Shown here piece by piece: positions 1 to 64,000 of a DNA stretch of 64,000 bases. Numbering within the stretch: position 1 is the first letter of the stretch; each line of letters starts with the position of its first letter. The position numbers and the translations under genes were made by a program. The stretch is taken from the NCBI GenBank assembly GCA_963836955.1, contig CAWILO010000005.1, positions 207,466 through 271,465 of the forward strand. The letters are read 5' to 3'. Origin of the DNA: an uncultured delta proteobacterium. GTDB lineage: Bacteria > Desulfobacterota > Binatia > Binatales > Binataceae. Below the pieces are notes generated by a model, which was not told the DNA's origin, made no database searches, and was given only the letters and a program-made list of their open reading frames with translations.

Positions 1-1011
1 CCGGCGACGCTCGGCAATCAGCGCGAATATGCGCGGCTCGCCAAAGAGCGCTCGCAGCTTTCCGAGGCGGCGCATTGCGCGCGCGAATATATCCGCGTCG
101 CGGACGAAATCGCGGGCCACAAAGCGATCCTCGACGGCGACGACGCCGACTTGCGTGAACTCGCCAAGGCCGAGATGCCGGCATTGCAGAAAAATCTCGC
201 GGCACTCGAAGAGAAGCTCAAGGAGCTGCTGACGCCGCGCGATCCCAACGACGAGAAGAACGTTATCCTGGAAATACGGGCGGGCACTGGCGGGGAAGAA
301 GCATCCCTCTTTGCCGGTGACCTGTACCGGATGTACACCCGCTACGCCGAGCGGCATGGATTCAAGATCGAGCCGCTGAGCCTGAGCGAGACCGGACTGG
401 GCGGAATCAAGGAAGTGATCGCGCTGGTCAGCGGGCGCGGCGCATACTCGCGGCTGAAGTACGAAGGCGGAGTGCATCGCGTGCAGCGGGTGCCGGAGAC
501 GGAAGGCTCGGGACGCATCCACACGTCGGCGGTGACGGTCGCGGTAATGCCGGAGGCGGATGAGGTCGAGGTCAATATAAATGAGGCCAAGGACCTGCGA
601 ATCGACGTGATGCGCGCGTCGGGGCCGGGCGGGCAGAGCGTCAACACGACAGACTCTGCGGTGCGAATCACGCACATACCGAGCGGCATGGTGATCATTC
701 AGCGTGACGAGAAATCGCAGCACAAGAACAAGGCGAAGGCGTTGAAAATCCTGCGGGCGCGGCTGCTGGAGCAGGCGCAGTCGGAGCAACAGGCGAAAAT
801 CGCGCAGACGCGGAAATCGATGGTGGGGACGGGCGACCGATCGGAGCGAATCCGCACGTACAATTTTCCGCAATCACGCGTGACAGACCATCGCGTCAAC
901 GTGACAATTCATCAGCTCGACAATTTTCTCGACGGCGACGTCGATCCGATCATCGACGCGCTGGCGGCCTACGATCGCGAGCAGTCGCTGAGCGCGTCAG
1001 CGCAGCCATGA
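1..1011 (+). CDS. prfA: peptide chain release factor 1, 5' end truncated by window edge
   Basis: Frame-1 ORF runs from the window start to 1011. It carries the GGQ motif (RASGPGGQSVNTTDSAVRITHIPSG) and RF1-type domain order, and sits upstream of prmC as in the conserved operon. Confidence 0.9.
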   Translation, partial: PATLGNQREYARLAKERSQLSEAAHCAREYIRVADEIAGHKAILDGDDADLRELAKAEMPALQKNLAALEEKLKELLTPRDPNDEKNVILEIRAGTGGEEASLFAGDLYRMYTRYAERHGFKIEPLSLSETGLGGIKEVIALVSGRGAYSRLKYEGGVHRVQRVPETEGSGRIHTSAVTVAVMPEADEVEVNINEAKDLRIDVMRASGPGGQSVNTTDSAVRITHIPSGMVIIQRDEKSQHKNKAKALKILRARLLEQAQSEQQAKIAQTRKSMVGTGDRSERIRTYNFPQSRVTDHRVNVTIHQLDNFLDGDVDPIIDALAAYDREQSLSASAQP

Positions 1012-1886
1012 GCGACGCGCTCGCGCGGCGCGCGTTGCAGGAGATAGACAAGGCGGCGCGGCGGCTCGCTGACGCGGGCATCGAATCGTCGCGACTCGAC
1101 GCGGAACTCCTGATGGCGGCGGCGACAGGCGTTACGCGCGAGGCGGTGCTCACTGGCTCAATCGAACTGTCACCGCCGACACTGAAAAATTTCGACGCTT
1201 CGATCGCACGGCGCGAAAAGCGCGAGCCGGTCGCGTACATTCTCGGGCACAAGGAATTCTATTCGCTAGATTTCGAGGTCAGTCCTGCAGTGCTGATTCC
1301 GCGACCTGAGACGGAATTCGTTGTCACCGCGGCACTCGAGTGTATTGCAGGGAAAGCCAATGCACGCGTACTCGACATCGGCACTGGATCGGGCGCAATT
1401 GCGATCGCGATCGTTGTCAACGCGCCGAACATGCAGGTCACGGCGATCGATATTTCTGCCGACGCGATTGCGGTGGCGTCGCGCAACGCCCGGATTCATC
1501 GGGTCGAGGATCGCGTGACGCTGCGGCGCGCCGACTGCTTCGATGTCCTCGATGGTCGCGCGGCCCTCGGCTCGTTCGACGCTATAGTCTCAAATCCGCC
1601 TTACCTGGATGACGCGGAGATCGCAGCCTTGGAGCCCGATGTGCGCGGCTACGAGCCGCGGGTTGCGATGAGCGCGGGAGCGGGCGGGCTCAACATTCTT
1701 CGACGGATTGTGGCGGGCGCGCCGGCGCATCTTGCGAACGACGGCGAGCTGATCGTGGAAGTGGCGGCGGGGCAGGCTGCTGCGGTCGCGAAACTCTTCG
1801 AGGAAGCAAGCTTGAAGGTCGTCTCTGTGATAAACGATCTCGCGGGGCGTCCGCGCGTCGTGCGCGCGCGAAGGGCAGGGGCGTAG
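1008..1886 (+). CDS. prmC: release factor glutamine N5-methyltransferase
   Basis: SAM-binding motif VLDIGTGSGAIAI and catalytic NPPY motif (VSNPPYL). Start overlaps the prfA stop (ATGA). Confidence 0.85.
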   Translation: MSDALARRALQEIDKAARRLADAGIESSRLDAELLMAAATGVTREAVLTGSIELSPPTLKNFDASIARREKREPVAYILGHKEFYSLDFEVSPAVLIPRPETEFVVTAALECIAGKANARVLDIGTGSGAIAIAIVVNAPNMQVTAIDISADAIAVASRNARIHRVEDRVTLRRADCFDVLDGRAALGSFDAIVSNPPYLDDAEIAALEPDVRGYEPRVAMSAGAGGLNILRRIVAGAPAHLANDGELIVEVAAGQAAAVAKLFEEASLKVVSVINDLAGRPRVVRARRAGA

Positions 1887-1892
1887 TCAGCA

Positions 1893-3149
1893 ATGGAAAA
1901 AATGATAATTCACGGCGGTGCTCCGCTGCGCGGAACCGTCACGCTGAGCGGCAGTAAGAACGCCGCGCTGCCTATCATGATGGCGGCGCTGCTCACGTCG
2001 GAGCCGATTCAGCTCAGCAACGTGCCGCGGCTGCGCGACGTGAAAACCGCGATGGAGCTGCTCATCCAGCTCGGCGTCGCAGCGCGCTGGATCGATGAGC
2101 ATCGGGTCGAGCTTCACGCGGCAAAGGTTACCTCGCACGAGGCCTCGTACGAACTGGTCAAGACGATGCGCGCGTCGTTCGTCGTGCTTGGTCCGTTGCT
2201 GGCGCGAACCGGACGCGCGCGCGTTTCGACTCCGGGAGGATGCGCGATAGGCGCACGGCCGGTAAATTTGCATATCTCGGGAATTCGCTCGCTCGGCAGC
2301 AAGATCCAGTTTCGTCACGGCTACGTAGAGGCGCATGCCGAGAAACTGACCGGTGGCAGAATCTGGCTGGATTCGCCGTCGGTCGGCGCGACCGAGAATA
2401 TTTTGATGGCGGCGGTCACCGCACATGGTCACACCACGATCGAAAATGCGGCGCGCGAGCCTGAGGTTCAGGATCTCGCACGGCTGCTGGTCAAGATGGG
2501 TGCGAAAATTAGCGGCGCCGGCACGCACGTACTGGAAATCGAGGGAGTCGACCGGCTGCACGGAGCCGAGCACGAAGTCATACCAGACAGAATCGAGGCT
2601 GGCTCGATGATGGTGGCGGCGGCGATCACTGGTGGTGACGTCACGATTGCAAATGCTCCGATCGAGCATCTCGACGCGGTCGCGACCAAGCTGCGCGAGG
2701 CGGGCGTCATGGTCGAGGCGAATGGAAAAGGCCTTCGCGTCACGCGCAACGACAAAATCAAGTCGGTCGAGCTGCGCACGCTGCCGTACCCGGGGTTTCC
2801 TACAGATCTCCAGGCGCAGATGATGGCGATGCTGACGCAGGCGGACGGCACCTCGGTCATCACGGAGACGATTTTCGAAAACCGGTTCATGCATGCGCAG
2901 GAACTGGCTCGCATGGGCGCCGACATCGTGATGAAGGGACCGACCGCCGTTGTCCGCGGGCCGTCGAAGCTGAGCGGCGCTCCGGTCATGGCGACCGATC
3001 TGCGCGCCAGCATGGGTTTGATAATCGCGGGGCTCGCGGCAACACACACGACCGAGCTGAGCCGTATCTACCATCTCGACCGCGGCTATGAGGCGCTCGA
3101 CGCCAAACTGTCGCGACTCGGCGCGCGAATCGAGCGCGCCCAGGAATAG
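1893..3149 (+). CDS. murA: UDP-N-acetylglucosamine 1-carboxyvinyltransferase
   Basis: 418 aa with MurA N-terminus (IHGGAPLRGTVTLSGSKNAALPIMMAALL) and full-length EPT fold pattern. Confidence 0.9.
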   Translation: MEKMIIHGGAPLRGTVTLSGSKNAALPIMMAALLTSEPIQLSNVPRLRDVKTAMELLIQLGVAARWIDEHRVELHAAKVTSHEASYELVKTMRASFVVLGPLLARTGRARVSTPGGCAIGARPVNLHISGIRSLGSKIQFRHGYVEAHAEKLTGGRIWLDSPSVGATENILMAAVTAHGHTTIENAAREPEVQDLARLLVKMGAKISGAGTHVLEIEGVDRLHGAEHEVIPDRIEAGSMMVAAAITGGDVTIANAPIEHLDAVATKLREAGVMVEANGKGLRVTRNDKIKSVELRTLPYPGFPTDLQAQMMAMLTQADGTSVITETIFENRFMHAQELARMGADIVMKGPTAVVRGPSKLSGAPVMATDLRASMGLIIAGLAATHTTELSRIYHLDRGYEALDAKLSRLGARIERAQE

Positions 3150-3179
3150 TTCGAAGCAGTTTCTAAAGGTTCAATTCGC

Positions 3180-4589
3180 ATGAGGCCCCGGGTTCTCAAG
3201 TCCCAGACTCCTGAGTTTAGAAAATTTCTCGCGGCGATACTTGCGCGCCGCGGCGGCGACGACAGCGCCGGCGTCGATCAAGCGGTCGCGAAGATAATCG
3301 CCGACGTGCGCAAGCACGGCGATCGTGCGCTGATCGATCTGACGGCAAAGTTTGACGGCGTGAAGCTTACCCCAGCGACGATTCGGGTGACGCCCGCCGA
3401 GCGGCATTCAGCGATCAATCGAATTGCGGCTGAAGATCGCCACGCGCTGGAGCTGGCTGCGGAACGAGTCGCGGAGTTCCATCGCCGCACGATGGAGAAA
3501 TCGTTCATCTATCGTGACAAGTCGGGGATGCGCCTCGGCCAGATGGTCCAACCAATGCACCGGGTTGGAATCTACGTGCCCGGTGGACTCGGCGCGTATC
3601 CGTCGTCGGTGTTGATGAATGCGATTCCCGCCAAGGTCGCGGGCGTTGCGGAAATCGTGATGGTCTCGCCACCGTCGGCGGAGGGCGAGCGACTCGCGGT
3701 GCTTGCGGCCGCGGAAATCGCGGCCGTCGACGAATTCTACCGCGTCGGCGGAGCGCAGGCGGTCGCGGCGCTCGCATACGGCACGGAAACTATCAAGCCG
3801 GTCGACAAAATCGTCGGGCCCGGCAACGCCTTCGTACAGGCCGCCAAGCGGATGGTTTACGGCGTTACCGATATCGACAAGATGGCGGGGCCGAGCGAGG
3901 TGCTGGTGATAGCCGACGAGCGCGCGCGTCCCGAATGGATCGCCGCCGACCTGATCGCGCAGGCCGAGCATGGTTCGGGCGACGAGGCGGCCGTGCTGCT
4001 GACAACGTCGGCGAGTATCGCGCAGCGCGTGGCCGAGGAGATCGAAATCGCGCTGAGAAGCCTGCCGCGTGCCCGCCAAGTCGAGGCCGCACTGGTCAAA
4101 AGGGGAGCGATGGTCGTCGTACAGGATTTGAATGAGGCCTTCGACCTGGCCAACGAGATAGCACCGGAGCATCTCGAGCTCGACGTGCGCAATCCGTCGC
4201 GATGGCTGCCGAGGGTCAAAGCGGCGGGCGCGGTTTTTCTCGGGCCGCTGACGCCGGCTCCGCTTGGCGACTATCTTGCGGGCCCGAATCACGTGCTGCC
4301 GACGGGCGGAGCGGCGCGTTTCGCGTCGCCTTTGGGTGCATACGATTTCCTGAAACGAACCAGTATAATCGAGGCCTCGATGGGCGCGATTGCGGCGCTC
4401 GGACCGGCCGTGGCGCATCTGGCGCGGATGGAAGGGTTCGAGGGTCATGCGCGCGCGATGGAACTTCGAGCGGGCGCTGATGGGAAGGCGAAACGGGCAG
4501 GCGGAAATCGAAATGCAAAGCCGGCAGGGGTGACCTCTGCACCCAGTATTAATGCAAAACAAACGAAAGAAACTACGAAACGAAACTAA
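3180..4589 (+). CDS. hisD: histidinol dehydrogenase with an unusual basic C-terminal tail of about 35 aa
   Basis: 469 aa. HisD-like throughout (GIYVPGGLGAYPSSVLMNAIPAKVAGV; QAEHGSGDEAAVLL). Typical HisD is about 430 aa; the Lys/Arg-rich tail overlaps the hisB start. Confidence 0.85.
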   Translation: MRPRVLKSQTPEFRKFLAAILARRGGDDSAGVDQAVAKIIADVRKHGDRALIDLTAKFDGVKLTPATIRVTPAERHSAINRIAAEDRHALELAAERVAEFHRRTMEKSFIYRDKSGMRLGQMVQPMHRVGIYVPGGLGAYPSSVLMNAIPAKVAGVAEIVMVSPPSAEGERLAVLAAAEIAAVDEFYRVGGAQAVAALAYGTETIKPVDKIVGPGNAFVQAAKRMVYGVTDIDKMAGPSEVLVIADERARPEWIAADLIAQAEHGSGDEAAVLLTTSASIAQRVAEEIEIALRSLPRARQVEAALVKRGAMVVVQDLNEAFDLANEIAPEHLELDVRNPSRWLPRVKAAGAVFLGPLTPAPLGDYLAGPNHVLPTGGAARFASPLGAYDFLKRTSIIEASMGAIAALGPAVAHLARMEGFEGHARAMELRAGADGKAKRAGGNRNAKPAGVTSAPSINAKQTKETTKRN

Positions 4590-5217
4590 GACGGCCGGTG
4601 CAGTCACGCTACTGCCGCCTGCCAAGTCGAAGCGTAGCGCGGAGGTCGAGCGCAAGACACGAGAGACTTCGGTGACCGTCGCACTGAAGCTCGACGGAGC
4701 AGGGCGTGGCGAAGCAAAGACCGGGGTGCCGTTCCTCGATCACATGCTGGAAAGTTTCGCGCGGCACGGATTTTTCGACCTCAAGGTCGAAGCCAGCGGC
4801 GATTTACATATAGACGATCACCACACGGTCGAGGACGTCGGGATCGTCGTCGGCAAGGCGTTTCGACAGGCGCTCGGCGATCGCGCCGGAATCAAGCGCT
4901 TTGGCGAGGCCACGGTCCCGCTCGACGAGGCCGTATGTACGGCGATTGTCGATATCAGTGGGCGCGCGTATCTCGGCTACAACGTCCTGATCAGCCAGGA
5001 ACGGGTCGGCAACTTCCAGACCGAGTTGGTGCATGACTTCATGAAGGCGCTGACGGACGAAGTCGGGATGAATCTGCATCTCAACCTGGTCAGCGGCCGC
5101 AACCCGCATCACATAATCGAGGCGACTTTCAAGGCGTTGGCGCGCGCGATGGACCATGCGACGGCGCGCGAGCCGCGGCTTTCCGGCGTGCTTTCGACCA
5201 AGGGCACGCTCAGCTAG
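4552..5217 (+). CDS. hisB: imidazoleglycerol-phosphate dehydratase
   Basis: IGPD motifs (RSAEVERKTRETSV; HIDDHHTVEDVGIV; GRNPHHIIEATFKA). The N-terminal 27 aa are non-conserved and the start is uncertain; the only in-frame ATG is at 4552. Confidence 0.8.
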   Translation: MQNKRKKLRNETKTAGAVTLLPPAKSKRSAEVERKTRETSVTVALKLDGAGRGEAKTGVPFLDHMLESFARHGFFDLKVEASGDLHIDDHHTVEDVGIVVGKAFRQALGDRAGIKRFGEATVPLDEAVCTAIVDISGRAYLGYNVLISQERVGNFQTELVHDFMKALTDEVGMNLHLNLVSGRNPHHIIEATFKALARAMDHATAREPRLSGVLSTKGTLS

Positions 5218-5222
5218 CCAGC

Positions 5223-5960
5223 TTGTTCGAGAAGTTCACCGTTATTCCCGCAATCGACCTGAAGGGCGGCAAAGTCGTGCGTCTGCTGCGCGGCGACATG
5301 AACCAGGCGACCGTCTATGGCGGCGACCCCGGTCAGACCGCACGAAGTTTCGAGGAAGAGGGCGCAGAGCTTATTCACATCGTCGATCTTGACGGTGCAA
5401 TCGCCGGGGCTCCGCGGAATGTCGACGCGATCGCGAAAATTCGGGCGGCGGTGAAATGCGCGATCGACGTCAGCGGCGGGCTCCGGACGATCGAGTCAGT
5501 TCGCGCGGGATTCGCGGCCGGGGCGGACAGGATCTCGATTGGCTCGGCCGCGTTGCTCGATCCAGAGTTGCTGACTCGGGCGTGTATCGAATTCCCCGGG
5601 CGAGTCTTCGGCTCAATTGACGTGCGGGACGGGCGGCTGACCATCAAGGGATGGGTGGAAACGAGTGAGCTCACGATCGCCGATGCGGCCGCTCGGTTTC
5701 GCACCGCGGGTGTCGCCGCTGTGATATTGACGGACGTCTCCCGCGACGGTGCGCAGACGGGAGTCGATGCGACGCGAGCGGCGGAGACCGCCAAGACGGT
5801 CCAGCTGCCGGTGATTGCGTCGGGCGGTGTCGCGAGCCTCGAAGACATTCGAACCCTTCGAGCAAGATTCGAGGCCGGAATCGTGGGCGTCGTCGTGGGA
5901 CGGGCTCTGTACGAAGGCAATTTCAGGCTGAGCGACGCGCTTTCAGCAGCTCGCAGTTAA
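5223..5960 (+). CDS. hisA: ProFAR isomerase (HisA)
   Basis: 245 aa with the HisA/HisF TIM-barrel N-terminus (VIPAIDLKGGKVVRL) and the C-terminal PVIASGGV motif. Confidence 0.85.
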   Translation: MFEKFTVIPAIDLKGGKVVRLLRGDMNQATVYGGDPGQTARSFEEEGAELIHIVDLDGAIAGAPRNVDAIAKIRAAVKCAIDVSGGLRTIESVRAGFAAGADRISIGSAALLDPELLTRACIEFPGRVFGSIDVRDGRLTIKGWVETSELTIADAAARFRTAGVAAVILTDVSRDGAQTGVDATRAAETAKTVQLPVIASGGVASLEDIRTLRARFEAGIVGVVVGRALYEGNFRLSDALSAARS

Positions 5961-5989
5961 CCGGACATCCGATTCGAACGTATCGCGAG

Positions 5990-6418
5990 CGTTGTCGCTA
6001 TAGCTACTTAATAACCCTCTAAATAGCCACGCCCTTTCTTTGTTTCCCTTGTGATTCAGGTAGTTGGTCTGGCCATAGGGCTCCGCACAGGCGCGACGCC
6101 AGCAGGCGTCGTAGTGTGCGTATTTGCTTACAGACGGTTAATTGAGGTCAATGCCCAATATTTCATGGCTATAGTCAGATTGAGTGGACATAGTATGCTT
6201 GACATATGCATGATGTATGTAGAAAATGTCGAAACTGGATATAGACATGAATTCTCAGTCTGAACTAAACGTAACCTATCAAGAGCAAATAGCGACCAGG
6301 ACTGAGTTGTCTAAATGGCGTATGTTGGTATTAGCTAGTAGATATCTTCTACATAATGGGTAGATTATCCTACAATCTGTAAAGTCACCGAGAGCGTGGG
6401 AGTATATCGATTCCCGCG
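5990..6418. promoter_or_regulatory. AT-rich (about 40% GC) non-coding leader upstream of the flp pilin genes; probable promoter and regulatory region
   Basis: About 430 bp with no credible ORF and a sharp GC drop relative to flanks. It lies directly upstream of the flp pilin genes. Confidence 0.35.
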
Positions 6419-6454
6419 ATGATTGATCGAAGTAAACGGACGGAGGGACACGAA

Positions 6455-6625
6455 ATGGATCTGATCAGGAAACTGTACGTGAAGGGCGACACGTTCGCGC
6501 GCGGCCAGACGATGGCTGAGTATGCGCTTATCCTCGCAGCCGTCGCAGTGATTGTCTACGCCGGATACCAGACGATGGGCACGACGATCACCGCGCTGCT
6601 AACCAGCGTCGACGGCAAGCTGTAG
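6455..6625 (+). CDS. flp: Flp/Fap family pilin, copy 1
   Basis: Prepilin processing motif G/QTMAEYALI followed by a hydrophobic helix (LAAVAVIVYAGY). The ORF finder starts at 6419; the ATG at 6455 (MDLIRK) is more likely. Confidence 0.7.
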   Translation: MDLIRKLYVKGDTFARGQTMAEYALILAAVAVIVYAGYQTMGTTITALLTSVDGKL

Positions 6626-6719
6626 TCGAACGGATATCGTCGCCAAGAACAGAGTTGGCCAAACCCCGGTGGGAGGCGTCGCGCCCCCACCTAACCAGGG
6701 CAGTTGGGAGCGCGTTTGT

Positions 6720-6887
6720 ATGGACCTGCTGAAAAGGGTGGCGGGGTTTTTCCGCCTGTCGAGGGGGCAGACGATGGCGGAGTATGCGTTGCTCCTGGCG
6801 TCCGTGGCGGTCATCGCCTATGCCGGCTATCAGAAGATGGGCACGTCCATCACGGCGGTACTGAGCAACGTTGATAGCAAGCTATAG
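6720..6887 (+). CDS. flp: Flp/Fap family pilin, copy 2 (tandem paralog)
   Basis: Same G/QTMAEYALL motif and hydrophobic core. C-terminus TAVLSNVDSKL parallels copy 1 (TALLTSVDGKL). Likely start is MDLLKR at 6720. Confidence 0.7.
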   Translation: MDLLKRVAGFFRLSRGQTMAEYALLLASVAVIAYAGYQKMGTSITAVLSNVDSKL

Positions 6888-7056
6888 GTGGTCGAACTGT
6901 CTGATCCTGACGCGTCAAGGGGCGATGTATCGCCGTTGCCACTGGAAGTAGCAAGCGAGCCAACGTCGCGAAGGGTTTTTGGCGAAAAAGGAATAGAAAC
7001 AAATGCACTTTGGCTGGCACAGCCGATGCGTGTCTGGGCTAACGCTGGAGAAGCGT

Positions 7057-7596
7057 ATGGGTACCTTTGACCGTCGCAGAGTAGACCAGGCCCGCTCAAT
7101 CCCACCGACCGCCGGACCTTCACGTTTCGGAGTGGCGAAGGGTCAGACCGCGGTCGAGTTCGCCATGGTCGCGCTACTTTTCTTTTTGCTGATCTTCGCG
7201 GTCATAGACTATGCGCGGGCTTTTTTCGTGCAGATGAACGTTCAGCAGGCGGTGCAGGATGCGGGACGGTTTGCGTCCACCGGCAACCATCTTACGAATC
7301 CCTCAACCGGCGCCCCTGATACTCGCGTACAGTCAATCATTCAGACGGTTGAAAACGAGGTTGTGGGAGTGCCCGGAGTAAATCCCAACAATCTTCAAAT
7401 TTCCGCCGTATCGGCCACCACCGGCGCGCCGACCGCAGGGGCGGGCGGCCCGGGAGACATCGTGACGCTGAGCCTCACCACCAACCTGCCATTGATGACA
7501 CCCCTGATTGCTCGGCTATTTTCCGGCGGGAATTATACCTTCATTTCGAGCGCGACTTTCAAGAACGAACCCTTTGACCCCGCCAACACGAACTAG
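7057..7596 (+). CDS. tadE: TadE-like pseudopilin
   Basis: TadE-like N-terminus GQTAVEFAMVALLFFLLIFAVIDYARAF. Likely start is MGTFDRR; the ORF finder started at 7003. Confidence 0.65.
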   Translation: MGTFDRRRVDQARSIPPTAGPSRFGVAKGQTAVEFAMVALLFFLLIFAVIDYARAFFVQMNVQQAVQDAGRFASTGNHLTNPSTGAPDTRVQSIIQTVENEVVGVPGVNPNNLQISAVSATTGAPTAGAGGPGDIVTLSLTTNLPLMTPLIARLFSGGNYTFISSATFKNEPFDPANTN

Positions 7597-7607
7597 GCTA
7601 GCGAAAG

Positions 7608-8153
7608 ATGTCATCGTCGTATCGTGCCGCCCGCAAGAAGCTCACATCAGCCGAATCCGGTCAGGCGGCGGTAGAGCTTGCGATGATCGTGACCCTGCTC
7701 TCGATTCTCATTTGCGCTGCGATCGATTTCGGCCGCGCGCTGAATTACATGCAGATTATCGCGGAGCTGACCCGACAAGGCTCGATGCTGGCGTCACGCG
7801 GTGAGCCCCTGGCAAACGCCGTCAAAGACGTAGGTACTGGGTCATCGGGCCTGGATCTAAGCGCCGGCTCCACAAAAGGCGAAGTCATTATTACCCAGGT
7901 TACCAACGTAAACGGCACCTATACCATCACCGGCCAGTCATCGCAGGGAAGTTTGGGGGCAGCCAGTAAGGTGGGGTCAGGAGTCGGAGCTACGGCTACC
8001 GTACCGTCTTCAGTGAGTGGCGACCTCCAAGTAGGCCAGACAATTTTCGTTACCGAGATATTCTACACATTTCAGCCGTTCACTCCGATCGGAGCAATGA
8101 CAAATAACGCCGTCTCCCTGCCGTCGACGCTATATGACTCGGCATATTTCTAA
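7608..8153 (+). CDS. tadF: TadE/TadF-like pseudopilin (second paralog)
   Basis: N-terminus GQAAVELAMIVTLLSILICAAIDFGRAL matches the TadE-like pattern. Confidence 0.6.
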   Translation: MSSSYRAARKKLTSAESGQAAVELAMIVTLLSILICAAIDFGRALNYMQIIAELTRQGSMLASRGEPLANAVKDVGTGSSGLDLSAGSTKGEVIITQVTNVNGTYTITGQSSQGSLGAASKVGSGVGATATVPSSVSGDLQVGQTIFVTEIFYTFQPFTPIGAMTNNAVSLPSTLYDSAYF

Positions 8154-8168
8154 GGACAACTGAAAGAG

Positions 8169-9407
8169 GTGAGTCTCTTGCATCAAAGAAAAACTGACAA
8201 ACACGAGAAGGGGCAAATTTTCATAGTGCTCGCCATCCTGATCCCTATTCTGATTGTGTTTGTCGGTCTTTCAGTCGACCTTGGTATGGCTTACTTAACC
8301 AAGACGACGTTGTCCAAGGCGGTCGATGCGGCCGCGCTCGCTGCCATGCGCAATATCAATCAAGGCCAGTCCAAGGCTGCCGCCGTCGCGACCAGTGCGT
8401 TTAACGCCAACTATCAGAGTGTACTGGGCTTTAGCGGCAATACCCCGACGCCCACAGTGGCGTGGAGTACAGACGCCAACGGAAACACGCTTGTTACTAT
8501 AAGTGCCACGGCCACACTCAACACATCCTTCATCCGAGTGTTGTCGATCCTGCCCGGGGTCGGCAGCACCTATAATACGTTGAGCATCTCTGAAAGCGCA
8601 CAAGCCATTCGCAATCCGCTGGTGATGTCGCTGATATTGGACAGATCGGGCTCCATGAATAACAACGGCGGAGCGGCCGCGCTTCCGGGCGCTGTGACCA
8701 CGTTTATAAGTTATTTCGATCAGACTGTGGACAACGCCGCTGAAATCAGTTTCTCGGGCGCCGACACCGTCGATTTCAAGATGAATACCAGCTTCATTCA
8801 GCCGATTACGAATGCAGTGGAAGGTCTGACTTACTCAGGCGGTACCTTCGCCCAAGGCGGCTTGCAAGACGGAGAAGCGCAGATTCTGACTAAGCCGCTG
8901 ACTCCGAACATAATAAGAGTAGCGGTCTTTTTTACCGACGGTTACGCCAATACCAACAACGACAACCTGCAATGTAATCCTCCGTCCCTCAAGACCACGA
9001 ACAGGAACTACGGCGGATGCGCGCCTATCGAGTTCGGCACGGTCTTTTTTATGAATCCGGCAACGGGTGATTGGAACGGGAACAACTGTAATGCGAAAAC
9101 CTTTCCCGTGCAGGCGCCGGGCGTCGGCAACTCGATGAACGTAACCAACATCACCAACGATGCGACTTATCGAACTGAGCAACTCGCCACCAAGATGCGC
9201 ACGAATGACAAGATTACGATTTACTCGATCGGGCTGGGCAACCTGATTATCAAGCCGTACCTGCAAGATATCGCCAATGATCCTGCCGCCGCCACGTACG
9301 ACGCCACGCAGCCAGTCGGCCAGGCGGTCTTCGCACCTGACGCGAGCCAGTTGCAGACCGTGTTCCAGATCATCGCGTCAAAGATTCTGCTGCGCCTCTC
9401 GCAATAG
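8169..9407 (+). CDS. tadG: TadG-like Flp pilus-assembly protein with a von Willebrand factor A domain
   Basis: N-terminal TM plus Tad-like segment (GQIFIVLAILIPILIVFVGLSVDLGMAY). vWA MIDAS motif LILDRSGSM, with downstream FFTDG and SIGLG motifs. Confidence 0.7.
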   Translation: MSLLHQRKTDKHEKGQIFIVLAILIPILIVFVGLSVDLGMAYLTKTTLSKAVDAAALAAMRNINQGQSKAAAVATSAFNANYQSVLGFSGNTPTPTVAWSTDANGNTLVTISATATLNTSFIRVLSILPGVGSTYNTLSISESAQAIRNPLVMSLILDRSGSMNNNGGAAALPGAVTTFISYFDQTVDNAAEISFSGADTVDFKMNTSFIQPITNAVEGLTYSGGTFAQGGLQDGEAQILTKPLTPNIIRVAVFFTDGYANTNNDNLQCNPPSLKTTNRNYGGCAPIEFGTVFFMNPATGDWNGNNCNAKTFPVQAPGVGNSMNVTNITNDATYRTEQLATKMRTNDKITIYSIGLGNLIIKPYLQDIANDPAAATYDATQPVGQAVFAPDASQLQTVFQIIASKILLRLSQ

Positions 9408-9446
9408 AGACGCCCGCACGCTATTACCAGCTCTCACACACCCGGG

Positions 9447-10472
9447 TCAGGTTGCGCCGTTGGGAGGACGTAGCCTGACCCGCGGATTCACGCACCATCG
9501 CGGCACGCGGCCCTCGAACACCGACAGGATATTGTCCACCGCCATCGCAGCCATCCTCGCGCGGGCAGTGATGCTCGCGCTGCCAATGTGAGGCGTGACT
9601 ATAACGATCTCGAGGCGCAGCAGCGGATCGCTGGAGGCGATCGGCTCGGGATCAGTCACGTCGAGACCCGCGCCGGCCAGACGGCGCGATTTCAGCGCCG
9701 CAATCATCGCAGCTTGATCGACGACCGCGCCGCGCGCCGTATTGATTAGAATCGCGCCGGGCTTCATCAGCGCGAGCTCACGCGCGCCAATCAGGTGGCG
9801 CGTCTTCGGCGTCAGCGGCACGTGAATCGATACGTAGTCCGATTCGGCCAGCAGGCGACGCAGACTGACGCCGACGGCGTCAGCAAGTTCGTTCTTCAGA
9901 GGCGGTGTTCGCTTACTCGATCGATGTTTGAGATAGCGCACGCGCATCCCGAAGCCAATCGCGCGCCGTGCCATCGCCTGCCCAATTGCGCCAAACCCGA
10001 CGAGCCCGAGAGTGCCGCCATGAATGTCTCGCCCAAGCATCGTCATCGGTCCCCACGTGCGCCAACTACCCGCGCGCACGTGACGGTCGGCCTCGGCGAT
10101 TCGCCTCGCGGTGGCCATAAGGAGGCCGAAGGCAAGGTCCGCGGTGGCCTCGGTCAGGACTCCGGGAGTGTGACCGACCGCGATTCCCGCGCGCGTCGCG
10201 GCGTCGATATCGATATTGTCCACGCCGACGGCCAGGTTGCTGACGACGCGCAGCCGCGGCGCGCCCGCTATGATGCGAGCGTCGAGCTTGTCGGTGACCA
10301 TCGAGAGTATCGCGTCGGCGTCTGCCAGCGCGTTTCGTAGCGCTGCCGCTGGCGGCGGCATCTCGCCCGGCCACACCTCAACTGAGGCCGCGGCGCGAAG
10401 CCGGTCGAGCGCGGCGTGATCGATCGCGCGGGTGACGAAGACTTTTCGGTGCAGGCGGGCGGGACGTGGCAT
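9447..10472 (-). CDS. D-isomer-specific 2-hydroxyacid dehydrogenase (glyoxylate/hydroxypyruvate reductase-like)
   Basis: NAD-binding motif GLVGFGAIGQAMARRA and catalytic region (INTARGAVVD; VTPHIGSAS). Start set at MPRPARL; the longer ORF would overlap the neighbouring gene. Confidence 0.8.
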   Translation of the reverse strand: MPRPARLHRKVFVTRAIDHAALDRLRAAASVEVWPGEMPPPAAALRNALADADAILSMVTDKLDARIIAGAPRLRVVSNLAVGVDNIDIDAATRAGIAVGHTPGVLTEATADLAFGLLMATARRIAEADRHVRAGSWRTWGPMTMLGRDIHGGTLGLVGFGAIGQAMARRAIGFGMRVRYLKHRSSKRTPPLKNELADAVGVSLRRLLAESDYVSIHVPLTPKTRHLIGARELALMKPGAILINTARGAVVDQAAMIAALKSRRLAGAGLDVTDPEPIASSDPLLRLEIVIVTPHIGSASITARARMAAMAVDNILSVFEGRVPRWCVNPRVRLRPPNGAT

Positions 10473-10506
10473 GCGGTAGGGTATCTCCGACGGTTCAAAT
10501 AGTTCT

Positions 10507-12702
10507 TTGGCTCTGCTATACGCGACAAGCGTGAGTGACTCCATCGTTTCATCGGTAATATCGTCGGCTCGAGCGAGCGGGCGGTCGGTTCTCACTGAAA
10601 TCGAGAGCAAGCGAATCCTGCATGCTCTCGGCCTGCCGGTCGTCGTGCCGGAGGTGGCAGCCACACCCGACGACGCCGTGCGGGCAGCGTCGCGAATCGG
10701 ATTTCCGGTAGTGCTGAAAGTCCTTTCGCCGGATGTGAGTCACAAGAGCGACGTCGGCGGTGTCGAGTTGAATCTCGAAAGTGAGAGCGCAGTTCGTGAC
10801 GCGTTCGAGCAAATCCGTGGCAATCTCGCCGCGAAGGCTCCTGGAGCAGGCTTCGGAGGCGTTGCCGTCCAGCCCATGGCGAAGAGTGGCATCGAGCTGA
10901 TCGCAGGGACGTTCCGCGACGACCGATTCGGCCCGATGGTTATGGTGGGGCTCGGCGGTGTGATGGTCGAAGTGATGAAGGATACGGCGCTGGCACTGGC
11001 GCCGATTGGCGGCCGCGAGGCGTCGCAGATGCTCAGGCGGCTCCGAGGCGCTCAGATTCTGCAAGGTGTGCGCGGCCAGCCAGGAGTCGATAACGACGCG
11101 ATCGTATCGCTGCTCGAGACCGTCTCGGGAATCGCCTGGACGCATCCGGAAATCGCCGAGATGGATCTCAATCCGGTCGTCGCGTACGAGGACGGACTCG
11201 CGATCCTGGACGCGCGAATCGTACTCGCCGCGGGTCCGTCCGGGACGCTGCAGCCGGACCCGAATCGCGCGGCGCGGCTGAAAAATCTTGAGCATGCGTT
11301 CAACCCGCGCACCGTCGTGGTTATCGGCGACAAGCGGATGGGCGGATACATGTGGCTGCGCGCGATGGCGCATCTGAAGGGCAAGCTCTACTCGGTCCAG
11401 ATCGATCCCAACGAGATACCTGGAATCGAGGCGATGGGCGTGGAGAATCGCAAGAGCCTTGCCGAGATCACCGAACCAATCGATTACGCGGTCAGCGCCG
11501 TCCCGCGGCAAATCGCCCCGCGAATTTTGAAGGATTGCGTTGCCAACCGGGTCGGCTCGATAGGATTTTTCACCTCGGGATTTTCAGAAACGTCGGAGGA
11601 GCTTGGAATCCGCCTGGAATCCGAGCTGCGCGATATCGCCGTCAACTCGGAAATTGCGCTGGTTGGCCCAAATTGCATGGGCTTGTACAGCCCGGGCGCC
11701 GGACTGTGCAATTTTCCCGAGGAGAAAGTGGGCGACGCGGGCGATGTCTGCTTCATCTCGCAAAGCGGCACGCACACGATCAACTTTTGCCTCCAGGCGC
11801 CAACCCACGGGATCACGGTCAACAAGGCCGCGTCGATCGGCAACGTTCTGGTACTCGAAGCGGCGGACTATATCGATCTGATGGCAGCCGAACCCGCGAC
11901 TCGCGTGATCGGGATGTATATCGAAGGGGTGCGCGACGGGCGGCGCTTCTTCGACAGCGTCAGGCACGCAGCCGAGAGTCATCCGGTCGTCATCTGGAAG
12001 GGCGGAGTGACCGAAGCGGGCGCACGCGCGACGTTTTCGCACACTGGGTCGCTGGCGACGGCCGAAGCGACCTGGCGTACCGTCGTGCGGCAAAGTGGCG
12101 CGGTCGAGGTGGTGAGCCTCGACGCGATGCTCGACGCGGTCCAGCTGTTCGCGCGCGCCAAGCGCATTGGTGGCAAACGGATGGGCCTGGTTGCGATGAC
12201 CGGTGGCCAGTCCGTCGTAATCACCGACACGTTTGCGACGGCGGGGCTCGAAATTCCGACGCTATCGGAGTCGTCCTACGACGAGTTGAAAACGTTCTTC
12301 AACATAATCGGCGGAAGCTACCGCAATCCGCTCGACGCGGGCGGCACGATCGGCGCCGGGCACCATCAGGGTAACCTCGAACGCATCCTCGAGATTCTCG
12401 AGCGCGATCCTGTAATCGACGCGATCGTGCTGGAGGTCGGCACGGGGCTGCGCGCGGCGCGATGGACCACGCACGAGGACGAGATCACGGGGCTGCTCGA
12501 TAAGCTGGCGGATTTTGCACAACGCTCGACCAAGCCGTTCGCTATCGTGATGCATCCTGCGCACGTCGAGACGATCGTCGCGCGGGGCAAGGAGCTTGCG
12601 CGCACGCGCGGGCTGGTCGTGTTCGACAGTTTCGAGCGTGCCGCAGCAGCGTTCCGGACGGCAGCAGACTACTGGACAAATCGAGCCCGTCTGGGCAGTT
12701 AA
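10507..12702 (+). CDS. ADP-forming acyl-CoA synthetase (NDP-forming acetate--CoA ligase family), fused ATP-grasp then CoA-binding/ligase-CoA domains
   Basis: 731 aa. N-terminal ATP-grasp (SKRILHALGLPV..VVLKV..DVGGVEL). CoA-binding (RTVVVIGD) and ligase-CoA regions (ISQSGT; FSHTGSLA) follow. Confidence 0.75.
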   Translation: MALLYATSVSDSIVSSVISSARASGRSVLTEIESKRILHALGLPVVVPEVAATPDDAVRAASRIGFPVVLKVLSPDVSHKSDVGGVELNLESESAVRDAFEQIRGNLAAKAPGAGFGGVAVQPMAKSGIELIAGTFRDDRFGPMVMVGLGGVMVEVMKDTALALAPIGGREASQMLRRLRGAQILQGVRGQPGVDNDAIVSLLETVSGIAWTHPEIAEMDLNPVVAYEDGLAILDARIVLAAGPSGTLQPDPNRAARLKNLEHAFNPRTVVVIGDKRMGGYMWLRAMAHLKGKLYSVQIDPNEIPGIEAMGVENRKSLAEITEPIDYAVSAVPRQIAPRILKDCVANRVGSIGFFTSGFSETSEELGIRLESELRDIAVNSEIALVGPNCMGLYSPGAGLCNFPEEKVGDAGDVCFISQSGTHTINFCLQAPTHGITVNKAASIGNVLVLEAADYIDLMAAEPATRVIGMYIEGVRDGRRFFDSVRHAAESHPVVIWKGGVTEAGARATFSHTGSLATAEATWRTVVRQSGAVEVVSLDAMLDAVQLFARAKRIGGKRMGLVAMTGGQSVVITDTFATAGLEIPTLSESSYDELKTFFNIIGGSYRNPLDAGGTIGAGHHQGNLERILEILERDPVIDAIVLEVGTGLRAARWTTHEDEITGLLDKLADFAQRSTKPFAIVMHPAHVETIVARGKELARTRGLVVFDSFERAAAAFRTAADYWTNRARLGS

Positions 12703-12785
12703 ACTCGCCTCAGAGCTAGACAGTGGCGTCGCTCCTTGCTGCGTGTTGCTGACTGCGTTGACAGCGCGGCGTAGTCCCCCAAGAC

Positions 12786-13985
12786 TTGGCATCTGAGGTG
12801 CTGAATATGGATCGGCTCATATCCGAAGATGCGCAGCCCTACTTCGAGAAGGTGCAGAAAATCGCGCCGATAATTCGCGAGCACGCCGATCGTGCCGAGC
12901 GCGAGGCACAGATGCCGCGCGAGGTCGCCGATGCGTTCCACAACGCCGGGTTGTTTCGAGTTTTACTTCCGCGCGAAATGGGCGGCGGGGGTCTGACGAT
13001 GCCCGACGTGATGCGGCTGTGCGAAGAAGTCGCGCGTATCGACGCATCCGCCGGATGGAATCTCGTAATATGCTCGGGCGGTCCGATATTTGGACAAAAC
13101 CTCTCGCGCCGGGCATTCGAAGAGATTTACGTCGATCCGCGTGGCGTCACCGCCGGTTCGCTGAATCCGATGACCAGCCAGGTATCGGCGGTCGAGGGCG
13201 GATGGCGTTTCAGCGGAAAGGCAACCAACGCCAGCGGCTCGGCTCACGCGACCTATCTGATGGCGACGGGAATTGTCCTCCACGACGGCGCGCCAAAAAT
13301 TGTCGATGGGTTCCCCCAACTGATTGCGGGGATGTTTCCTATCACGCATGCAAAGATATTGAACACCTGGTCCACCGCCGGGATGCGCGGTACCGGCAGC
13401 AACGATTGCGTGTTCGAAAATGTCTTCGTTCCCGATGAATTCACCTTCGATTGGCTCAACGCGAAGTCGCTGTGGCAGCGCGGTCCGCTCGGCAACATCC
13501 CATTGCAGCTGCTGATGGCGGGCAGCCTGGTAGCGCCGATCTTCGGTGCGGCGCGCCATGCGCTCGACACGCTGAACGAGATTGCGCAGGCGAAAGTCCC
13601 GGTGGCCAGTCGCGGCACATTGCGTGAGCGCCCAATCGCACAGACCCAGTTCGCGCAAGCGGAAGGTCTTCTTCAGGCGGCGCGTGCATATTTCTACAAT
13701 TCCAGTGAAGAGATCTGGCGCAAGGGAGAGGCCGGCGAGAGCTTCAGCGTCGAGGACCGAGCGCATGCGCGGCTCGCAGTAGTTACCGCTGCGAAGCTGG
13801 CGGTGCAGGCGGTTGATCTGGTCGCGGATGCGGCCGGGATGAGTTCGGCGCAAACCTCGTGTCCCATCGAGCGATGCTGGCGCGACGTGCACACCGCCTC
13901 GCAGCACGTGCTGATGAACACGTCCCGTTTCGAGGTGGTGGGACGCGTACTGTTCGGACTGGATCCAGGTTCGCCGGTGATCTGA
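12786..13985 (+). CDS. acyl-CoA dehydrogenase-fold flavin-dependent monooxygenase (HpaH/HsaA-like)
   Basis: 399 aa with an ACAD-like N-terminal/middle/C-terminal fold pattern. No CoA-binding signature, which is typical of group D flavin monooxygenases. Confidence 0.6.
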   Translation: MASEVLNMDRLISEDAQPYFEKVQKIAPIIREHADRAEREAQMPREVADAFHNAGLFRVLLPREMGGGGLTMPDVMRLCEEVARIDASAGWNLVICSGGPIFGQNLSRRAFEEIYVDPRGVTAGSLNPMTSQVSAVEGGWRFSGKATNASGSAHATYLMATGIVLHDGAPKIVDGFPQLIAGMFPITHAKILNTWSTAGMRGTGSNDCVFENVFVPDEFTFDWLNAKSLWQRGPLGNIPLQLLMAGSLVAPIFGAARHALDTLNEIAQAKVPVASRGTLRERPIAQTQFAQAEGLLQAARAYFYNSSEEIWRKGEAGESFSVEDRAHARLAVVTAAKLAVQAVDLVADAAGMSSAQTSCPIERCWRDVHTASQHVLMNTSRFEVVGRVLFGLDPGSPVI

Positions 13986-14015
13986 CCTGTTCCCTCGAAC
14001 CGTTGGCTATGAAAA

Positions 14016-15410
14016 CTACCGGGGCGGGGCGAGCACCGTCATCACCGTGCCCATCGTCGCGTCGCCATCCAGGAATGCCAGCCATCGACCTCTCAGCGAC
14101 CAACCCATCGTGACGATGCCTTGCGCGGGACCGGCGGCCAATAGAAACGCGCTGTCGTAGTGAAGCGAGTAGGTCACGATTTTTCGCCATGGCACCGGCT
14201 TGCTCGGCGCATAGATTTGCATCGCGGCTTCGTCCGCTCCCTTCGAATAGGCCATCGTGCTCTGCGCGAGCATTTCCGGCACCGTGTCGAAGCCGAGAGA
14301 TTTTACATCGACCTCAGCCTGGTCGGGTTTCGCTACTGCGACTTGCGCGAGCATCGCTGTTTCGGGCATCTCGAGCGCGCGCTTGAAGGTAAGTTGCTGA
14401 TTGCCCAGCGTGACGATAGCGCCGCCAGCCGCGAATGATGCAGCGCCCGTCGACACTCCCATCAGATGTTCGTCGCCGGTCGCGATGTTGTACCTCCAGA
14501 TGGCGATCGTATGGCGAGTGGGGTCAGGCCCGACGTAGAGGAATGAACCCTCGTCGTCCTTGTCCCAATCCAGCACGTGAATGGGCTCGCGCACGTGAAA
14601 CCGGGTGCAGGTCGAGTTGCGGCGGTCGAGGATAACCGGCGGGGCGTCCGCGTCGCCCTGGCCGACCGCATAGACACCATGCGCGCTCCAACTGAGCGCC
14701 GACATCGGGCATGAGAACTTCACCGGCGCGACGGAGCCGGCGCCCGAGACGACGATCAACTGCAATCCGTCCGCAGGAGTTGGCGGCGGATCGACGTCAG
14801 CTTGATCCGGATCGGACTTGGGCGCCTCTTCAGCAACGCCGGGTTCCGGGGGAGGTTCAGGATGGCGTCGCAGCGCAAGCGCGATCGTCGCATTGCTCAG
14901 CCAACTCATCGAGATGGAATCGTAGTGGCCGTTGAAGCTGGCGATCACGTTGCCGGGCCCGCTGGCGATCAGGTCGCGAACGACTACATCGACTCGACTG
15001 CCACCGCCGGCGACCATTGCAGTCGCAAGCGTCAGGCCGTCGGGGTTCGCAGCGACGTCAGCAATGGTTCCCTCTTCGGCCGCGCCCGGCCCCGTCTCGG
15101 CGGCCAGGATACGGCCGGTCCGCCACTCGGCGCCTCCCAGGCCGTACATAATCGTGTGGCCACCCTGCGTCCCGATGACGCCGATCTCTTCGCCGTTCTG
15201 CAGCCAGATTGGCGGGTGCGTCGGAATCGGCGCAAATCCCTGCGGCATCCCAACGTTGGTCAGCACCTTGATGCCGTTGGTGACCTGAAGCGTGGTCGAG
15301 CGCGCGAGAAACGGCGGCGGCCCCGGTTTGGGCGCATCCGCAGTCGTGGAGCATGACGCAATGCTCACGGCAGTCAGAGCAAGAATCCAGATGAGGACAG
15401 ACCTGAGCAT
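14016..15410 (-). CDS. hypothetical lipoprotein
   Basis: Signal peptide with lipobox (LTAVSIASCS). 464 aa, Gly/Ala-rich, no recognisable catalytic motif. Confidence 0.5.
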   Translation of the reverse strand: MLRSVLIWILALTAVSIASCSTTADAPKPGPPPFLARSTTLQVTNGIKVLTNVGMPQGFAPIPTHPPIWLQNGEEIGVIGTQGGHTIMYGLGGAEWRTGRILAAETGPGAAEEGTIADVAANPDGLTLATAMVAGGGSRVDVVVRDLIASGPGNVIASFNGHYDSISMSWLSNATIALALRRHPEPPPEPGVAEEAPKSDPDQADVDPPPTPADGLQLIVVSGAGSVAPVKFSCPMSALSWSAHGVYAVGQGDADAPPVILDRRNSTCTRFHVREPIHVLDWDKDDEGSFLYVGPDPTRHTIAIWRYNIATGDEHLMGVSTGAASFAAGGAIVTLGNQQLTFKRALEMPETAMLAQVAVAKPDQAEVDVKSLGFDTVPEMLAQSTMAYSKGADEAAMQIYAPSKPVPWRKIVTYSLHYDSAFLLAAGPAQGIVTMGWSLRGRWLAFLDGDATMGTVMTVLAPPR

Positions 15411-15462
15411 CGAAAAGCGATAGTGTATTTGGAGCGATCAAAAAAGGCGACCGATTCAGCAG

Positions 15463-17280
15463 ATGAAGAACCCGTTCAAAGAACGATTGTGGATAAGCCG
15501 GGAGGTTCGACTCGCGATTGTCGTCGCGATTCTGTGCGCAGTCGGCGCGGTCGCGTGCGCCGCCGGCGACTGGAAGGCGGGAATCGCCATCCTGGGAATC
15601 GCTGCGGCCATGGTTGCGGCGTTCTGGTTTGCCGTCGTCAAGCCCGCGCGAATACCACGTGGGGCAATCGTGATAGTTCGACTGGCGGGTCCGATCGAAG
15701 AGGACGTGACCAGCTCGCCCTTCGATCAGCTTTTCCGCCGAGGCGCGATGAGCCTCGACCATCTTCGCTACGCGCTCGAGTCTGCAGCCACCGACGACGA
15801 TGTTCGCGCGATCATCGTCGAGATTGGAGGATTCGGCGCCGGTCTGGCCACCGCGCACGAATTGCATCGACTGCTACGCGCCGCGCAAGCTGGCGGTAAG
15901 CGGGTGATCACGCTGTTGCGCGGCGATAGCGCCGGTCTGCGGGAATACCTGGTGGCAGCAGGGGCGGAGGAAATCGTCGCCAATCCAGACACGATGCTCA
16001 CGATGCTCGGAGTCGCGACTGGCGGCGTTTTCCTGAAGAACGCGCTCGACAAGCTGAAGATCCAGGCGCAGACGCTGCAGTGGAAAGAGTACAAGGGCGC
16101 CGCCGAGACGCTCGGCCGGGACACGATGTCGCCGGCGGTGCGCGAGAGCATGGAGGCGATCGTCGCGGACTGGGAGAAAATCCTGGTCGAGACGATCGGC
16201 TCTGCCCGGAAACTCTCTCCTGAAAAAGCGCGCGAGCTGATCGCGGCGGGCTTCGTCAGCACAAAGTTCGCCGTCGAGAATCACCTGATCGATCGCGAAG
16301 GCTATATCGAAGACCTCCGCGCTGAGTTCGATCCCAAAGCAAAGCGCAAAGTGTTCGTCAGCCTGGCGCGCTACCGGCGCCACGCAATCTTCACCCGTGA
16401 ACGCGGGCGGCGCGCACGCATCGCGCTCGTGCACGCCAGCGGGCCGGTGATCGCGGGCGAGGCGCCTGCGACCGGCGAATTCATCAGCGGTGTCGCGACC
16501 GCCGCTCAAATCGATCGCGCGTCGCGCGACGAACGCGTGAGCGCTATCGTGTTTCGGGTCAATTCACCCGGCGGCTCCGCCGTCGGCTCTGACCTGGTTT
16601 GGCGGGCAGTCCGCGAGGCGCAAGGTCGTGGCAAGCCGGTCGTCGTTTCGATGGGCGACGTGGCCGGGTCGGGCGGCTACTACGTCGCAGCCGGCGCCGA
16701 CGCCATCGTGGCGGAGCCGGCGACGATCACCGGCTCCATCGGGGTTGTGTACGCGAAGTTCAATCTCGGCAACATGCTCAATGAGCTCGGCGTCCATTTC
16801 GATTTCGTGAAAAGCGCGCCCATTAGCGATGCGATGTCGATTGCGCGCGGCATGACCGACGCCGAACTCGCGCAGCTCAATGAGACCGTCGGCCATATGT
16901 ACTCGCTGTTCACCGCCAAGGTCGCGCAAGGCCGGCGCCTCAGTCCCGAGCAGGCGGAAGCGGTCGCCAAGGGGCGTATCTGGAGCGGTCTCGCTGCGAA
17001 GGAGCGTGGACTGATCGACGAAGTCGGCGGCCTTTCAACCGCGGTTGGAATCGCACGCGATCGTGCGCACATCGATCAGCATCAGCGCCATCAACTTGTG
17101 ACCTATCGCGCCGAGCGCCGATGGATGGATTTTCGAGGTGCCAGCGCCGAGGTGTCGACGCCGTGGGCGATTCGTGCTGCGGCCGGTGCGCTCGGCATCC
17201 CCAGCCGGTGGGCCCCCGCGATGCTTGAATTACTCGTGCGAGGCGGCGTGATGCTGGTCTGCCCGTTCATCGAGCTATAG
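15463..17280 (+). CDS. sppA: signal peptide peptidase SppA (protease IV, 67K type)
   Basis: 605 aa. N-terminal TM helices and two ClpP/crotonase-like repeats with catalytic-region motifs (SMGDVAGSGGYYVA; IWSGLAAKERGLIDEVGG). Confidence 0.85.
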   Translation: MKNPFKERLWISREVRLAIVVAILCAVGAVACAAGDWKAGIAILGIAAAMVAAFWFAVVKPARIPRGAIVIVRLAGPIEEDVTSSPFDQLFRRGAMSLDHLRYALESAATDDDVRAIIVEIGGFGAGLATAHELHRLLRAAQAGGKRVITLLRGDSAGLREYLVAAGAEEIVANPDTMLTMLGVATGGVFLKNALDKLKIQAQTLQWKEYKGAAETLGRDTMSPAVRESMEAIVADWEKILVETIGSARKLSPEKARELIAAGFVSTKFAVENHLIDREGYIEDLRAEFDPKAKRKVFVSLARYRRHAIFTRERGRRARIALVHASGPVIAGEAPATGEFISGVATAAQIDRASRDERVSAIVFRVNSPGGSAVGSDLVWRAVREAQGRGKPVVVSMGDVAGSGGYYVAAGADAIVAEPATITGSIGVVYAKFNLGNMLNELGVHFDFVKSAPISDAMSIARGMTDAELAQLNETVGHMYSLFTAKVAQGRRLSPEQAEAVAKGRIWSGLAAKERGLIDEVGGLSTAVGIARDRAHIDQHQRHQLVTYRAERRWMDFRGASAEVSTPWAIRAAAGALGIPSRWAPAMLELLVRGGVMLVCPFIEL

Positions 17281-18198
17281 CGGGGAGCGCTGCAGCTCTT
17301 CGCGGATCGAGTACATCTTCTGGCGCGCCTCGGTAATGTAGCCGTCGAGGTTGCGGCGATGATTGGCGAACAGCCCGTCGGACGAGCCGTCCATCACAAT
17401 CAGCGGCTTCATGACGGCGGCCTTGCCAAGCGCGTCGATCGAATCATCGAACAGCGTCTTCAGGATCGGATCGTCCTTGAGCTGTCCGGCGTATTCGCGC
17501 TCGAGCGCGAGCATCATGTGATACATCACGTGCGCGTAACCCTGCGAGTGATAGAAATAGTGATCGCAGTCCCAGCTATGAACGGGACTGCCGTCGTCCT
17601 TGGTGGCGCGGTACAGATTCGCATGGGCGTCGCCAAGCAGGTCGGTCCAGGTCTGGATCAGGCGGATAAGCTCGACGGCCCGCGTGTTGAGCTCGCGCGA
17701 AGAGGGCGGCGTGGTGTGCAGGCCGGCGACGTATGCGCGCAGACGCTGGACGCCGTCGTCATACTTTCCTTCGGGCGACGGCAGAATCCATTTCTCGGCG
17801 TCGTTGCGAAAATCAGTGTCGGCGATCACCAGATTCGGATCGTACTGATTCGAGGAAACCTTGGTCAGGTGATCCTTGAAGATGCGTGTGGTTTCGCGAA
17901 CGGCCTGGATGATTCCAAGTTGGCGGTCGGAGTTGTTGTCCGGCCCGACTTTCGGACCCCATAGGAAGAAATCATTCGGACGCCACCCGAATCCGGTGTG
18001 CAGCTCATGATCCATGATCGCGGCGAGAGTAGAGGCGTAGATCTCGCCGGGTGGGAATGGTTTGTCGGGCGGGAAGAGCTGGTCGATGTTGTAATCGAGA
18101 TGATCGTGATGCTTCTGGCCGAAATGAAGCGCCAGGTTGCCAGCGATCCAGATGAGAAGGAGGGCCGCGGCCCCAATCAGAAGTCGGTTCCGGTTCAT
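17275..18198 (-). CDS. hypothetical membrane-anchored protein
   Basis: Single N-terminal TM helix (LLIGAAALLLIWIAG) followed by a 280 aa soluble domain. No confident family assignment. Confidence 0.5.
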   Translation of the reverse strand: MNRNRLLIGAAALLLIWIAGNLALHFGQKHHDHLDYNIDQLFPPDKPFPPGEIYASTLAAIMDHELHTGFGWRPNDFFLWGPKVGPDNNSDRQLGIIQAVRETTRIFKDHLTKVSSNQYDPNLVIADTDFRNDAEKWILPSPEGKYDDGVQRLRAYVAGLHTTPPSSRELNTRAVELIRLIQTWTDLLGDAHANLYRATKDDGSPVHSWDCDHYFYHSQGYAHVMYHMMLALEREYAGQLKDDPILKTLFDDSIDALGKAAVMKPLIVMDGSSDGLFANHRRNLDGYITEARQKMYSIREELQRSPL

Positions 18199-18256
18199 CG
18201 CAATGAAGTTTGTATCAAGGGGCGATTATTCGGAAGGAACTATATCACTGGCGCTA

Positions 18257-19048
18257 TCATGCCGCGCGCAGTGGAACTGCTGCAGCTGTGGCGCGCTTGA
18301 GCTCGTCGCGGGTGGTACCCAACTGCTTGAGAAATGGAAGCACCGCGCGAGTCAGGAACTGTCGTGGACTGATCCCGCCTTCACCAACTTTGAGATGCTC
18401 GTGGTAGTGCGGGATCAAACCGTCGCCGGGCATTTTGAAATTGGCTATCACGTGCGCGAGATCCGCCAGCGTGCCGACACGATCCTCGCTCATTTCGATC
18501 GCGATCATCTCGCGGTAGAAACCGGCGTGAGCGGCCTCGTCGCGGCTGACGAGAAAGAAAATCGCCTCGAGCGTTTTGTCGCGCTCGAGTTCGGCGCGAT
18601 CTTTCTGTGCCCGATAGGCGAGATAGGTTGCAGATTCCTGCAACGCCCCGTAGCAGCTCATCTGGCGGCGCGTTTCGAACGGAGCTTTCCACCTGCGCGA
18701 GAACACGTCGGTTTCCAGCTTGTCGAATTGCTCCTGCGTGCGCAGTCCTGAGCGGATCAAGTATTCGCGGAACACAAGTCCGTGCCGCGATTCCTCGTAG
18801 CTCCACGCATTCTGAAACCATGCCAGCCCGAACACGCCGCGCAACATCTCGTTGCCGACCGCGGTGTAGTCCGGCAAGTACATCTCCTCGGCGCAATACG
18901 TCTCGATGCGAATCGCGCGTTCTTCGGTGTTGGTGCTGGGAGAAAGCTTGTCCCAGGGCACATCTTCGAAGAGATTCCAACGGCGCTTGCGCTCCGCAGT
19001 CTCGAAGAACTCCATATAGGCGCGGTAGAATTTGTCTTTCGCAGTCAT
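18257..19048 (-). CDS. acyl-ACP desaturase-like di-iron protein (ferritin-like)
   Basis: Di-iron ligand motifs EESRHG and DEAAHAGFY, characteristic of the soluble acyl-ACP desaturase family. Confidence 0.7.
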   Translation of the reverse strand: MTAKDKFYRAYMEFFETAERKRRWNLFEDVPWDKLSPSTNTEERAIRIETYCAEEMYLPDYTAVGNEMLRGVFGLAWFQNAWSYEESRHGLVFREYLIRSGLRTQEQFDKLETDVFSRRWKAPFETRRQMSCYGALQESATYLAYRAQKDRAELERDKTLEAIFFLVSRDEAAHAGFYREMIAIEMSEDRVGTLADLAHVIANFKMPGDGLIPHYHEHLKVGEGGISPRQFLTRAVLPFLKQLGTTRDELKRATAAAVPLRAA

Positions 19049-19150
19049 CAGGCGGGAGCTAGTGGGAGCTACGCGATTTAGTGTAACAGGTGTGCGTCTC
19101 GCGACCTAGCGGAAACTGTTCTTTGTGTGACAAATATCTAGCGAACGAGG

Positions 19151-20428
19151 TCAGAAAATACTTAATAAACGTTTAGTTAGCGACGTGCTTTTTGCAATGT
19201 CGGAGGGCGCTAGCAGCGCGATCGACGCCACCGGCTTGCCGCCTTCCGTCACGTTTGCAGTGCCGATTTGCTGGCCTGCAGTGATCGGAGCTTTGATCGA
19301 TGGCGGCAGATTGTAATCAACCTTGATCGCGTTCTTCTTGTCACCGCGTTTGACGAACACGCCCGCGTCGCTGCCCCAGACCGGCTTGATACTGTCAGTG
19401 TCGGCGCCCGTCACCGCGACGGTTTGTGCGATCGGCGCGCCTTTCTTCGCGACCGGATGCATCTCGTAGTTCAGAAATCCTTGGGAAAGCATCTCCGACG
19501 CTTCCTTGAAATTTGTCAGCTTGTGCTGGCTTCCGAGCACGACCGCAATCAGCCTCAGGTCGCCGCGCTTGGCGGTCGCGACCACGTTGAATCCCGCCTT
19601 GTCGTAGAAGCCGGTCTTGAGGCCGTCGCATCCTGGATACGTCCGGACCATGTGATTGGTGTTGCGCAGCGTGAACGTCCCGGCGCGAAACGGCGCCGTG
19701 TCGATCGACGACCATCGGATCACGTCGGGATATTTGAGCAGCTCGCGCGCGAGAATCGCCTGGTCGTATGCGCTGGCGACGTCGGCCGACTCGCCCTTAC
19801 CGGGTGGCAGACCGTTCACCGAGTAGTAGTGCGAGTCCTTCATTCCGAGCGCGGCGGCCTTCTGATTCATCATCACGACAAATGCTTCAGTCGAGCCCGC
19901 GATATACTCGGCGACCGCCACCGACGCGTCGTTGGCCGAGTGGACGACGACCGCCTTCATCATGCCGTCCAGTGAAAACGTCTCACCTTCCTTGAGGTAG
20001 ACTTGCGAGCCGCCCATCTCGGCTGCTTTGCGCGAGGTGGTTATCTGGTCGGTAAGCTTGAGCGAGCCGTCGTGGATTTTTTCCGCGACAATCAGCATCA
20101 GCATCATCTTCGCCAGCGAGGCGGTCGGCCACGGCGTGTGATCGTTGGCCTCGAAGATGACGGTGCCGGTCGTGGGTTCGACTACGCACGCCTCGGAATA
20201 GGGACCCAGGCCGGTATTCGACGCGTTCACGGCGCTTTCCTCTTCAGAGGCCGCCGCGGGCTTGGCCGCCGCATGATGACGGCGTGCGGCGAGGGCAGGG
20301 TGCGACGACATCAGCGCGGCGAGAGCGATCGTCAGAACGATAAATCCGAATTTTCGGCTAACAGAAATTCCGGCGACCGATTCGCCGGATCGCGAAAGAA
20401 CCTTCATCAAGGACCACCTCCACAGCAT
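19151..20428 (-). CDS. dacC: D-alanyl-D-alanine carboxypeptidase (low-MW PBP, PBP5/DacC family)
   Basis: SxxK (SLAKMM), SxN (SAND) and KTG motifs. Signal peptide and C-terminal PBP5_C-like domain present. Confidence 0.8.
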   Translation of the reverse strand: MLWRWSLMKVLSRSGESVAGISVSRKFGFIVLTIALAALMSSHPALAARRHHAAAKPAAASEEESAVNASNTGLGPYSEACVVEPTTGTVIFEANDHTPWPTASLAKMMLMLIVAEKIHDGSLKLTDQITTSRKAAEMGGSQVYLKEGETFSLDGMMKAVVVHSANDASVAVAEYIAGSTEAFVVMMNQKAAALGMKDSHYYSVNGLPPGKGESADVASAYDQAILARELLKYPDVIRWSSIDTAPFRAGTFTLRNTNHMVRTYPGCDGLKTGFYDKAGFNVVATAKRGDLRLIAVVLGSQHKLTNFKEASEMLSQGFLNYEMHPVAKKGAPIAQTVAVTGADTDSIKPVWGSDAGVFVKRGDKKNAIKVDYNLPPSIKAPITAGQQIGTANVTEGGKPVASIALLAPSDIAKSTSLTKRLLSIF

Positions 20429-20488
20429 CGACCCAACGAACCCATACTAGCCGACGACTCGCGTCGCGGCGAGCATCCAAGGCGACGG

Positions 20489-21556
20489 TCAGAAGCGGTC
20501 GGCCGTCCAGTACACCGATCGCGAATCGGCGAAGAGGTCGAGTGCGTGCGTCGAGGCGGCTTCTGGAACCATCGCGAACCGGCGCGCCAGTTTGTCGGGC
20601 GCGAGGACTCGCCACATGTAGTTGTTGTCGACGTGATGCACGACGGGGCATCCAACGTCGCCCAATGCCTTTTCGAGCGCGGGATCGTGCGCAGTATGCG
20701 TGACCAGAATGGAGGGCTCGTCTGGCTTCGTCGCGCTGTGTAGCAAGGCCGCCCGCTTGTGATCGCCGACGCGCTGGACCGTGACAGAGACGCCAGAAGC
20801 TGATTGGCCGAGGTACTTAAACGTCGCGAGCATCGCGTCAATAGCGCGGGTGACGTAGCCGTACTCCATCACCATCGAGCCGCCGTGGAAACGCGTGACT
20901 CGTGCGTACGCCGCGATTCGTGCGCCGTCGCGACACACGACGAAATACTCCTCGGAGCCTTCGCCGGGATGGAGCGGTTGATTGCCCGCAAACTTGAGAT
21001 TCGCGCGCCACGCTGCGTTATCGCGGACGGCGGTGACATTGAAGCGTCTGCTGTAGCTGAGATGAATCGCGGCGACTTCGGCAAGGTCGCGCTCAGTCTC
21101 GAAACTGTCGATCACAAAACGATCCGGTACCTTCAGCGAAGCCGCAGCCTCCAGGATGCTGAATTTGCGCCCGATCTCACGCCATCCGAACTGGTTGTAG
21201 AAAGTGAGCCGCTCCGCGAACAGCAGCGACACCTCGAATCCCTCGCGCACCATCGTATCGACCGCCAGGCGCATCAGCGCCGACGCAACGCCCTTGTGCC
21301 GATATTCCTCGAGCGTGAAAACGGATCCAATGCCACCCATCGGAACCGATTGTCCACCGAGATTAACGGCGCGATCGAAAATCTGAACAGTCGAGACCAG
21401 GCCTCCCCCGTCGCGCGCAACAAGGCACAATGGATCGCGAAACCCGGGATCGTTGTGGTTGTAGCGCGCAAAAAACTCGCCGCCATCGTTGTACCAATGC
21501 CCAAGCAACTCGAGCACCTCGTCCCGCTCACTATGATGCGCAGCCCGAACTTCCAT
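20489..21556 (-). CDS. GNAT family N-acetyltransferase (Eis-like, with C-terminal extension)
   Basis: GNAT core (RHKGVASALMRLAV) followed by a second domain of about 200 aa. Confidence 0.6.
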   Translation of the reverse strand: MEVRAAHHSERDEVLELLGHWYNDGGEFFARYNHNDPGFRDPLCLVARDGGGLVSTVQIFDRAVNLGGQSVPMGGIGSVFTLEEYRHKGVASALMRLAVDTMVREGFEVSLLFAERLTFYNQFGWREIGRKFSILEAAASLKVPDRFVIDSFETERDLAEVAAIHLSYSRRFNVTAVRDNAAWRANLKFAGNQPLHPGEGSEEYFVVCRDGARIAAYARVTRFHGGSMVMEYGYVTRAIDAMLATFKYLGQSASGVSVTVQRVGDHKRAALLHSATKPDEPSILVTHTAHDPALEKALGDVGCPVVHHVDNNYMWRVLAPDKLARRFAMVPEAASTHALDLFADSRSVYWTADRF

Positions 21557-21591
21557 AATTCAGATTTTGTAACTCACTTAAGCGAGCACGG

Positions 21592-22668
21592 CTACAGCAC
21601 TTTCGCTCGCAGCTGCGGGAACACCTTCGATACTTTGCCTAGTAGATAGTCGCCGTAGGTTCCGCTAACTGTTGCGAGGTCGGTGCCGTCCCATCGACGG
21701 GCATCTCGTCGCTTGCTGGTGGCCGTAGGGTCTGGCGTGAGCACTGTGATCGGTTCCAGTACTGCGTCGAAGCTTGGGTCCAGGAATAGCGGCATCGAGA
21801 TGCGATCCTGCGTCGAGACATTTCGCACGCGATGCAGTGCCGACACGTACCGCCCGGCCGTCAACCGCTCGAGCATGTCGCCGACATTGCAGACGAAGGA
21901 GTCGGGCTCGGGAGGCGCCGGCAGCCATCGGTCTCGATGCCACACTTCGAGGCCTCCGACCTCGTCCTGCCGCAACAGGGTCAGCAGTCCGTAGTCGGTG
22001 TGCTCGCCGACGCCAAGTTCGTTTTCATCTGCACTGGCGGCACAAGGCGGATAGTTGAAGATGCGAAAGAGGACAGTCGGGTCGCGAGTGTAGCGCTCGA
22101 GGAAGTACTCCGGCGCCAGCCCGAGTCCGACGGCAATTCCACGCAACAGTAGTTGGCCGACCGCGGTGACTTGATCCATGTAAGCGAGCAGCCCGTCGCT
22201 GAATCCGGGCAGCTCCGGATAGAGGTTCATCCCGTGCAGCGGCAGACCGGCGCGAACGCGTGCGTCGTCGAGGCCCAGCTCAGTACCGAAGTAGATTCCT
22301 TCCTTGCGATCGGGCCGGCCCGACGTAAGCTCACCGTCCACCCGGAAGTACCCGCGCCACGCACGTCCACCGTGCGCCATCGCGATCGCCATCTTCTGTT
22401 CCAGTGGGAGCGCGAAAAACTTGCGCGCGAGCCTCATCAGTTGCGCCGACAACGCAGGCTCGACTCCATGACCCGTCACGTAGAAAAAGCCAAACTCACA
22501 GCATGCGCGGTCGAGCGCTGCAGCGACGCGAGCCATGTCTCGAGAGCTGTCGCTAAGCGACGCGATATCGATAATCGGGAGCCTTTCAGTCGAGCTCGTC
22601 AACGATCTCCTCAATCGTTCCTTATCAGACCGGTTATGCCCGCGACGAAGATTGCGCTCAGCAGCCAT
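21592..22668 (-). CDS. 2-oxoglutarate/Fe(II)-dependent dioxygenase (isopenicillin-N-synthase-like)
   Basis: N-terminal LPIIDIASL motif and HxD..H iron triad region (GEHTDYGLLTLL..ALHRV). Start trimmed to MAAERN at 22668; the upstream part of the ORF is overlap with the neighbouring gene. Confidence 0.75.
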   Translation of the reverse strand: MAAERNLRRGHNRSDKERLRRSLTSSTERLPIIDIASLSDSSRDMARVAAALDRACCEFGFFYVTGHGVEPALSAQLMRLARKFFALPLEQKMAIAMAHGGRAWRGYFRVDGELTSGRPDRKEGIYFGTELGLDDARVRAGLPLHGMNLYPELPGFSDGLLAYMDQVTAVGQLLLRGIAVGLGLAPEYFLERYTRDPTVLFRIFNYPPCAASADENELGVGEHTDYGLLTLLRQDEVGGLEVWHRDRWLPAPPEPDSFVCNVGDMLERLTAGRYVSALHRVRNVSTQDRISMPLFLDPSFDAVLEPITVLTPDPTATSKRRDARRWDGTDLATVSGTYGDYLLGKVSKVFPQLRAKVL

Positions 22669-24516
22669 CCTGCGATGATCTGCATCCAAAGATAGGTTCG
22701 CAGCGCTGAACCTCGAATTGTAATCTTGCGTCCCGCGATCTCGCACTCGCCCTGCGATGCTTCGTCGGGCCACCAATAATGCTCCTGATGAAGATCGACG
22801 AACGGCAGAAACACGTGAGCGAATACAGCAGGGGATGAAGCCCGGTGACATGGTCGTCGGACGGCGGCGGCAAATTCTCCGGCCACGTCAGACGCATCAC
22901 GCCCGCCCGCTTTCCCATCAGCACGACAGCCCAGCCGACGAGAACAACCAATATTGACCAGTTGAACGCCAACAGCGGCCGATGCCCGTAGCCGATGGTC
23001 GCCTTTAGAAAGTCGCCCGACAGGCGTCCCAGCAGACCCTTCCTCTGGTAACGATCATCTTCCTCTGCGACGAGCACCGTCGCCGCGGCCGCATCCTCGC
23101 CGGTCCCGGCATAGTACTTCGCCAGCTCGTGGTAAGGTTGCGAACAAAATCCCGGGGGCTGAAGCGACAACCATCGAAGCCGGCTGTCAACTGAATTACG
23201 ATCGCCCACCGCGTCTCGTGCACGTCATCCGCAAGATTAGCGGTTCCGGATTCGAGACCGTTGTAAGTGAACCCGTCTATGATCAACTTTCCCGGCGCGG
23301 GCCAGCTCTTCTCGTCGTCCAGCAGCGACTCGACCGACGCGTCGCCAAGATCGAGTCGAGCGCCATTCTCCAGAGTGACGTTGTGCCAGGTAAATGCGCG
23401 CGCGACTGACATGCTCGTCCCGACAAAGCCGTGATCCTCGCCGGGCGCGCCTAAGAATTTTGCGTGGTCAACGATGAAGTTGCTGGCGAAGCGGTCGAAT
23501 GAGAAATTCGCGAGCCCCGTTACCTCGACCTCTCCATCCGTTCCCCAGCCCGCCAGGTAAACGACGCCCTCGACGCTCGCTCCCGGCAGCGCAATCGCGA
23601 CATTGTTTGGATTGATGAAGTGCCCGGAATCGAAGTGCAGATTGCCGCCAATCCTGGCGCCTCCGAGATCCACTGCGCCGTACGACACGAACCCCCGGTT
23701 CAGCCAGACGTTGCCTCCGACCTGGATCAGGTACGCAAACAAAGTTACACGGAGTCGATTGGGGAAAGGATCACCGGGACTTTTCGAATAGCGGAGAATC
23801 GCGCCTCCGAAGTCGAGATCGAGGCCGATCTTCGCGTGATCGAGCACAACCGCACCGACCGCATGAAATCCTTTGCCCAGGGTCAGATTGTCGCGAACGT
23901 TCAGGCCGCTGGCGTGCAGCCCCACCATATAGCTCCCGTCGAGTTCGAGCTCGGGAACTTCGGCGCCGCCGAGATTGATGATCTGTGCGAACACGCAGTT
24001 GCGCAGCACTATTGGAAACGGGACGTTGACGAGAGACAGATCGAAGCCGCCAACGATACGCCCTCCGACGACCCGGATACCCTTGGGATCGACCAGGCTC
24101 GCCGCCTCACGATCAACGCAAATCCATCGGATGAGCGAGGCGCGGATTTCGCGCGACGCGGGCCATTGCTCGGCATGGGCGGGGTCATTGGAGGGATCGG
24201 CGGGACTCGAGCTGGTTCCAGACGCCGCGAACTCACCGCGCTCTACATTGTCGATATCGCTGAACCAGAGCATCGCACGCTCGGCATCACTGAGATTCGA
24301 AAATCTCCGGGACGCCAGCGCGACAAGCCGGCTCGTGGCCGCCGGCGGCGGATGCGACGCGGCCTGGCAGATGTCACCGCCAATGATCATGCCGGCGAAG
24401 ATCGCGCACGAGAGCAATACCACTTCGCGCGTTCTCGACACCAAGCCGATGCTGCGCGCGCTGAATCTCGCGTTCATTCGAGACGCTTCAGAAAGTCGCG
24501 CAGCACGCGATCCCAC
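22658..24516 (-). pseudogene. membrane-anchored beta-helix repeat protein ('membrane-associated oxidoreductase'-like), frameshifted near 23180-23209
   Basis: The 503-aa ORF (23005..24516: signal/TM plus GG-x-L/N-type beta-helical repeats) and the 183-aa ORF (22658..23209: conserved LRWLS..PGF..PY..GYGHRP plus TM tail) are adjacent frames of one gene family. Confidence 0.45.
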
Positions 24517-25517
24517 TTATTCCAGTCGGCGCCGCTTGCGAGATGACCCTTGTCGCTGTCGATCTCGAAGTAGGTCGCATCGACGCCCGCGGCCTTGAGT
24601 TTCGACATCACGTCGGGCGCGATGCTCGGCGGGAACAGCTTGTCGGTACGCGACAGCACGTAGAGCACTCTCGCCCGGATCTTGGCGAAGTCCTTCTCGG
24701 CGTTGTAGTGCTAGCGCGCCCGAGCCAACGCAATCATCGAATTGGGATCGAAGACCCTCGCCCACGGTTCTGCGAGCTGATGGATCGCAGCCTCGCGCTG
24801 CGCCGGATCGGGAAACCTCGGAGCGAGCTCAGCCTCGATACCGTAGCGCTTGAGCGTCGCGACGCGCAGCTCGGTCATGAAGCCGAGCATCTCCGCGTTT
24901 CCATAATGGTGGCCGCCGTTCCATCCTGGAGCCTCGGCAAACCGCGCCCGCAGATCGGCCACCATGCGGCCGCCGTCGGTTGCGTTGGGCGCCGTGACGA
25001 CCGGGACGATCCCGCTCATCGCATCGGGGAACGTGACGCCCCATTGAAACGCCTGGTAGCCGCCGAATGACAGGCCTGCGACTGCCACCAGGTGCTTGAC
25101 GCCGAGCGCGTCGAGCAGCGCGCGCTGAGCGCTAACGATATCGACGAGGGTGTAGTCGGGAAAATCGGGACCGTACGGCTTGCCGGTTTTCGGATTGATG
25201 CTCGCGGGCGCGGTCGAATCGTACGACGATCCGAGCATGTTCGATGACACGACGAAGCATTTGTTGGTGTCGATCGCCTTGCCCGGCCCAATCAGCCCGT
25301 CCCACCATCCGACCTCACCATTCGCATCGAGTCCCGCGGCGTGCTGGCTCGACGTGTAACCATGCGTCACGAGGATCGCGTTGCGTCCGTTTGGCGCGAG
25401 AGTTCCATAAGTCTCGTACGCGAGCTTGAGTTCGGGCAGGACCTCGCCGCTTTGAAGTCTGAAGTTCCTGGTCGAGAAAGTTTTTACTTCGACTACGCCG
25501 AGGGTTTCAATTGCCAT
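24474..25517 (-). pseudogene. metX: homoserine O-acetyltransferase-like alpha/beta hydrolase (MetX family) interrupted by an in-frame TAG at 24711-24713
   Basis: N-terminal part has the nucleophile elbow GLSFGG. The C-terminal 78 aa (..VLYVLSRTDKLFPP..) continue in the same frame straight after the amber codon. Total length about 371 aa matches MetX. Confidence 0.55.
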
Positions 25518-26154
25518 CGTCTTTTCCGCTTTCAGGCGTGCGGCGGAAGGTCCAGAATCTGACTCCGCTGGTCCCGGCTTCCTCGCCATTCACGATCGTG
25601 TCGAAGCCCTGTTTACGATAGAACGCAACGTTGCGCTCGTTTTCGGTCTCGAGGTAGCAGGCGACCTGTTCGGCATCGGCGCGCTCGAGCCCCGGGCGCA
25701 TCAACTCGCCACCGAGTCCGCGACGCTGACGACTCGGCTCGACGCCGAGCAGGAACAGGTACCAGCAAGCGCCCGTCATGTCTCGCTCGCGCGCCTGCCA
25801 TTCGCGTCCAACCACTTCTCGATAGCGCTGATATGCGTCGTTGCCGATGACGTTCGCCATCTGATGCATCCCCGACGCCTCTATATTCTCGCGCGTCCAC
25901 TTCGCATTGGGCGGCAGCCAGAGCGCCACGCCCTCGACGTCTGCGGTCGCATAAACTTCGCCCGCGAGAGTTCCGAAGCGGATCATCCTCGCATACACGT
26001 CAGGCAGCAGCCGGACGCGTTCTGCGGGATCGGAAATAGCGTAGAACATGAGCGGATCGTCGTGAAACGCCCGCGCGAGCGTCGTCGCGGCCGCGGGAAT
26101 TTGATGCTCGGTGAGCCTTACGATTTTCGCACTCACGAGTGCATCGTCGCACAC
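25507..26154 (-). CDS. GNAT family N-acetyltransferase
   Basis: 215 aa with acetyl-CoA-binding motif (RRGLGGELM) and GNAT C-terminal motif (FYRKQGF). Confidence 0.7.
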   Translation of the reverse strand: MCDDALVSAKIVRLTEHQIPAAATTLARAFHDDPLMFYAISDPAERVRLLPDVYARMIRFGTLAGEVYATADVEGVALWLPPNAKWTRENIEASGMHQMANVIGNDAYQRYREVVGREWQARERDMTGACWYLFLLGVEPSRQRRGLGGELMRPGLERADAEQVACYLETENERNVAFYRKQGFDTIVNGEEAGTSGVRFWTFRRTPESGKDDGN

Positions 26155-26215
26155 CTTGCAGCCGAAAGCACAGGACGTCCAAATTGCCGGGAGCGAGCGT
26201 CGGGATGTTCGCAGC

Positions 26216-27190
26216 TTAGCGGAGATCGAGATGGACTGAGGTTGGCGTGCCGCCGCGATTGATCGTGAGATCGATCGCCGACGCGGTCCTGATAGATTGC
26301 ATCAGGCCCAGCGCCTGCATCGGATTGGTGACGGGCTGTCCGTCGATCTTCGTCAGCAAGTCGCCGTCCTGCAGACCGAGCTGATCGAAGACCGAGCCCG
26401 GCGCGACCTGGGAGATCGAGAATCCATCCGTCTTGCCGTCGACGAAGTGGGGCAGGGCGCGCATCTGCGTGAAGAACGCCGCGGGATTCTGCATCGTCTG
26501 CGCGACTTCAGCGCGGTTGGCGACGAATTTTCCTGGACCTAACTTCTTCAGCTCGAGTTTGCTGTCGTCGCTATTGTCGTTGCTGTCGTCGTTGTTGTCG
26601 TTGCTGTCGTCGTCATCGTTGCCCGCCGCGGGATGACCATGCATTCTGCGCCGGATGGCCGCCGGAATTCCTCTGAGCATCGGCGCTCTCACCGCGCCGC
26701 CCAGCTCGGAAGGCGGTACTTCGGGCAGATCCGAAGTCGGAATGTCGATGGCGACGCGATGCCCGCTGCGGTCGATAATCGCGCGGTTGACTTCGACGGC
26801 TACCAGCCGGCCCGCATTCGGAATGTCTTCTCCGACCTGGTACAGCGATTCGTTGCCGGTGTCGTCCTCGATAATCGCATACGGCTTCGATTTGCTCTGG
26901 AGCGAAGTGCCGATCAGCTTCAGGTGCAAGTCCTCGACCACCACCGGCGCGGGCCCGGTCTCCTGCGGCACCGCGTTGAAGATGTCGCGCTTGACGATTC
27001 CGTCGTAGTACGTGCGCGTCCGCGTGCCGGCCGCGGTCCTCGCGGTGGAAGCAGCCACGGGCGCGTCGGGTTCATTGGCAACGGTGCGCTCGATCACGTC
27101 GCGCACGCACATCGCCGAGACGACCGCCAACGCGCCGACCAGCGCGAAGTTCAGAATCGTGACGTGAACTTGTGAGAACCTGAGTTCCAT
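26216..27190 (-). CDS. GspC-like protein: N-terminal TM, acidic low-complexity linker, C-terminal PDZ domain
   Basis: N-terminal TM helix (ILNFALVGALAVV). D/N/S-rich run GNDDDDSNDNNDDSNDNSDDS. C-terminal PDZ-like region (GSVFDQLGLQDGDLLTKIDGQPV). No other T2SS genes nearby. Confidence 0.5.
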   Translation of the reverse strand: MELRFSQVHVTILNFALVGALAVVSAMCVRDVIERTVANEPDAPVAASTARTAAGTRTRTYYDGIVKRDIFNAVPQETGPAPVVVEDLHLKLIGTSLQSKSKPYAIIEDDTGNESLYQVGEDIPNAGRLVAVEVNRAIIDRSGHRVAIDIPTSDLPEVPPSELGGAVRAPMLRGIPAAIRRRMHGHPAAGNDDDDSNDNNDDSNDNSDDSKLELKKLGPGKFVANRAEVAQTMQNPAAFFTQMRALPHFVDGKTDGFSISQVAPGSVFDQLGLQDGDLLTKIDGQPVTNPMQALGLMQSIRTASAIDLTINRGGTPTSVHLDLR

Positions 27191-27267
27191 CTGGCTCGAC
27201 TACACTCGTTCGTCGCAAGATATCAGATCGTCGCGGTGACCGGAAAGCGTCGCATGTTCCGGCCCCA

Positions 27268-28371
27268 CTAATGGGTCGTTACCACGGAAATCGGCAAACT
27301 GCCCGGGTTCGGCGGAGTCTCGGTGTTTACCTCGCCGATCGGTGCGAGCGCTCCGGTCGTGGCATCGATCGAAAATTCTCCGACCGTGCCATTGCCGAAA
27401 TTTGCCACGTACGCATATTTGCCGGTCGGCTCTACCGTGATGCTGATTGGGTCCGAAATCGGGCTGACTTCTGCTGGACTGCTCGTGACCTGCGAAGTCA
27501 GCGTCACTGTGCAAGCGGGTGCGTCCAGACTCTTTGTGAATACCGAGAGCGAGTTCGACTTTGGGTTCGCCGTATAGACGAATTACCCGTTCGGATGCAC
27601 CGCGATTCCGAACGGCAGGCCTTTCGCCGACACGTTGCCGACGTAGGAGAGCAAACCGGTCGCGGTCATTATCTGGAACTCATGAAGCGCGCCGAATGCG
27701 TCATCGGTAACGTACGCACAGGTCGGCGATTCCGCATTGGCAGGCGGTACCGTAGCGATGAGCTCGGGCTGCGGGCTGTCGGCGAGCGGGAGAAAAATTG
27801 TTCCGTTGGGCAACAGAGTACCGCTGGGCTGCACCAGATACTGCGACACGCTCTCATCGAAGAGGTTCACGATGTATGCATAACGTCCGGTCGACTCGAC
27901 CGCCACGCCAAACGGGATCTGGCCCGTATGCGCGGTGCCAATCGGGGTCAGCGCTCCGGTTTTCAGGTTTATCGAATATTCCGAGACCAGCGCATCGGTC
28001 CCGCCCGAGTTGGTTGCATACAGGAATCCGCCATTCGGCGTTATCGCCACGGCCCGCGGTCCATTGACTGCTGGCGCGATGCTGTTCCGGGCAAAAATCA
28101 GTCCTGAGAAACCTCCATCGCCAATATCGAAACCGCGCACGTCGTCATTCTCGTCGGCTGCGTAGATGAATTCGTTGGTCGGATGCACTGCCATCAACCA
28201 GAGGTCCTCCGGAAAGGGCACCATGGAATTGAATGTCCCGACGCTGGTCAGCGCCCCAGTCGCCGTGTTGACTGAATACTCTGAAATCAAGCCATCGCCG
28301 TCGTTCGAAACGTAAAGGAATTCGCCGGTCAGCGGCGGCAAACCGTTGGTAGGCCGCATCCAACGGACCAC
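27268..28371 (-). pseudogene. 7-bladed beta-propeller lactonase-family protein interrupted by an in-frame TAA at 27583-27585
   Basis: Six blade repeats in 27586..28371 (..LYVSNDGDGLISEY.., ..YATNSGG..VSEY..). After the stop the same frame continues with the seventh blade (FVYTANPKSNSLSVF..YAYVANFGNGTVGEF). Confidence 0.55.
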
Positions 28372-28585
28372 AGAGTAGCGATCAGGATTGCGGATAGATT
28401 AGCGACAACGGATCTCTTCGCTCGCCTCATGAACGGTTCCTCCTCCGCTCGTACAAGGAATACGAATCGAATCCAGTCAGTCAGAGCATAACATCGCGCT
28501 GAGTTATGCCTAGGCGGGCGGAATTCAAGCCATGTTGTATGGCTGGAGAGTACTGTTGCTGATTAGGTGAGTCGTCGCGTTGACT

Positions 28586-29953
28586 TTACAGGATCGATTC
28601 AGCCTCGTAGGCGCATCCCTTCACCAGCCGGCCAACATCGTAGTTCCATTCGCCCTTCCACTTGCTGATCACGAGGCTGGCGTTGCTGTGGCCGCTCCGG
28701 ACCAGGTCCATCAGGCGCAACAGGTAGATGCTCTCGTCGTGGCCGAGATTGTTCAATGCTCGCTGACGCTCGAGTCCCTTCGCCGCTATCTGCATCAGCT
28801 CGTAGCCGAGCTCCCGCAGCCTGATTTTTCCCGCCCGCGCGTCGAGACCATTCTTATGCGCCGCGTCAGCGATTTCCAGCCGCTCGCGATAGCTCCATCC
28901 CTTGACCAGGTCCCACGCCGCCCCGAGGCAATCGTCGGTGTAGAGCATCCCCTTCAACAGCGCGGGCAGCGCGAGCATGTACTGCGGCGGCTGGCTGTCG
29001 GCAGTGCGTATCTCGACGTAGCGCTTGAGCCGGACCTCGGTAAATATCGTCGTCAGGTGATTGGTCCAGTCCTCGACGGTGGCGCGCTCGCGTCCGTATC
29101 CGCGCTCGAGATACTGGCGGAAGGTAAGACCGGGCGGCTGCGTCAGATCGATATACTCATGGTTACGAATCAGGAAGTACATCGGCACGTCGAGCGCGAA
29201 CTCGGCGTAATCTTCGAACGAACAATCGGGGCGAAACACGAACTCGGGGACGCCGCTGCGTTCGTTGTCGGTGTCGGTCCAGATATGCCCGCGGAAGCTG
29301 TGATAGCCGTTCAGGCCGCCGTCGCTTAGCGGTGAGTTCGCGAAGATCGCGTACAGCAGCGGCACGATACCCATGCTCACGCGCAGCTTGCGGATAGCGT
29401 CGGCCTCGTCGCTGTAGTCGAGGTTGGCCTGCACGCCCGCCGTTTGCTTCATCATGCGCTGGCCCAACTTTCCCTTGCGCGCCATGTACGGGTACATGAT
29501 GTGGTAGCGGGCTTTCGGCAGCAGCTCGATTTGGTCGATACGGCTGACGGGCTGCATCCCCAGTCCGAGCACGGTCGCGCCGACCTGGCTGGTGAGATCG
29601 ATCAGCTGATGTACGTGCGTCGCGAACTCGGCGTGGGCGCAGTGGATGTCGACGCATTGCTCACCGGACAGCTCGATCTGACCGCCGGGCTCGAGCGTAA
29701 TCGCGGAGCGTTCACCCTTGAGCGCGAGGATATGGTCGTGCTCGTCTTCAGGCTCGAAGCCGTAGTCGGCAGCCATCCGGCGCAGGAGATCCTCGACGCC
29801 GCCGGGACCGGAGTAGGGGATAGCGGTGCCGTCCGCAGTGCGGACTACGACTTTTTCGTATTCGGTGCCTATGCGCCATTGCGCGCGCGGCTTGCCGCCT
29901 TCATGGAAGTAGCGGATGAGGTCGTCTTTCTTTTCAAGCAAATCACTCATCAA
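28586..29953 (-). CDS. gshA: glutamate--cysteine ligase (GCS2/plant-proteobacterial type)
   Basis: 455 aa; family-typical blocks (GTEYEKV; RYHIMYPYM; HIWTDTD; EVRTADS). Confidence 0.8.
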   Translation of the reverse strand: MMSDLLEKKDDLIRYFHEGGKPRAQWRIGTEYEKVVVRTADGTAIPYSGPGGVEDLLRRMAADYGFEPEDEHDHILALKGERSAITLEPGGQIELSGEQCVDIHCAHAEFATHVHQLIDLTSQVGATVLGLGMQPVSRIDQIELLPKARYHIMYPYMARKGKLGQRMMKQTAGVQANLDYSDEADAIRKLRVSMGIVPLLYAIFANSPLSDGGLNGYHSFRGHIWTDTDNERSGVPEFVFRPDCSFEDYAEFALDVPMYFLIRNHEYIDLTQPPGLTFRQYLERGYGRERATVEDWTNHLTTIFTEVRLKRYVEIRTADSQPPQYMLALPALLKGMLYTDDCLGAAWDLVKGWSYRERLEIADAAHKNGLDARAGKIRLRELGYELMQIAAKGLERQRALNNLGHDESIYLLRLMDLVRSGHSNASLVISKWKGEWNYDVGRLVKGCAYEAESIL

Positions 29954-30117
29954 TCAAATCCAATCGCGACTCTCTGAAAAGAAGGCTCCGCCAAGCGCGC
30001 TTATAATGTCCCCGCCAGATACGCGAGGCAAGCACGAACGAAAGGGTTTCGGAGCCGCCGCTGATCCCTCGCACACGCTCCCAATTCTAACAAGGACGAC
30101 GCCCCGCATCTCACTTA

Positions 30118-30176
30118 GTACTGGGTGCAGGGGTCACCCCTGCCCAGGGAAGTGTGAAACCCACGGCGGGTTTCAC
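30118..30176 (+). repeat. palindromic repeat element copy A (core double hairpin)
   Basis: CAGGGGTCACCCCTG hairpin plus GTGAAACCCACGGCGGGTTTCAC hairpin. Near-identical to copies at 32427-32525 (inverted) and 52065-52163. Confidence 0.8.
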
Positions 30177-30243
30177 ATTCAATCCAGTGAGGTCCCTCGA
30201 CTTTGCGCAAAAACGTGTAAGATGGCGCCGGAGAAATTTCGCG

Positions 30244-31746
30244 ATGCCTCAGGTGATACTTGCGATCGATCAGGGTACTACCGGCACGACGGTTTTTGTC
30301 GTCGATGCACGCGGACGGATTCGCGGACGCGCTTACGCCGAGATACGGCAGCTCTACCCGAAGCCCGGATGGGTCGAGCATGATCCCGAAGAAATTTACC
30401 GCTCGGTCGTCACACTTTCGAAAAAAGCGATCGCCGCCGCCAAGATTTCCGCCGGCGCGATCGCCGGAATCGGAATCACCAATCAACGCGAGACGTTCGT
30501 GGTATGGGAGCGGCGCAGCCGCCGCCCGGTTTATCGCGCGATCGTCTGGCAATGCCGCCGCAGCGCCGCTATCTGCGACGCCTTGCGCGAGCGCGAGCCC
30601 GAAGTTGCGAGCCGCACGGGACTGATCATCGATCCGTACTTCTCCGGCACCAAGCTCAAGTGGCTGCTCGACGAAAAGCCCGAACTGCGCGAGCGTGGCG
30701 CGCGCGGCGAGCTGTGCTTCGGCACGATCGATACCTGGCTGGTGCATAAGCTGTCGCGCGGAGCGGAGTTCGTGACCGACTACACCAATGCGTCGCGCAC
30801 GATGATGTTCAACCTGGCGCGCCGGGAATGGGATGACGAGATGCTCGCGATGCTGGGCGTTCCGCGCGAGATGCTGCCCCGCGCCGTCAGTTCGCGCGGC
30901 CCGACTGCAGCGACGGCGGCGGGCACGATCGCGTCGCATGCGATTCCGATCGCCGCGATGATCGGCGACCAGCAATCGGCGCTGTACGGCCAAGGCGCGG
31001 TCGCCGCCGGCGACTCGAAGGCTACTTACGGGACGGGGGCGTTCCTGCTGATGAACACCGGCGACAAGATGGTGCCGTCGAAGAATCGATTGCTCACCAC
31101 GTCGGCACTCGGCCCCGCCGGCGAGCCTGCGTATGCGCTCGAAGGTTCCGTCTTTATCGCGGGCGCCGCCGTGCAATGGCTTCGCGACGGCCTGAAGATC
31201 GTGCGCAACGCCGCGGATACATACGCGGAGGCGCGCGCCAGTCTTGCGATAAATAAGGATCGCACACAGCCCTACGTGGTGCCGGCGTTCGTTGGACTCG
31301 GCGCGCCGCATTGGGATGCGACGGCGAAGGGCGCGATCGTGGGAATCACCCGAGGCACGACCCGTGCCGACGTAATCCGCGCGACGCTCGACAGTATCGC
31401 CTACCAGGTTCGCGACGTAATAGTTGCGATGGAGTCCGACACCGGGCATCCGATGAGCGAGCTGCGCGCCGACGGAGGCGCGACCAAGAATCGCTACCTG
31501 ATGCAGTTCCAGGCGGATATTCTTGGCAAGCCGGTCCTGCGCGCGAAGATCGCCGAAACCACTGCGATGGGCGCGGCGATGCTCGCGGGGCTGGCGATGG
31601 GAGTGTGGAAATCGCCCGATGAGTTGCGGGCGATCGTCAAGGGAGCGGACGTGTTCAAGCCAAAAATGCAAACCGCCGAACGCGAACAATTGCTCGCCGG
31701 ATGGCATGACGCGGTTGCGCGTGTGCTCACGAAGCCGTCGAACTGA
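30244..31746 (+). CDS. glpK: glycerol kinase
   Basis: GlpK N-terminus MPQVILAIDQGTTGT and full-length FGGY kinase pattern. Start trimmed from 30154; the upstream 30 codons are a translated repeat element. Confidence 0.9.
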   Translation: MPQVILAIDQGTTGTTVFVVDARGRIRGRAYAEIRQLYPKPGWVEHDPEEIYRSVVTLSKKAIAAAKISAGAIAGIGITNQRETFVVWERRSRRPVYRAIVWQCRRSAAICDALREREPEVASRTGLIIDPYFSGTKLKWLLDEKPELRERGARGELCFGTIDTWLVHKLSRGAEFVTDYTNASRTMMFNLARREWDDEMLAMLGVPREMLPRAVSSRGPTAATAAGTIASHAIPIAAMIGDQQSALYGQGAVAAGDSKATYGTGAFLLMNTGDKMVPSKNRLLTTSALGPAGEPAYALEGSVFIAGAAVQWLRDGLKIVRNAADTYAEARASLAINKDRTQPYVVPAFVGLGAPHWDATAKGAIVGITRGTTRADVIRATLDSIAYQVRDVIVAMESDTGHPMSELRADGGATKNRYLMQFQADILGKPVLRAKIAETTAMGAAMLAGLAMGVWKSPDELRAIVKGADVFKPKMQTAEREQLLAGWHDAVARVLTKPSN

Positions 31747-31764
31747 ATCGAGGAATCGAAAACA

Positions 31765-32403
31765 ATGCCTGAGAATGGAAAACCGTACGTCACCGCCTTG
31801 TATCCCGAACAGCACGACCAGGCCGCCGACTCGCTCGGCCGCGCCTTCATCAACGATCCGACCTTCAAGGCGATAATTCCGGATATAACCGACCCGGTCG
31901 AGCGCGCGGCCCGCCTGGCAGATCTGTTCCGCGGGATGCTCGCGATCGAACGCCGTTCAGGGCAGCCAGTGTTCGGAATCGTCGACGACAATGGACGTGT
32001 CGTCGCAGCCGCGATGACCGAAGGCGTCGGGCATCCGGGAGCGCTCGGGTTGGTCGCCACCGGCCTTGGACAGATGCCGCGTATGATCCGGGCGATCGGA
32101 ATGGGCGGGTTGTGGCGGGGGCTCAATCTCGTCAGCGTACTGTCAAACAATCATCCTAAGGAGCCGCACCTGTACCTGCAGGTGCTCGGATGCGATCCGC
32201 CGTTCCAAGGTAAAGGTTATGGCAAGGCGTTGGTCGACAGGATCGCGCTCGAGGCAAAGGCGCGGCCTGAAATCGCCGGCGTCTACCTCGAGACGATGAC
32301 CGAAGCCAACGTCGCGTTCTACAGTTCCAGGGGCTATGAAGTCCTGGGCGAGTTGTATCCGCTGGGCGTCAGGACATGGCGGATGTACCAACGGACGAGA
32401 TGA
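31765..32403 (+). CDS. GNAT family N-acetyltransferase
   Basis: 212 aa with GNAT core (QGKGYGKALVDRI) and C-terminal motif (FYSSRGYEV). Confidence 0.7.
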   Translation: MPENGKPYVTALYPEQHDQAADSLGRAFINDPTFKAIIPDITDPVERAARLADLFRGMLAIERRSGQPVFGIVDDNGRVVAAAMTEGVGHPGALGLVATGLGQMPRMIRAIGMGGLWRGLNLVSVLSNNHPKEPHLYLQVLGCDPPFQGKGYGKALVDRIALEAKARPEIAGVYLETMTEANVAFYSSRGYEVLGELYPLGVRTWRMYQRTR

Positions 32404-32426
32404 AACGAGATAGGAGCGAATTGAAT

Positions 32427-32525
32427 GTTAAACCCGCGGTGGGTTTCACACTTCCTTCGGCAGGGGTGACCCCTGCACCCAGCGTCAATCGCAAAGTTGC
32501 GCGCAGCGCACTACTTTGCTCTCGG
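32427..32525 (-). repeat. palindromic repeat element copy B (inverted relative to A and C; extended triple-hairpin form)
   Basis: The reverse complement matches copy C over about 100 bp, including the third hairpin GCAAAGTAGTGCGCTGCGCGCAACTTTGC. Confidence 0.8.
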
Positions 32526-32632
32526 TCACATAAATTCGGTTCCGCTCCCCGCTCTGGAAGGGGTTACTTCCACGATCCGGTTCCCCTTCCCGCGCGGCCC
32601 GAAAAAAGGGGTTAGGGGTTAGGTTCTTCTGG

Positions 32633-32860
32633 TTAGGTCGTGGAGGTTCGTGGATGGATCGTCGTCACGCGAAGTCCCTTTGACGTCCAGCCGACGTCGA
32701 AGCCGACGATATCGCCCTCGCGAATCAGATCGATCCCCGGCATCGTGCCGCCGATTTGCGCGCCCACAACCGCCACGAATGGGAACTCGAAGGGGATCTC
32801 CTTGCCGCTATGCGAGCGCACCACGCCGCGGCCGCGTGCGCGGTCGAGCTTGAGGATCAT
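32633..32860 (-). CDS. small hypothetical protein with cold-shock/OB-fold-like pattern
   Basis: 75 aa from MILKLDRARGRGVV. Spacing of hydrophobic and Gly residues resembles a CSD/OB fold. The longer ORF overlaps the neighbouring gene. Confidence 0.3.
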   Translation of the reverse strand: MILKLDRARGRGVVRSHSGKEIPFEFPFVAVVGAQIGGTMPGIDLIREGDIVGFDVGWTSKGLRVTTIHPRTSTT

Positions 32861-32928
32861 CCCCTGGTAGAAATTTCCCGGAAAGCGCTCGCTGTCATAT
32901 TCTTCATTGGCCACTATACAGATGATAC

Positions 32929-33549
32929 TCAGGACAAGGACTTGTAGTCGATCACCGTCGTCGTCGATTCCATCAGCAACTTTCCCGCGTCGGTCTTTTT
33001 GAGTACCTGCTTGATCGTGCCGCCGGGGACTTCGTCCGAGAGCCATTCCTTGGACGTCGATTCTTCGTGGCCAACCTTGATCGTGCTCTCGACCCAATGC
33101 GCTTTGATTTTCTTGCCGTTGACCGTCACTTCCTCGTCGCCCTCGGTAAGCTTGGCGGGCTTGGTGCCGGGTGGTGGCGCCTCACCGCTGCCACCGCTGG
33201 CGAATAGCGTAATCTTACTCGGAGGCATTTCGGTTTCGCTGCCGGGATCGACGTCGACGCGGGTCTCTTCGAGTACGGCCTTGTCCTTGGTCAGGTCAAC
33301 GAGCTTGGTTGTGATGCGCATTTCCTCGCCCTCGGGCGGCCCGGCAGTAGCGTCGATTACGTTGGGGTCGTCCGAATGCGAGATTACAAACTGCTTCACC
33401 GTGACGTAGCTGCCCGGTTTGAATTGCGACCATTCCTGATATGCGCCGTTGGCGGGCTCCGGCGTTTCGGACGGATGCTCATCGCCTGCTCCCATGAGGA
33501 AAAGACTGGAGCCCAGGATTGCCGCGTAGAGTGTCGGCCGAAACCTCAT
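32929..33549 (-). CDS. secreted hypothetical protein
   Basis: Signal peptide MRFRPTLYAAILGSSLFLMGAG. 206 aa acidic, Lys-rich mature part; no family recognised. Confidence 0.5.
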   Translation of the reverse strand: MRFRPTLYAAILGSSLFLMGAGDEHPSETPEPANGAYQEWSQFKPGSYVTVKQFVISHSDDPNVIDATAGPPEGEEMRITTKLVDLTKDKAVLEETRVDVDPGSETEMPPSKITLFASGGSGEAPPPGTKPAKLTEGDEEVTVNGKKIKAHWVESTIKVGHEESTSKEWLSDEVPGGTIKQVLKKTDAGKLLMESTTTVIDYKSLS

Positions 33550-33741
33550 TGAGTACCTCCTGAGCGACTCAGTCGCCGTCGTAATAGCATTCGAAGTGGA
33601 TGGTATGCGCACGAATCCTACTTAATCAAAAATAATCGTGTCAACCGGGCTTGCACACTCACTGTAGCGCGGTCGCAGTTGACAATGAACATATACAATC
33701 GTAGGTTTTCGAATCGCGAACAGTCGCGTTCAACAGGGGGA

Positions 33742-34110
33742 ATGCGGTCGAATCCGATGGAAACCGATAATCCTGCCGCCCGGAAGAAACTGAAAGAGCG
33801 ATTGCGCCAGCTGATCGGCACCGGCGCGAGTTCTATCGTGCTTGCGACAACGATCCTGAGTGCAATTCCTGCGGACGCAAATGTCGCGGACTTAAATCCC
33901 GCGGGAACTCTTAAGCAGCGCGTCGAGAAGGTGCGTCCGCAAGCGCAAGACGCGGACGCCAATCTGATCAAGCAGGGTGATTCGAAAATCCAGTTGGCCT
34001 GGTGGCGTAACTGGCGCAACGGCGGATGGCGCGGCTGGGGTTGGCCGAACTGGCATAACTGGCCGAACTGGCACAACTGGCATAATTGGCACAACTGGCA
34101 CAATTGGTAG
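33742..34110 (+). CDS. candidate RiPP precursor: signal-peptide-like leader plus C-terminal Trp-rich tandem WxN repeat
   Basis: Strong SD (AGGGGG) before the ATG at 33742. Leader has a positively charged n-region (RKKLKERLRQ), a hydrophobic core (LIGTGASSIVLATTILSAIPA) and an ADA|NV cleavage-like site. The C-terminus is imperfect 9-bp tandem repeats (aactggcay) ending in WPNWHNWPNWHNWHNWHNWHNW and a stop. Confidence 0.5.
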   Translation: MRSNPMETDNPAARKKLKERLRQLIGTGASSIVLATTILSAIPADANVADLNPAGTLKQRVEKVRPQAQDADANLIKQGDSKIQLAWWRNWRNGGWRGWGWPNWHNWPNWHNWHNWHNWHNW

Positions 34111-34173
34111 CACCTGATTCGCAGTAGCATTGCGGCGCGCGTCGCAAAGGCGCAGCGCTGAGCGATATTCAAG

Positions 34174-35343
34174 ATGGCTGCGGGCAATAGATGGCGAATC
34201 GCCGGGCCGCTCGAGCTTCTCGTCTTACAGCCGACTCCGTTTTGTAATCTCGACTGTTCGTACTGCTACCTTCCCGATCGCGACTCGAAGCGCAGGATGT
34301 CTGACGCGACTCTGAATCGCGTCTTTGATTTCGTCTTTTCAAGCGGAATCGTGGAACGCGGATTCACAGTTGTATGGCATGCAGGCGAGCCGATGGTGCT
34401 GCCGGTGGCTTACTACGAACGTGCGATCGAAATTGTCGGCAATCATGATCCGGGCGGCTTGCGAGTCGGGCATTCGTTCCAGACCAATGGCGTGCTGATC
34501 GATGACGCGTGGTGCGATTTTTTCAAGCGGCACGGAGTCAACGTCGGTATCAGCGTTGACGGACCCGCGTTCCTTCACGATCGCAATCGGAAGGCGCGCA
34601 AGGGCGCTGGGACTCATCATCGCGTCATGAAAGGAATTCGAAAACTGCAAAGCCACGACGTGCCGTTCCACGTGATCTCGGTGCTCACGGGAGAGTCACT
34701 CGACTACGCCGACGAGCTTTACGATTTCTATGTCGAGAACGAGATTTGGGAGGTCGCTTTCAATATCGAGGAGATCGAAGGACCGCACACCTCGTCCACG
34801 CTGGGGGCGGCGGTGGTCGAGGACCGCTTCCGGCGTTTTATCGGAAGATTTTTCGATCTTGTCGCGCGCGATGAATTGGCGACGAGCGTGCGCGAGTTCG
34901 ATTCGATGGTTCCGCTGATTCTCGGCGGGAACAGGGGCGAGGTTCCGCTGACTCAGGAAAATGCGCCGTGCTCGATACTCAGTATCGATTGCGAAGGAAA
35001 CTTCACTACCTATTCTCCGGAACTGCTCGGTCTCAAGAGTAGTCACTATGGTGATTTCGCTATAGGCAATGTGAAGACGGATACGCTCGCATCCGCGATC
35101 AACGGCGAGAAGTTTCGCCGCATTAGTAGTGACATTGCGCGCGGACTGAGTAAGTGCCGCGATACTTGTGAGTATTACAGTTTGTGCGGCGGCGGCGCTC
35201 CGGTGAACAAGTACTTCGAGAATGGTTCGTTCGATTCGACCGAGACCATGTTCTGCCGCCTGAATCGCAAGGTTCTGGTCGACATGATCGTCGCGAAGCT
35301 GCAACATCCGGTTGGCGTCCTGGCATCCGTTCAAAATCAGTGA
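34174..35343 (+). CDS. radical SAM/SPASM domain protein (anSME/peptide-maturase family)
   Basis: CxxxCxxC motif (CNLDCSYC). C-terminal SPASM cysteine cluster (CSILSIDCEGN ... CRDTCEYYSLCGGG ... FC). Starts 64 bp after the Trp-repeat gene on the same strand. Confidence 0.85.
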   Translation: MAAGNRWRIAGPLELLVLQPTPFCNLDCSYCYLPDRDSKRRMSDATLNRVFDFVFSSGIVERGFTVVWHAGEPMVLPVAYYERAIEIVGNHDPGGLRVGHSFQTNGVLIDDAWCDFFKRHGVNVGISVDGPAFLHDRNRKARKGAGTHHRVMKGIRKLQSHDVPFHVISVLTGESLDYADELYDFYVENEIWEVAFNIEEIEGPHTSSTLGAAVVEDRFRRFIGRFFDLVARDELATSVREFDSMVPLILGGNRGEVPLTQENAPCSILSIDCEGNFTTYSPELLGLKSSHYGDFAIGNVKTDTLASAINGEKFRRISSDIARGLSKCRDTCEYYSLCGGGAPVNKYFENGSFDSTETMFCRLNRKVLVDMIVAKLQHPVGVLASVQNQ

Positions 35344-35951
35344 AGATCCGCCACGCGGCGCGATACCAGAGCGCGCGGAAGCTGGCGGATCGCGTCCAGG
35401 TGCTCGACGCGTCCGGATGGCGGCGCGCGAACGCGGGCGAGATGGCGTCGCTATGCACTGAGAGCGTCGGCTCGGCCGACGGCGATGTGTCGGTGATCGC
35501 GATACCAAAGCATTTGCTGAAGCGATGGTGGAAGCTGGCCGAATCGCGCGACGGCGATCTGACCAACATCGGTCCTGGGTTCGAGAGCTACGCGCGCGAG
35601 GTTGCCGAATACTTCAACTACAAAAATTGGCCCTTGCCATCTGATGCCGTTATGGAGGTTGTGGTCTCTGGCGGCGAGGATCGTGCGAGCGGGGCGGACG
35701 ATGCGTTCGCACTGCAATCGAGTCGCGCGACCCGTTTCAGCGGCGGCGTTGGGATGACACTAGCGTGCATCAACCTTGGCGACGAGGAGCTCGCGATCGT
35801 TTTGGACGCCGAATCCGGACGGATTCGCGTCATCCTCGAGGCAGGGGAGGGCGTGATGCTGCCCGAGCGCGGTATCCTGTGGAATCGAATGACTATTGGG
35901 AGCTCGGACCTCGCCGTGACATTGACTATCGGGACGCTCTCAACTGACTAG
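35341..35951 (+). CDS. hypothetical protein translationally coupled to the rSAM gene
   Basis: GTG start overlaps the rSAM TGA stop (GTGA). 203 aa; no recognisable family. The ORF-finder version (35184..) overlaps the rSAM 3' end. Confidence 0.4.
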
Positions 35952-35958
35952 TCAATCG

Positions 35959-36249
35959 CTACGGCATCGATTTACAGATCTCCAATTCTCTGAGCGCGTT
36001 GTCGATGTAACCGATCGCGTTGGCCTTGTGCCCTTGATAGTCATTCGCGGCCTCGGCTTGTAGTACATAGCGAGCATGCTGCAGTTCGTTCATCGCTTGT
36101 GAGATGGCAGGGTGGCTACCGGGTGGAGGGCCCGGCGGCGGACCGTAATAGCCTCCGCCGCTGTATGCCGGAGGACCTGATGAGCACGCGGCACAGGCCA
36201 GGAAGATTCCGAAGATCACACCGCTCGCGAAGCACAATCCTTTGACCAC
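35959..36249 (-). CDS. small secreted/lipoprotein-like protein with Gly/Pro-rich segment
   Basis: N-terminal hydrophobic signal ending in Cys (FLACAACSS), then GGGYYGPPPGPPPG, then a helical C-terminus. Confidence 0.4.
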   Translation of the reverse strand: MVKGLCFASGVIFGIFLACAACSSGPPAYSGGGYYGPPPGPPPGSHPAISQAMNELQHARYVLQAEAANDYQGHKANAIGYIDNALRELEICKSMP

Positions 36250-36261
36250 GGAAAACTCCTT

Positions 36262-36675
36262 TCAGGGGAAGTGGCGATCGATGTAGGTAATCGCGGTCTC
36301 GAGGTCGGGCAATATCTTGGTGCAAAAACGGACCATCCAGGGTGAGCATGCGGCAAAACTGAACGGGCTGAAGGCGATCACGAACTTGCCGAGATCGTGC
36401 GCCGCGAAAAATACTTCCATCGCGGTGCCGAGCGAGGGCTTGTTGTAGTTCACCAGCAACAAGTCGGCGTCGCGCACATCCTGAAGATCGAACTCGACTA
36501 TTTCATTGGCGGAGTCGATCTCGCGGTCGCGAAAATTTCGGCGCATCGGATCGAGCAGTATGAATCGTCCGGCGAGGCGTTCCGTGGCGCGAGTGCGCCA
36601 GTCTTTGGCCGCGCGATCCGACTCCGCATCCATGATCGGACCGCACAGATAAATCTTTCGCACCCCGTCCGCCAT
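36262..36675 (-). CDS. nucleoside 2-deoxyribosyltransferase-like protein
   Basis: KIYLCGPI N-terminal motif typical of the NDT/Rossmann-like family. Start taken at MADGVRK. Confidence 0.5.
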   Translation of the reverse strand: MADGVRKIYLCGPIMDAESDRAAKDWRTRATERLAGRFILLDPMRRNFRDREIDSANEIVEFDLQDVRDADLLLVNYNKPSLGTAMEVFFAAHDLGKFVIAFSPFSFAACSPWMVRFCTKILPDLETAITYIDRHFP

Positions 36676-36740
36676 CGCGCCGCAATCTACCATATCCGGG
36701 TCAAAGCCGATAAGTTCTTGGATGGCCGCACCAGCGGCAT

Positions 36741-37535
36741 TTGAGAATGGCGACAGTTGAACGTCTGAAACCGGGTGAGATCAGCGATGCGGCCGACAAT
36801 GCCGAGACGTTGGCGCTGCGCGGCGAAGGCTTAATCAAGGTTTACGGCGGACGCGCGGTCGTCGATAACGTCAACGTCGTTGTCAAACCCGGCGAAGTGG
36901 TCGGATTCCTCGGTCCCAACGGCGCCGGCAAGACGACCACCTTCTACATGCTGGTGGGACTGCTGAAGCCGGACAAGGGACGAATCATGTTCGGCGGCGA
37001 GGACATCACGACGCTGCCGCTCTATCAGCGCGCGCGCCGCGGGATTTCGTACCTGCCGCAGGAGCCCAGTGTCTTCCGTAAGCTGACGGTCGAGCAGAAT
37101 CTGCTGGCGGTCCTGGAAACCTTGCCGCTCAACGAAGAGGAGCGGTACGCGCGCCTGCAGACGCTGCTCGACGAACTCGGAATCGCGAAGCTGGCGAAGT
37201 CGAAGGCGGGAGTGCTGTCCGGCGGTGAGCGCCGACGCGTGGAGATCACGCGGGCGCTGGTGCTCGATCCGGTGTACCTGTGCCTCGACGAGCCGTTTGC
37301 GGGAATCGATCCGATCACCGTCGTCGAGATTCAGCGCGTCGTGTCCTATCTCAAAGAACGGGGCATCGGCGTGCTCATGTCGGACCACAACGTGCACGCG
37401 ACACTGTCGATCATCGATCGCGCGTATATCATTCACTCGGGGAAGATTCTGTTCGAAGGCAAGCCGCGCGACATCGTCGCCAGCGACGCAGTCCGACAGG
37501 TTTTCCTGGGCGAGCGATTCAAGCTTGCGAGATAG
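36741..37535 (+). CDS. lptB: LPS export ABC transporter ATP-binding protein
   Basis: Walker A (GPNGAGKTT), ABC signature (LSGGERRR), Walker B (LCLDEP) and H-loop. LptB-size (about 260 aa) with LptB-like C-terminus. Confidence 0.85.
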   Translation: MRMATVERLKPGEISDAADNAETLALRGEGLIKVYGGRAVVDNVNVVVKPGEVVGFLGPNGAGKTTTFYMLVGLLKPDKGRIMFGGEDITTLPLYQRARRGISYLPQEPSVFRKLTVEQNLLAVLETLPLNEEERYARLQTLLDELGIAKLAKSKAGVLSGGERRRVEITRALVLDPVYLCLDEPFAGIDPITVVEIQRVVSYLKERGIGVLMSDHNVHATLSIIDRAYIIHSGKILFEGKPRDIVASDAVRQVFLGERFKLAR

Positions 37536-37549
37536 CGCGCGGATCCAGA

Positions 37550-38386
37550 TCAGTAGGGATAGGCCGGCCCGCCGTATCCGAATCCTGAACCCGGCATCGG
37601 CGGCGGATAGGTCGGATAGCCGTAACTGCGGTAGCTGGGCGCGTAGCCGGAACTGAATCCGCCGAAGCTTCCACCGTAACCGCCGCTGCCCATCGAAATA
37701 CCGCCCCCGAGCAACATCGGGAGAATCGTCGTCAGCATGCTCGGCGGAGCGTTGTTGTACTGCTGAAACTGTTGCTGTCCCTGCGCCTGGTAAGCATACG
37801 CGTCGGGCGGCATGTTGTTCTGATAGTCCTGGATCGAGCCGGAGTTGGCGTAAGGATCGGAGCCATCCGACGGCATCGCGTTCGCGGACGGAACACCGTT
37901 GGCAGTCGAGCCGGAGCCGCCGCCCTTGCTGCCCGCGAGTTCCGGGGTGATCTTGATCCGATTGTCAACTACGAGCGACGGATCCTTCAAATAATGGCGA
38001 GCCTTCTGCTCGGCGTCGGTCTTGCCGAAGTCGCTTGCGACGAAACCGAACAGAATCACCTGCTTCCCGCCGCTCGGACTGGTGACGACTTGACCACCGA
38101 CCAGTGGCAGCGAGTGATGCTTCAGGTAATCGGACAGACCCTGGCTCTGCGGTGAATCGACAATGCCGCCGGCGACGGTGCCCGCGCTCGATGGAGCGGG
38201 CAAACTCGAAGTGGAATCGTAGCTGTTCGAGGCGCCGACCTGCGCGGCATTAGTCGCGCCGGTCGGATTCTGCACGGGCTCGCATGAGGCCAATCCCGCC
38301 AGCGCCGCCGCCAGCCCGAAGGCCGCCAGGGCATTTCCGATGCGACTCATAGAACGGATTATAGTCCGGTACCACGCACCTAACAA
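37550..38386 (-). CDS. lipoprotein with BON-like domain and Gly/Tyr/Pro-rich C-terminal tail
   Basis: Lipobox LAGLASC; BON-like region (LSDYLKHHSLPLVGGQVV..ILFGFV); low-complexity GYGGSFGG..YPPP tail. Confidence 0.5.
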   Translation of the reverse strand: MLGAWYRTIIRSMSRIGNALAAFGLAAALAGLASCEPVQNPTGATNAAQVGASNSYDSTSSLPAPSSAGTVAGGIVDSPQSQGLSDYLKHHSLPLVGGQVVTSPSGGKQVILFGFVASDFGKTDAEQKARHYLKDPSLVVDNRIKITPELAGSKGGGSGSTANGVPSANAMPSDGSDPYANSGSIQDYQNNMPPDAYAYQAQGQQQFQQYNNAPPSMLTTILPMLLGGGISMGSGGYGGSFGGFSSGYAPSYRSYGYPTYPPPMPGSGFGYGGPAYPY

Positions 38387-38436
38387 TTCGACGAATTCGG
38401 GTCATTTTCGTTTCATTTCGCGATAACCGGTTCGCG

Positions 38437-39132
38437 TTGCGAGAATGCGTTAATCATTGTGCGAGAGCGATTTCCGTAATGCATACGGTTTTCGTTGGCA
38501 CGTTCGGTGCAGTTCCATTCACAGGATGTGGAATGACTATGTGGAATGGAAAGACTATATCGACTAACAAATCGAGCCAGAATCCTCTCGAAAAAGATGA
38601 GACCACGGCGCGAGTTGAAGCCGCGCTTAAGCGATTGAGCCTCGAGGATTCAAAACCCGGCGACCGTCTGTTGAATGCGGCCGTCGCAGGCGCGGTGGTC
38701 GCGCGTCAGCCGGCCGATCAGATGCTGCGAGCGGAAGCGGCCGAGGCCTGGAATTCGATTCAGCCGGTGATCGCGCATCACCTTACCAGCGAAGAAAATG
38801 TTGTTCTTCCGTGGGCGACGTCGCGGGAAGATTTTCCGCATGACCTGGTATTGCGTGCGCGCGAGCAGCATCTGCGACTGCGCGACCTTGCGCGAATAGT
38901 CGATGCGACGTCGTTCATCACCGGGTCGGACGAGGAAGTCACCAAGGCCGGCACCGCTTTGACCGCGTTCGCCGTATGTCTGGACGATCTGATCGACGGC
39001 GAAGAGCGCGACTTGTTCCCGATGCTCCAGCGCTGCCTTTTTCGGCGGTCCCACAAGCGCGTGACTCGAGGCACGTCGGTGTCTACTTCGGGTAGCCGAC
39101 CTCTAGCAGGAAGTCGCGCACCAGTTGATTGA
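38437..39132 (+). CDS. hemerythrin HHE cation-binding domain protein
   Basis: Two H..E..LFP-type motifs (IAHHLTSEENVVLPW; LIDGEERDLFPM). True start probably at 38539 (MTMWNGK). The 3' end overlaps the next gene by about 50 nt. Confidence 0.5.
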   Translation: MRECVNHCARAISVMHTVFVGTFGAVPFTGCGMTMWNGKTISTNKSSQNPLEKDETTARVEAALKRLSLEDSKPGDRLLNAAVAGAVVARQPADQMLRAEAAEAWNSIQPVIAHHLTSEENVVLPWATSREDFPHDLVLRAREQHLRLRDLARIVDATSFITGSDEEVTKAGTALTAFAVCLDDLIDGEERDLFPMLQRCLFRRSHKRVTRGTSVSTSGSRPLAGSRAPVD

Positions 39133-39892
39133 ACACGGGCGCATTCTCGAAATAGATCGAATGGCCGCTGCCGGGTACCGTGCGCAACCGCGAGTTCGGT
39201 AGCGCCGACGCCAGCTTCCTTGTGATGTCGGGCGTGATCAGAGTGTCTTCTTCGCCGACCATGCACAGTATCGGCATCGTCAATCGCCGCTTCACGTCGT
39301 CGAGGTTGTAGCGCAGGCCGACGATGCGCGCGCCGGCGTCGGCGGGAGGACGCGCGCCGTGAATCCGGATCTCGTCGTAGAGAAAAGCCATCTCGGACCG
39401 CCGCGAAAAGTAATCGGCAGCGTACGTCGGTAACGATCCGATCGGCGGAGTCGCATCCACCGGCAGCGCCGCGCGCGCGTCGGGTCTAGGGAAATTCATC
39501 TCGGGCGTGAAGATACCGCCGGGCGTGTCCGCCATCACCATCGCGGCGACTCGTTCAGGATGCTCGAGTGTGTAGCCGACTATAGTCCACCCGCCCATCG
39601 ATTGCCCCACCAGCACGGCTTTTTCGATCTTCAGATAGTCGAGCAGGGCGCCGAGATCGCTCGAGTGCGCGCGATTGAACAGGCCATCGGGATCGGGCGA
39701 GAGGCCGAAGCCGCGCTGATCGACGGTGATGCATTCGAACGAACGCATGAAGTAGGGGACCTGCTGCCACCACGAGAGGTGGTTGCCGCCGAGTCCGTGC
39801 AGGAAGACGATTGGAGCGCCGGCGCCGACGCGTTCGTAGTAGAGCGAGAACTTGCCGATTTCCAATCTACCGGGCGTGATTCGATATTCCAT
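39083..39892 (-). CDS. alpha/beta hydrolase
   Basis: HG oxyanion motif (VFLHGLGG) and nucleophile elbow (GQSMGG). Confidence 0.75.
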   Translation of the reverse strand: MEYRITPGRLEIGKFSLYYERVGAGAPIVFLHGLGGNHLSWWQQVPYFMRSFECITVDQRGFGLSPDPDGLFNRAHSSDLGALLDYLKIEKAVLVGQSMGGWTIVGYTLEHPERVAAMVMADTPGGIFTPEMNFPRPDARAALPVDATPPIGSLPTYAADYFSRRSEMAFLYDEIRIHGARPPADAGARIVGLRYNLDDVKRRLTMPILCMVGEEDTLITPDITRKLASALPNSRLRTVPGSGHSIYFENAPVFNQLVRDFLLEVGYPK

Positions 39893-39937
39893 CGCGACTC
39901 CCCAAACCTCCGTGCAAGGTTTCGTTCAGTTCTACGA

Positions 39938-40546
39938 CTAGCCTTTTCGATTGTCGATGCGAAGCCCTGAAAGCAGTTGCACGACGTTCTCGCCGACTTT
40001 GCGACGCGCGGCTGGCTTGTCGTCGGCGTGGGCGATGAAGATGGCGCCTTCGGTCAACGCACCGATCAACAGATGCGCCAACGAGTCGATCGGTCCCGGC
40101 GCTATGATGCCCTGATCGACGGCCGCCTGCAGTGCAGCCATCACGAGGCGGAGGTTGTACTTGGTGTCGATCTCGCGCCATCGCTCCCATCCGAGGACGG
40201 CGAGGGCGTCGATCAGCACGATTCGCTGTACGGCGGGATCGAGGCAAGCGTCGAGGAAGGCATTGCAGCCAGCGAGCATCCCGTCCCAGGCGCCCGACTT
40301 GATGGACGCAGCCTGAGCTACAACCAGTGAGAGTTTTTGTTCCACGAGATCGAACACGGCCGAGAACAAATCCTGCTTGTCTTTGAAGTGATGGTAGAGC
40401 GCGCCACGGGTGACGCGGGTGCGGCGGGCGACGGTCTCGATATCGGTGTCGGCGTAACCATGGCGTGCGAAGAGCTTGCGTGCGGTTTTTATGAGGGCGG
40501 CGCGGGTGGCCAGCGACTGCTCGAGCTTGCGGCTCTTGACTGCCAT
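39938..40546 (-). CDS. TetR/AcrR family transcriptional regulator
   Basis: N-terminal HTH (TRAALIKTARKLFARHGYADTDIETVARRTRVTRGALYHHF). Confidence 0.85.
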   Translation of the reverse strand: MAVKSRKLEQSLATRAALIKTARKLFARHGYADTDIETVARRTRVTRGALYHHFKDKQDLFSAVFDLVEQKLSLVVAQAASIKSGAWDGMLAGCNAFLDACLDPAVQRIVLIDALAVLGWERWREIDTKYNLRLVMAALQAAVDQGIIAPGPIDSLAHLLIGALTEGAIFIAHADDKPAARRKVGENVVQLLSGLRIDNRKG

Positions 40547-40623
40547 ACTGTTCTCATGTCACATACATACTGTTGGTATGTAAGATACTCACCAATCAAA
40601 TCGTGACAGGAGGCAGGTTAGCA
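40547..40623. promoter_or_regulatory. divergent promoter/operator region between the TetR regulator and the alpha/beta hydrolase
   Basis: Direct repeat CATACTGTT x2 and a near-palindrome ACATACATAC..GTATGTAAG in the 77-bp intergenic region. Confidence 0.35.
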
Positions 40624-41484
40624 ATGAAAGCAGAAGAGTTCCATCACGCGCGCAAGTTCGCGGATACCACTTTCGGTCGAATTGCATACGTCGAGAAGGG
40701 CACGGGCCCGGCGGCGCTGTTCGTTCACGGATTTCCAGTCAACGGTTTCGCGTGGCGCGGCACGTTGGAGGATCTCGCGGCAACGCAGCGATGTATCGCG
40801 TTCGATCTGATGGGGTTGGGCTACACCGAAATCAAGGCGGACCAGGACCTCGGATTCGACCAGCAGGCCGCAATGATCGCCGGCTTTCTCGATCGGCTGG
40901 GCTTGTCGCAAGTGGACCTGGTCGGCAACGACAGTGGCGCGAGTATCAGCCAGGTGTTCGCGGCGCGATATCCGTCGCGTCTGCGCAGCCTGACGATCAC
41001 CAACTGCGAGGTTCACGATCTGTGGCCCAATCCGATGCTGAAAGCGGTGTTCGACCAGTTCGCGGACCCAGCGATCGTCATGGGGCTGAACGCGATGCTG
41101 CAATCGCCGGCGGTCGCACGCCAGGGCTTGGCTTCAGTTTATGAAGACGCCGAGCGCATCCCGGACGAAGCGTTCAAGACTTATCTCGAGCCGGTGCTGT
41201 CGTCGGAGGAGCGGACTAACAGCCTGCGACGCTTTCTAAATCTCGCCAATCTGAAAGTGTTAACCTCGATCGCGCCACAACTGCGGGAGCTCAAGGTGCC
41301 GACGCTGATTGTGTGGGGCGAGGCCGACACGGCATTCGATCTGAAGTCGCCGGAGTGGCTGAAGAACAATATCGGCGGCGTGCGCCGGCTGATCATGGTG
41401 CCGCGCGCGAAACTGTTCTTCCCGGAGGAGCATCCGAAGCTGATGAGCGTGCTGCTGCAGGAGTTCTGGCGCAGCATATCGTGA
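40624..41484 (+). CDS. alpha/beta hydrolase (haloalkane dehalogenase/epoxide hydrolase-like)
   Basis: HG motif (LFVHGFP) and nucleophile elbow (GNDSGASI). Start at MKAEEF. Confidence 0.75.
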   Translation: MKAEEFHHARKFADTTFGRIAYVEKGTGPAALFVHGFPVNGFAWRGTLEDLAATQRCIAFDLMGLGYTEIKADQDLGFDQQAAMIAGFLDRLGLSQVDLVGNDSGASISQVFAARYPSRLRSLTITNCEVHDLWPNPMLKAVFDQFADPAIVMGLNAMLQSPAVARQGLASVYEDAERIPDEAFKTYLEPVLSSEERTNSLRRFLNLANLKVLTSIAPQLRELKVPTLIVWGEADTAFDLKSPEWLKNNIGGVRRLIMVPRAKLFFPEEHPKLMSVLLQEFWRSIS

Positions 41485-41500
41485 GTCGAGGGTCAGATCG

Positions 41501-41926
41501 TCAGCCGGGACCTGCGGCGGTCTGGACGCAAGCGGGGCCGATGAAGCGCCACATTGTTACGTGCGCGCCTTTGGCCCATTTCATCATCCGGGACAATTCG
41601 CGGCCGTCGTCGGACAGAATCAGATCGGCTTCGGGCGAAGCTGGATTGGCGGAGTTCATGCGCATCGAGACTACGCGGCCTTTGAGGGTTCCGCTGCCGA
41701 CGGCTCTCATCCGACCGGTGCCCGCGGCGTAGCTTGTGACAGTCAGCTCGTGGCCGGTTTGTTTGATGAGATGACAATTGGAAGCGACATCGCGCCACGC
41801 GCCGTTGAGATTCCTGGGCCTGGGCAAAACGGCCGGAGCTACGCGATTCTCAGTGCCGTTCATCGGTGGGCTCGGCACTGCGGCAGAGGAGTCCAGCGCG
41901 GCCACCTGGCGTGTCTCGTCAGGCAT
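41501..41926 (-). CDS. hypothetical protein
   Basis: 141-aa ORF with a protein-like composition, in a region of many overlapping GC-rich ORFs. Confidence 0.3.
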   Translation of the reverse strand: MPDETRQVAALDSSAAVPSPPMNGTENRVAPAVLPRPRNLNGAWRDVASNCHLIKQTGHELTVTSYAAGTGRMRAVGSGTLKGRVVSMRMNSANPASPEADLILSDDGRELSRMMKWAKGAHVTMWRFIGPACVQTAAGPG

Positions 41927-42274
41927 CCGCAGCTGGGCGCGAACTCCAGCGGGCCGCAGGCGCAGATGGTTTCCGAGATAGCCGGTTTGGTGGAGTACGC
42001 CGATCAGGCCCGCGGCCGCCGTCAGGGCGGTCGCGATTCCGCTGAACCCCCCGGCATCATGTGCCGCAGACCGACCTTTTCGTTATTCCCCATCCGGCGC
42101 GTCCTTACCTCGAGATAAGTACGACAGGGAATCTTAAGGTAACGGGCAGCGCCGCATCAAGCGAGGCGCAACCACTTTGAAGGACGTCGCGGAGAAAGCG
42201 TGCGGCAGGTTAGCGCGATGCTCTGCGCGGCCTGACTTTGAGCCGTCGCGAACCCCGGCGGGATCGGAGATATA

Positions 42275-42881
42275 TCACGACTGCGATGCCCACGACGAAC
42301 AGAATTCCCACCAGAGCAGGACGCTGAACCGGTCGAGATTGTCGTACCAAGCGTCGGAGGCAGGGACTTGGGGTGCCGACACTCCGATTTGGCTTGCGAA
42401 CTTGTCACGCCATCGCGACATCACGATCAGAAAATTCCACGCCAGGCCGGCGACGAGAACGATCGACCAGAAAAGAACACCGAACTGCTCCGGCACGCGA
42501 CGACGAGTTATGTCGCCAAGCGAAGCCGGGTCGGGGATAATCACGGGAGCGACGCGAACCGGGACCCTTGGAAAATTGACGGCTGGCTCTTCGTATTCTT
42601 GTTCGCGCGGAGCACGTTGAAGGGCGACTGCCGCGGGATCGATCTCGGGATCGGAGGCCTCGCGAATCTGGCGCAGGATGAACAGCATATCCTGTTTGCT
42701 GGACAGCGTTCCCAACAGTGCGCACTTGGATAGCGCCTCGAGCTCCTGGGGGGGTTATCTTGAGGCGCTCGATGAGTTCATAGTCGTTGCGAATCTGATC
42801 CAGAATCTCGCGCTCTTTTCGCGGCACCAGCGTCGAGGGATCATGCGTATCGGGTTTCATCACGGGAAATTTTGACGACAA
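42275..42881 (-). pseudogene. membrane protein (anti-sigma-factor-like topology) frameshifted in a C8/G8 homopolymer at 42746-42753
   Basis: The 158-aa ORF N-terminus (..KEREILDQIRNDYELIERLKITP) and the 146-aa ORF (..LSSKQDMLFILRQIREASDP..TM helix..) join into one protein of about 230 aa if the C run is 7 instead of 8. Confidence 0.4.
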
Positions 42882-43031
42882 TTACGGCTTAAAGCAAGGC
42901 TAAGGTGGTCATGAAACGTATAGAGAGTCAAAATGCCTATAAGCGAACTGAAAAAGCGCAATAGATAAATCATGCTGTAAGTATTACCTACCTAAAGTAC
43001 GGCTCTCTGGCCGGAAAAACGGGGGAATGTC

Positions 43032-43487
43032 ATGGACAGCTGGAAATCACTTCTGGAACCTTCCTCGCTTACTCGCAGCGTCATATTTATTCGTGTCGCC
43101 GTCGGGTTGATTTTCCTGACGCAGGGGATCCTGAAATACCTCGATCCTCATATGGGTGTTCTGAGGTTCGCGCGAATCGGATTCCCGATGCCTGACTTCA
43201 CGGCTCATTTCGTCGGCGCCTTCGAGATCATCTGTGGGATCCTGGTTCTGATCGGCCTGCTCACCAGGCTCGCGAGCATTCCTCTCCTGATCGTGATCCT
43301 GACGGCGATCGCAACCACCAAGATCCCGGAGTTGTTTCATCCCAACCAGGGCTTCTGGTTCATGGTGAGCGACGCGAGGACGGATTTTGCGATGACGATG
43401 AGCTTGCTCTTCCTGATAAGTGTCGGCGGCGGCGCATGGTCGCTCGACGCCCGAATCTGGAAAGAAGAAGCTCGACGCGCGAGCTGA
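43032..43487 (+). CDS. DoxX family membrane protein
   Basis: Four predicted TM helices in a DoxX-like arrangement. SD GGGGGAA upstream of the ATG. Confidence 0.7.
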   Translation: MDSWKSLLEPSSLTRSVIFIRVAVGLIFLTQGILKYLDPHMGVLRFARIGFPMPDFTAHFVGAFEIICGILVLIGLLTRLASIPLLIVILTAIATTKIPELFHPNQGFWFMVSDARTDFAMTMSLLFLISVGGGAWSLDARIWKEEARRAS

Positions 43488-43510
43488 GCGCCTGGCAGGA
43501 ACTCGAACGC

Positions 43511-44620
43511 CTACTGGATGGTCGAGGTTTCGATGTCTTTCGAGTCCGCGGGCAACGTCATCAGCAACCCGTCGTAGCCAAGGATGACACCGCGCGGCCG
43601 GACGTCCGCAACACCGCGCATGAACGCAATCCGCGCTAATACGTTCGGCGTCGGAGGACCGATATGGCTCAGCACGAGCATCTGAACTCCGGCCTGGTTG
43701 GCCTCGGACGCGGCCTCGACAGGGGTCGTGTGGTAGCGGCGGATGTCGGACATGATCTTGGCAATGCGCGCATTACCAAGATGTTCTACCGCTTCCTGAA
43801 TAAGCTTAGTGAGATGCGCAGCCTGCCCTTCGTGAATCAGCACGTTAGCGTCCTTGGAGACCGCGACCAGATTGGCGCACGGTTTAGTATCACCGCTGAT
43901 CACTACCGACCGTCCCTTGTAGTCCAATCGATAGCCGTAGGCGGGCGCCACCGGCGCGTGATCGACGGTGAATGCGGTGACCTTGAGACCGTTCTCTTCC
44001 AACACCGTCGCGGAACCGCCGGCGCATGGCGACGCACCCCGCGGAGTATCGATCTTCACCGCGAGCGGCCGCATCTGCCAGTTCGCTGGGGACATCAGCG
44101 CCGCGCCGTGATGCGCCACGCGGTAACCCTCGTCAAGCGAGTACGCCTGCTCGAATCCCGTCACAACTTGCTCGACTCCCGGCGGACCGTACACGCGCAG
44201 AGGATGGTCCCGTCCTTGCGCCCAGGTCTCCAGGTTGAGTTCGCCGAGGTCGCCGATGTGATCGGAATGAAAATGGGTGAACATGACCGCCGCGACTCGC
44301 GGTGCGGGAATATGCCAGAGCGCGAGGTTCTTCCACGCGCCGGGCCCGGTGTCCACGACGTAGACGTTGCCGCCGGCGAAGACGGCAGTGCAGGCGGCCG
44401 CGCGATTGCGATCAGCCAGTGGATTCCCGGTGCCGCACAACAACACTCGCATCGAATCCGGCGCGAGCAGATCGTTGCGCGTCGCGGCCAGGGTGTTAGC
44501 GATCACTCGCCGGAATATCGCGTCCTGCACCGCGGGGATGTGAATCATCCACCATGCAATCGCGACCAGCGCCGCAACCGCGGCGGCGCTGAGCATCAAT
44601 CTTCGTGACAGGCGCGACAT
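43511..44620 (-). CDS. MBL-fold metallo-hydrolase (RNase Z-like)
   Basis: HxHxDH motif (HFHSDHIGD). N-terminal TM/signal segment. Confidence 0.75.
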   Translation of the reverse strand: MSRLSRRLMLSAAAVAALVAIAWWMIHIPAVQDAIFRRVIANTLAATRNDLLAPDSMRVLLCGTGNPLADRNRAAACTAVFAGGNVYVVDTGPGAWKNLALWHIPAPRVAAVMFTHFHSDHIGDLGELNLETWAQGRDHPLRVYGPPGVEQVVTGFEQAYSLDEGYRVAHHGAALMSPANWQMRPLAVKIDTPRGASPCAGGSATVLEENGLKVTAFTVDHAPVAPAYGYRLDYKGRSVVISGDTKPCANLVAVSKDANVLIHEGQAAHLTKLIQEAVEHLGNARIAKIMSDIRRYHTTPVEAASEANQAGVQMLVLSHIGPPTPNVLARIAFMRGVADVRPRGVILGYDGLLMTLPADSKDIETSTIQ

Positions 44621-44666
44621 CGTGCGTTGGCGTGGACGGATTAGGCTTGCCTTGCGAGGAGTTACG

Positions 44667-44738
44667 TGCCCCGGCCGGGAATCGAACCCGGACTTGAGGT
44701 TCCGGAGACCTCCGTGATGTCCTTTTCACTACCGGGAC
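44667..44738 (-). tRNA. tRNA-Arg (anticodon CCG)
   Basis: Manual fold of the reverse complement. Acceptor GTCCCGG/CCGGGGC (one GU pair), D stem GTGA/TCAC, anticodon stem GAGGT/ACCTC with loop CTCCGGA, T arm CCGGG-TTCGATT-CCCGG, discriminator A. CCA is not encoded. Confidence 0.8.
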
Positions 44739-44799
44739 GAAGGGTGAGGCAAGGAAAAGAACTACATCAGCGATGCGCGGCGGACAAGACGAGCACCGG

Positions 44800-45666
44800 C
44801 TAATACAGAATCGACGGGATGAACGGGAAGCGCGGCTCGTTGTAGAGGCCGACGCTCATCAGCGTCATCTGCTGCATCAGGCGCAGGCCCTTGCTGTAAC
44901 ACCATCGGAGCAGCTCGCCGTTGCGCGACGGGATCAGCGGGCCCACGCCGAGAAATTCACGCGCTGACGAAATCAGCGCCTTGAGCTCCTCGTTCGATTC
45001 ACCGACAGCGTGACCCGCGTATCCGATCGCGGTCGCGTAGCCGGTGATGCGGCCGAGATGCTCGACGACCGCCGCCGTTCCGCCCTCGATCGCGCCGCGC
45101 AATTCGCCGCTACGATCGTGCCCATGCACAACGGCGCAGAGCCGGTTGCATGCGTCGAGGTCGGCGTCGGTGGCGGGGCGAACGACGTAGCCGGAGAGCC
45201 TCTCGTTGATGGGCGTCCCTACCATCACGGAAAGCGGCTCTCGGATTTCGAAACCAAGCTTCGCGTACAGGCTGAGCGAGCGATTGTGATACGCGGTCTG
45301 CACCAGCCTGACGCCGGGCAATCGATTGGCCGCAACGCGATCGAGCATATGCTGCATCATTGCGCGGCCGGCGCCGCTGTTCTGCACGCCGGGATCGACG
45401 CTGATCGGACCGATCCCTGCGATCGCCGAGCGCTCATCCATGAAGTTGCTGCCGGCTATGCATCCGTTCAACTCCGCGACGATACCGTAATGGCCTGGAT
45501 CGGAAATCATGCCACGGACGACGGCGAGGGCAGCCTCCGGCGCGGGGAACTCGTGCGGGAAATTGTGCTGGTCAGCGATTGTGCAGAACGCGCGGTAACA
45601 AATCTCGCCGCAGACCTCGATATCCTCGCGCGTCGCACGCCGAATCTGTGCTTTCGCTTGAGCCAT
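44800..45666 (-). CDS. GNAT family N-acetyltransferase (two-domain)
   Basis: Start trimmed to MAQAKAQIRR; the upstream 158 codons are Arg-rich overlap artefact. GNAT motif (GAGRAMMQHMLD). Confidence 0.65.
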   Translation of the reverse strand: MAQAKAQIRRATREDIEVCGEICYRAFCTIADQHNFPHEFPAPEAALAVVRGMISDPGHYGIVAELNGCIAGSNFMDERSAIAGIGPISVDPGVQNSGAGRAMMQHMLDRVAANRLPGVRLVQTAYHNRSLSLYAKLGFEIREPLSVMVGTPINERLSGYVVRPATDADLDACNRLCAVVHGHDRSGELRGAIEGGTAAVVEHLGRITGYATAIGYAGHAVGESNEELKALISSAREFLGVGPLIPSRNGELLRWCYSKGLRLMQQMTLMSVGLYNEPRFPFIPSILY

Positions 45667-45668
45667 GT

Positions 45669-46502
45669 TTACGCCGAGGCCTTGGTCTCGCGCTGCATCT
45701 CGGCGTGGCGCCGGTCCGCTTCGGGCCGCGTCTGAGCGATCGTCGCAATCAGCTCGTCGTGCAGCCTTCCGTTGGTCGCGACGATGTTCGCGCCGGCCAA
45801 GTCTAGCTCGGAGGCGTCCATGTTCGTCACGCGACCGCGCGCTTCCTCGACCAGCAACGCGCCGGCGGCGACGTCCCAGGGGCGGAGCCCGAACTCCCAG
45901 AATCCATCGGTGCGTCCGGCCGCGACGTACGCAAGATCGAGCGCAGCCGAGCCGGTGCGGCGTACGCCCTGCACGCGCGTCATGAGTTCTTCCCAGAAGC
46001 ATAGGTAGAAGCGCCGACGCTCGCGCCGGTCGTATGCGAAGCCGGTGCATAGCAGGGCGGCGCCCAGGTTGGGCGTCGAGCTGACGCGAATCGGCTTGCC
46101 GTTCAAACGTGCGCCCTGTCCGCGATGGGCGATGAAGCATTCTTTTTTCAGCGCGTCGTAAACCACGCCGAACTGCAGGCGGCCGCGCCGCTCGTACGCG
46201 ATCGACACGCAGAATTGCGGATAGCCGTGCGCGAAGTTGGTGGTGCCGTCGAGCGGGTCAATGATCCATCGATGGTCGCTCTGATGCACGCTGGCGCCGC
46301 TTTCCTCGGCGAGGATCGCGTGGGTGGGATATGCGCGATGAATTACTTCGATGATCGCCGCTTCCGATTCGCGGTCGGCTTCGGTGACGAGGTCGATCGA
46401 GTTCGACTTGCGATTGATCGTGATTCTGCTGAGTCGCTTGAGATGAATTCTGCCGGCAGCACGTGCGGCGCGGAGCCCAACCTGTTCGATTTCATTGATC
46501 AC
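45669..46502 (-). CDS. suhB: inositol monophosphatase family protein
   Basis: IMPase motifs (WIIDPLDGTTNF; WDVAAG). Confidence 0.8.
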   Translation of the reverse strand: MINEIEQVGLRAARAAGRIHLKRLSRITINRKSNSIDLVTEADRESEAAIIEVIHRAYPTHAILAEESGASVHQSDHRWIIDPLDGTTNFAHGYPQFCVSIAYERRGRLQFGVVYDALKKECFIAHRGQGARLNGKPIRVSSTPNLGAALLCTGFAYDRRERRRFYLCFWEELMTRVQGVRRTGSAALDLAYVAAGRTDGFWEFGLRPWDVAAGALLVEEARGRVTNMDASELDLAGANIVATNGRLHDELIATIAQTRPEADRRHAEMQRETKASA

Positions 46503-46585
46503 GGTTAAGGAAGGTATTACTCGCGGTGAGGAGCGTCCAGCGCGACATGCAGATCAATCGACAATCGATGATCCGAGGAGCACAA

Positions 46586-47764
46586 CTACCAGCGCGGGGT
46601 TTCGGCCAGGCCAATGCCGAGTGCGACCTTGCCGAGCAGTTCGCGGGCGCGAGCGTTGGACAAGGGATGATTCGGGCCTGCGCGAACGTCACGGTAATGG
46701 CGTTCCATCGGGAATTTTTTCAACATCCCGTGCGCGCCGACGACCTCCATGCAGTAGTCCACCGCCCGTATCGCGTTGTTGGTCGCGACATACTTCGGCA
46801 TCACGACTCGCGCCAGGCCATTCTCGCCTTTGAATGAATCGCGTTCGTAAATGTAGTCGCGGGCGACGCCGAGATAGAGCGCGCGCGACTGCGCGATCAG
46901 CGCTTCGGCCTCCGCGATGGCAAACTGGATGCCCGGCAGATATTTGATCGTCCGCGGCTGCGTTAACGGTTTGAGGCGGCCGGCAAATTCCTTGGCGAAC
47001 TTCAGCGCGGCAATCGCGACGCCGGTGTATGTCGCGGCGACAGAAATGCCGAACCATGCGAACAGCGAAATCGCCTGGTCGTTGACCGGGCCGATGGGCC
47101 GCGACTCCGCCATCGCGATCGCCGGCACGCGCACATCCTTGATCACCAGGTCATGGCTGGCCGTCGCGCGCATTCCCATAGCGTCCCACGTCTCGATCAG
47201 CTCGAAGCCGGGGGTGCCGCGAGGCACGACGAAGGTGGCCGACGCGGGAGGATTCGAGTCCTCGATCGTCGCCATCACCATGAACAGATCGATTACGGGC
47301 GAGAGGCTGGTGAAGGTCTTGCGGCCGTTGAGAACGTAGGTCTCCCCGTCGCGGCGCGCGCGAGTCGCGAAGTAACCCCAGTCGCCGCCGGTCTCGGGCT
47401 CGCTGATTCCGCCGCCGAGGATTTGATGGCCGCGGCCGATGACGTCGAAGAACAATTCCTCCTGCGGGCGGCCGGTGGCGCGCTCGACCATGCTGCCGAT
47501 GCCGAACAGATGCATGTTGATGGCGATCGTAGTCGCGGCGCATCCCTGCGCGAGCTGCTCCTGGCAGAGCGCAAAATCCTCGAGGTCGGCGCCGAGCCCG
47601 CCGTGTTTTTCGGGAATGACGAGCGCGGTATATCCAGCCGCTTTCATCTCGTCGACGTTTTCTACTGGGAATGTATTGGCGCGATCGTGTTCTCCGGCGC
47701 GAGTGGCAAAGTCGGCGGCAAGCTCCGCCGCAGGCGGCACAAGTTTATGGCGTCGATCAGACAT
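46586..47764 (-). CDS. acyl-CoA dehydrogenase
   Basis: ACAD N/M/C domain pattern (GGISEPETGGD; YLGVARDY). Start trimmed to MSDRRHKL. Confidence 0.8.
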   Translation of the reverse strand: MSDRRHKLVPPAAELAADFATRAGEHDRANTFPVENVDEMKAAGYTALVIPEKHGGLGADLEDFALCQEQLAQGCAATTIAINMHLFGIGSMVERATGRPQEELFFDVIGRGHQILGGGISEPETGGDWGYFATRARRDGETYVLNGRKTFTSLSPVIDLFMVMATIEDSNPPASATFVVPRGTPGFELIETWDAMGMRATASHDLVIKDVRVPAIAMAESRPIGPVNDQAISLFAWFGISVAATYTGVAIAALKFAKEFAGRLKPLTQPRTIKYLPGIQFAIAEAEALIAQSRALYLGVARDYIYERDSFKGENGLARVVMPKYVATNNAIRAVDYCMEVVGAHGMLKKFPMERHYRDVRAGPNHPLSNARARELLGKVALGIGLAETPRW

Positions 47765-47978
47765 CAGATGAACTCCGCATCGAAAAGTGCAGCGGAAACA
47801 GTGCCATGAAAGCGACGCCCGAAGAAACCTGCTCGCCGAGTGCCGGAGCGTTGGGAGAGCTGACGAGCGGGGCGGTTGCTGCGACTTCATCTCGTGAAGA
47901 CTGGACGCAGAGTTACACCGGGCGGAAACTATCAAGACGAGTGTTTTGGAGAAATAAAACCTAAATTCTGGATCGACT

Positions 47979-48428
47979 ATGAAAACGATCGATGAATTGG
48001 TGCGTGAGCTTGCTGACCGCGAAGCCATCCGCGATCTTCCAATCCGCTACTGTGATTGCATATGCCGAAATGATCTGGAGGGCCTGGTGAGTCTCTTCAC
48101 CGAGGACGGCGCTTTTATTGTAAAAGACCCCGAGAATGAAGTTGTTACGCGTGGCCGCACCGGACTTAGGAAAATGTACAAAAATCTGATCGGCGACGTG
48201 CACCCCAAGCCCTACACCCACACCCACGTCGTCGAATTGCACGGCGCGAACAGCGCGACGGGCAGATGCTACGTCGAGCTGCGCAGCGCGAAGATCAATA
48301 TGGAATGGATCGGCTCAGGCTACTACGAAGACGACTACGTAAAAGTACGCGATGAATGGAAATTCGCCTCTCGCCGCCTGATCGAAGTCGGCATGGCCAC
48401 ATCGTTAAGAACCTTCATGGTGAGTTAG
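47979..48428 (+). CDS. SnoaL-like/NTF2-fold protein
   Basis: 149 aa. NTF2-like pattern (AIRDLPIRYCDCICRNDLEGLVSLFTEDGAF). Confidence 0.55.
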   Translation: MKTIDELVRELADREAIRDLPIRYCDCICRNDLEGLVSLFTEDGAFIVKDPENEVVTRGRTGLRKMYKNLIGDVHPKPYTHTHVVELHGANSATGRCYVELRSAKINMEWIGSGYYEDDYVKVRDEWKFASRRLIEVGMATSLRTFMVS

Positions 48429-48457
48429 ACAACCGATCCAGGGGCTGGACATCCGGA

Positions 48458-49030
48458 TCAATCGTCGACGCGCGATCGGCGCTTCTTCGTCGCGCTTGTC
48501 TCCGTTGCTCTGGTAGTCACTTGGCGCCGAAGCGCATCCGGCATCCCGTCGTGCGATCCTAATCGCTTTCGCGGAACGTCTTCCCACCATTCGATCCACG
48601 GTAGCTCGCCGCGGCGATGCGGATGGAGGGGATAGTAGATCCGATTGTCGCGGCGCGACGCCTCGCCCCCAATCAGGAGTAGGGCTTCACGCTCGCCGTT
48701 GTTGATGAAGCAATGAGTGATGCCAGTCCCAGAAGGAAAGGCGGCAAAGTCACCACGCCGCATCGCGTGAGGTGAGCCGTCTATCCAGACGTCAACCTCG
48801 CCCTCCAGAACGTACACAAACTCCTCTTCCTTCTCCTCGGCGTGCGGCCATGAACTTCGCTCACCAGGCGGCAGCCGCATAAGATTGACGCCAATCTTGA
48901 CCAGGCCCGCAGCTTGTCCGATGTCTCTCGAATAACCGGTGTGCTCGTCGCTATTTGGGTAGTGATGACGTCTCTCGGGAACCGACGCAGACGCAATGAT
49001 GAATGGCGGTCTCTTGGTGCGATTCGACAT
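48458..49030 (-). CDS. cupin domain protein
   Basis: Cupin motifs (HAEEKEEEFVYVLEGE; GDFAAFP.G.GITHCF). Confidence 0.6.
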   Translation of the reverse strand: MSNRTKRPPFIIASASVPERRHHYPNSDEHTGYSRDIGQAAGLVKIGVNLMRLPPGERSSWPHAEEKEEEFVYVLEGEVDVWIDGSPHAMRRGDFAAFPSGTGITHCFINNGEREALLLIGGEASRRDNRIYYPLHPHRRGELPWIEWWEDVPRKRLGSHDGMPDALRRQVTTRATETSATKKRRSRVDD

Positions 49031-49109
49031 GCCTTCCTATAACACGAGCGGGAAACGAGACCGAGGCTTTCTCTTCCGGCATGGCAGTAACCGAAGACCA
49101 GGAGCAGTT

Positions 49110-50516
49110 TTATTTTGCAGGCGGAGAATTCGTAGTCGAATCAGCGGATCGCGGCGCGGATTGCGCCATCATCAGGCGCTGCGCGTACGGCATGATCGTC
49201 GTGAACAGATCGACTTGCGAGTCGAGCGATTTGCCGAGACCGCTCAGCAGGCCCATCATGCGGCCGACCAACAAAACGTCGGCAGGAACTTCGACGACCG
49301 GATTGGCGCGGATCGCTCGCGGGAGATCCTCCGAGAACTGCTCGACCAGGTCCTTGTCCGCGTAAGCCTTCTTCGACTTGATGGTGCTGCCGAGAAACAA
49401 GTCGGCAAACGCGAGCAGCGTATCGGGAGTGCCCGAGCGCGTGCGGAAGCCCAGCTCCTGGAACGCGGCGATGATTCCGTCGCGATTCGAAGTAAGGATC
49501 GAAAACGTCAACCGCACGATGCCGTCACGGAACGAGGGCGGGAAATCCTTGGCCAGGCCGAAATCAAGCAGCACGATTTTGGGACCGGGCTGAATGAGGA
49601 TGTTGCCGGGATGCGGATCGGCGTGGAAAAAACCGTCGCGCAGGACCTGGTCGCAGAAAATCTCGATCAACTTCTGCGCGACGAGATGCTTGTCGATTCC
49701 TGCGTGCTCGAGCGCCTCGACGTCGGTGACCTTGATGCCCTCGACGAGTTCCATCGTGAGCACGCGCCGCGTGGTGAATTCGCGATAGACCTCGGGAACG
49801 ATCACGCTGGAGTCCCCGGCGAAGTTTCGGCGCATCGTCGCCGAATTGTCGGCCTCGTGAATGAAATCCAACTCCATCGGGACGTACTTGAGCGCCTCAC
49901 GCATCAGGATCCGATAGTCGAAGTCGTGCTCGAGCTTCGCGAGCCAGTAGAGCACCGTCGTCATGTTGCGAAGATCGGCGCGAACGATGCCGTCGATGCC
50001 TGGATACTGCACCTTGACCGCGCATCGACGGCCGTCGTGAAGGCGCGCCTGATGCACCTGCGCGAGCGATGCCGACGCAAGCGGCGCCGGATCTAACTCC
50101 GCGTAAACGGACTCGAGCGGACGCCGGAGCTCGCGCTCGACCTGCTCGCGGATCATCGGAAATGGGCGCGGCGGTACGCGATCGTGCAGACCGGAGAGAG
50201 TGGATACCCATTCGTCGGGGAGCACGTCGGCGCGAGTCGCGATAAACTGGCATGCCTTGATCAGCAAGCCTTCCAGACGGATCGCGGTGCTGTTGAGCGC
50301 TTGCGCGGCGCGGAGGTCCTGGCGGCGATATAGCTCGGCCTTGTTGCGGTCGCTGATGAAGCGCGTCCAGAGCTGCGTGCCTTTGTAGCCCGCGTACACG
50401 TACGCCGCGAGCCAGACGACGTTCGAGAAGCGCCAGGCACGAGTGGCGAGGCCGGGCTTGGGCACGTCGGCGGGAAAATCGAAGCTGCGGTCGATAATCG
50501 GGTTAGTCATGCGCAA
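49110..50516 (-). CDS. ubiB: ABC1/UbiB family atypical kinase
   Basis: ABC1 motifs (ASASLAQVHQARL; AVKVQYPG; HADPHPGNIL; LLDFG). Confidence 0.8.
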   Translation of the reverse strand: MRMTNPIIDRSFDFPADVPKPGLATRAWRFSNVVWLAAYVYAGYKGTQLWTRFISDRNKAELYRRQDLRAAQALNSTAIRLEGLLIKACQFIATRADVLPDEWVSTLSGLHDRVPPRPFPMIREQVERELRRPLESVYAELDPAPLASASLAQVHQARLHDGRRCAVKVQYPGIDGIVRADLRNMTTVLYWLAKLEHDFDYRILMREALKYVPMELDFIHEADNSATMRRNFAGDSSVIVPEVYREFTTRRVLTMELVEGIKVTDVEALEHAGIDKHLVAQKLIEIFCDQVLRDGFFHADPHPGNILIQPGPKIVLLDFGLAKDFPPSFRDGIVRLTFSILTSNRDGIIAAFQELGFRTRSGTPDTLLAFADLFLGSTIKSKKAYADKDLVEQFSEDLPRAIRANPVVEVPADVLLVGRMMGLLSGLGKSLDSQVDLFTTIMPYAQRLMMAQSAPRSADSTTNSPPAK

Positions 50517-50583
50517 CAGTCAAAACAAATCCTATTTGATGCGTATGACTCTGAGAACAGACTGTCCATTTCGCCGCATTAGA

Positions 50584-50632
50584 AGTCGCTTGACTGATGA
50601 TAAGCGACTCGAATATTCTCTCGCTCCATGAA
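50584..50632 (+). promoter_or_regulatory. candidate sigma70-type promoter with overlapping 8-bp perfect inverted repeat (operator-like)
   Basis: TTGACT (50590-95), 18-nt spacer, TATTCT. AGTCGCTT(N10)AAGCGACT palindrome spans the -35. Confidence 0.35.
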
Positions 50633-50710
50633 GCCAAGTAGTGTTGTACGTCAAGTCCCCAATTCAATGAGGGTCCTCCTGAATTGAGACGGACATCGAT
50701 ACTTGGCTCT

Positions 50711-50752
50711 AAAAGGCCCCGGGCGCTTGCGAGCCCCGGGGCTTTTTCTTTT
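50711..50752 (+). terminator. intrinsic terminator-like hairpin plus T-run in the leader just upstream of the MFS transporter start
   Basis: AAAAGGCCCCGGG-cgcttgcgag-CCCGGGGCTTTTTCTTTT. A perfect 8-bp GC stem extended by A/T pairs, then a T tract. Confidence 0.6.
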
Positions 50753-50763
50753 GGCGCGACAGA

Positions 50764-52035
50764 TTGGATAGGGAAATTTCCGTGGATATTGTACGACCTC
50801 ATGCTCCGACAATTCGCGATATTATCCGCCGCTACTACACGGTATGGGGACTGTACTCGTTCGCCGGTGGATTTCTTTTCGGCGTCTACCCAATCTTCCT
50901 GCGCTCGCGCGGACTCAGCCAGTTTCAGATAAACAGCGTACTGGCGACGTACTTCCTCGTCCTGTTCCTGACCGACGTGCCTACCGGTGCGTTCGCCGAT
51001 CTGCTGGGCAGGCGCCGCTCGTACGTGCTGGGCGCGTCGCTCCGGGTCTGCGCGTTCCTGCTGTATTTCGTCGCGCATCATTACTACGTGTTCCTCATCG
51101 CGGAGAGTATCGACGGTATCGGCACGACCTTCGGCAATGGCGCGATTGACGCGTGGGGCGTCGATGCGCTCGACCAGGCCGGCTACGACGGACTCAAGGA
51201 CCGGCTGTTCTCGCGCATCTCGCAACTGACGACGATTGGCTTCATGGGGTCGGCGATGATCGGCGCGTACGTCGCCGACGTCAATGTCGCATGGCCGTGG
51301 CTGCTCGGCGCCGGCGGCTACATTATCGCCGGCACGATGGGCGCATTTTTGATGCACGACGAGCCTCCGCGCGCGACGACCGTCAGGATCGCGGCGATCC
51401 CGCGGCAAGTCGCCGCCAACGTGGGCGACGGTATTCGCGCCGGACTGGGCGCGCACACCGTGCTTATGCTGAGCATCGCGAACGCCATCACGTTCGCGGC
51501 GTGGGCGCCGTATTGGATTTCGTGGCCGATCATGTTCAACGAGAGCCTCGGCGTAGGCGTGTGGGTCATCGGTTGGATCTATTGCGGTTTGTCGGCCGCG
51601 CGGCTGATCGGTGCGGAGGTAAGCGCGCGGCTGGTCGTGGACGAATCGCAGCGTGCGGCGCGGGTGAGCATGATGGTTATCGCCGCGAGCGCGATGCTGT
51701 TCCTGGCGGGGCTGTTCGGCGGCCGGCCGGCGGTGTCGCTCGCGATGCTGTTCATCATGAATCTGTTCACGGGCGCGATGATGCCGTTGGTTCAGAGCTG
51801 GTTCAACGAGCAGATCGAATCGGGCAATCGCGCGACCCTGTTGTCATTCAACAGCACCTTCCAGACGATGGGCGGTGCAGCAGGCCTGCTGTTAGCCGGG
51901 CGAATCGCGGACACGGCTGGAATACCGTTCGAGTGGCAGATCGCGGGGCTGATCTCGATGTGCGCCGCGCCGGTGTATTGGGCAACGCGCCGTCGCGAGG
52001 ACGAAGAGGTAGCGCTCGCAGGCACCGCGAAGTGA
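50764..52035 (+). CDS. MFS transporter
   Basis: 423 aa, about 12 predicted TM helices, MFS motif region (GAFADLLGRRRS). Start codon uncertain (TTG 50764 or GTG 50785). Confidence 0.8.
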   Translation: MDREISVDIVRPHAPTIRDIIRRYYTVWGLYSFAGGFLFGVYPIFLRSRGLSQFQINSVLATYFLVLFLTDVPTGAFADLLGRRRSYVLGASLRVCAFLLYFVAHHYYVFLIAESIDGIGTTFGNGAIDAWGVDALDQAGYDGLKDRLFSRISQLTTIGFMGSAMIGAYVADVNVAWPWLLGAGGYIIAGTMGAFLMHDEPPRATTVRIAAIPRQVAANVGDGIRAGLGAHTVLMLSIANAITFAAWAPYWISWPIMFNESLGVGVWVIGWIYCGLSAARLIGAEVSARLVVDESQRAARVSMMVIAASAMLFLAGLFGGRPAVSLAMLFIMNLFTGAMMPLVQSWFNEQIESGNRATLLSFNSTFQTMGGAAGLLLAGRIADTAGIPFEWQIAGLISMCAAPVYWATRRREDEEVALAGTAK

Positions 52036-52064
52036 GCGAGTCACAAAGACGGATCTTCTGTCGA

Positions 52065-52163
52065 CCGAGAGCAAAGTAGTGCGCTGCGCGCAACTTTGCG
52101 ATTGACACTGGCTGCAGGGGTCACCCCTGCCCAGGGAAGTGTGAAACCCACGGTGGGTTTCAC
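52065..52163 (+). repeat. palindromic repeat element copy C (extended triple-hairpin form)
   Basis: Matches copy B (reverse complement) over about 100 bp and copy A over the 3' 58 bp. Confidence 0.8.
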
Positions 52164-52234
52164 TACGTCAAGTTCCTAACGGCCGCGCCCCTACTAGCGG
52201 CGTAGGCGGGCGTCCGTTAAAACTTATAGGTCTT

Positions 52235-53443
52235 ATGGATTTCCCACGAATCAAGCGGCTGCCACCCTATGTCTTCAACGCGATCGGTGAATTGTGCCTG
52301 CAGGCGCGGCGAGCCGGTGAGGACATAATCGACTTCGGGATGGGAAATCCTGACGAAGCGACCCCGCCACACATCGTGGCGAAGCTGGTCGAGGCGGCTA
52401 CCAAGAACGCGAACCATCGCTACTCGGTCTCGCGCGGGGTGTACAAGCTGCGGCTTGCGATCTGCGATTGGTACAAGCGGCGCTACGGCGTCGAACTCGA
52501 TCCCGATTCGGAAGCGATCGTCACGATCGGATCGAAGGAAGGGATCGCGCACCTGGCGCTGGCGATTCTCGACCAGGGTGACGTGGTGCTCGCGCCGACG
52601 CCGACCTATCCGATTCATCAGTATGGATGCATCATTGCGGGCGCGCAGGTGCAGGGTGTGCCGATTCGCCGCGGCGAGGAATTTTTCGACGAGCTGATGT
52701 CGACGGTGAATCGATGCTGGCCGCGGCCGAAGTTCCTCATCATGAACTTCCCGCATAACCCGACTACTGCGACCGTCGATTTGCACTTCATGAATCGGGT
52801 GGTCGAGTTCGCGCGCGAAAACGACATCATGGTCGCGCAGGATTTTGCGTACGCGGACCTGTGCTTCGACGGATACAAGGCGCCGTCGATGATGCAGGTG
52901 GCGGGCGCGAAGGATATCGGCGTCGAGTTCTTCACGCTGTCGAAGAGTTACAACATGCCGGGCTGGCGCGTCGGATTCGCGGTCGGCAATCGCGAGATGA
53001 TCGCGGCGCTGGCGCGACTGAAATCGTACTTCGACTACGGGATGTTCGCGCCGGTGCAGGTCGCGGCGATCGCGGCGCTCAACGGGCCGCAGGAATGCGT
53101 CGCCGAGATCAACGCGACGTACAAGCGCCGGCGCGACGTGCTGGTCGACGGACTCAACCGCGCCGGTTGGCCGGTCGAGAAGCCCAAGGCGACGATGTTC
53201 GTGTGGGCGCCGATTCCGGAGCCGTTTCGCGCGATGGGCTCGCTCGAGTTCTCGAAGTTCCTGCTCGCGGAGGCCAAGGTCGCGGTCTCGCCGGGCATCG
53301 GCTTCGGGCAGGACGGCGACGGCTTCGTGCGCTTCGCGTTAATCGAGAACGAGCATCGCACGCGCCAGGCTATTCGCGGAATTCGTCACGCGCTGCGCGC
53401 CGGTCACGCCGAAATCCCGGTGCGCACGGCCAGCGCCTCCTGA
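52235..53443 (+). CDS. class I/II pyridoxal-phosphate aminotransferase (alanine/aspartate aminotransferase-like)
   Basis: 402 aa. PLP-lysine region ([15 protein letters not shown]); N-terminal KRLPPYVF motif typical of AlaC-like enzymes. Confidence 0.8.
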
Positions 53444-53472
53444 GCGCAATCGCCAAAGCATCGGGGGATGAG

Positions 53473-54780
53473 TTGAAGCCGGTACGGATTGCCCTGCTCG
53501 GATGCGGAACCGTGGGAGGCGGTGTGGTGAAGCTGCTGCTGCGCAATCCTGACAAGTACGAACGCATCCTCGGCGCGCCGCTCGAGCTCGCTGCCGTCGC
53601 CGATCGAAGCCTCAAGCCTGACGACGTGCCTGGTCTGCCGGCGAAACTAATTACGCGCGATTCCGCAGCAGTAGTCACCCGTCCTGATATCGATATCGTC
53701 GTCGAGCTGTTTGGCGGTCATGAACCTGCGCGCGCATTGATCATGAAGGCCCTGGCCGCCGGCAAGGACGTCGTTACCGGCAACAAGGCATTGCTTGCGG
53801 AGCATGGCGGCGAGATCTTTCGCTTGGCTGGCAAGCACGGCCTTGCGGTTGGCTTCGAGGCGAGCGTCGGCGGTGGCGTGCCGATTATCCGCACACTGCG
53901 CGAGGCGCTGGCGGGAGATCGCCAACGCGCCGTTTACGGAATCGTCAACGGCACCTGCAATTCCATTCTCACCACCATGACGGACAACGGCGTCGAGTTC
54001 AGCTCCGCACTGGCCGACGCGCAGGCGAAAGGTTTAGCCGAGGCGAACCCGGCCGTCGATGTCGAGGGACATGACTCTGCGCACAAACTTTGCCTGCTGG
54101 TCACGCTCGCATTCGGTGTGCTGGTAAAACCGGCGCAGATTTACACCGAAGGGATCACGCAAATCACGCAGTCCGATATCGCGTATGCGCGCGAGCTGGG
54201 CTACGCGATCAAGCTGCTCGCGATAGGCAAGGATGACGACGGCGCCATCGAGGCGCGCGTGCATCCCACGATGATCCCGCAACGCCATCTGCTGGCGGGC
54301 GTGGGCGGCGCCTTCAATGCTATCTATATCCACGGCGATGCGCTTGGCGCGACCATGTATTCCGGGCTCGGCGCGGGCGAGATGCCTTCGGCGACGGCGG
54401 TGATGGCCGACATACTCGAAATCGCGCGGCATCGATTGGCCGAAGGTTCGGCGCGAACGCACGCGTTTGGATTTCCGATTCACCTGATGAAGGGCGCCAG
54501 TGTCAAGCCAATGGACGACGTGGTATGCGAGTATTACCTGCGGTTCATGGCGCAGAATAAGCCCGGGGTGCTCGGCGCGATCGCGTCGGTGCTGGGCCGG
54601 CATGGGCTGTCGATCGCGTCGGTTATCCAGAAGGATCGCGGAACGGCGCGGACGGTGCCGGTCATCATGCGGACGCATGACGCGCCCGAGCGCAGCCTGA
54701 AACGCGCGCTGGCGGAGATTCGTAGGAAGAAAATCGTGCAATCGGCCCCCGCATTTATTCGAATCGAGGAGAACCTTTAG
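53473..54780 (+). CDS. hom: homoserine dehydrogenase
   Basis: NAD-binding N-terminus (VRIALLGCGTVGGGV), catalytic domain and C-terminal ACT domain (YYLRFMAQNKPGVLGAIASVLG). Start set at TTG 53473; the 639-aa ORF upstream part is alternate-frame overlap with the aminotransferase. Confidence 0.85.
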   Translation: MKPVRIALLGCGTVGGGVVKLLLRNPDKYERILGAPLELAAVADRSLKPDDVPGLPAKLITRDSAAVVTRPDIDIVVELFGGHEPARALIMKALAAGKDVVTGNKALLAEHGGEIFRLAGKHGLAVGFEASVGGGVPIIRTLREALAGDRQRAVYGIVNGTCNSILTTMTDNGVEFSSALADAQAKGLAEANPAVDVEGHDSAHKLCLLVTLAFGVLVKPAQIYTEGITQITQSDIAYARELGYAIKLLAIGKDDDGAIEARVHPTMIPQRHLLAGVGGAFNAIYIHGDALGATMYSGLGAGEMPSATAVMADILEIARHRLAEGSARTHAFGFPIHLMKGASVKPMDDVVCEYYLRFMAQNKPGVLGAIASVLGRHGLSIASVIQKDRGTARTVPVIMRTHDAPERSLKRALAEIRRKKIVQSAPAFIRIEENL

Positions 54781-54783
54781 TCG

Positions 54784-55884
54784 ATGGCGGCGGACTCGAA
54801 GAGCGGATCGAAAAATCGGCGGCTGTTTCACTGGCCCGGCCTTATCGAGCACTACCGACGCTTCCTGCCGGTGACTGATTCGACGCCGATCGTCACGCTG
54901 AACGAGGGCAACACGCCGCTTATCGAGGCGCCCTCAATCGCAGAGCGGCTCGGCTTGAACATCAAGGTTTACTTTAAGTTCGAGGGCGCCAACCCGACTG
55001 GCTCATTCAAGGACCGGGGCATGACCCTGGCTATTTCGAAGGCGCTGGGCGAGAGCGCTCGCGCCGTGATCTGCGCCTCGACCGGGAACACGGCAGCGTC
55101 GGCGGCAGCGTACGCAGGCCGCGCGGGTCTGAAGGCGTTCGTGCTGATTCCCAAAGGCGCAGTCGCACTGGGCAAGTTGTCGCAGAGCGTGATGCATGGT
55201 GCGCGGGTGCTCGAAGTGATTGGCAACTTCGATATCTGTCTCAAGGTGGTGCGCGACGTCGCCGAGCGCGATCCGGTCAAGATTCGGCTGGTGAACAGCG
55301 TGAATCCCGATCGAATCGCGGGGCAGAAAACGGCGGCGTTCGAGATTTGCGATCAACTGGGCGACGCGCCAACGCATCATTTTCTGCCGGTCGGGAACGC
55401 CGGGAATATCACGGCGTACTGGGCGGGCTACCAGGAATACAAGTCGGTGGGACTGAGCGAGCGGATTCCCAAGATGATGGGCTACCAGGCGTCGGAGTCA
55501 GCTCCAATCGTCGTCGGTCATCCGATCGACGATCCGCACACCGTGGCGACAGCGATTAAAATCGGCAATCCCGCGAGCTGGAAGGGCGCAACCGACGCGC
55601 GCGACGAGTCGGGCGGGATCATCGACATGGTCACCGATTCGGAAATCCTCGCGGCGTATCGGCTAATCGCGGCGGGCGGCGTGTTTGCCGAGCCGGCGTC
55701 TGCCGCTTCTGTCGCGGGCCTGCTCAAGTACGCGGGTGCCGGGCTGCTCAAGCCGGGATCGGTGGTGGTCTGCACGCTCACGGGTCACGGCCTGAAGGAT
55801 CCCGACACAGCGCTGAAAAACTTAAGTAATACGATCGTGGTCGAACCGGACATCGCGAAAGTGTTGAAAATTCTCGACGAGTAA
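54784..55884 (+). CDS. thrC: threonine synthase
   Basis: PLP-lysine motif (NPTGSFKDRGM) and full-length ThrC pattern. Confidence 0.9.
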   Translation: MAADSKSGSKNRRLFHWPGLIEHYRRFLPVTDSTPIVTLNEGNTPLIEAPSIAERLGLNIKVYFKFEGANPTGSFKDRGMTLAISKALGESARAVICASTGNTAASAAAYAGRAGLKAFVLIPKGAVALGKLSQSVMHGARVLEVIGNFDICLKVVRDVAERDPVKIRLVNSVNPDRIAGQKTAAFEICDQLGDAPTHHFLPVGNAGNITAYWAGYQEYKSVGLSERIPKMMGYQASESAPIVVGHPIDDPHTVATAIKIGNPASWKGATDARDESGGIIDMVTDSEILAAYRLIAAGGVFAEPASAASVAGLLKYAGAGLLKPGSVVVCTLTGHGLKDPDTALKNLSNTIVVEPDIAKVLKILDE

Positions 55885-55894
55885 TCCGAGTCAG

Positions 55895-56809
55895 ATGAAG
55901 ATGGAAAGAACCGACGAGCTCGCGATGTTTCGCACGGCGCTCGAGATCGCCGATCTTCATCCGGACGCAGTCAGGTTGCCCGACGACCATCAGGTGATCA
56001 TCGGCGCGCTCCGCTTTCATTACCTCGACTGGGGCGGATCGGGCGCGCCGATCCTTTTCCTGCACGGCGGCGGCATCAACGCGCATACCTGGGATTGCGT
56101 TGCGGTGATGTTGCGCGAACGCTATCGATGCATCGCACTCGATCAACGTGGTCATGGCGACAGCGAATGGTCACCGGTCGTCGACTACCGAATCGCGGCC
56201 CATGTTGGCGATATCGAGGGCTTTGTCACGGCGATGGGATTGGAGCGTCCGATCGTGGTCGGGCAATCGATGGGCGGTCTCAATACGATCGCCTATGCGT
56301 CGCGCCACAGCGACACGATGCGCGCGATGGTGATTGTCGATGTCGCGCCGGAGGTCAGCGCTTCAGGCGCGGAGCGGATTCGCGCATTCTCGTCCACGCC
56401 CGAGCTGGATTCGGCACAGGAATTTCTGGAACGCGCGGTCAAGTTCAATCCGTTGCGCGATCCCGGGGTGTTGCGCCGCAGCCTCTACTACAATCTGCGC
56501 GAGACGCCCGCTGGCAAATGGACGTTCAAGCATGATCAACGACGTCGTTCCGAAGACGCGATGCGATCCTTCACCGAGGATCGCGAGCGGCTCGTGTCAG
56601 AACTCTCCAGGATCAAATGCCCAACCCTGGTAGTCCGCGGGGCGTTGAGCGACGTACTGACCGACGACGCCGCCGAGAAATTCGCGCGCTCGCTGCCTGA
56701 TGGCCGATGGGTGCGGGTCGAGAAGTCGGGTCACAACGTGCAGGGCGACAATCCGCGAGCGCTGCTTGATGCGATGCTCACCTTTTTCAGCCAAGCGGGA
56801 ATTTCCTGA
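55895..56809 (+). CDS. alpha/beta hydrolase
   Basis: HG motif (LFLHGGG) and nucleophile elbow (GQSMGG). Confidence 0.75.
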   Translation: MKMERTDELAMFRTALEIADLHPDAVRLPDDHQVIIGALRFHYLDWGGSGAPILFLHGGGINAHTWDCVAVMLRERYRCIALDQRGHGDSEWSPVVDYRIAAHVGDIEGFVTAMGLERPIVVGQSMGGLNTIAYASRHSDTMRAMVIVDVAPEVSASGAERIRAFSSTPELDSAQEFLERAVKFNPLRDPGVLRRSLYYNLRETPAGKWTFKHDQRRRSEDAMRSFTEDRERLVSELSRIKCPTLVVRGALSDVLTDDAAEKFARSLPDGRWVRVEKSGHNVQGDNPRALLDAMLTFFSQAGIS

Positions 56810-58038
56810 TGAAGTACATCATCATTCATGGCGATGGGATGGCCGATTGGGCGTGCGACGAGCTCGGCGGCAAGACGCCGCTTGCGGCTGCGCACAAGCC
56901 CAACATGGACCTGACGGCGACGCGCGGGACGCTCGGGATGGTCGCGACGATTCCCAAGGGCATGCCGTCGGGCAGCGACGTCGGCACGATGACGATGCTC
57001 GGCTACGACCCGGCGAGGTATCACACTGGACGCGCACCGATTGAAGCGGCGAGCCAGGGAATCGAGATGGGGCCGCGTGACGTGGTGTTTCGGATGAATC
57101 TCGTGTCGCTGAAACCGGGCGAGGGCGGCGCGATGATCATGAACGATTTCACGTCGGGCCATATTACCAGCGAGGAGGCGGCGCAGATCGTCGCGGACCT
57201 GCGCAAGGAATTGGCGGGCGACGGAATCGAGTTTTTCAACGGCGTCAGCTACCGGCATCTGATGATGTGGCGTGGCGGCATCGCGACGACGCATCTCACG
57301 CCTCCGCACGACATCACGGGCAAGCCCGTCGAGGATCACCTGCCCAAGGGTGCAGGCGCGGATCTGCTGCGGGACTTGACGCGGCGTTCGGCGGCGATTT
57401 TGCGCGAGCATCCGGTGAACAAGGCGCGTCGCGACGCCGGCAAGGCTGAGGCAAGTTCGGTGTGGTTCTGGGGGCAGGGCACGCGGCCGTCGGTGCCGAC
57501 GCTCAAGGAGCGCTTCGGTGTCGAGGGCTCGGTGATTTCGGCGGTCGACCTCGTCAACGGGCTCGGGCGGCTCGCCGGCCTGAACCTGATCAAGGTTCCC
57601 GGGGCGACCGGATTTCTCGATACTGATTACGCTGCGAAGGGACGTTACGGCCTCGAATCGCTCAAGACGCGCGACTTCCTGCTGCTTCATATCGAAGCGC
57701 CGGACGAAGCCGGACACATGGGACGCGCCGATCTGAAGAAGGAAGCGATCGAGCGCATCGACCAGTTGATAATCGGGCCGATGCTCGCGGGGCTTGGGAC
57801 GCTTGGTGATTTCGCGATCCTGCTGATGCCCGATCACGCAACTCCAAGCCAACTCAAGACTCATTCGCCGGAACCCGTGCCGTTCGCGCTGATGACCTCG
57901 GCGCAGTTCAAGTCGGGCGGCGGCGTGCCGCACCGCTACACCGAAAGCGACGGCGCCGCGACGGGCATACTCGTCGGCGACGGCTATCACCTGATAGAAT
58001 CGCTATTCGGTAGCCCCTTGAAGACCACATCGAACTGA
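56809..58038 (+). CDS. ApgM-type (archaeal-type cofactor-independent) phosphoglycerate mutase homolog; candidate non-orthologous homoserine kinase
   Basis: 409 aa. Metalloenzyme-superfamily pattern (IIIHGDGMAD; LHIEAPDEAGH; PDHATP). Start overlaps the preceding stop. Located in the hom-thrC cluster. Confidence 0.75.
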   Translation: MKYIIIHGDGMADWACDELGGKTPLAAAHKPNMDLTATRGTLGMVATIPKGMPSGSDVGTMTMLGYDPARYHTGRAPIEAASQGIEMGPRDVVFRMNLVSLKPGEGGAMIMNDFTSGHITSEEAAQIVADLRKELAGDGIEFFNGVSYRHLMMWRGGIATTHLTPPHDITGKPVEDHLPKGAGADLLRDLTRRSAAILREHPVNKARRDAGKAEASSVWFWGQGTRPSVPTLKERFGVEGSVISAVDLVNGLGRLAGLNLIKVPGATGFLDTDYAAKGRYGLESLKTRDFLLLHIEAPDEAGHMGRADLKKEAIERIDQLIIGPMLAGLGTLGDFAILLMPDHATPSQLKTHSPEPVPFALMTSAQFKSGGGVPHRYTESDGAATGILVGDGYHLIESLFGSPLKTTSN

Positions 58039-58053
58039 CCCCGGGAGGCCTGG

Positions 58054-59007
58054 ATGGAGCGGAATCTTGCCCTCGAAGTGGTGCGCGCGACGGAAGCGGC
58101 GGCGCTGGCAGCGGCGCGGTTCATCGGCAAAGGCGACGAGCGGATGGCGGATCGTGCTGCGTGCGACGCGATGCGCAAGACGCTGAACTCGGTCGCGATG
58201 GACGGCAAGATCGTGATCGGCGAGGGCAAAGAGGGCGACGCCGAGTTTCTCTACGAGGGCGAAATCGTCGGCACTGGCGCGGGAACTGAAATCGACGTCG
58301 CACTCGACGCGATCGAGGGTCCCATTATTTGTGCGACCGGCGGTCCCAACGCGCTGTCGTGCGTAGCGCTGGCGGAGCGCGGCCGAATCCTGCGCTGCCC
58401 CGACACCTACATGGACAAGGTCGCGTGCGGGCCGGCAGGACGCGGCGTGATCGATATCGACAGGTCGCCAACCGACAATCTCAAGGCACTGGCCGAAGCC
58501 AAAAAAGTCTACGTCGAAGATCTACGGGTCGCGATTCTCGATCGGCCCCGGCATGAGAAGTTGATCAATGAAGTCCGGCGCGCCGGCGCCGGGATCAAGC
58601 TTATCTCTGCCGGTGACTTGTCCGCCGCGATCGCCACCACCCGGCCCGAGAGCGAAATCGACATGCTGATCGGAATCGGCGGAGCGCATCAGGGCGTGCT
58701 CGCGGGAGCTGCGATTCGTTCCGCGGGCGGCGAGATGCAATGCCGATTCGTGCCGCGCAACTCCGAAGAAGCGGAGGCGTGCCTCGCGATGGGGATCATG
58801 GACTTGAAGCATCGCTACACGCTGGAGGAACTGGCGGGCGAGAACGTGATGTTCGCGGCGACCGGCGTGACCACCGGCGACTATCTGCGCGGCGTGCGAT
58901 TTTTCTCCGGCGGCGCCAATACCAACAGCGTCGTCATGCGCTCGAAGACCCGCACCATCCGTTTCATCGAGGCGATTCATCATTTCGACTTCAAGCCCGA
59001 GTACTAA
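58054..59007 (+). CDS. glpX: fructose-1,6-bisphosphatase class II
   Basis: GlpX motifs (DRAACDAMR; IGEGKEGDAEFLYEGE; GGAHQGVLAGAA). Confidence 0.85.
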   Translation: MERNLALEVVRATEAAALAAARFIGKGDERMADRAACDAMRKTLNSVAMDGKIVIGEGKEGDAEFLYEGEIVGTGAGTEIDVALDAIEGPIICATGGPNALSCVALAERGRILRCPDTYMDKVACGPAGRGVIDIDRSPTDNLKALAEAKKVYVEDLRVAILDRPRHEKLINEVRRAGAGIKLISAGDLSAAIATTRPESEIDMLIGIGGAHQGVLAGAAIRSAGGEMQCRFVPRNSEEAEACLAMGIMDLKHRYTLEELAGENVMFAATGVTTGDYLRGVRFFSGGANTNSVVMRSKTRTIRFIEAIHHFDFKPEY

Positions 59008-59033
59008 AGCCGGTGCAGGAAGGTAGTTGAAAT

Positions 59034-59225
59034 ATGTGGCTGCGCGTGACGATGGATGACAAACCGGTGATGATTTACGGCGATCGGGTGCTGAGAATCG
59101 CGGAGATTCCGGGCGAGGAAGGGAAACGTGGATGCCACGTGTATCTCTCGCTCACCGAGTACCTGGTCGTCGATCAATCGCTGCGCGAGATGATGATTTC
59201 GCTCGGCTTCGAAGAGCGGCAGTAA
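59034..59225 (+). CDS. small hypothetical protein (weak FlbD-like pattern)
   Basis: 63 aa. Hydrophobic periodicity loosely resembles FlbD-family small proteins. No flagellar context nearby. Confidence 0.3.
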   Translation: MWLRVTMDDKPVMIYGDRVLRIAEIPGEEGKRGCHVYLSLTEYLVVDQSLREMMISLGFEERQ

Positions 59226-59228
59226 TCC

Positions 59229-60014
59229 TTGCCAGAATCGGAATCGCCTAGAGAGGGCGACGTAGTCGTTCGCCGAGGCGGACGAGTCGACGGGCTGTTC
59301 GGCGCGATGAAGCCGGGCGTCGTACTCGACATCCCGGCGGGCGGAGCCGTCCAGTCGCGGGCGCTCTCGCAACTAGGCTACCGCGTCGTGTCGGTCGACC
59401 TCTTTCCCGCCGCGCGCCGCGAGCCCACTGCCGCATGGATCTGCGCCGATGCCAACGACGTGCTGCCGTTTCGCGACGCGGCCTTCGACTACGTGTTGTC
59501 GCGCGAAGGAATCGAGCATCTCGAGGATCAGATGGGATTTCTCCGCAACTGCGCACGGGTGATTCGGCCGGGCGGGAAGATCGTGCTGACGACGCCCAAC
59601 CTGATGCATCTGTCGGCGCGTGCGAGCAGCTTTCTTACCGGTCAGCGCAATCTGCGCCGCGGCCTGATGAATGAGATCCAGACGCCGCGCAGCCGCGATC
59701 CGCGGCGGATTTATCACGGCCACGCGTTCATGCTCGACTATTATCGCGCGCGCTACATGATGCGCCTCACGGGCTTCGACCATCTCGAAGTTTATACTGA
59801 CAGGTGGAGTCCGACGTCGGTGGCGATGTCGCCGATCGTCCCGATTCTCTGGATGGCGATGAAATTCTCGGCCGCGACATCCGCCAGGAATGCACGCCGT
59901 CCGGGGCATCGCCCTCCGCGGGACGAGGTCACCCGCGAGATCATCTCCCACGTCCTTTCACCCGCACTTCTCTACGGCAAGCGAATGATAATTGTCGCCG
60001 ATCGCATCACCTAG
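59229..60014 (+). CDS. class I SAM-dependent methyltransferase
   Basis: Motif I-like VLDIPAGGA and post-I motifs (IRPGGKIVLTTPN). Confidence 0.65.
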   Translation: MPESESPREGDVVVRRGGRVDGLFGAMKPGVVLDIPAGGAVQSRALSQLGYRVVSVDLFPAARREPTAAWICADANDVLPFRDAAFDYVLSREGIEHLEDQMGFLRNCARVIRPGGKIVLTTPNLMHLSARASSFLTGQRNLRRGLMNEIQTPRSRDPRRIYHGHAFMLDYYRARYMMRLTGFDHLEVYTDRWSPTSVAMSPIVPILWMAMKFSAATSARNARRPGHRPPRDEVTREIISHVLSPALLYGKRMIIVADRIT

Positions 60015-60063
60015 TCACGAAGCAGCGACAACGGAGCGGTGACAGTGCAAGACCTAAATCATT

Positions 60064-60085
60064 GGATGCAGGGTCACCCCTGCCT
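60064..60085 (+). repeat. partial repeat element copy D (first hairpin only)
   Basis: GCAGGGTCACCCCTGCC, one G shorter than in copies A-C. Confidence 0.5.
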
Positions 60086-60596
60086 ACATCATCTGCAAAG
60101 CCTGGCAGGTGTGCGATTCGGGTTTGAACTGACCGCTGAGACACGACAGCTTGGCGGCATCGATTAGCGCCGGCTCGTCCCATTTCGTCGGCCACGGCCC
60201 GGTATTGACGGCGGCGCACGCCTGGTTGTTGCCCATCGAACACCACGCACTCAACTCTCCATGCAGCACCGCCATCTGCTGGCACGCGTCCTGTTTGCCG
60301 GCATTACAGGCAGGGGTTCCCGTCAGAATCGGCGCAGTGGACTCGATCAGGACCTTGGTGTCACTCACCTGCTGCACGATTGTATGACACGCAGCCTCGT
60401 TACCTTCGTTGCATCGCTGGGTTGATTCGGCGCGAACCTTCTCGACAAAATCCTCCGCCGGCCCTGTGCATCCCGAGGCGCCGAGCAGCGCGACCGCGAG
60501 CGCGAACATGCTGACGACGGCGGCCAGGCTCGCGGCGTGCGCTCTGGATTCGGCGGGCATCGGCGCATTGTTTCGCGCGCGATTAGTGTCACGCAA
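60084..60596 (-). CDS. Cys-rich lipoprotein
   Basis: Lipobox LLGASGC; 10 additional Cys in the mature part. Confidence 0.5.
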   Translation of the reverse strand: MRDTNRARNNAPMPAESRAHAASLAAVVSMFALAVALLGASGCTGPAEDFVEKVRAESTQRCNEGNEAACHTIVQQVSDTKVLIESTAPILTGTPACNAGKQDACQQMAVLHGELSAWCSMGNNQACAAVNTGPWPTKWDEPALIDAAKLSCLSGQFKPESHTCQALQMM

Positions 60597-60653
60597 GCCT
60601 CAGCGCCATCCGCGGGGGTTGACAGTCAAAGCGCGGAGGGCGGAATTAGAAGC

Positions 60654-61433
60654 GTGGAACTCAAAAATATAATTTTCGAAAAAGCTGCGATTGCAACGCT
60701 CGCCGTGAACCGGCCGGATGCGCTCAACGCGTTGAATCGCGACGTGCTCGAGGAAATGGCGCGCGTGATTCGCGAGGTGCGTCACGACTCGTCGGTGCGC
60801 GTGCTTATCGTCACAGGCGCGGGCGAGCGCGCGTTCGTCGCGGGCGCGGATATCGCGGCGATGGCAAAAATGTCGGCCGCTGACGGCCTCGATTTCTCGC
60901 GGCTGGGCCATCGCGTGATGGAGAGTTTCGAGGACCTGCCGATTCCCGTCATCGCGGCCGTCAACGGCTTTGCGCTCGGCGGCGGACTCGAGCTGGCGCT
61001 CGCGTGCGACCTGATCATCGCGAGCGAGAAGGCGCGGTTCGGGCAGCCCGAGATAAATCTCGGACTCATCCCGGGCTTCGGCGGCACGCAGCGTTTGCCG
61101 CATCGAATCGGGCATAACAAGGCGCGCGAGCTTATCATGACGGGCGACATGTTCGACGCGAAGACCGCGTTGGAGCTGGGCCTCGCCAACCAGGTCGTGG
61201 CGCCCGGCGATCTGATCGAGACCGCGCGCAAGCTGGCCGAGAAACTCGCTACTAAATCCGCGTTCGCGCTTCGCCAGGCAAAGGCTGCGCTACGGGCCGC
61301 ATTCACGATGGAAGAGGACGCGGGCCTGCGCTTCGAGCAGGAGGCGTTCGGCGTAGTGTTCGGCAGCGCTGACAGGGTCGAAGGGACGAGCGCATTCGTC
61401 GAGAAGCGCCCGCCCAAGTGGCAGCACAAGTAG
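60654..61433 (+). CDS. enoyl-CoA hydratase/crotonase
   Basis: Crotonase motifs (AAVNGFALGGGLELALACD; GLIPGFGGTQRL). GTG start after a GGAGGG SD. Confidence 0.85.
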   Translation: MELKNIIFEKAAIATLAVNRPDALNALNRDVLEEMARVIREVRHDSSVRVLIVTGAGERAFVAGADIAAMAKMSAADGLDFSRLGHRVMESFEDLPIPVIAAVNGFALGGGLELALACDLIIASEKARFGQPEINLGLIPGFGGTQRLPHRIGHNKARELIMTGDMFDAKTALELGLANQVVAPGDLIETARKLAEKLATKSAFALRQAKAALRAAFTMEEDAGLRFEQEAFGVVFGSADRVEGTSAFVEKRPPKWQHK

Positions 61434-61587
61434 CGTTCAGATCGTCTGATTCTTGAGCAGCGAGTCTTCGCGATACTTCCACGCTTCGAGAATTTTCGTC
61501 TCTGTCATTTCTCCGTAACTGACTCTCGTTATGGTTTGCCGCCTGAAGAGGCGGGCTCCATAAACCGTTACCAGGGAGGAAGAACGG

Positions 61588-63099
61588 ATGATCGAGCAAC
61601 AAAAATCGAGGCGGAAGAAATACCTGCGAATCGTACCAATCGTCGGGCTCGCGCTGATGGCATTCTCGCCGCCAGCGGGCGCGTTTGAGCACGGTCCATT
61701 CGGTGGCCCTGTCGTCTGGACCAGGAACAGCGCGCCTAGCGAAACGATGATCAAAGGGGGTGGGTGGACGTTGGAACAATCGGGAGCGGCCAACGGCCTG
61801 AAGTCGTCCGGCTATTGCGATGCAAGTCAAAATCAGATCGGCAATCCCGGCATCGAGCGAATGCAACCGTACTACTTCCCGACAATTTTCGGGGCTGGGA
61901 CTCACCTACAGGGATATTTTGACTGGCGTCCCAAAGATATTGATGAGGCGGTCGCCGCCGCATTTTCTGACGATGCCGGCCATACCTGGACCTTCCAGAG
62001 CAAGGTGCTGGAACTGCGGAAAGATTGTCCCACCCAGGCGAACAAGGAACCGGACGGCGAAAAAGACGCCGTCGGCGGCAACAACGCCGACAACGGCGAC
62101 GATGACGGCCAGGGGCATCAGTACATAATCAAGATCGCGGGCCACACCTACCTCTACACGCTCGTGCGAGCGGCGGGTCACATCGACGTAGACGATCTCG
62201 GCATTCACGACCTGTCTTCCACGGTTGCGAATCCATTGAACGGGGCTCCAGCGCTCACGGATGCTCCGACGGATCAATCGCCTCCGGGTACTCCGGAATT
62301 TCCGGTCCATACCATCGGCCTGCTGAATCCTGACGGGATTCTCGCCTCGATTCCGGGCACGTGGCCGTTGAAGGTCATTTATGAGCAGAAGATTCTGAAC
62401 GGCGACAATACCGGCTCGACAGCGCTTCCGGCCGCGCAGCAGTGTAACACGGCTTGGGCAGGCTTCTATGCTGCTAACGGCGGACTTTCGCCCAACGACG
62501 ACATCACCTACTTGCGCCTGGCGACGACCACTGACGGAGTACATTTTACGGATCTGGGTCAATTGCAGGGACTCAATGATCCCACGACGGTGTCGATCGA
62601 GGGCACGCGCTGGCTCGCGACAGCCGGCACCGTTATCAAGTTGTTTGGTGGACGATACGGGCTGCTGTTCTCCGGCGGTAATTGCATCGACGCCGACTCC
62701 GATTCGTTCCACTACATCGGTTATGCCGAATCGAATGATCTGCTCAACTGGACGGTGGTTAACGGCCTCAACAATCCGATCGCCTCGGTCTTCCCAGCGA
62801 CGGTTTCGGTGAACGCCCAAGGCGTCCCCGCCACCGGCCCCGGAACTTCCAATGTCACGATCCCTTCTGGCGAGCCGGTTGTGGGCGATACGCCTGGATT
62901 CTTTGCGGGCCGCGTCTATGCGCCGAGCGCGACCCAGTTGGATTTCAACGACATCACGGTGATCTTCGCGGGATATCACACCCAGAAGCCAAAGAACGGC
63001 CTGGGCGACTATCGGACTATCGGCAGAGTCAGCCTGCATTCTTCGCAATTTCTGGAAGAGGTCGGACCGGTTGGTGGTGGCGAGGGTGACGGCGACTAG
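61588..63099 (+). CDS. secreted hypothetical protein
   Basis: Signal peptide (IVPIVGLALMAFSPPAGA). 503 aa rich in Gly/Asn/Asp/Thr; no family recognised. Confidence 0.5.
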   Translation: MIEQQKSRRKKYLRIVPIVGLALMAFSPPAGAFEHGPFGGPVVWTRNSAPSETMIKGGGWTLEQSGAANGLKSSGYCDASQNQIGNPGIERMQPYYFPTIFGAGTHLQGYFDWRPKDIDEAVAAAFSDDAGHTWTFQSKVLELRKDCPTQANKEPDGEKDAVGGNNADNGDDDGQGHQYIIKIAGHTYLYTLVRAAGHIDVDDLGIHDLSSTVANPLNGAPALTDAPTDQSPPGTPEFPVHTIGLLNPDGILASIPGTWPLKVIYEQKILNGDNTGSTALPAAQQCNTAWAGFYAANGGLSPNDDITYLRLATTTDGVHFTDLGQLQGLNDPTTVSIEGTRWLATAGTVIKLFGGRYGLLFSGGNCIDADSDSFHYIGYAESNDLLNWTVVNGLNNPIASVFPATVSVNAQGVPATGPGTSNVTIPSGEPVVGDTPGFFAGRVYAPSATQLDFNDITVIFAGYHTQKPKNGLGDYRTIGRVSLHSSQFLEEVGPVGGGEGDGD

Positions 63100-63335
63100 T
63101 CTGTCACGCTGCTCGCGACGCATATTGTACGATTGGGTGCCGGGGCGCGATCGTCCCGGCACCCGAATTCACAGGCTAAGGACGCGGCGCTGGTGCTCGA
63201 TTTGCGATGGGGGCGAGAGGGTTGACGACTTCGGGCCCCTGTGGGAAACTTCGGCAAAAGAGAAGGACCGCGCCGCCGCACGGGCGGCGTTAGTCTTTCT
63301 GATAGCATCATCATCGAATAGTTCGGAGGATCTTC

Positions 63336-63776
63336 ATGGCTGAGCAGGCTCAAGCTACTGACACGGGACCGCGCCCGATCGTTCCATGGCTGAAATTGGC
63401 GCCCAAGCCCCATCTCGAAGGTATCAAATGCGCGTGCGGCGCAATCTATCTCGATCCCAAGCGCGTCGCATGCTCGAAATGCGGCGAAACTGACAAGTTC
63501 AAGCCGCAGACATTGTCCGACAAGGGCAAGGTGTACGTGTTTTCGGTCGTCCACCAGTCATATCCGGGAATCAAGACGCCGTACGTAACGGCGATTGTCG
63601 ATCTGCCCGAGGGCGTCAGCGTCCGCGCTAATCTGACCGGCGTCGATCCCGAGCAGGCGCAAAAAGAACCCAACAAGATTTTCAACTTACCGGTCGAGTT
63701 GGTGACCGGCGTTGCGGCCAAGGATCGCGAAGGGCACGACGTAGTGGCTTTTTCGTACCAGCCGAGTAAAAATTAG
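63336..63776 (+). CDS. Zn-ribbon/OB-fold protein (DUF35 family, thiolase-associated)
   Basis: CxxC...CxxC Zn ribbon (CACGAIYLDPKRVACSKCG) followed by an OB fold. Sits immediately upstream of a thiolase-like gene. Confidence 0.65.
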   Translation: MAEQAQATDTGPRPIVPWLKLAPKPHLEGIKCACGAIYLDPKRVACSKCGETDKFKPQTLSDKGKVYVFSVVHQSYPGIKTPYVTAIVDLPEGVSVRANLTGVDPEQAQKEPNKIFNLPVELVTGVAAKDREGHDVVAFSYQPSKN

Positions 63777-63855
63777 GGTGCCCAGCAAGCGCTAGCGCGG
63801 CGAACAACTTTACGACGGACCTGAGCTTCGGGCCGGGCCGCCAGGAGGAATCAAG

Positions 63856-64000
63856 ATGCGAAATGTTTATGTTCTCGGAACCGGGATGATCAAATTTGGA
63901 CGCTATCCCGACAAGACCGTTCCGGAACTGGGCGGCCAGGCGGTGCTCCTCGCGCTCAAGGACGCTGGAGTCGGAATCAAGGACGTCGAGATGTTTGCCT
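63856..64000 (+). CDS. thiolase-like (SCP-x/acetyl-CoA acetyltransferase family), 3' truncated by window edge
   Basis: N-terminus MRNVYVLGTGMIKFGRY is typical of the thiolase partners of DUF35 proteins. Confidence 0.6.
   Translation, partial: MRNVYVLGTGMIKFGRYPDKTVPELGGQAVLLALKDAGVGIKDVEMFA

Follow-up and report, generated by a model that had tools for sequence, protein, structure and literature searches.

Homoserine in the threonine operon of Candidatus Binatus (Binataceae) is most probably phosphorylated by a protein of the HomK/ThrB2 family (TIGR02535), and not by the GHMP-family ThrB; we place the probability of this reading at about 0.8. The operon was analyzed within a 64-kb stretch of DNA (hereafter the window). 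The HomK/ThrB2 family has already been described, with genetic support, and the window thus holds a new, mis-named Binataceae member of it rather than a new finding. The gene cluster reveals no new kind of system.

Organization of the threonine gene cluster

The cluster starts with a gene for an alaA-like class I/II aminotransferase resembling alanine transaminases (52235..53443; NF006033, 671 bits against a cut-off of 647; PF00155). It is followed by hom (53473..54780), which encodes a homoserine dehydrogenase with a C-terminal ACT domain (NF004976, 506 bits; PF03447, PF00742, and PF01842) and begins with a TTG codon at 53473 preceded by a Shine-Dalgarno-like GGGGGA, and by thrC (54784..55884), the gene for a threonine synthase acting on O-phosphohomoserine (TIGR00260, 300.7 bits against a cut-off of 167.1; PF00291). 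Next come the gene of an accessory, apparently esterase-like alpha/beta-fold serine hydrolase (55895..56809; Abhydrolase_1/6), which does not belong to the conserved operon, homK (thrB2; 56809..58038), which encodes a predicted metal-dependent, ApgM-like homoserine phosphotransferase, and glpX (58054..59007), encoding class II fructose-1,6-bisphosphatase (TIGR00330, 325 bits against a cut-off of 259; PF03320). All of these genes lie on the forward strand, and their ORFs and family assignments agree with the order given in the original prediction (aminotransferase, hom, thrC, hydrolase, ApgM-like gene, and glpX). The intergenic distances from the alaA-like gene to glpX are 29, 3, 10, -1, and 15 nt, and the genes are presumably co-transcribed.

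The original prediction had also noted a translational overlap between the hydrolase gene and homK. The overlap is present, but its form differs from the 4-nt ATGA stop/start described there: the TGA of the hydrolase gene (56807-56809) and the ATG of homK (56809-56811) share a single nucleotide (TGATG). A 4-nt overlap does occur at the hydrolase/homK junction of a relative (locus L022). Among the 56 candidate ORFs of the whole 64-kb window, Pfam detected neither a GHMP kinase domain nor a second phosphoglycerate mutase, and the claim that a ThrB-type GHMP kinase is absent is thereby borne out within the window.

Upstream of the alaA-like gene, a conserved motif (CTACTAGCGGCG-N(6-9)-G[TC]CCGTTAAAA[CA]TTATAG; 52191..52232, forward strand) was found. 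Most of the 25 compared Binataceae loci carry it ahead of alaA, and it may represent a promoter or operator of the operon. It does not match the sigma-70 consensus, and Rfam returned no match for the motif, the operon or the operon leader. Scans of positions 51900-60200 for sigma-70 promoters and terminators gave hits no more numerous than in shuffled sequence.

Conservation of the operon in Binataceae

About 80 Binataceae species share the core arrangement alaA-hom-thrC-homK-glpX. In nearly all Binataceae loci, hom is preceded by the alaA-like aminotransferase gene, and glpX adjoins homK in every locus that reaches that far. homK itself is always found within the hom-thrC cluster and never beside serC or cobD. 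In loci devoid of the hydrolase gene, thrC is tightly coupled to the start of homK, as in L001, where the two overlap by 1 nt. Related arrangements, hom-homK-aspartate kinase and hom-thrC-homK-aspK, are present in unrelated lineages. A literature search on threonine metabolism in Binatia/Binatota yielded nothing relevant.

Family assignment and predicted active site of HomK

The product of homK contains PF10143 and PF01676 as its only Pfam domains, GHMP kinase domains being absent. With 484.9 bits it exceeds the trusted cut-off (446.3) of TIGR02535, the model named 'proposed homoserine kinase', and it remains far below the cut-off of the archaeal ApgM equivalog model NF003104 (263.6 against 489 bits). 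The HomK encoded on a complete Binatus chromosome (OY970324.1, 4.58 Mb) is 93% identical to it, and the nearest representatives outside Binataceae share approximately 40-50% identity with it. Since one homolog with Lys at the specificity position (P0308) also exceeds the TIGR02535 cut-off (450.7 bits), an HMM score alone cannot fix the function.

Residue E296 of the HIEAPDEAGH motif aligns with the Lys of HFKPTDAAGH in the archaeal mutase 2zkt. Glu occupies this specificity position in 119 of the 120 close Binataceae homologs and in 136 rows of a 152-row family alignment (the 150 best representatives at 50% identity, the window protein, and 2zkt). In addition, the 2zkt motif DRRAGR is replaced by DFTSGH, and the Arg cluster of the mutases is absent, while the catalytic S56 and the metal ligands D9, D299, H303, D342, H343, and H352 are all present in conserved columns. 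The correspondence of E296 to E299 of BT2402, the HomK of Bacteroides thetaiotaomicron, was derived from the 2zkt alignment and the numbering offset (+3/+4). The second metal triad quoted in the preprint on this family (D274/H278/H325; 10.1101/2024.10.14.618325) does not fit the conserved D299/H303/H352 columns observed here and was set aside. P0337, the sole representative to have D9/S56/E299/D346/H347 in its own numbering, was considered as BT2402 and rejected, as it belongs to an archaeal clade (Methanosarcina and Bathyarchaeota) and not to Bacteroides. Taken together, score and residues support membership of the 56809-58038 product in the HomK/ThrB2 family, from which its activity as a homoserine phosphotransferase is predicted.

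A confident AlphaFold model (pLDDT 97.7 with a 90-sequence alignment; a single-sequence run reached only 33 and was discarded) shows an ApgM/alkaline-phosphatase-superfamily fold for this protein. The top Foldseek matches of the model were 2zkt, 3kd8, and 3idd, the best being 2zkt_B (E = 6e-34, TM 0.80), and the similarity to 2zkt was also evident by sequence (E-value 4e-55). Long HomK-like fusion proteins of approximately 1000-1100 aa exist among the homologs. They were dismissed as Rosetta-stone evidence because their C-terminal parts consist of a transmembrane helix and an unassigned extracellular region, with no threonine enzymes.

Comparison with known homoserine-phosphorylating systems

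TIGR02535 was first proposed as a homoserine kinase by the TIGRFAMs curators. Mutants of BT2402 in B. thetaiotaomicron require threonine, and both BT2402 and DET_RS08350 of Dehalococcoides rescue an E. coli thrB mutant, the rescue by BT2402 being weak (OD +0.14) (10.1101/2024.10.14.618325). An earlier trial of BT2402 in E. coli thrB complementation had failed. Furthermore, the genomes with ThrB2 and those with ThrB complement each other (PMC9026213). The statement in the original prediction that phosphoglycerate mutase-family proteins encoded next to thrC serve as non-orthologous homoserine kinases was therefore correct, and its proposal of the ApgM-like gene as a candidate alternative homoserine kinase gains support from the TIGR02535 score, E296, and the conserved hom-thrC operon.

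The window protein shares with HomK/ThrB2 proteins such as BT2402 and DET_RS08350 the ApgM-type fold, the identically numbered Ser56 and Asp9, the Glu at the specificity position, the passing TIGR02535 score, and the company of hom and thrC. However, its host belongs to another phylum (Binatota), and the partners in the operon are different: it opens with an alaA-like aminotransferase gene, glpX invariably follows homK, and in the window a hydrolase gene is inserted. With ApgM proteins (2zkt, 3kd8/3idd; TIGR00306/NF003104) it has the fold, the two-metal site, and the serine nucleophile in common, whereas Glu296 in place of Lys, DFTSGH in place of DRRAGR, the failure to pass NF003104, and a genomic context of threonine synthesis, not of glycolysis alone, set it apart. 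HomK is predicted to yield the same product, O-phosphohomoserine, at the same pathway step as the ATP-dependent GHMP kinase ThrB, but its fold is unrelated to that of ThrB, and its reaction probably proceeds through a phospho-enzyme intermediate with a donor that is not ATP. ThrH of Pseudomonas aeruginosa, an HAD-family phosphoserine:homoserine phosphotransferase, also substitutes for ThrB (10.1101/2024.10.14.618325). It would be a functional analog of HomK if the donor of the latter were phosphoserine, although its HAD fold is not homologous.

The inserted alpha/beta hydrolase gene

The hydrolase has a candidate catalytic triad (Ser125 in GQSMG, Asp253, and His280) and an HGGG motif at residue 57. 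Its 25 best NCBIfam matches, including PcaD, haloalkane dehalogenase, esterase, and BioH, all fall far below their cut-offs, and no MetX (homoserine O-acetyl-/O-succinyl-transferase) model is among these 25. The best PDB match is 3p2m/6wym, a 'possible hydrolase' of M. tuberculosis (E = 1e-34, residues 27-293), which we take to be the esterase Rv0045c. This closest solved relative likewise has the alpha/beta hydrolase fold, but the similarity is moderate only, and neither protein is linked to threonine synthesis.

Among about 28 close Binatus loci, only 9 carry the gene; all of the more distant loci lack it, and it is frameshifted in three genomes (L007, L013, and L018). Homologs with 76-81% identity reside in unrelated loci, among CoA-transferase/EthD or glyoxalase genes, which points to a dispensable passenger. 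In other genomes the thrC/homK junction holds unrelated DNA, namely an IS transposase or an AAA-ATPase pair. The dN/dS ratio of the hydrolase gene (0.12-0.15, compared with 0.04-0.08 for homK), together with a dS equal to that of the neighboring genes, indicates an old, selected resident where present; the dS value rules out a recent horizontal acquisition.

It could be argued that the hydrolase is a part of the pathway, for example by freeing homoserine from O-acyl-homoserine, homoserine lactone or acyl-homoserine lactones for HomK. Such a supply would account for the translational coupling of the two genes, and the intact candidate triad and the long-standing selection would also be in keeping with it. 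Nevertheless, most Binatus species and all other Binataceae lack the gene, with thrC directly adjoining homK. The frameshifted copies, the close homologs in unrelated neighborhoods, the lack of any specific family match, MetX or other, and the uptake of other elements at the same junction likewise speak against this explanation, which we consider most improbable. Judged by its family matches and distribution, the hydrolase appears to be a patchy and dispensable insertion, an optional passenger of generic, esterase-like type. The original prediction had called it MetX-like and an unexplained component of the operon; the family matches and the best structure contradict the former, and with regard to the latter, the patchy distribution, the frameshifts, and the homologs elsewhere leave a passenger and not a pathway mystery. 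A MetX-like or pathway-specific role was rejected on these grounds.

Proposed pathway and alternative explanations

In the proposed pathway, Hom (53473-54780) would supply L-homoserine, HomK (56809-58038) would convert it to O-phospho-L-homoserine, and ThrC (54784-55884) would turn the latter into threonine. By homology to cofactor-independent phosphoglycerate mutases, HomK is expected to bind two divalent metal ions (sites D9/S56/D342/H343 and D299/H303/H352), and Ser56 would take the phosphoryl group from the donor and hand it over to the hydroxyl group of homoserine. Glu296, which stands in place of the mutase Lys, may bind the amino group of homoserine, and the Arg cluster that serves the anionic substrate of the mutases is missing. 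The donor is probably not ATP, phosphoserine being the current favorite. The hydrolase gene, intact, esterase-like, subject to purifying selection, and coupled in translation to homK, is a lineage-restricted and repeatedly lost addition that the pathway can presumably do without.

Alternatively, the 56809-58038 gene might encode a cofactor-independent, ApgM-type phosphoglycerate mutase that forms a gluconeogenesis module with glpX and merely lies downstream of hom-thrC. The protein does pass NF003242 ('cofactor-independent phosphoglycerate mutase'; 506.5 bits against a cut-off of 426) and the broad subfamily model TIGR00306 (476.7 against 320), JGI and NCBI name all close homologs in this way, the fold is that of 2zkt/3kd8, and the next gene is always the gluconeogenic glpX. 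However, both models also pick up hom-linked HomK proteins, and the scores of NF003242 run parallel to those of TIGR02535 on such proteins, including those encoded between hom and aspartate kinase; the NF003242 name has thus probably been inherited rather than tested. Given also the low NF003104 score, the Glu at the mutase Lys position, the loss of the Arg cluster, and the tight coupling of homK to thrC where the hydrolase gene is absent, a mutase is very unlikely. A Glu-class phosphotransferase of a different or broader role, such as an analog of SerB, an enzyme forming threonine phosphate or a bifunctional mutase/HomK, is another explanation to be weighed. In one clade of Glu-class homologs the gene directly follows serC, with a serA-like gene alongside, and takes the position of serB; Glu-class homologs adjoining cobD may form threonine phosphate (10.1101/2024.10.14.618325). 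The Lys-containing P0308, which nonetheless passes TIGR02535, would also fit a wider range of functions. Against this stand the invariable location of the Binataceae gene in the hom-thrC cluster, away from serC and cobD, and its motifs DFTSGH and HIEAPDEAGH, which fit the hom/thrC-linked type and not the serC-linked DH[SD][AS]G[DEC] and HxE[GA]PDE[CS]SH. We regard a different or broader role as quite unlikely, and homoserine phosphorylation by HomK remains the preferred reading.

Implications for phosphate donor and annotation

Hypotheses on the phosphate donor arise from two genomic contexts, the conserved Binataceae operon and the serA/serC-linked clade. The latter, located outside the window, is a new clue and hints at phosphoserine as the donor, whereas the strictly conserved homK-glpX pair of Binataceae could point to a sugar phosphate instead. 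Tentatively, the Binatus HomK, like the whole family, may be an ATP-independent phosphoserine:homoserine phosphotransferase that yields O-phosphohomoserine and serine in one step. If true, the synthesis of serine would be tied to that of threonine, and a single enzyme could stand in for both ThrB and SerB.

An annotation fix follows for the family. Every named Binataceae homolog in the protein search is labeled "cofactor-independent phosphoglycerate mutase", and the label presumably carries over to proteins named through NCBIfam NF003242, whereas the evidence points to homoserine phosphorylation in threonine synthesis. If uncorrected, this name would introduce both a false gap in threonine synthesis and a false glycolytic enzyme into metabolic reconstructions of the abundant, uncultured Binataceae of soil.

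Organization of the threonine gene cluster

The cluster consists of six closely packed genes on the + strand, in the originally predicted order: an alanine-transaminase-like aminotransferase gene (52235-53443), hom (53473-54780; TTG start behind a GGGGGA run; NAD-binding, catalytic and ACT domains), thrC (54784-55884), a gene for a 304-aa alpha/beta hydrolase (55895-56809), a gene for a 409-aa ApgM-like metalloenzyme (56809-58038, hereafter homK), and glpX (58054-59007). The successive intergenic distances are 29, 3, 10, -1 and 15 nt, a spacing that by itself suggests co-transcription. The hydrolase/homK junction reads ...TCC TGA TG AAG, in which the stop and start codons have one common base (TGATG), rather than the four-nucleotide ATGA overlap first proposed. 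Genes over the 64 kb were called by GC3 bias and then searched against Pfam; none of the 56 candidates is a GHMP kinase or a second phosphoglycerate mutase, and the reported lack of a ThrB-type kinase thus holds within the window.

Promoter, terminator and Rfam scans of the operon gave nothing informative. A motif of ~40 nt (CTACTAGCGGCG...GTCCGTTAAAACTTATAG) at 52191-52232, 5' of the aminotransferase gene, is kept across Binataceae, and a perfect 11-bp palindrome (GTGAAACCCAC g GTGGGTTTCAC) at 52141-52163 is common to some Binatus loci. Both are possible operon control sites, with no Rfam or sigma-70 consensus match to either. Downstream, glpX is followed by a 63-aa ORF without a Pfam match (59034-59225) and then by a SAM-dependent methyltransferase gene (59229-60014); the related locus L002 has a called gene of 64 aa at the equivalent place.

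The ApgM-like protein belongs to the HomK family

TIGRFAMs curators proposed TIGR02535 as a replacement of homoserine kinase, and Ashniev et al., who coined the name ThrB2, found thrB absent from 278 of 300 ThrB2-carrying gut genomes (PMC9026213). In the GapMind 2026 preprint (10.1101/2024.10.14.618325), Bacteroides thetaiotaomicron BT2402 mutants require threonine, E. coli thrB::kan is rescued by BT2402 and by the diverged Dehalococcoides DET_RS08350, the family is renamed HomK, and a Glu (E299 in BT2402) marks HomK where mutases have Lys.

In NCBIfam, the window protein scored 484.9 bits against TIGR02535 ("proposed homoserine kinase"; cut-off 446.3), 506.5 against NF003242 ("cofactor-independent phosphoglycerate mutase"; cut-off 426) and 476.7 against the broad apgM subfamily model TIGR00306 (cut-off 320), and remained below the cut-off of the archaeal ApgM equivalog NF003104 (263.6 vs 489). 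NF003242 and TIGR02535 track each other on test proteins, including ones encoded between hom and aspartate kinase, giving nearly equal scores under opposite names; the "mutase" name is therefore one HMM's label and not independent evidence. This also explains the protein search: the closest relatives (≤96% identity) belong to MAGs that bear the names Candidatus Binatus, Candidatus Binataceae or "uncultured delta proteobacterium", and every relative with a protein name is labelled cofactor-independent phosphoglycerate mutase. Because P0308, a homolog encoded beside nadA with the mutase-type Lys, also passes the TIGR02535 cut-off, residues have to be checked besides the HMM score.

D9 and S56 carry the same numbers as in BT2402, and the further metal ligands D299, H303, D342, H343 and H352 are present. 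By phmmer, HIEAPDEAGH aligns with HFKPTDAAGH of the solved Pyrococcus mutase 2zkt, which makes Glu296 the counterpart of the mutase Lys; its equivalence to E299 was drawn from this alignment and a consistent +3/+4 numbering offset rather than from direct alignment with BT2402. In one representative, P0337 (HVEATDEMGH), the Glu is residue 299 itself. A family alignment of 152 rows, made up of the window protein, 2zkt and the 150 best 50%-identity representatives, has Glu in this column in 136 rows and Lys only in 2zkt and one other row. Glu is also found in 119 of 120 close Binataceae homologs and throughout a 90-sequence alignment, where it is among only 11 invariant columns. Moreover, the mutase motif DRRAGR is replaced by DFTSGH (D[YFH][ST][AGS]G[HE] across the family), and this loss of basic residues fits a substrate other than tri-anionic phosphoglycerate. 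AlphaFold, run on the 90-sequence alignment, gave a very confident model (pLDDT 97.7) that matches 2zkt, 3kd8 and 3idd best in structure, predicting an ApgM-like fold, as expected.

E299 and D346/H347 of BT2402 map consistently onto family columns, whereas the second metal triad given in Appendix 3 of the preprint (D274/H278/H325) falls off the conserved D/H columns; D299/H303/H352 of the window protein correspond to about 302/306/356 in BT2402 numbering. Other family members include eight proteins of ~1000-1100 aa (P0251, P0258, P0267, P0272, P0276, P0280, P0284 and P0349), in which an acidic linker and a single transmembrane helix connect a complete HomK-like N-terminal domain to ~500 aa of beta-rich sequence that matches nothing in Pfam; P0258 scores 540 bits on TIGR02535, above the cut-off. 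In P0358, the HomK-like domain is fused to a signal peptidase S26 domain.

Conserved linkage and the proposed route

A scan with one genome per species yielded 80 Binataceae loci, in which the order aminotransferase-hom-thrC-homK-glpX appears wherever the contig is long enough. In a few, hom or thrC has no full-length match, perhaps owing to frameshifts or divergence. Outside Binataceae, homologs with the Glu occur as hom-homK-aspartate kinase, hom-thrC-homK-aspartate kinase or aminotransferase-hom-...-homK; these varied arrangements argue that linkage with threonine genes is old and recurrent. Among the loci examined, glpX linkage was confined to Binataceae.

The proposal of a PGM-family alternative homoserine kinase is thus upheld at the sequence level by the TIGR02535 score, Glu296 and hom-thrC synteny. 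In the best-supported route to threonine in the Binatus operon, Hom would supply homoserine, to which HomK would transfer a phosphoryl group by way of phospho-Ser56 at a two-metal site, and ThrC would turn the resulting O-phosphohomoserine into threonine.

The intervening hydrolase is a dispensable passenger

The hydrolase, originally described as MetX-like, is a generic protein of the Abhydrolase_1/6 type, with Ser125 in a GQSMG nucleophile elbow and with Asp253, His280 and an HGGG motif. Its NCBIfam matches all fall far short of cut-off, with no homoserine acyltransferase among them. Its best solved relative (PDB 3p2m/6wym, E = 1e-34), deposited as "possible hydrolase", is presumably the M. 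tuberculosis esterase Rv0045c. Three further alpha/beta-hydrolase genes lie in the window (24711-25589, -; 39083-39892, -; 40573-41484, +), one pair flanking a TetR regulator gene (39938-40546), and the family appears expanded in this genome.

The presence of the hydrolase gene in a threonine operon is real, and a role in the pathway was considered. It occupies the thrC/homK junction in 9 of ~28 close Binatus species, which lie scattered in the star-like flanking-gene tree, and was not found there in the scanned loci of more distant Binataceae; relatives without it have thrC and homK 8-40 nt apart or overlapping by one base. Frameshifts interrupt it in L007, L013 and L018; long-read errors may account for two of them, and the L018 assembly is k-mer-based (k141) and presumably short-read. 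Paralogs or orthologs of 76-81% identity reside amid CoA-transferase/EthD/ADH genes or beside glyoxalase. Patchy distribution, frameshifts and these other contexts argue against a pathway component. A recent import is also rejected, since intact copies differ from the window copy by the same dS (0.49-0.64) as thrC, homK and glpX do. The dN/dS of intact copies is 0.12-0.15 (homK, 0.04-0.08; glpX, 0.01-0.03). Taken together, these data identify an old, still-selected and repeatedly lost resident of the locus, and a passenger dispensable to the operon rather than the mystery it had seemed.

In Binataceae, both the thrC/homK and the aminotransferase/hom junctions are hot spots for insertion. The former holds an rve-type IS transposase in L054 (8613-10000), an AAA-ATPase plus another ORF, perhaps a defense-like pair, in L031 (8179-10000), and an RpoA-CTD-like fragment in L019 (9398-10000); the latter holds an Mrr-type restriction nuclease pair in L002 (5282-6620). 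The hydrolase gene and homK both start with ATGAA(G/A), which provides microhomology at the indel borders.

Phosphate donor and implications

HomK and glycerate kinase do not co-occur, from which the preprint argues against phosphoglycerate as donor; phosphoserine is its speculative alternative (10.1101/2024.10.14.618325). In a clade of Glu-type homologs 52-100% identical to the representative P0279, which passes the TIGR02535 cut-off, the gene lies directly 3' of a bona fide serC on the same strand in ~20 metagenome loci (L089:175-2483 and L094-L116, e.g., L094:1563-5224 and L106:1624-5212). The clade motif is HxE[GA]PDE[CS]SH, and no mention of the clade was found in the available preprint text. 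In two diverged, annotated loci (L094 and L106), a serA-like dehydrogenase gene is divergently upstream, which puts the HomK-like gene in the place of serB. Such a position is consistent with a transferase that uses phosphoserine or with a SerB analog, and phosphoserine may be a substrate or donor in the HomK family, although this clade from outside the window does not prove it for Binatus.

Judged by its sequence features, the system is the already described non-orthologous displacement (TIGR02535/ThrB2/HomK) in a new lineage and under a misleading public name. Its chief remaining value lies in correcting that annotation and in the question of the phosphate donor.
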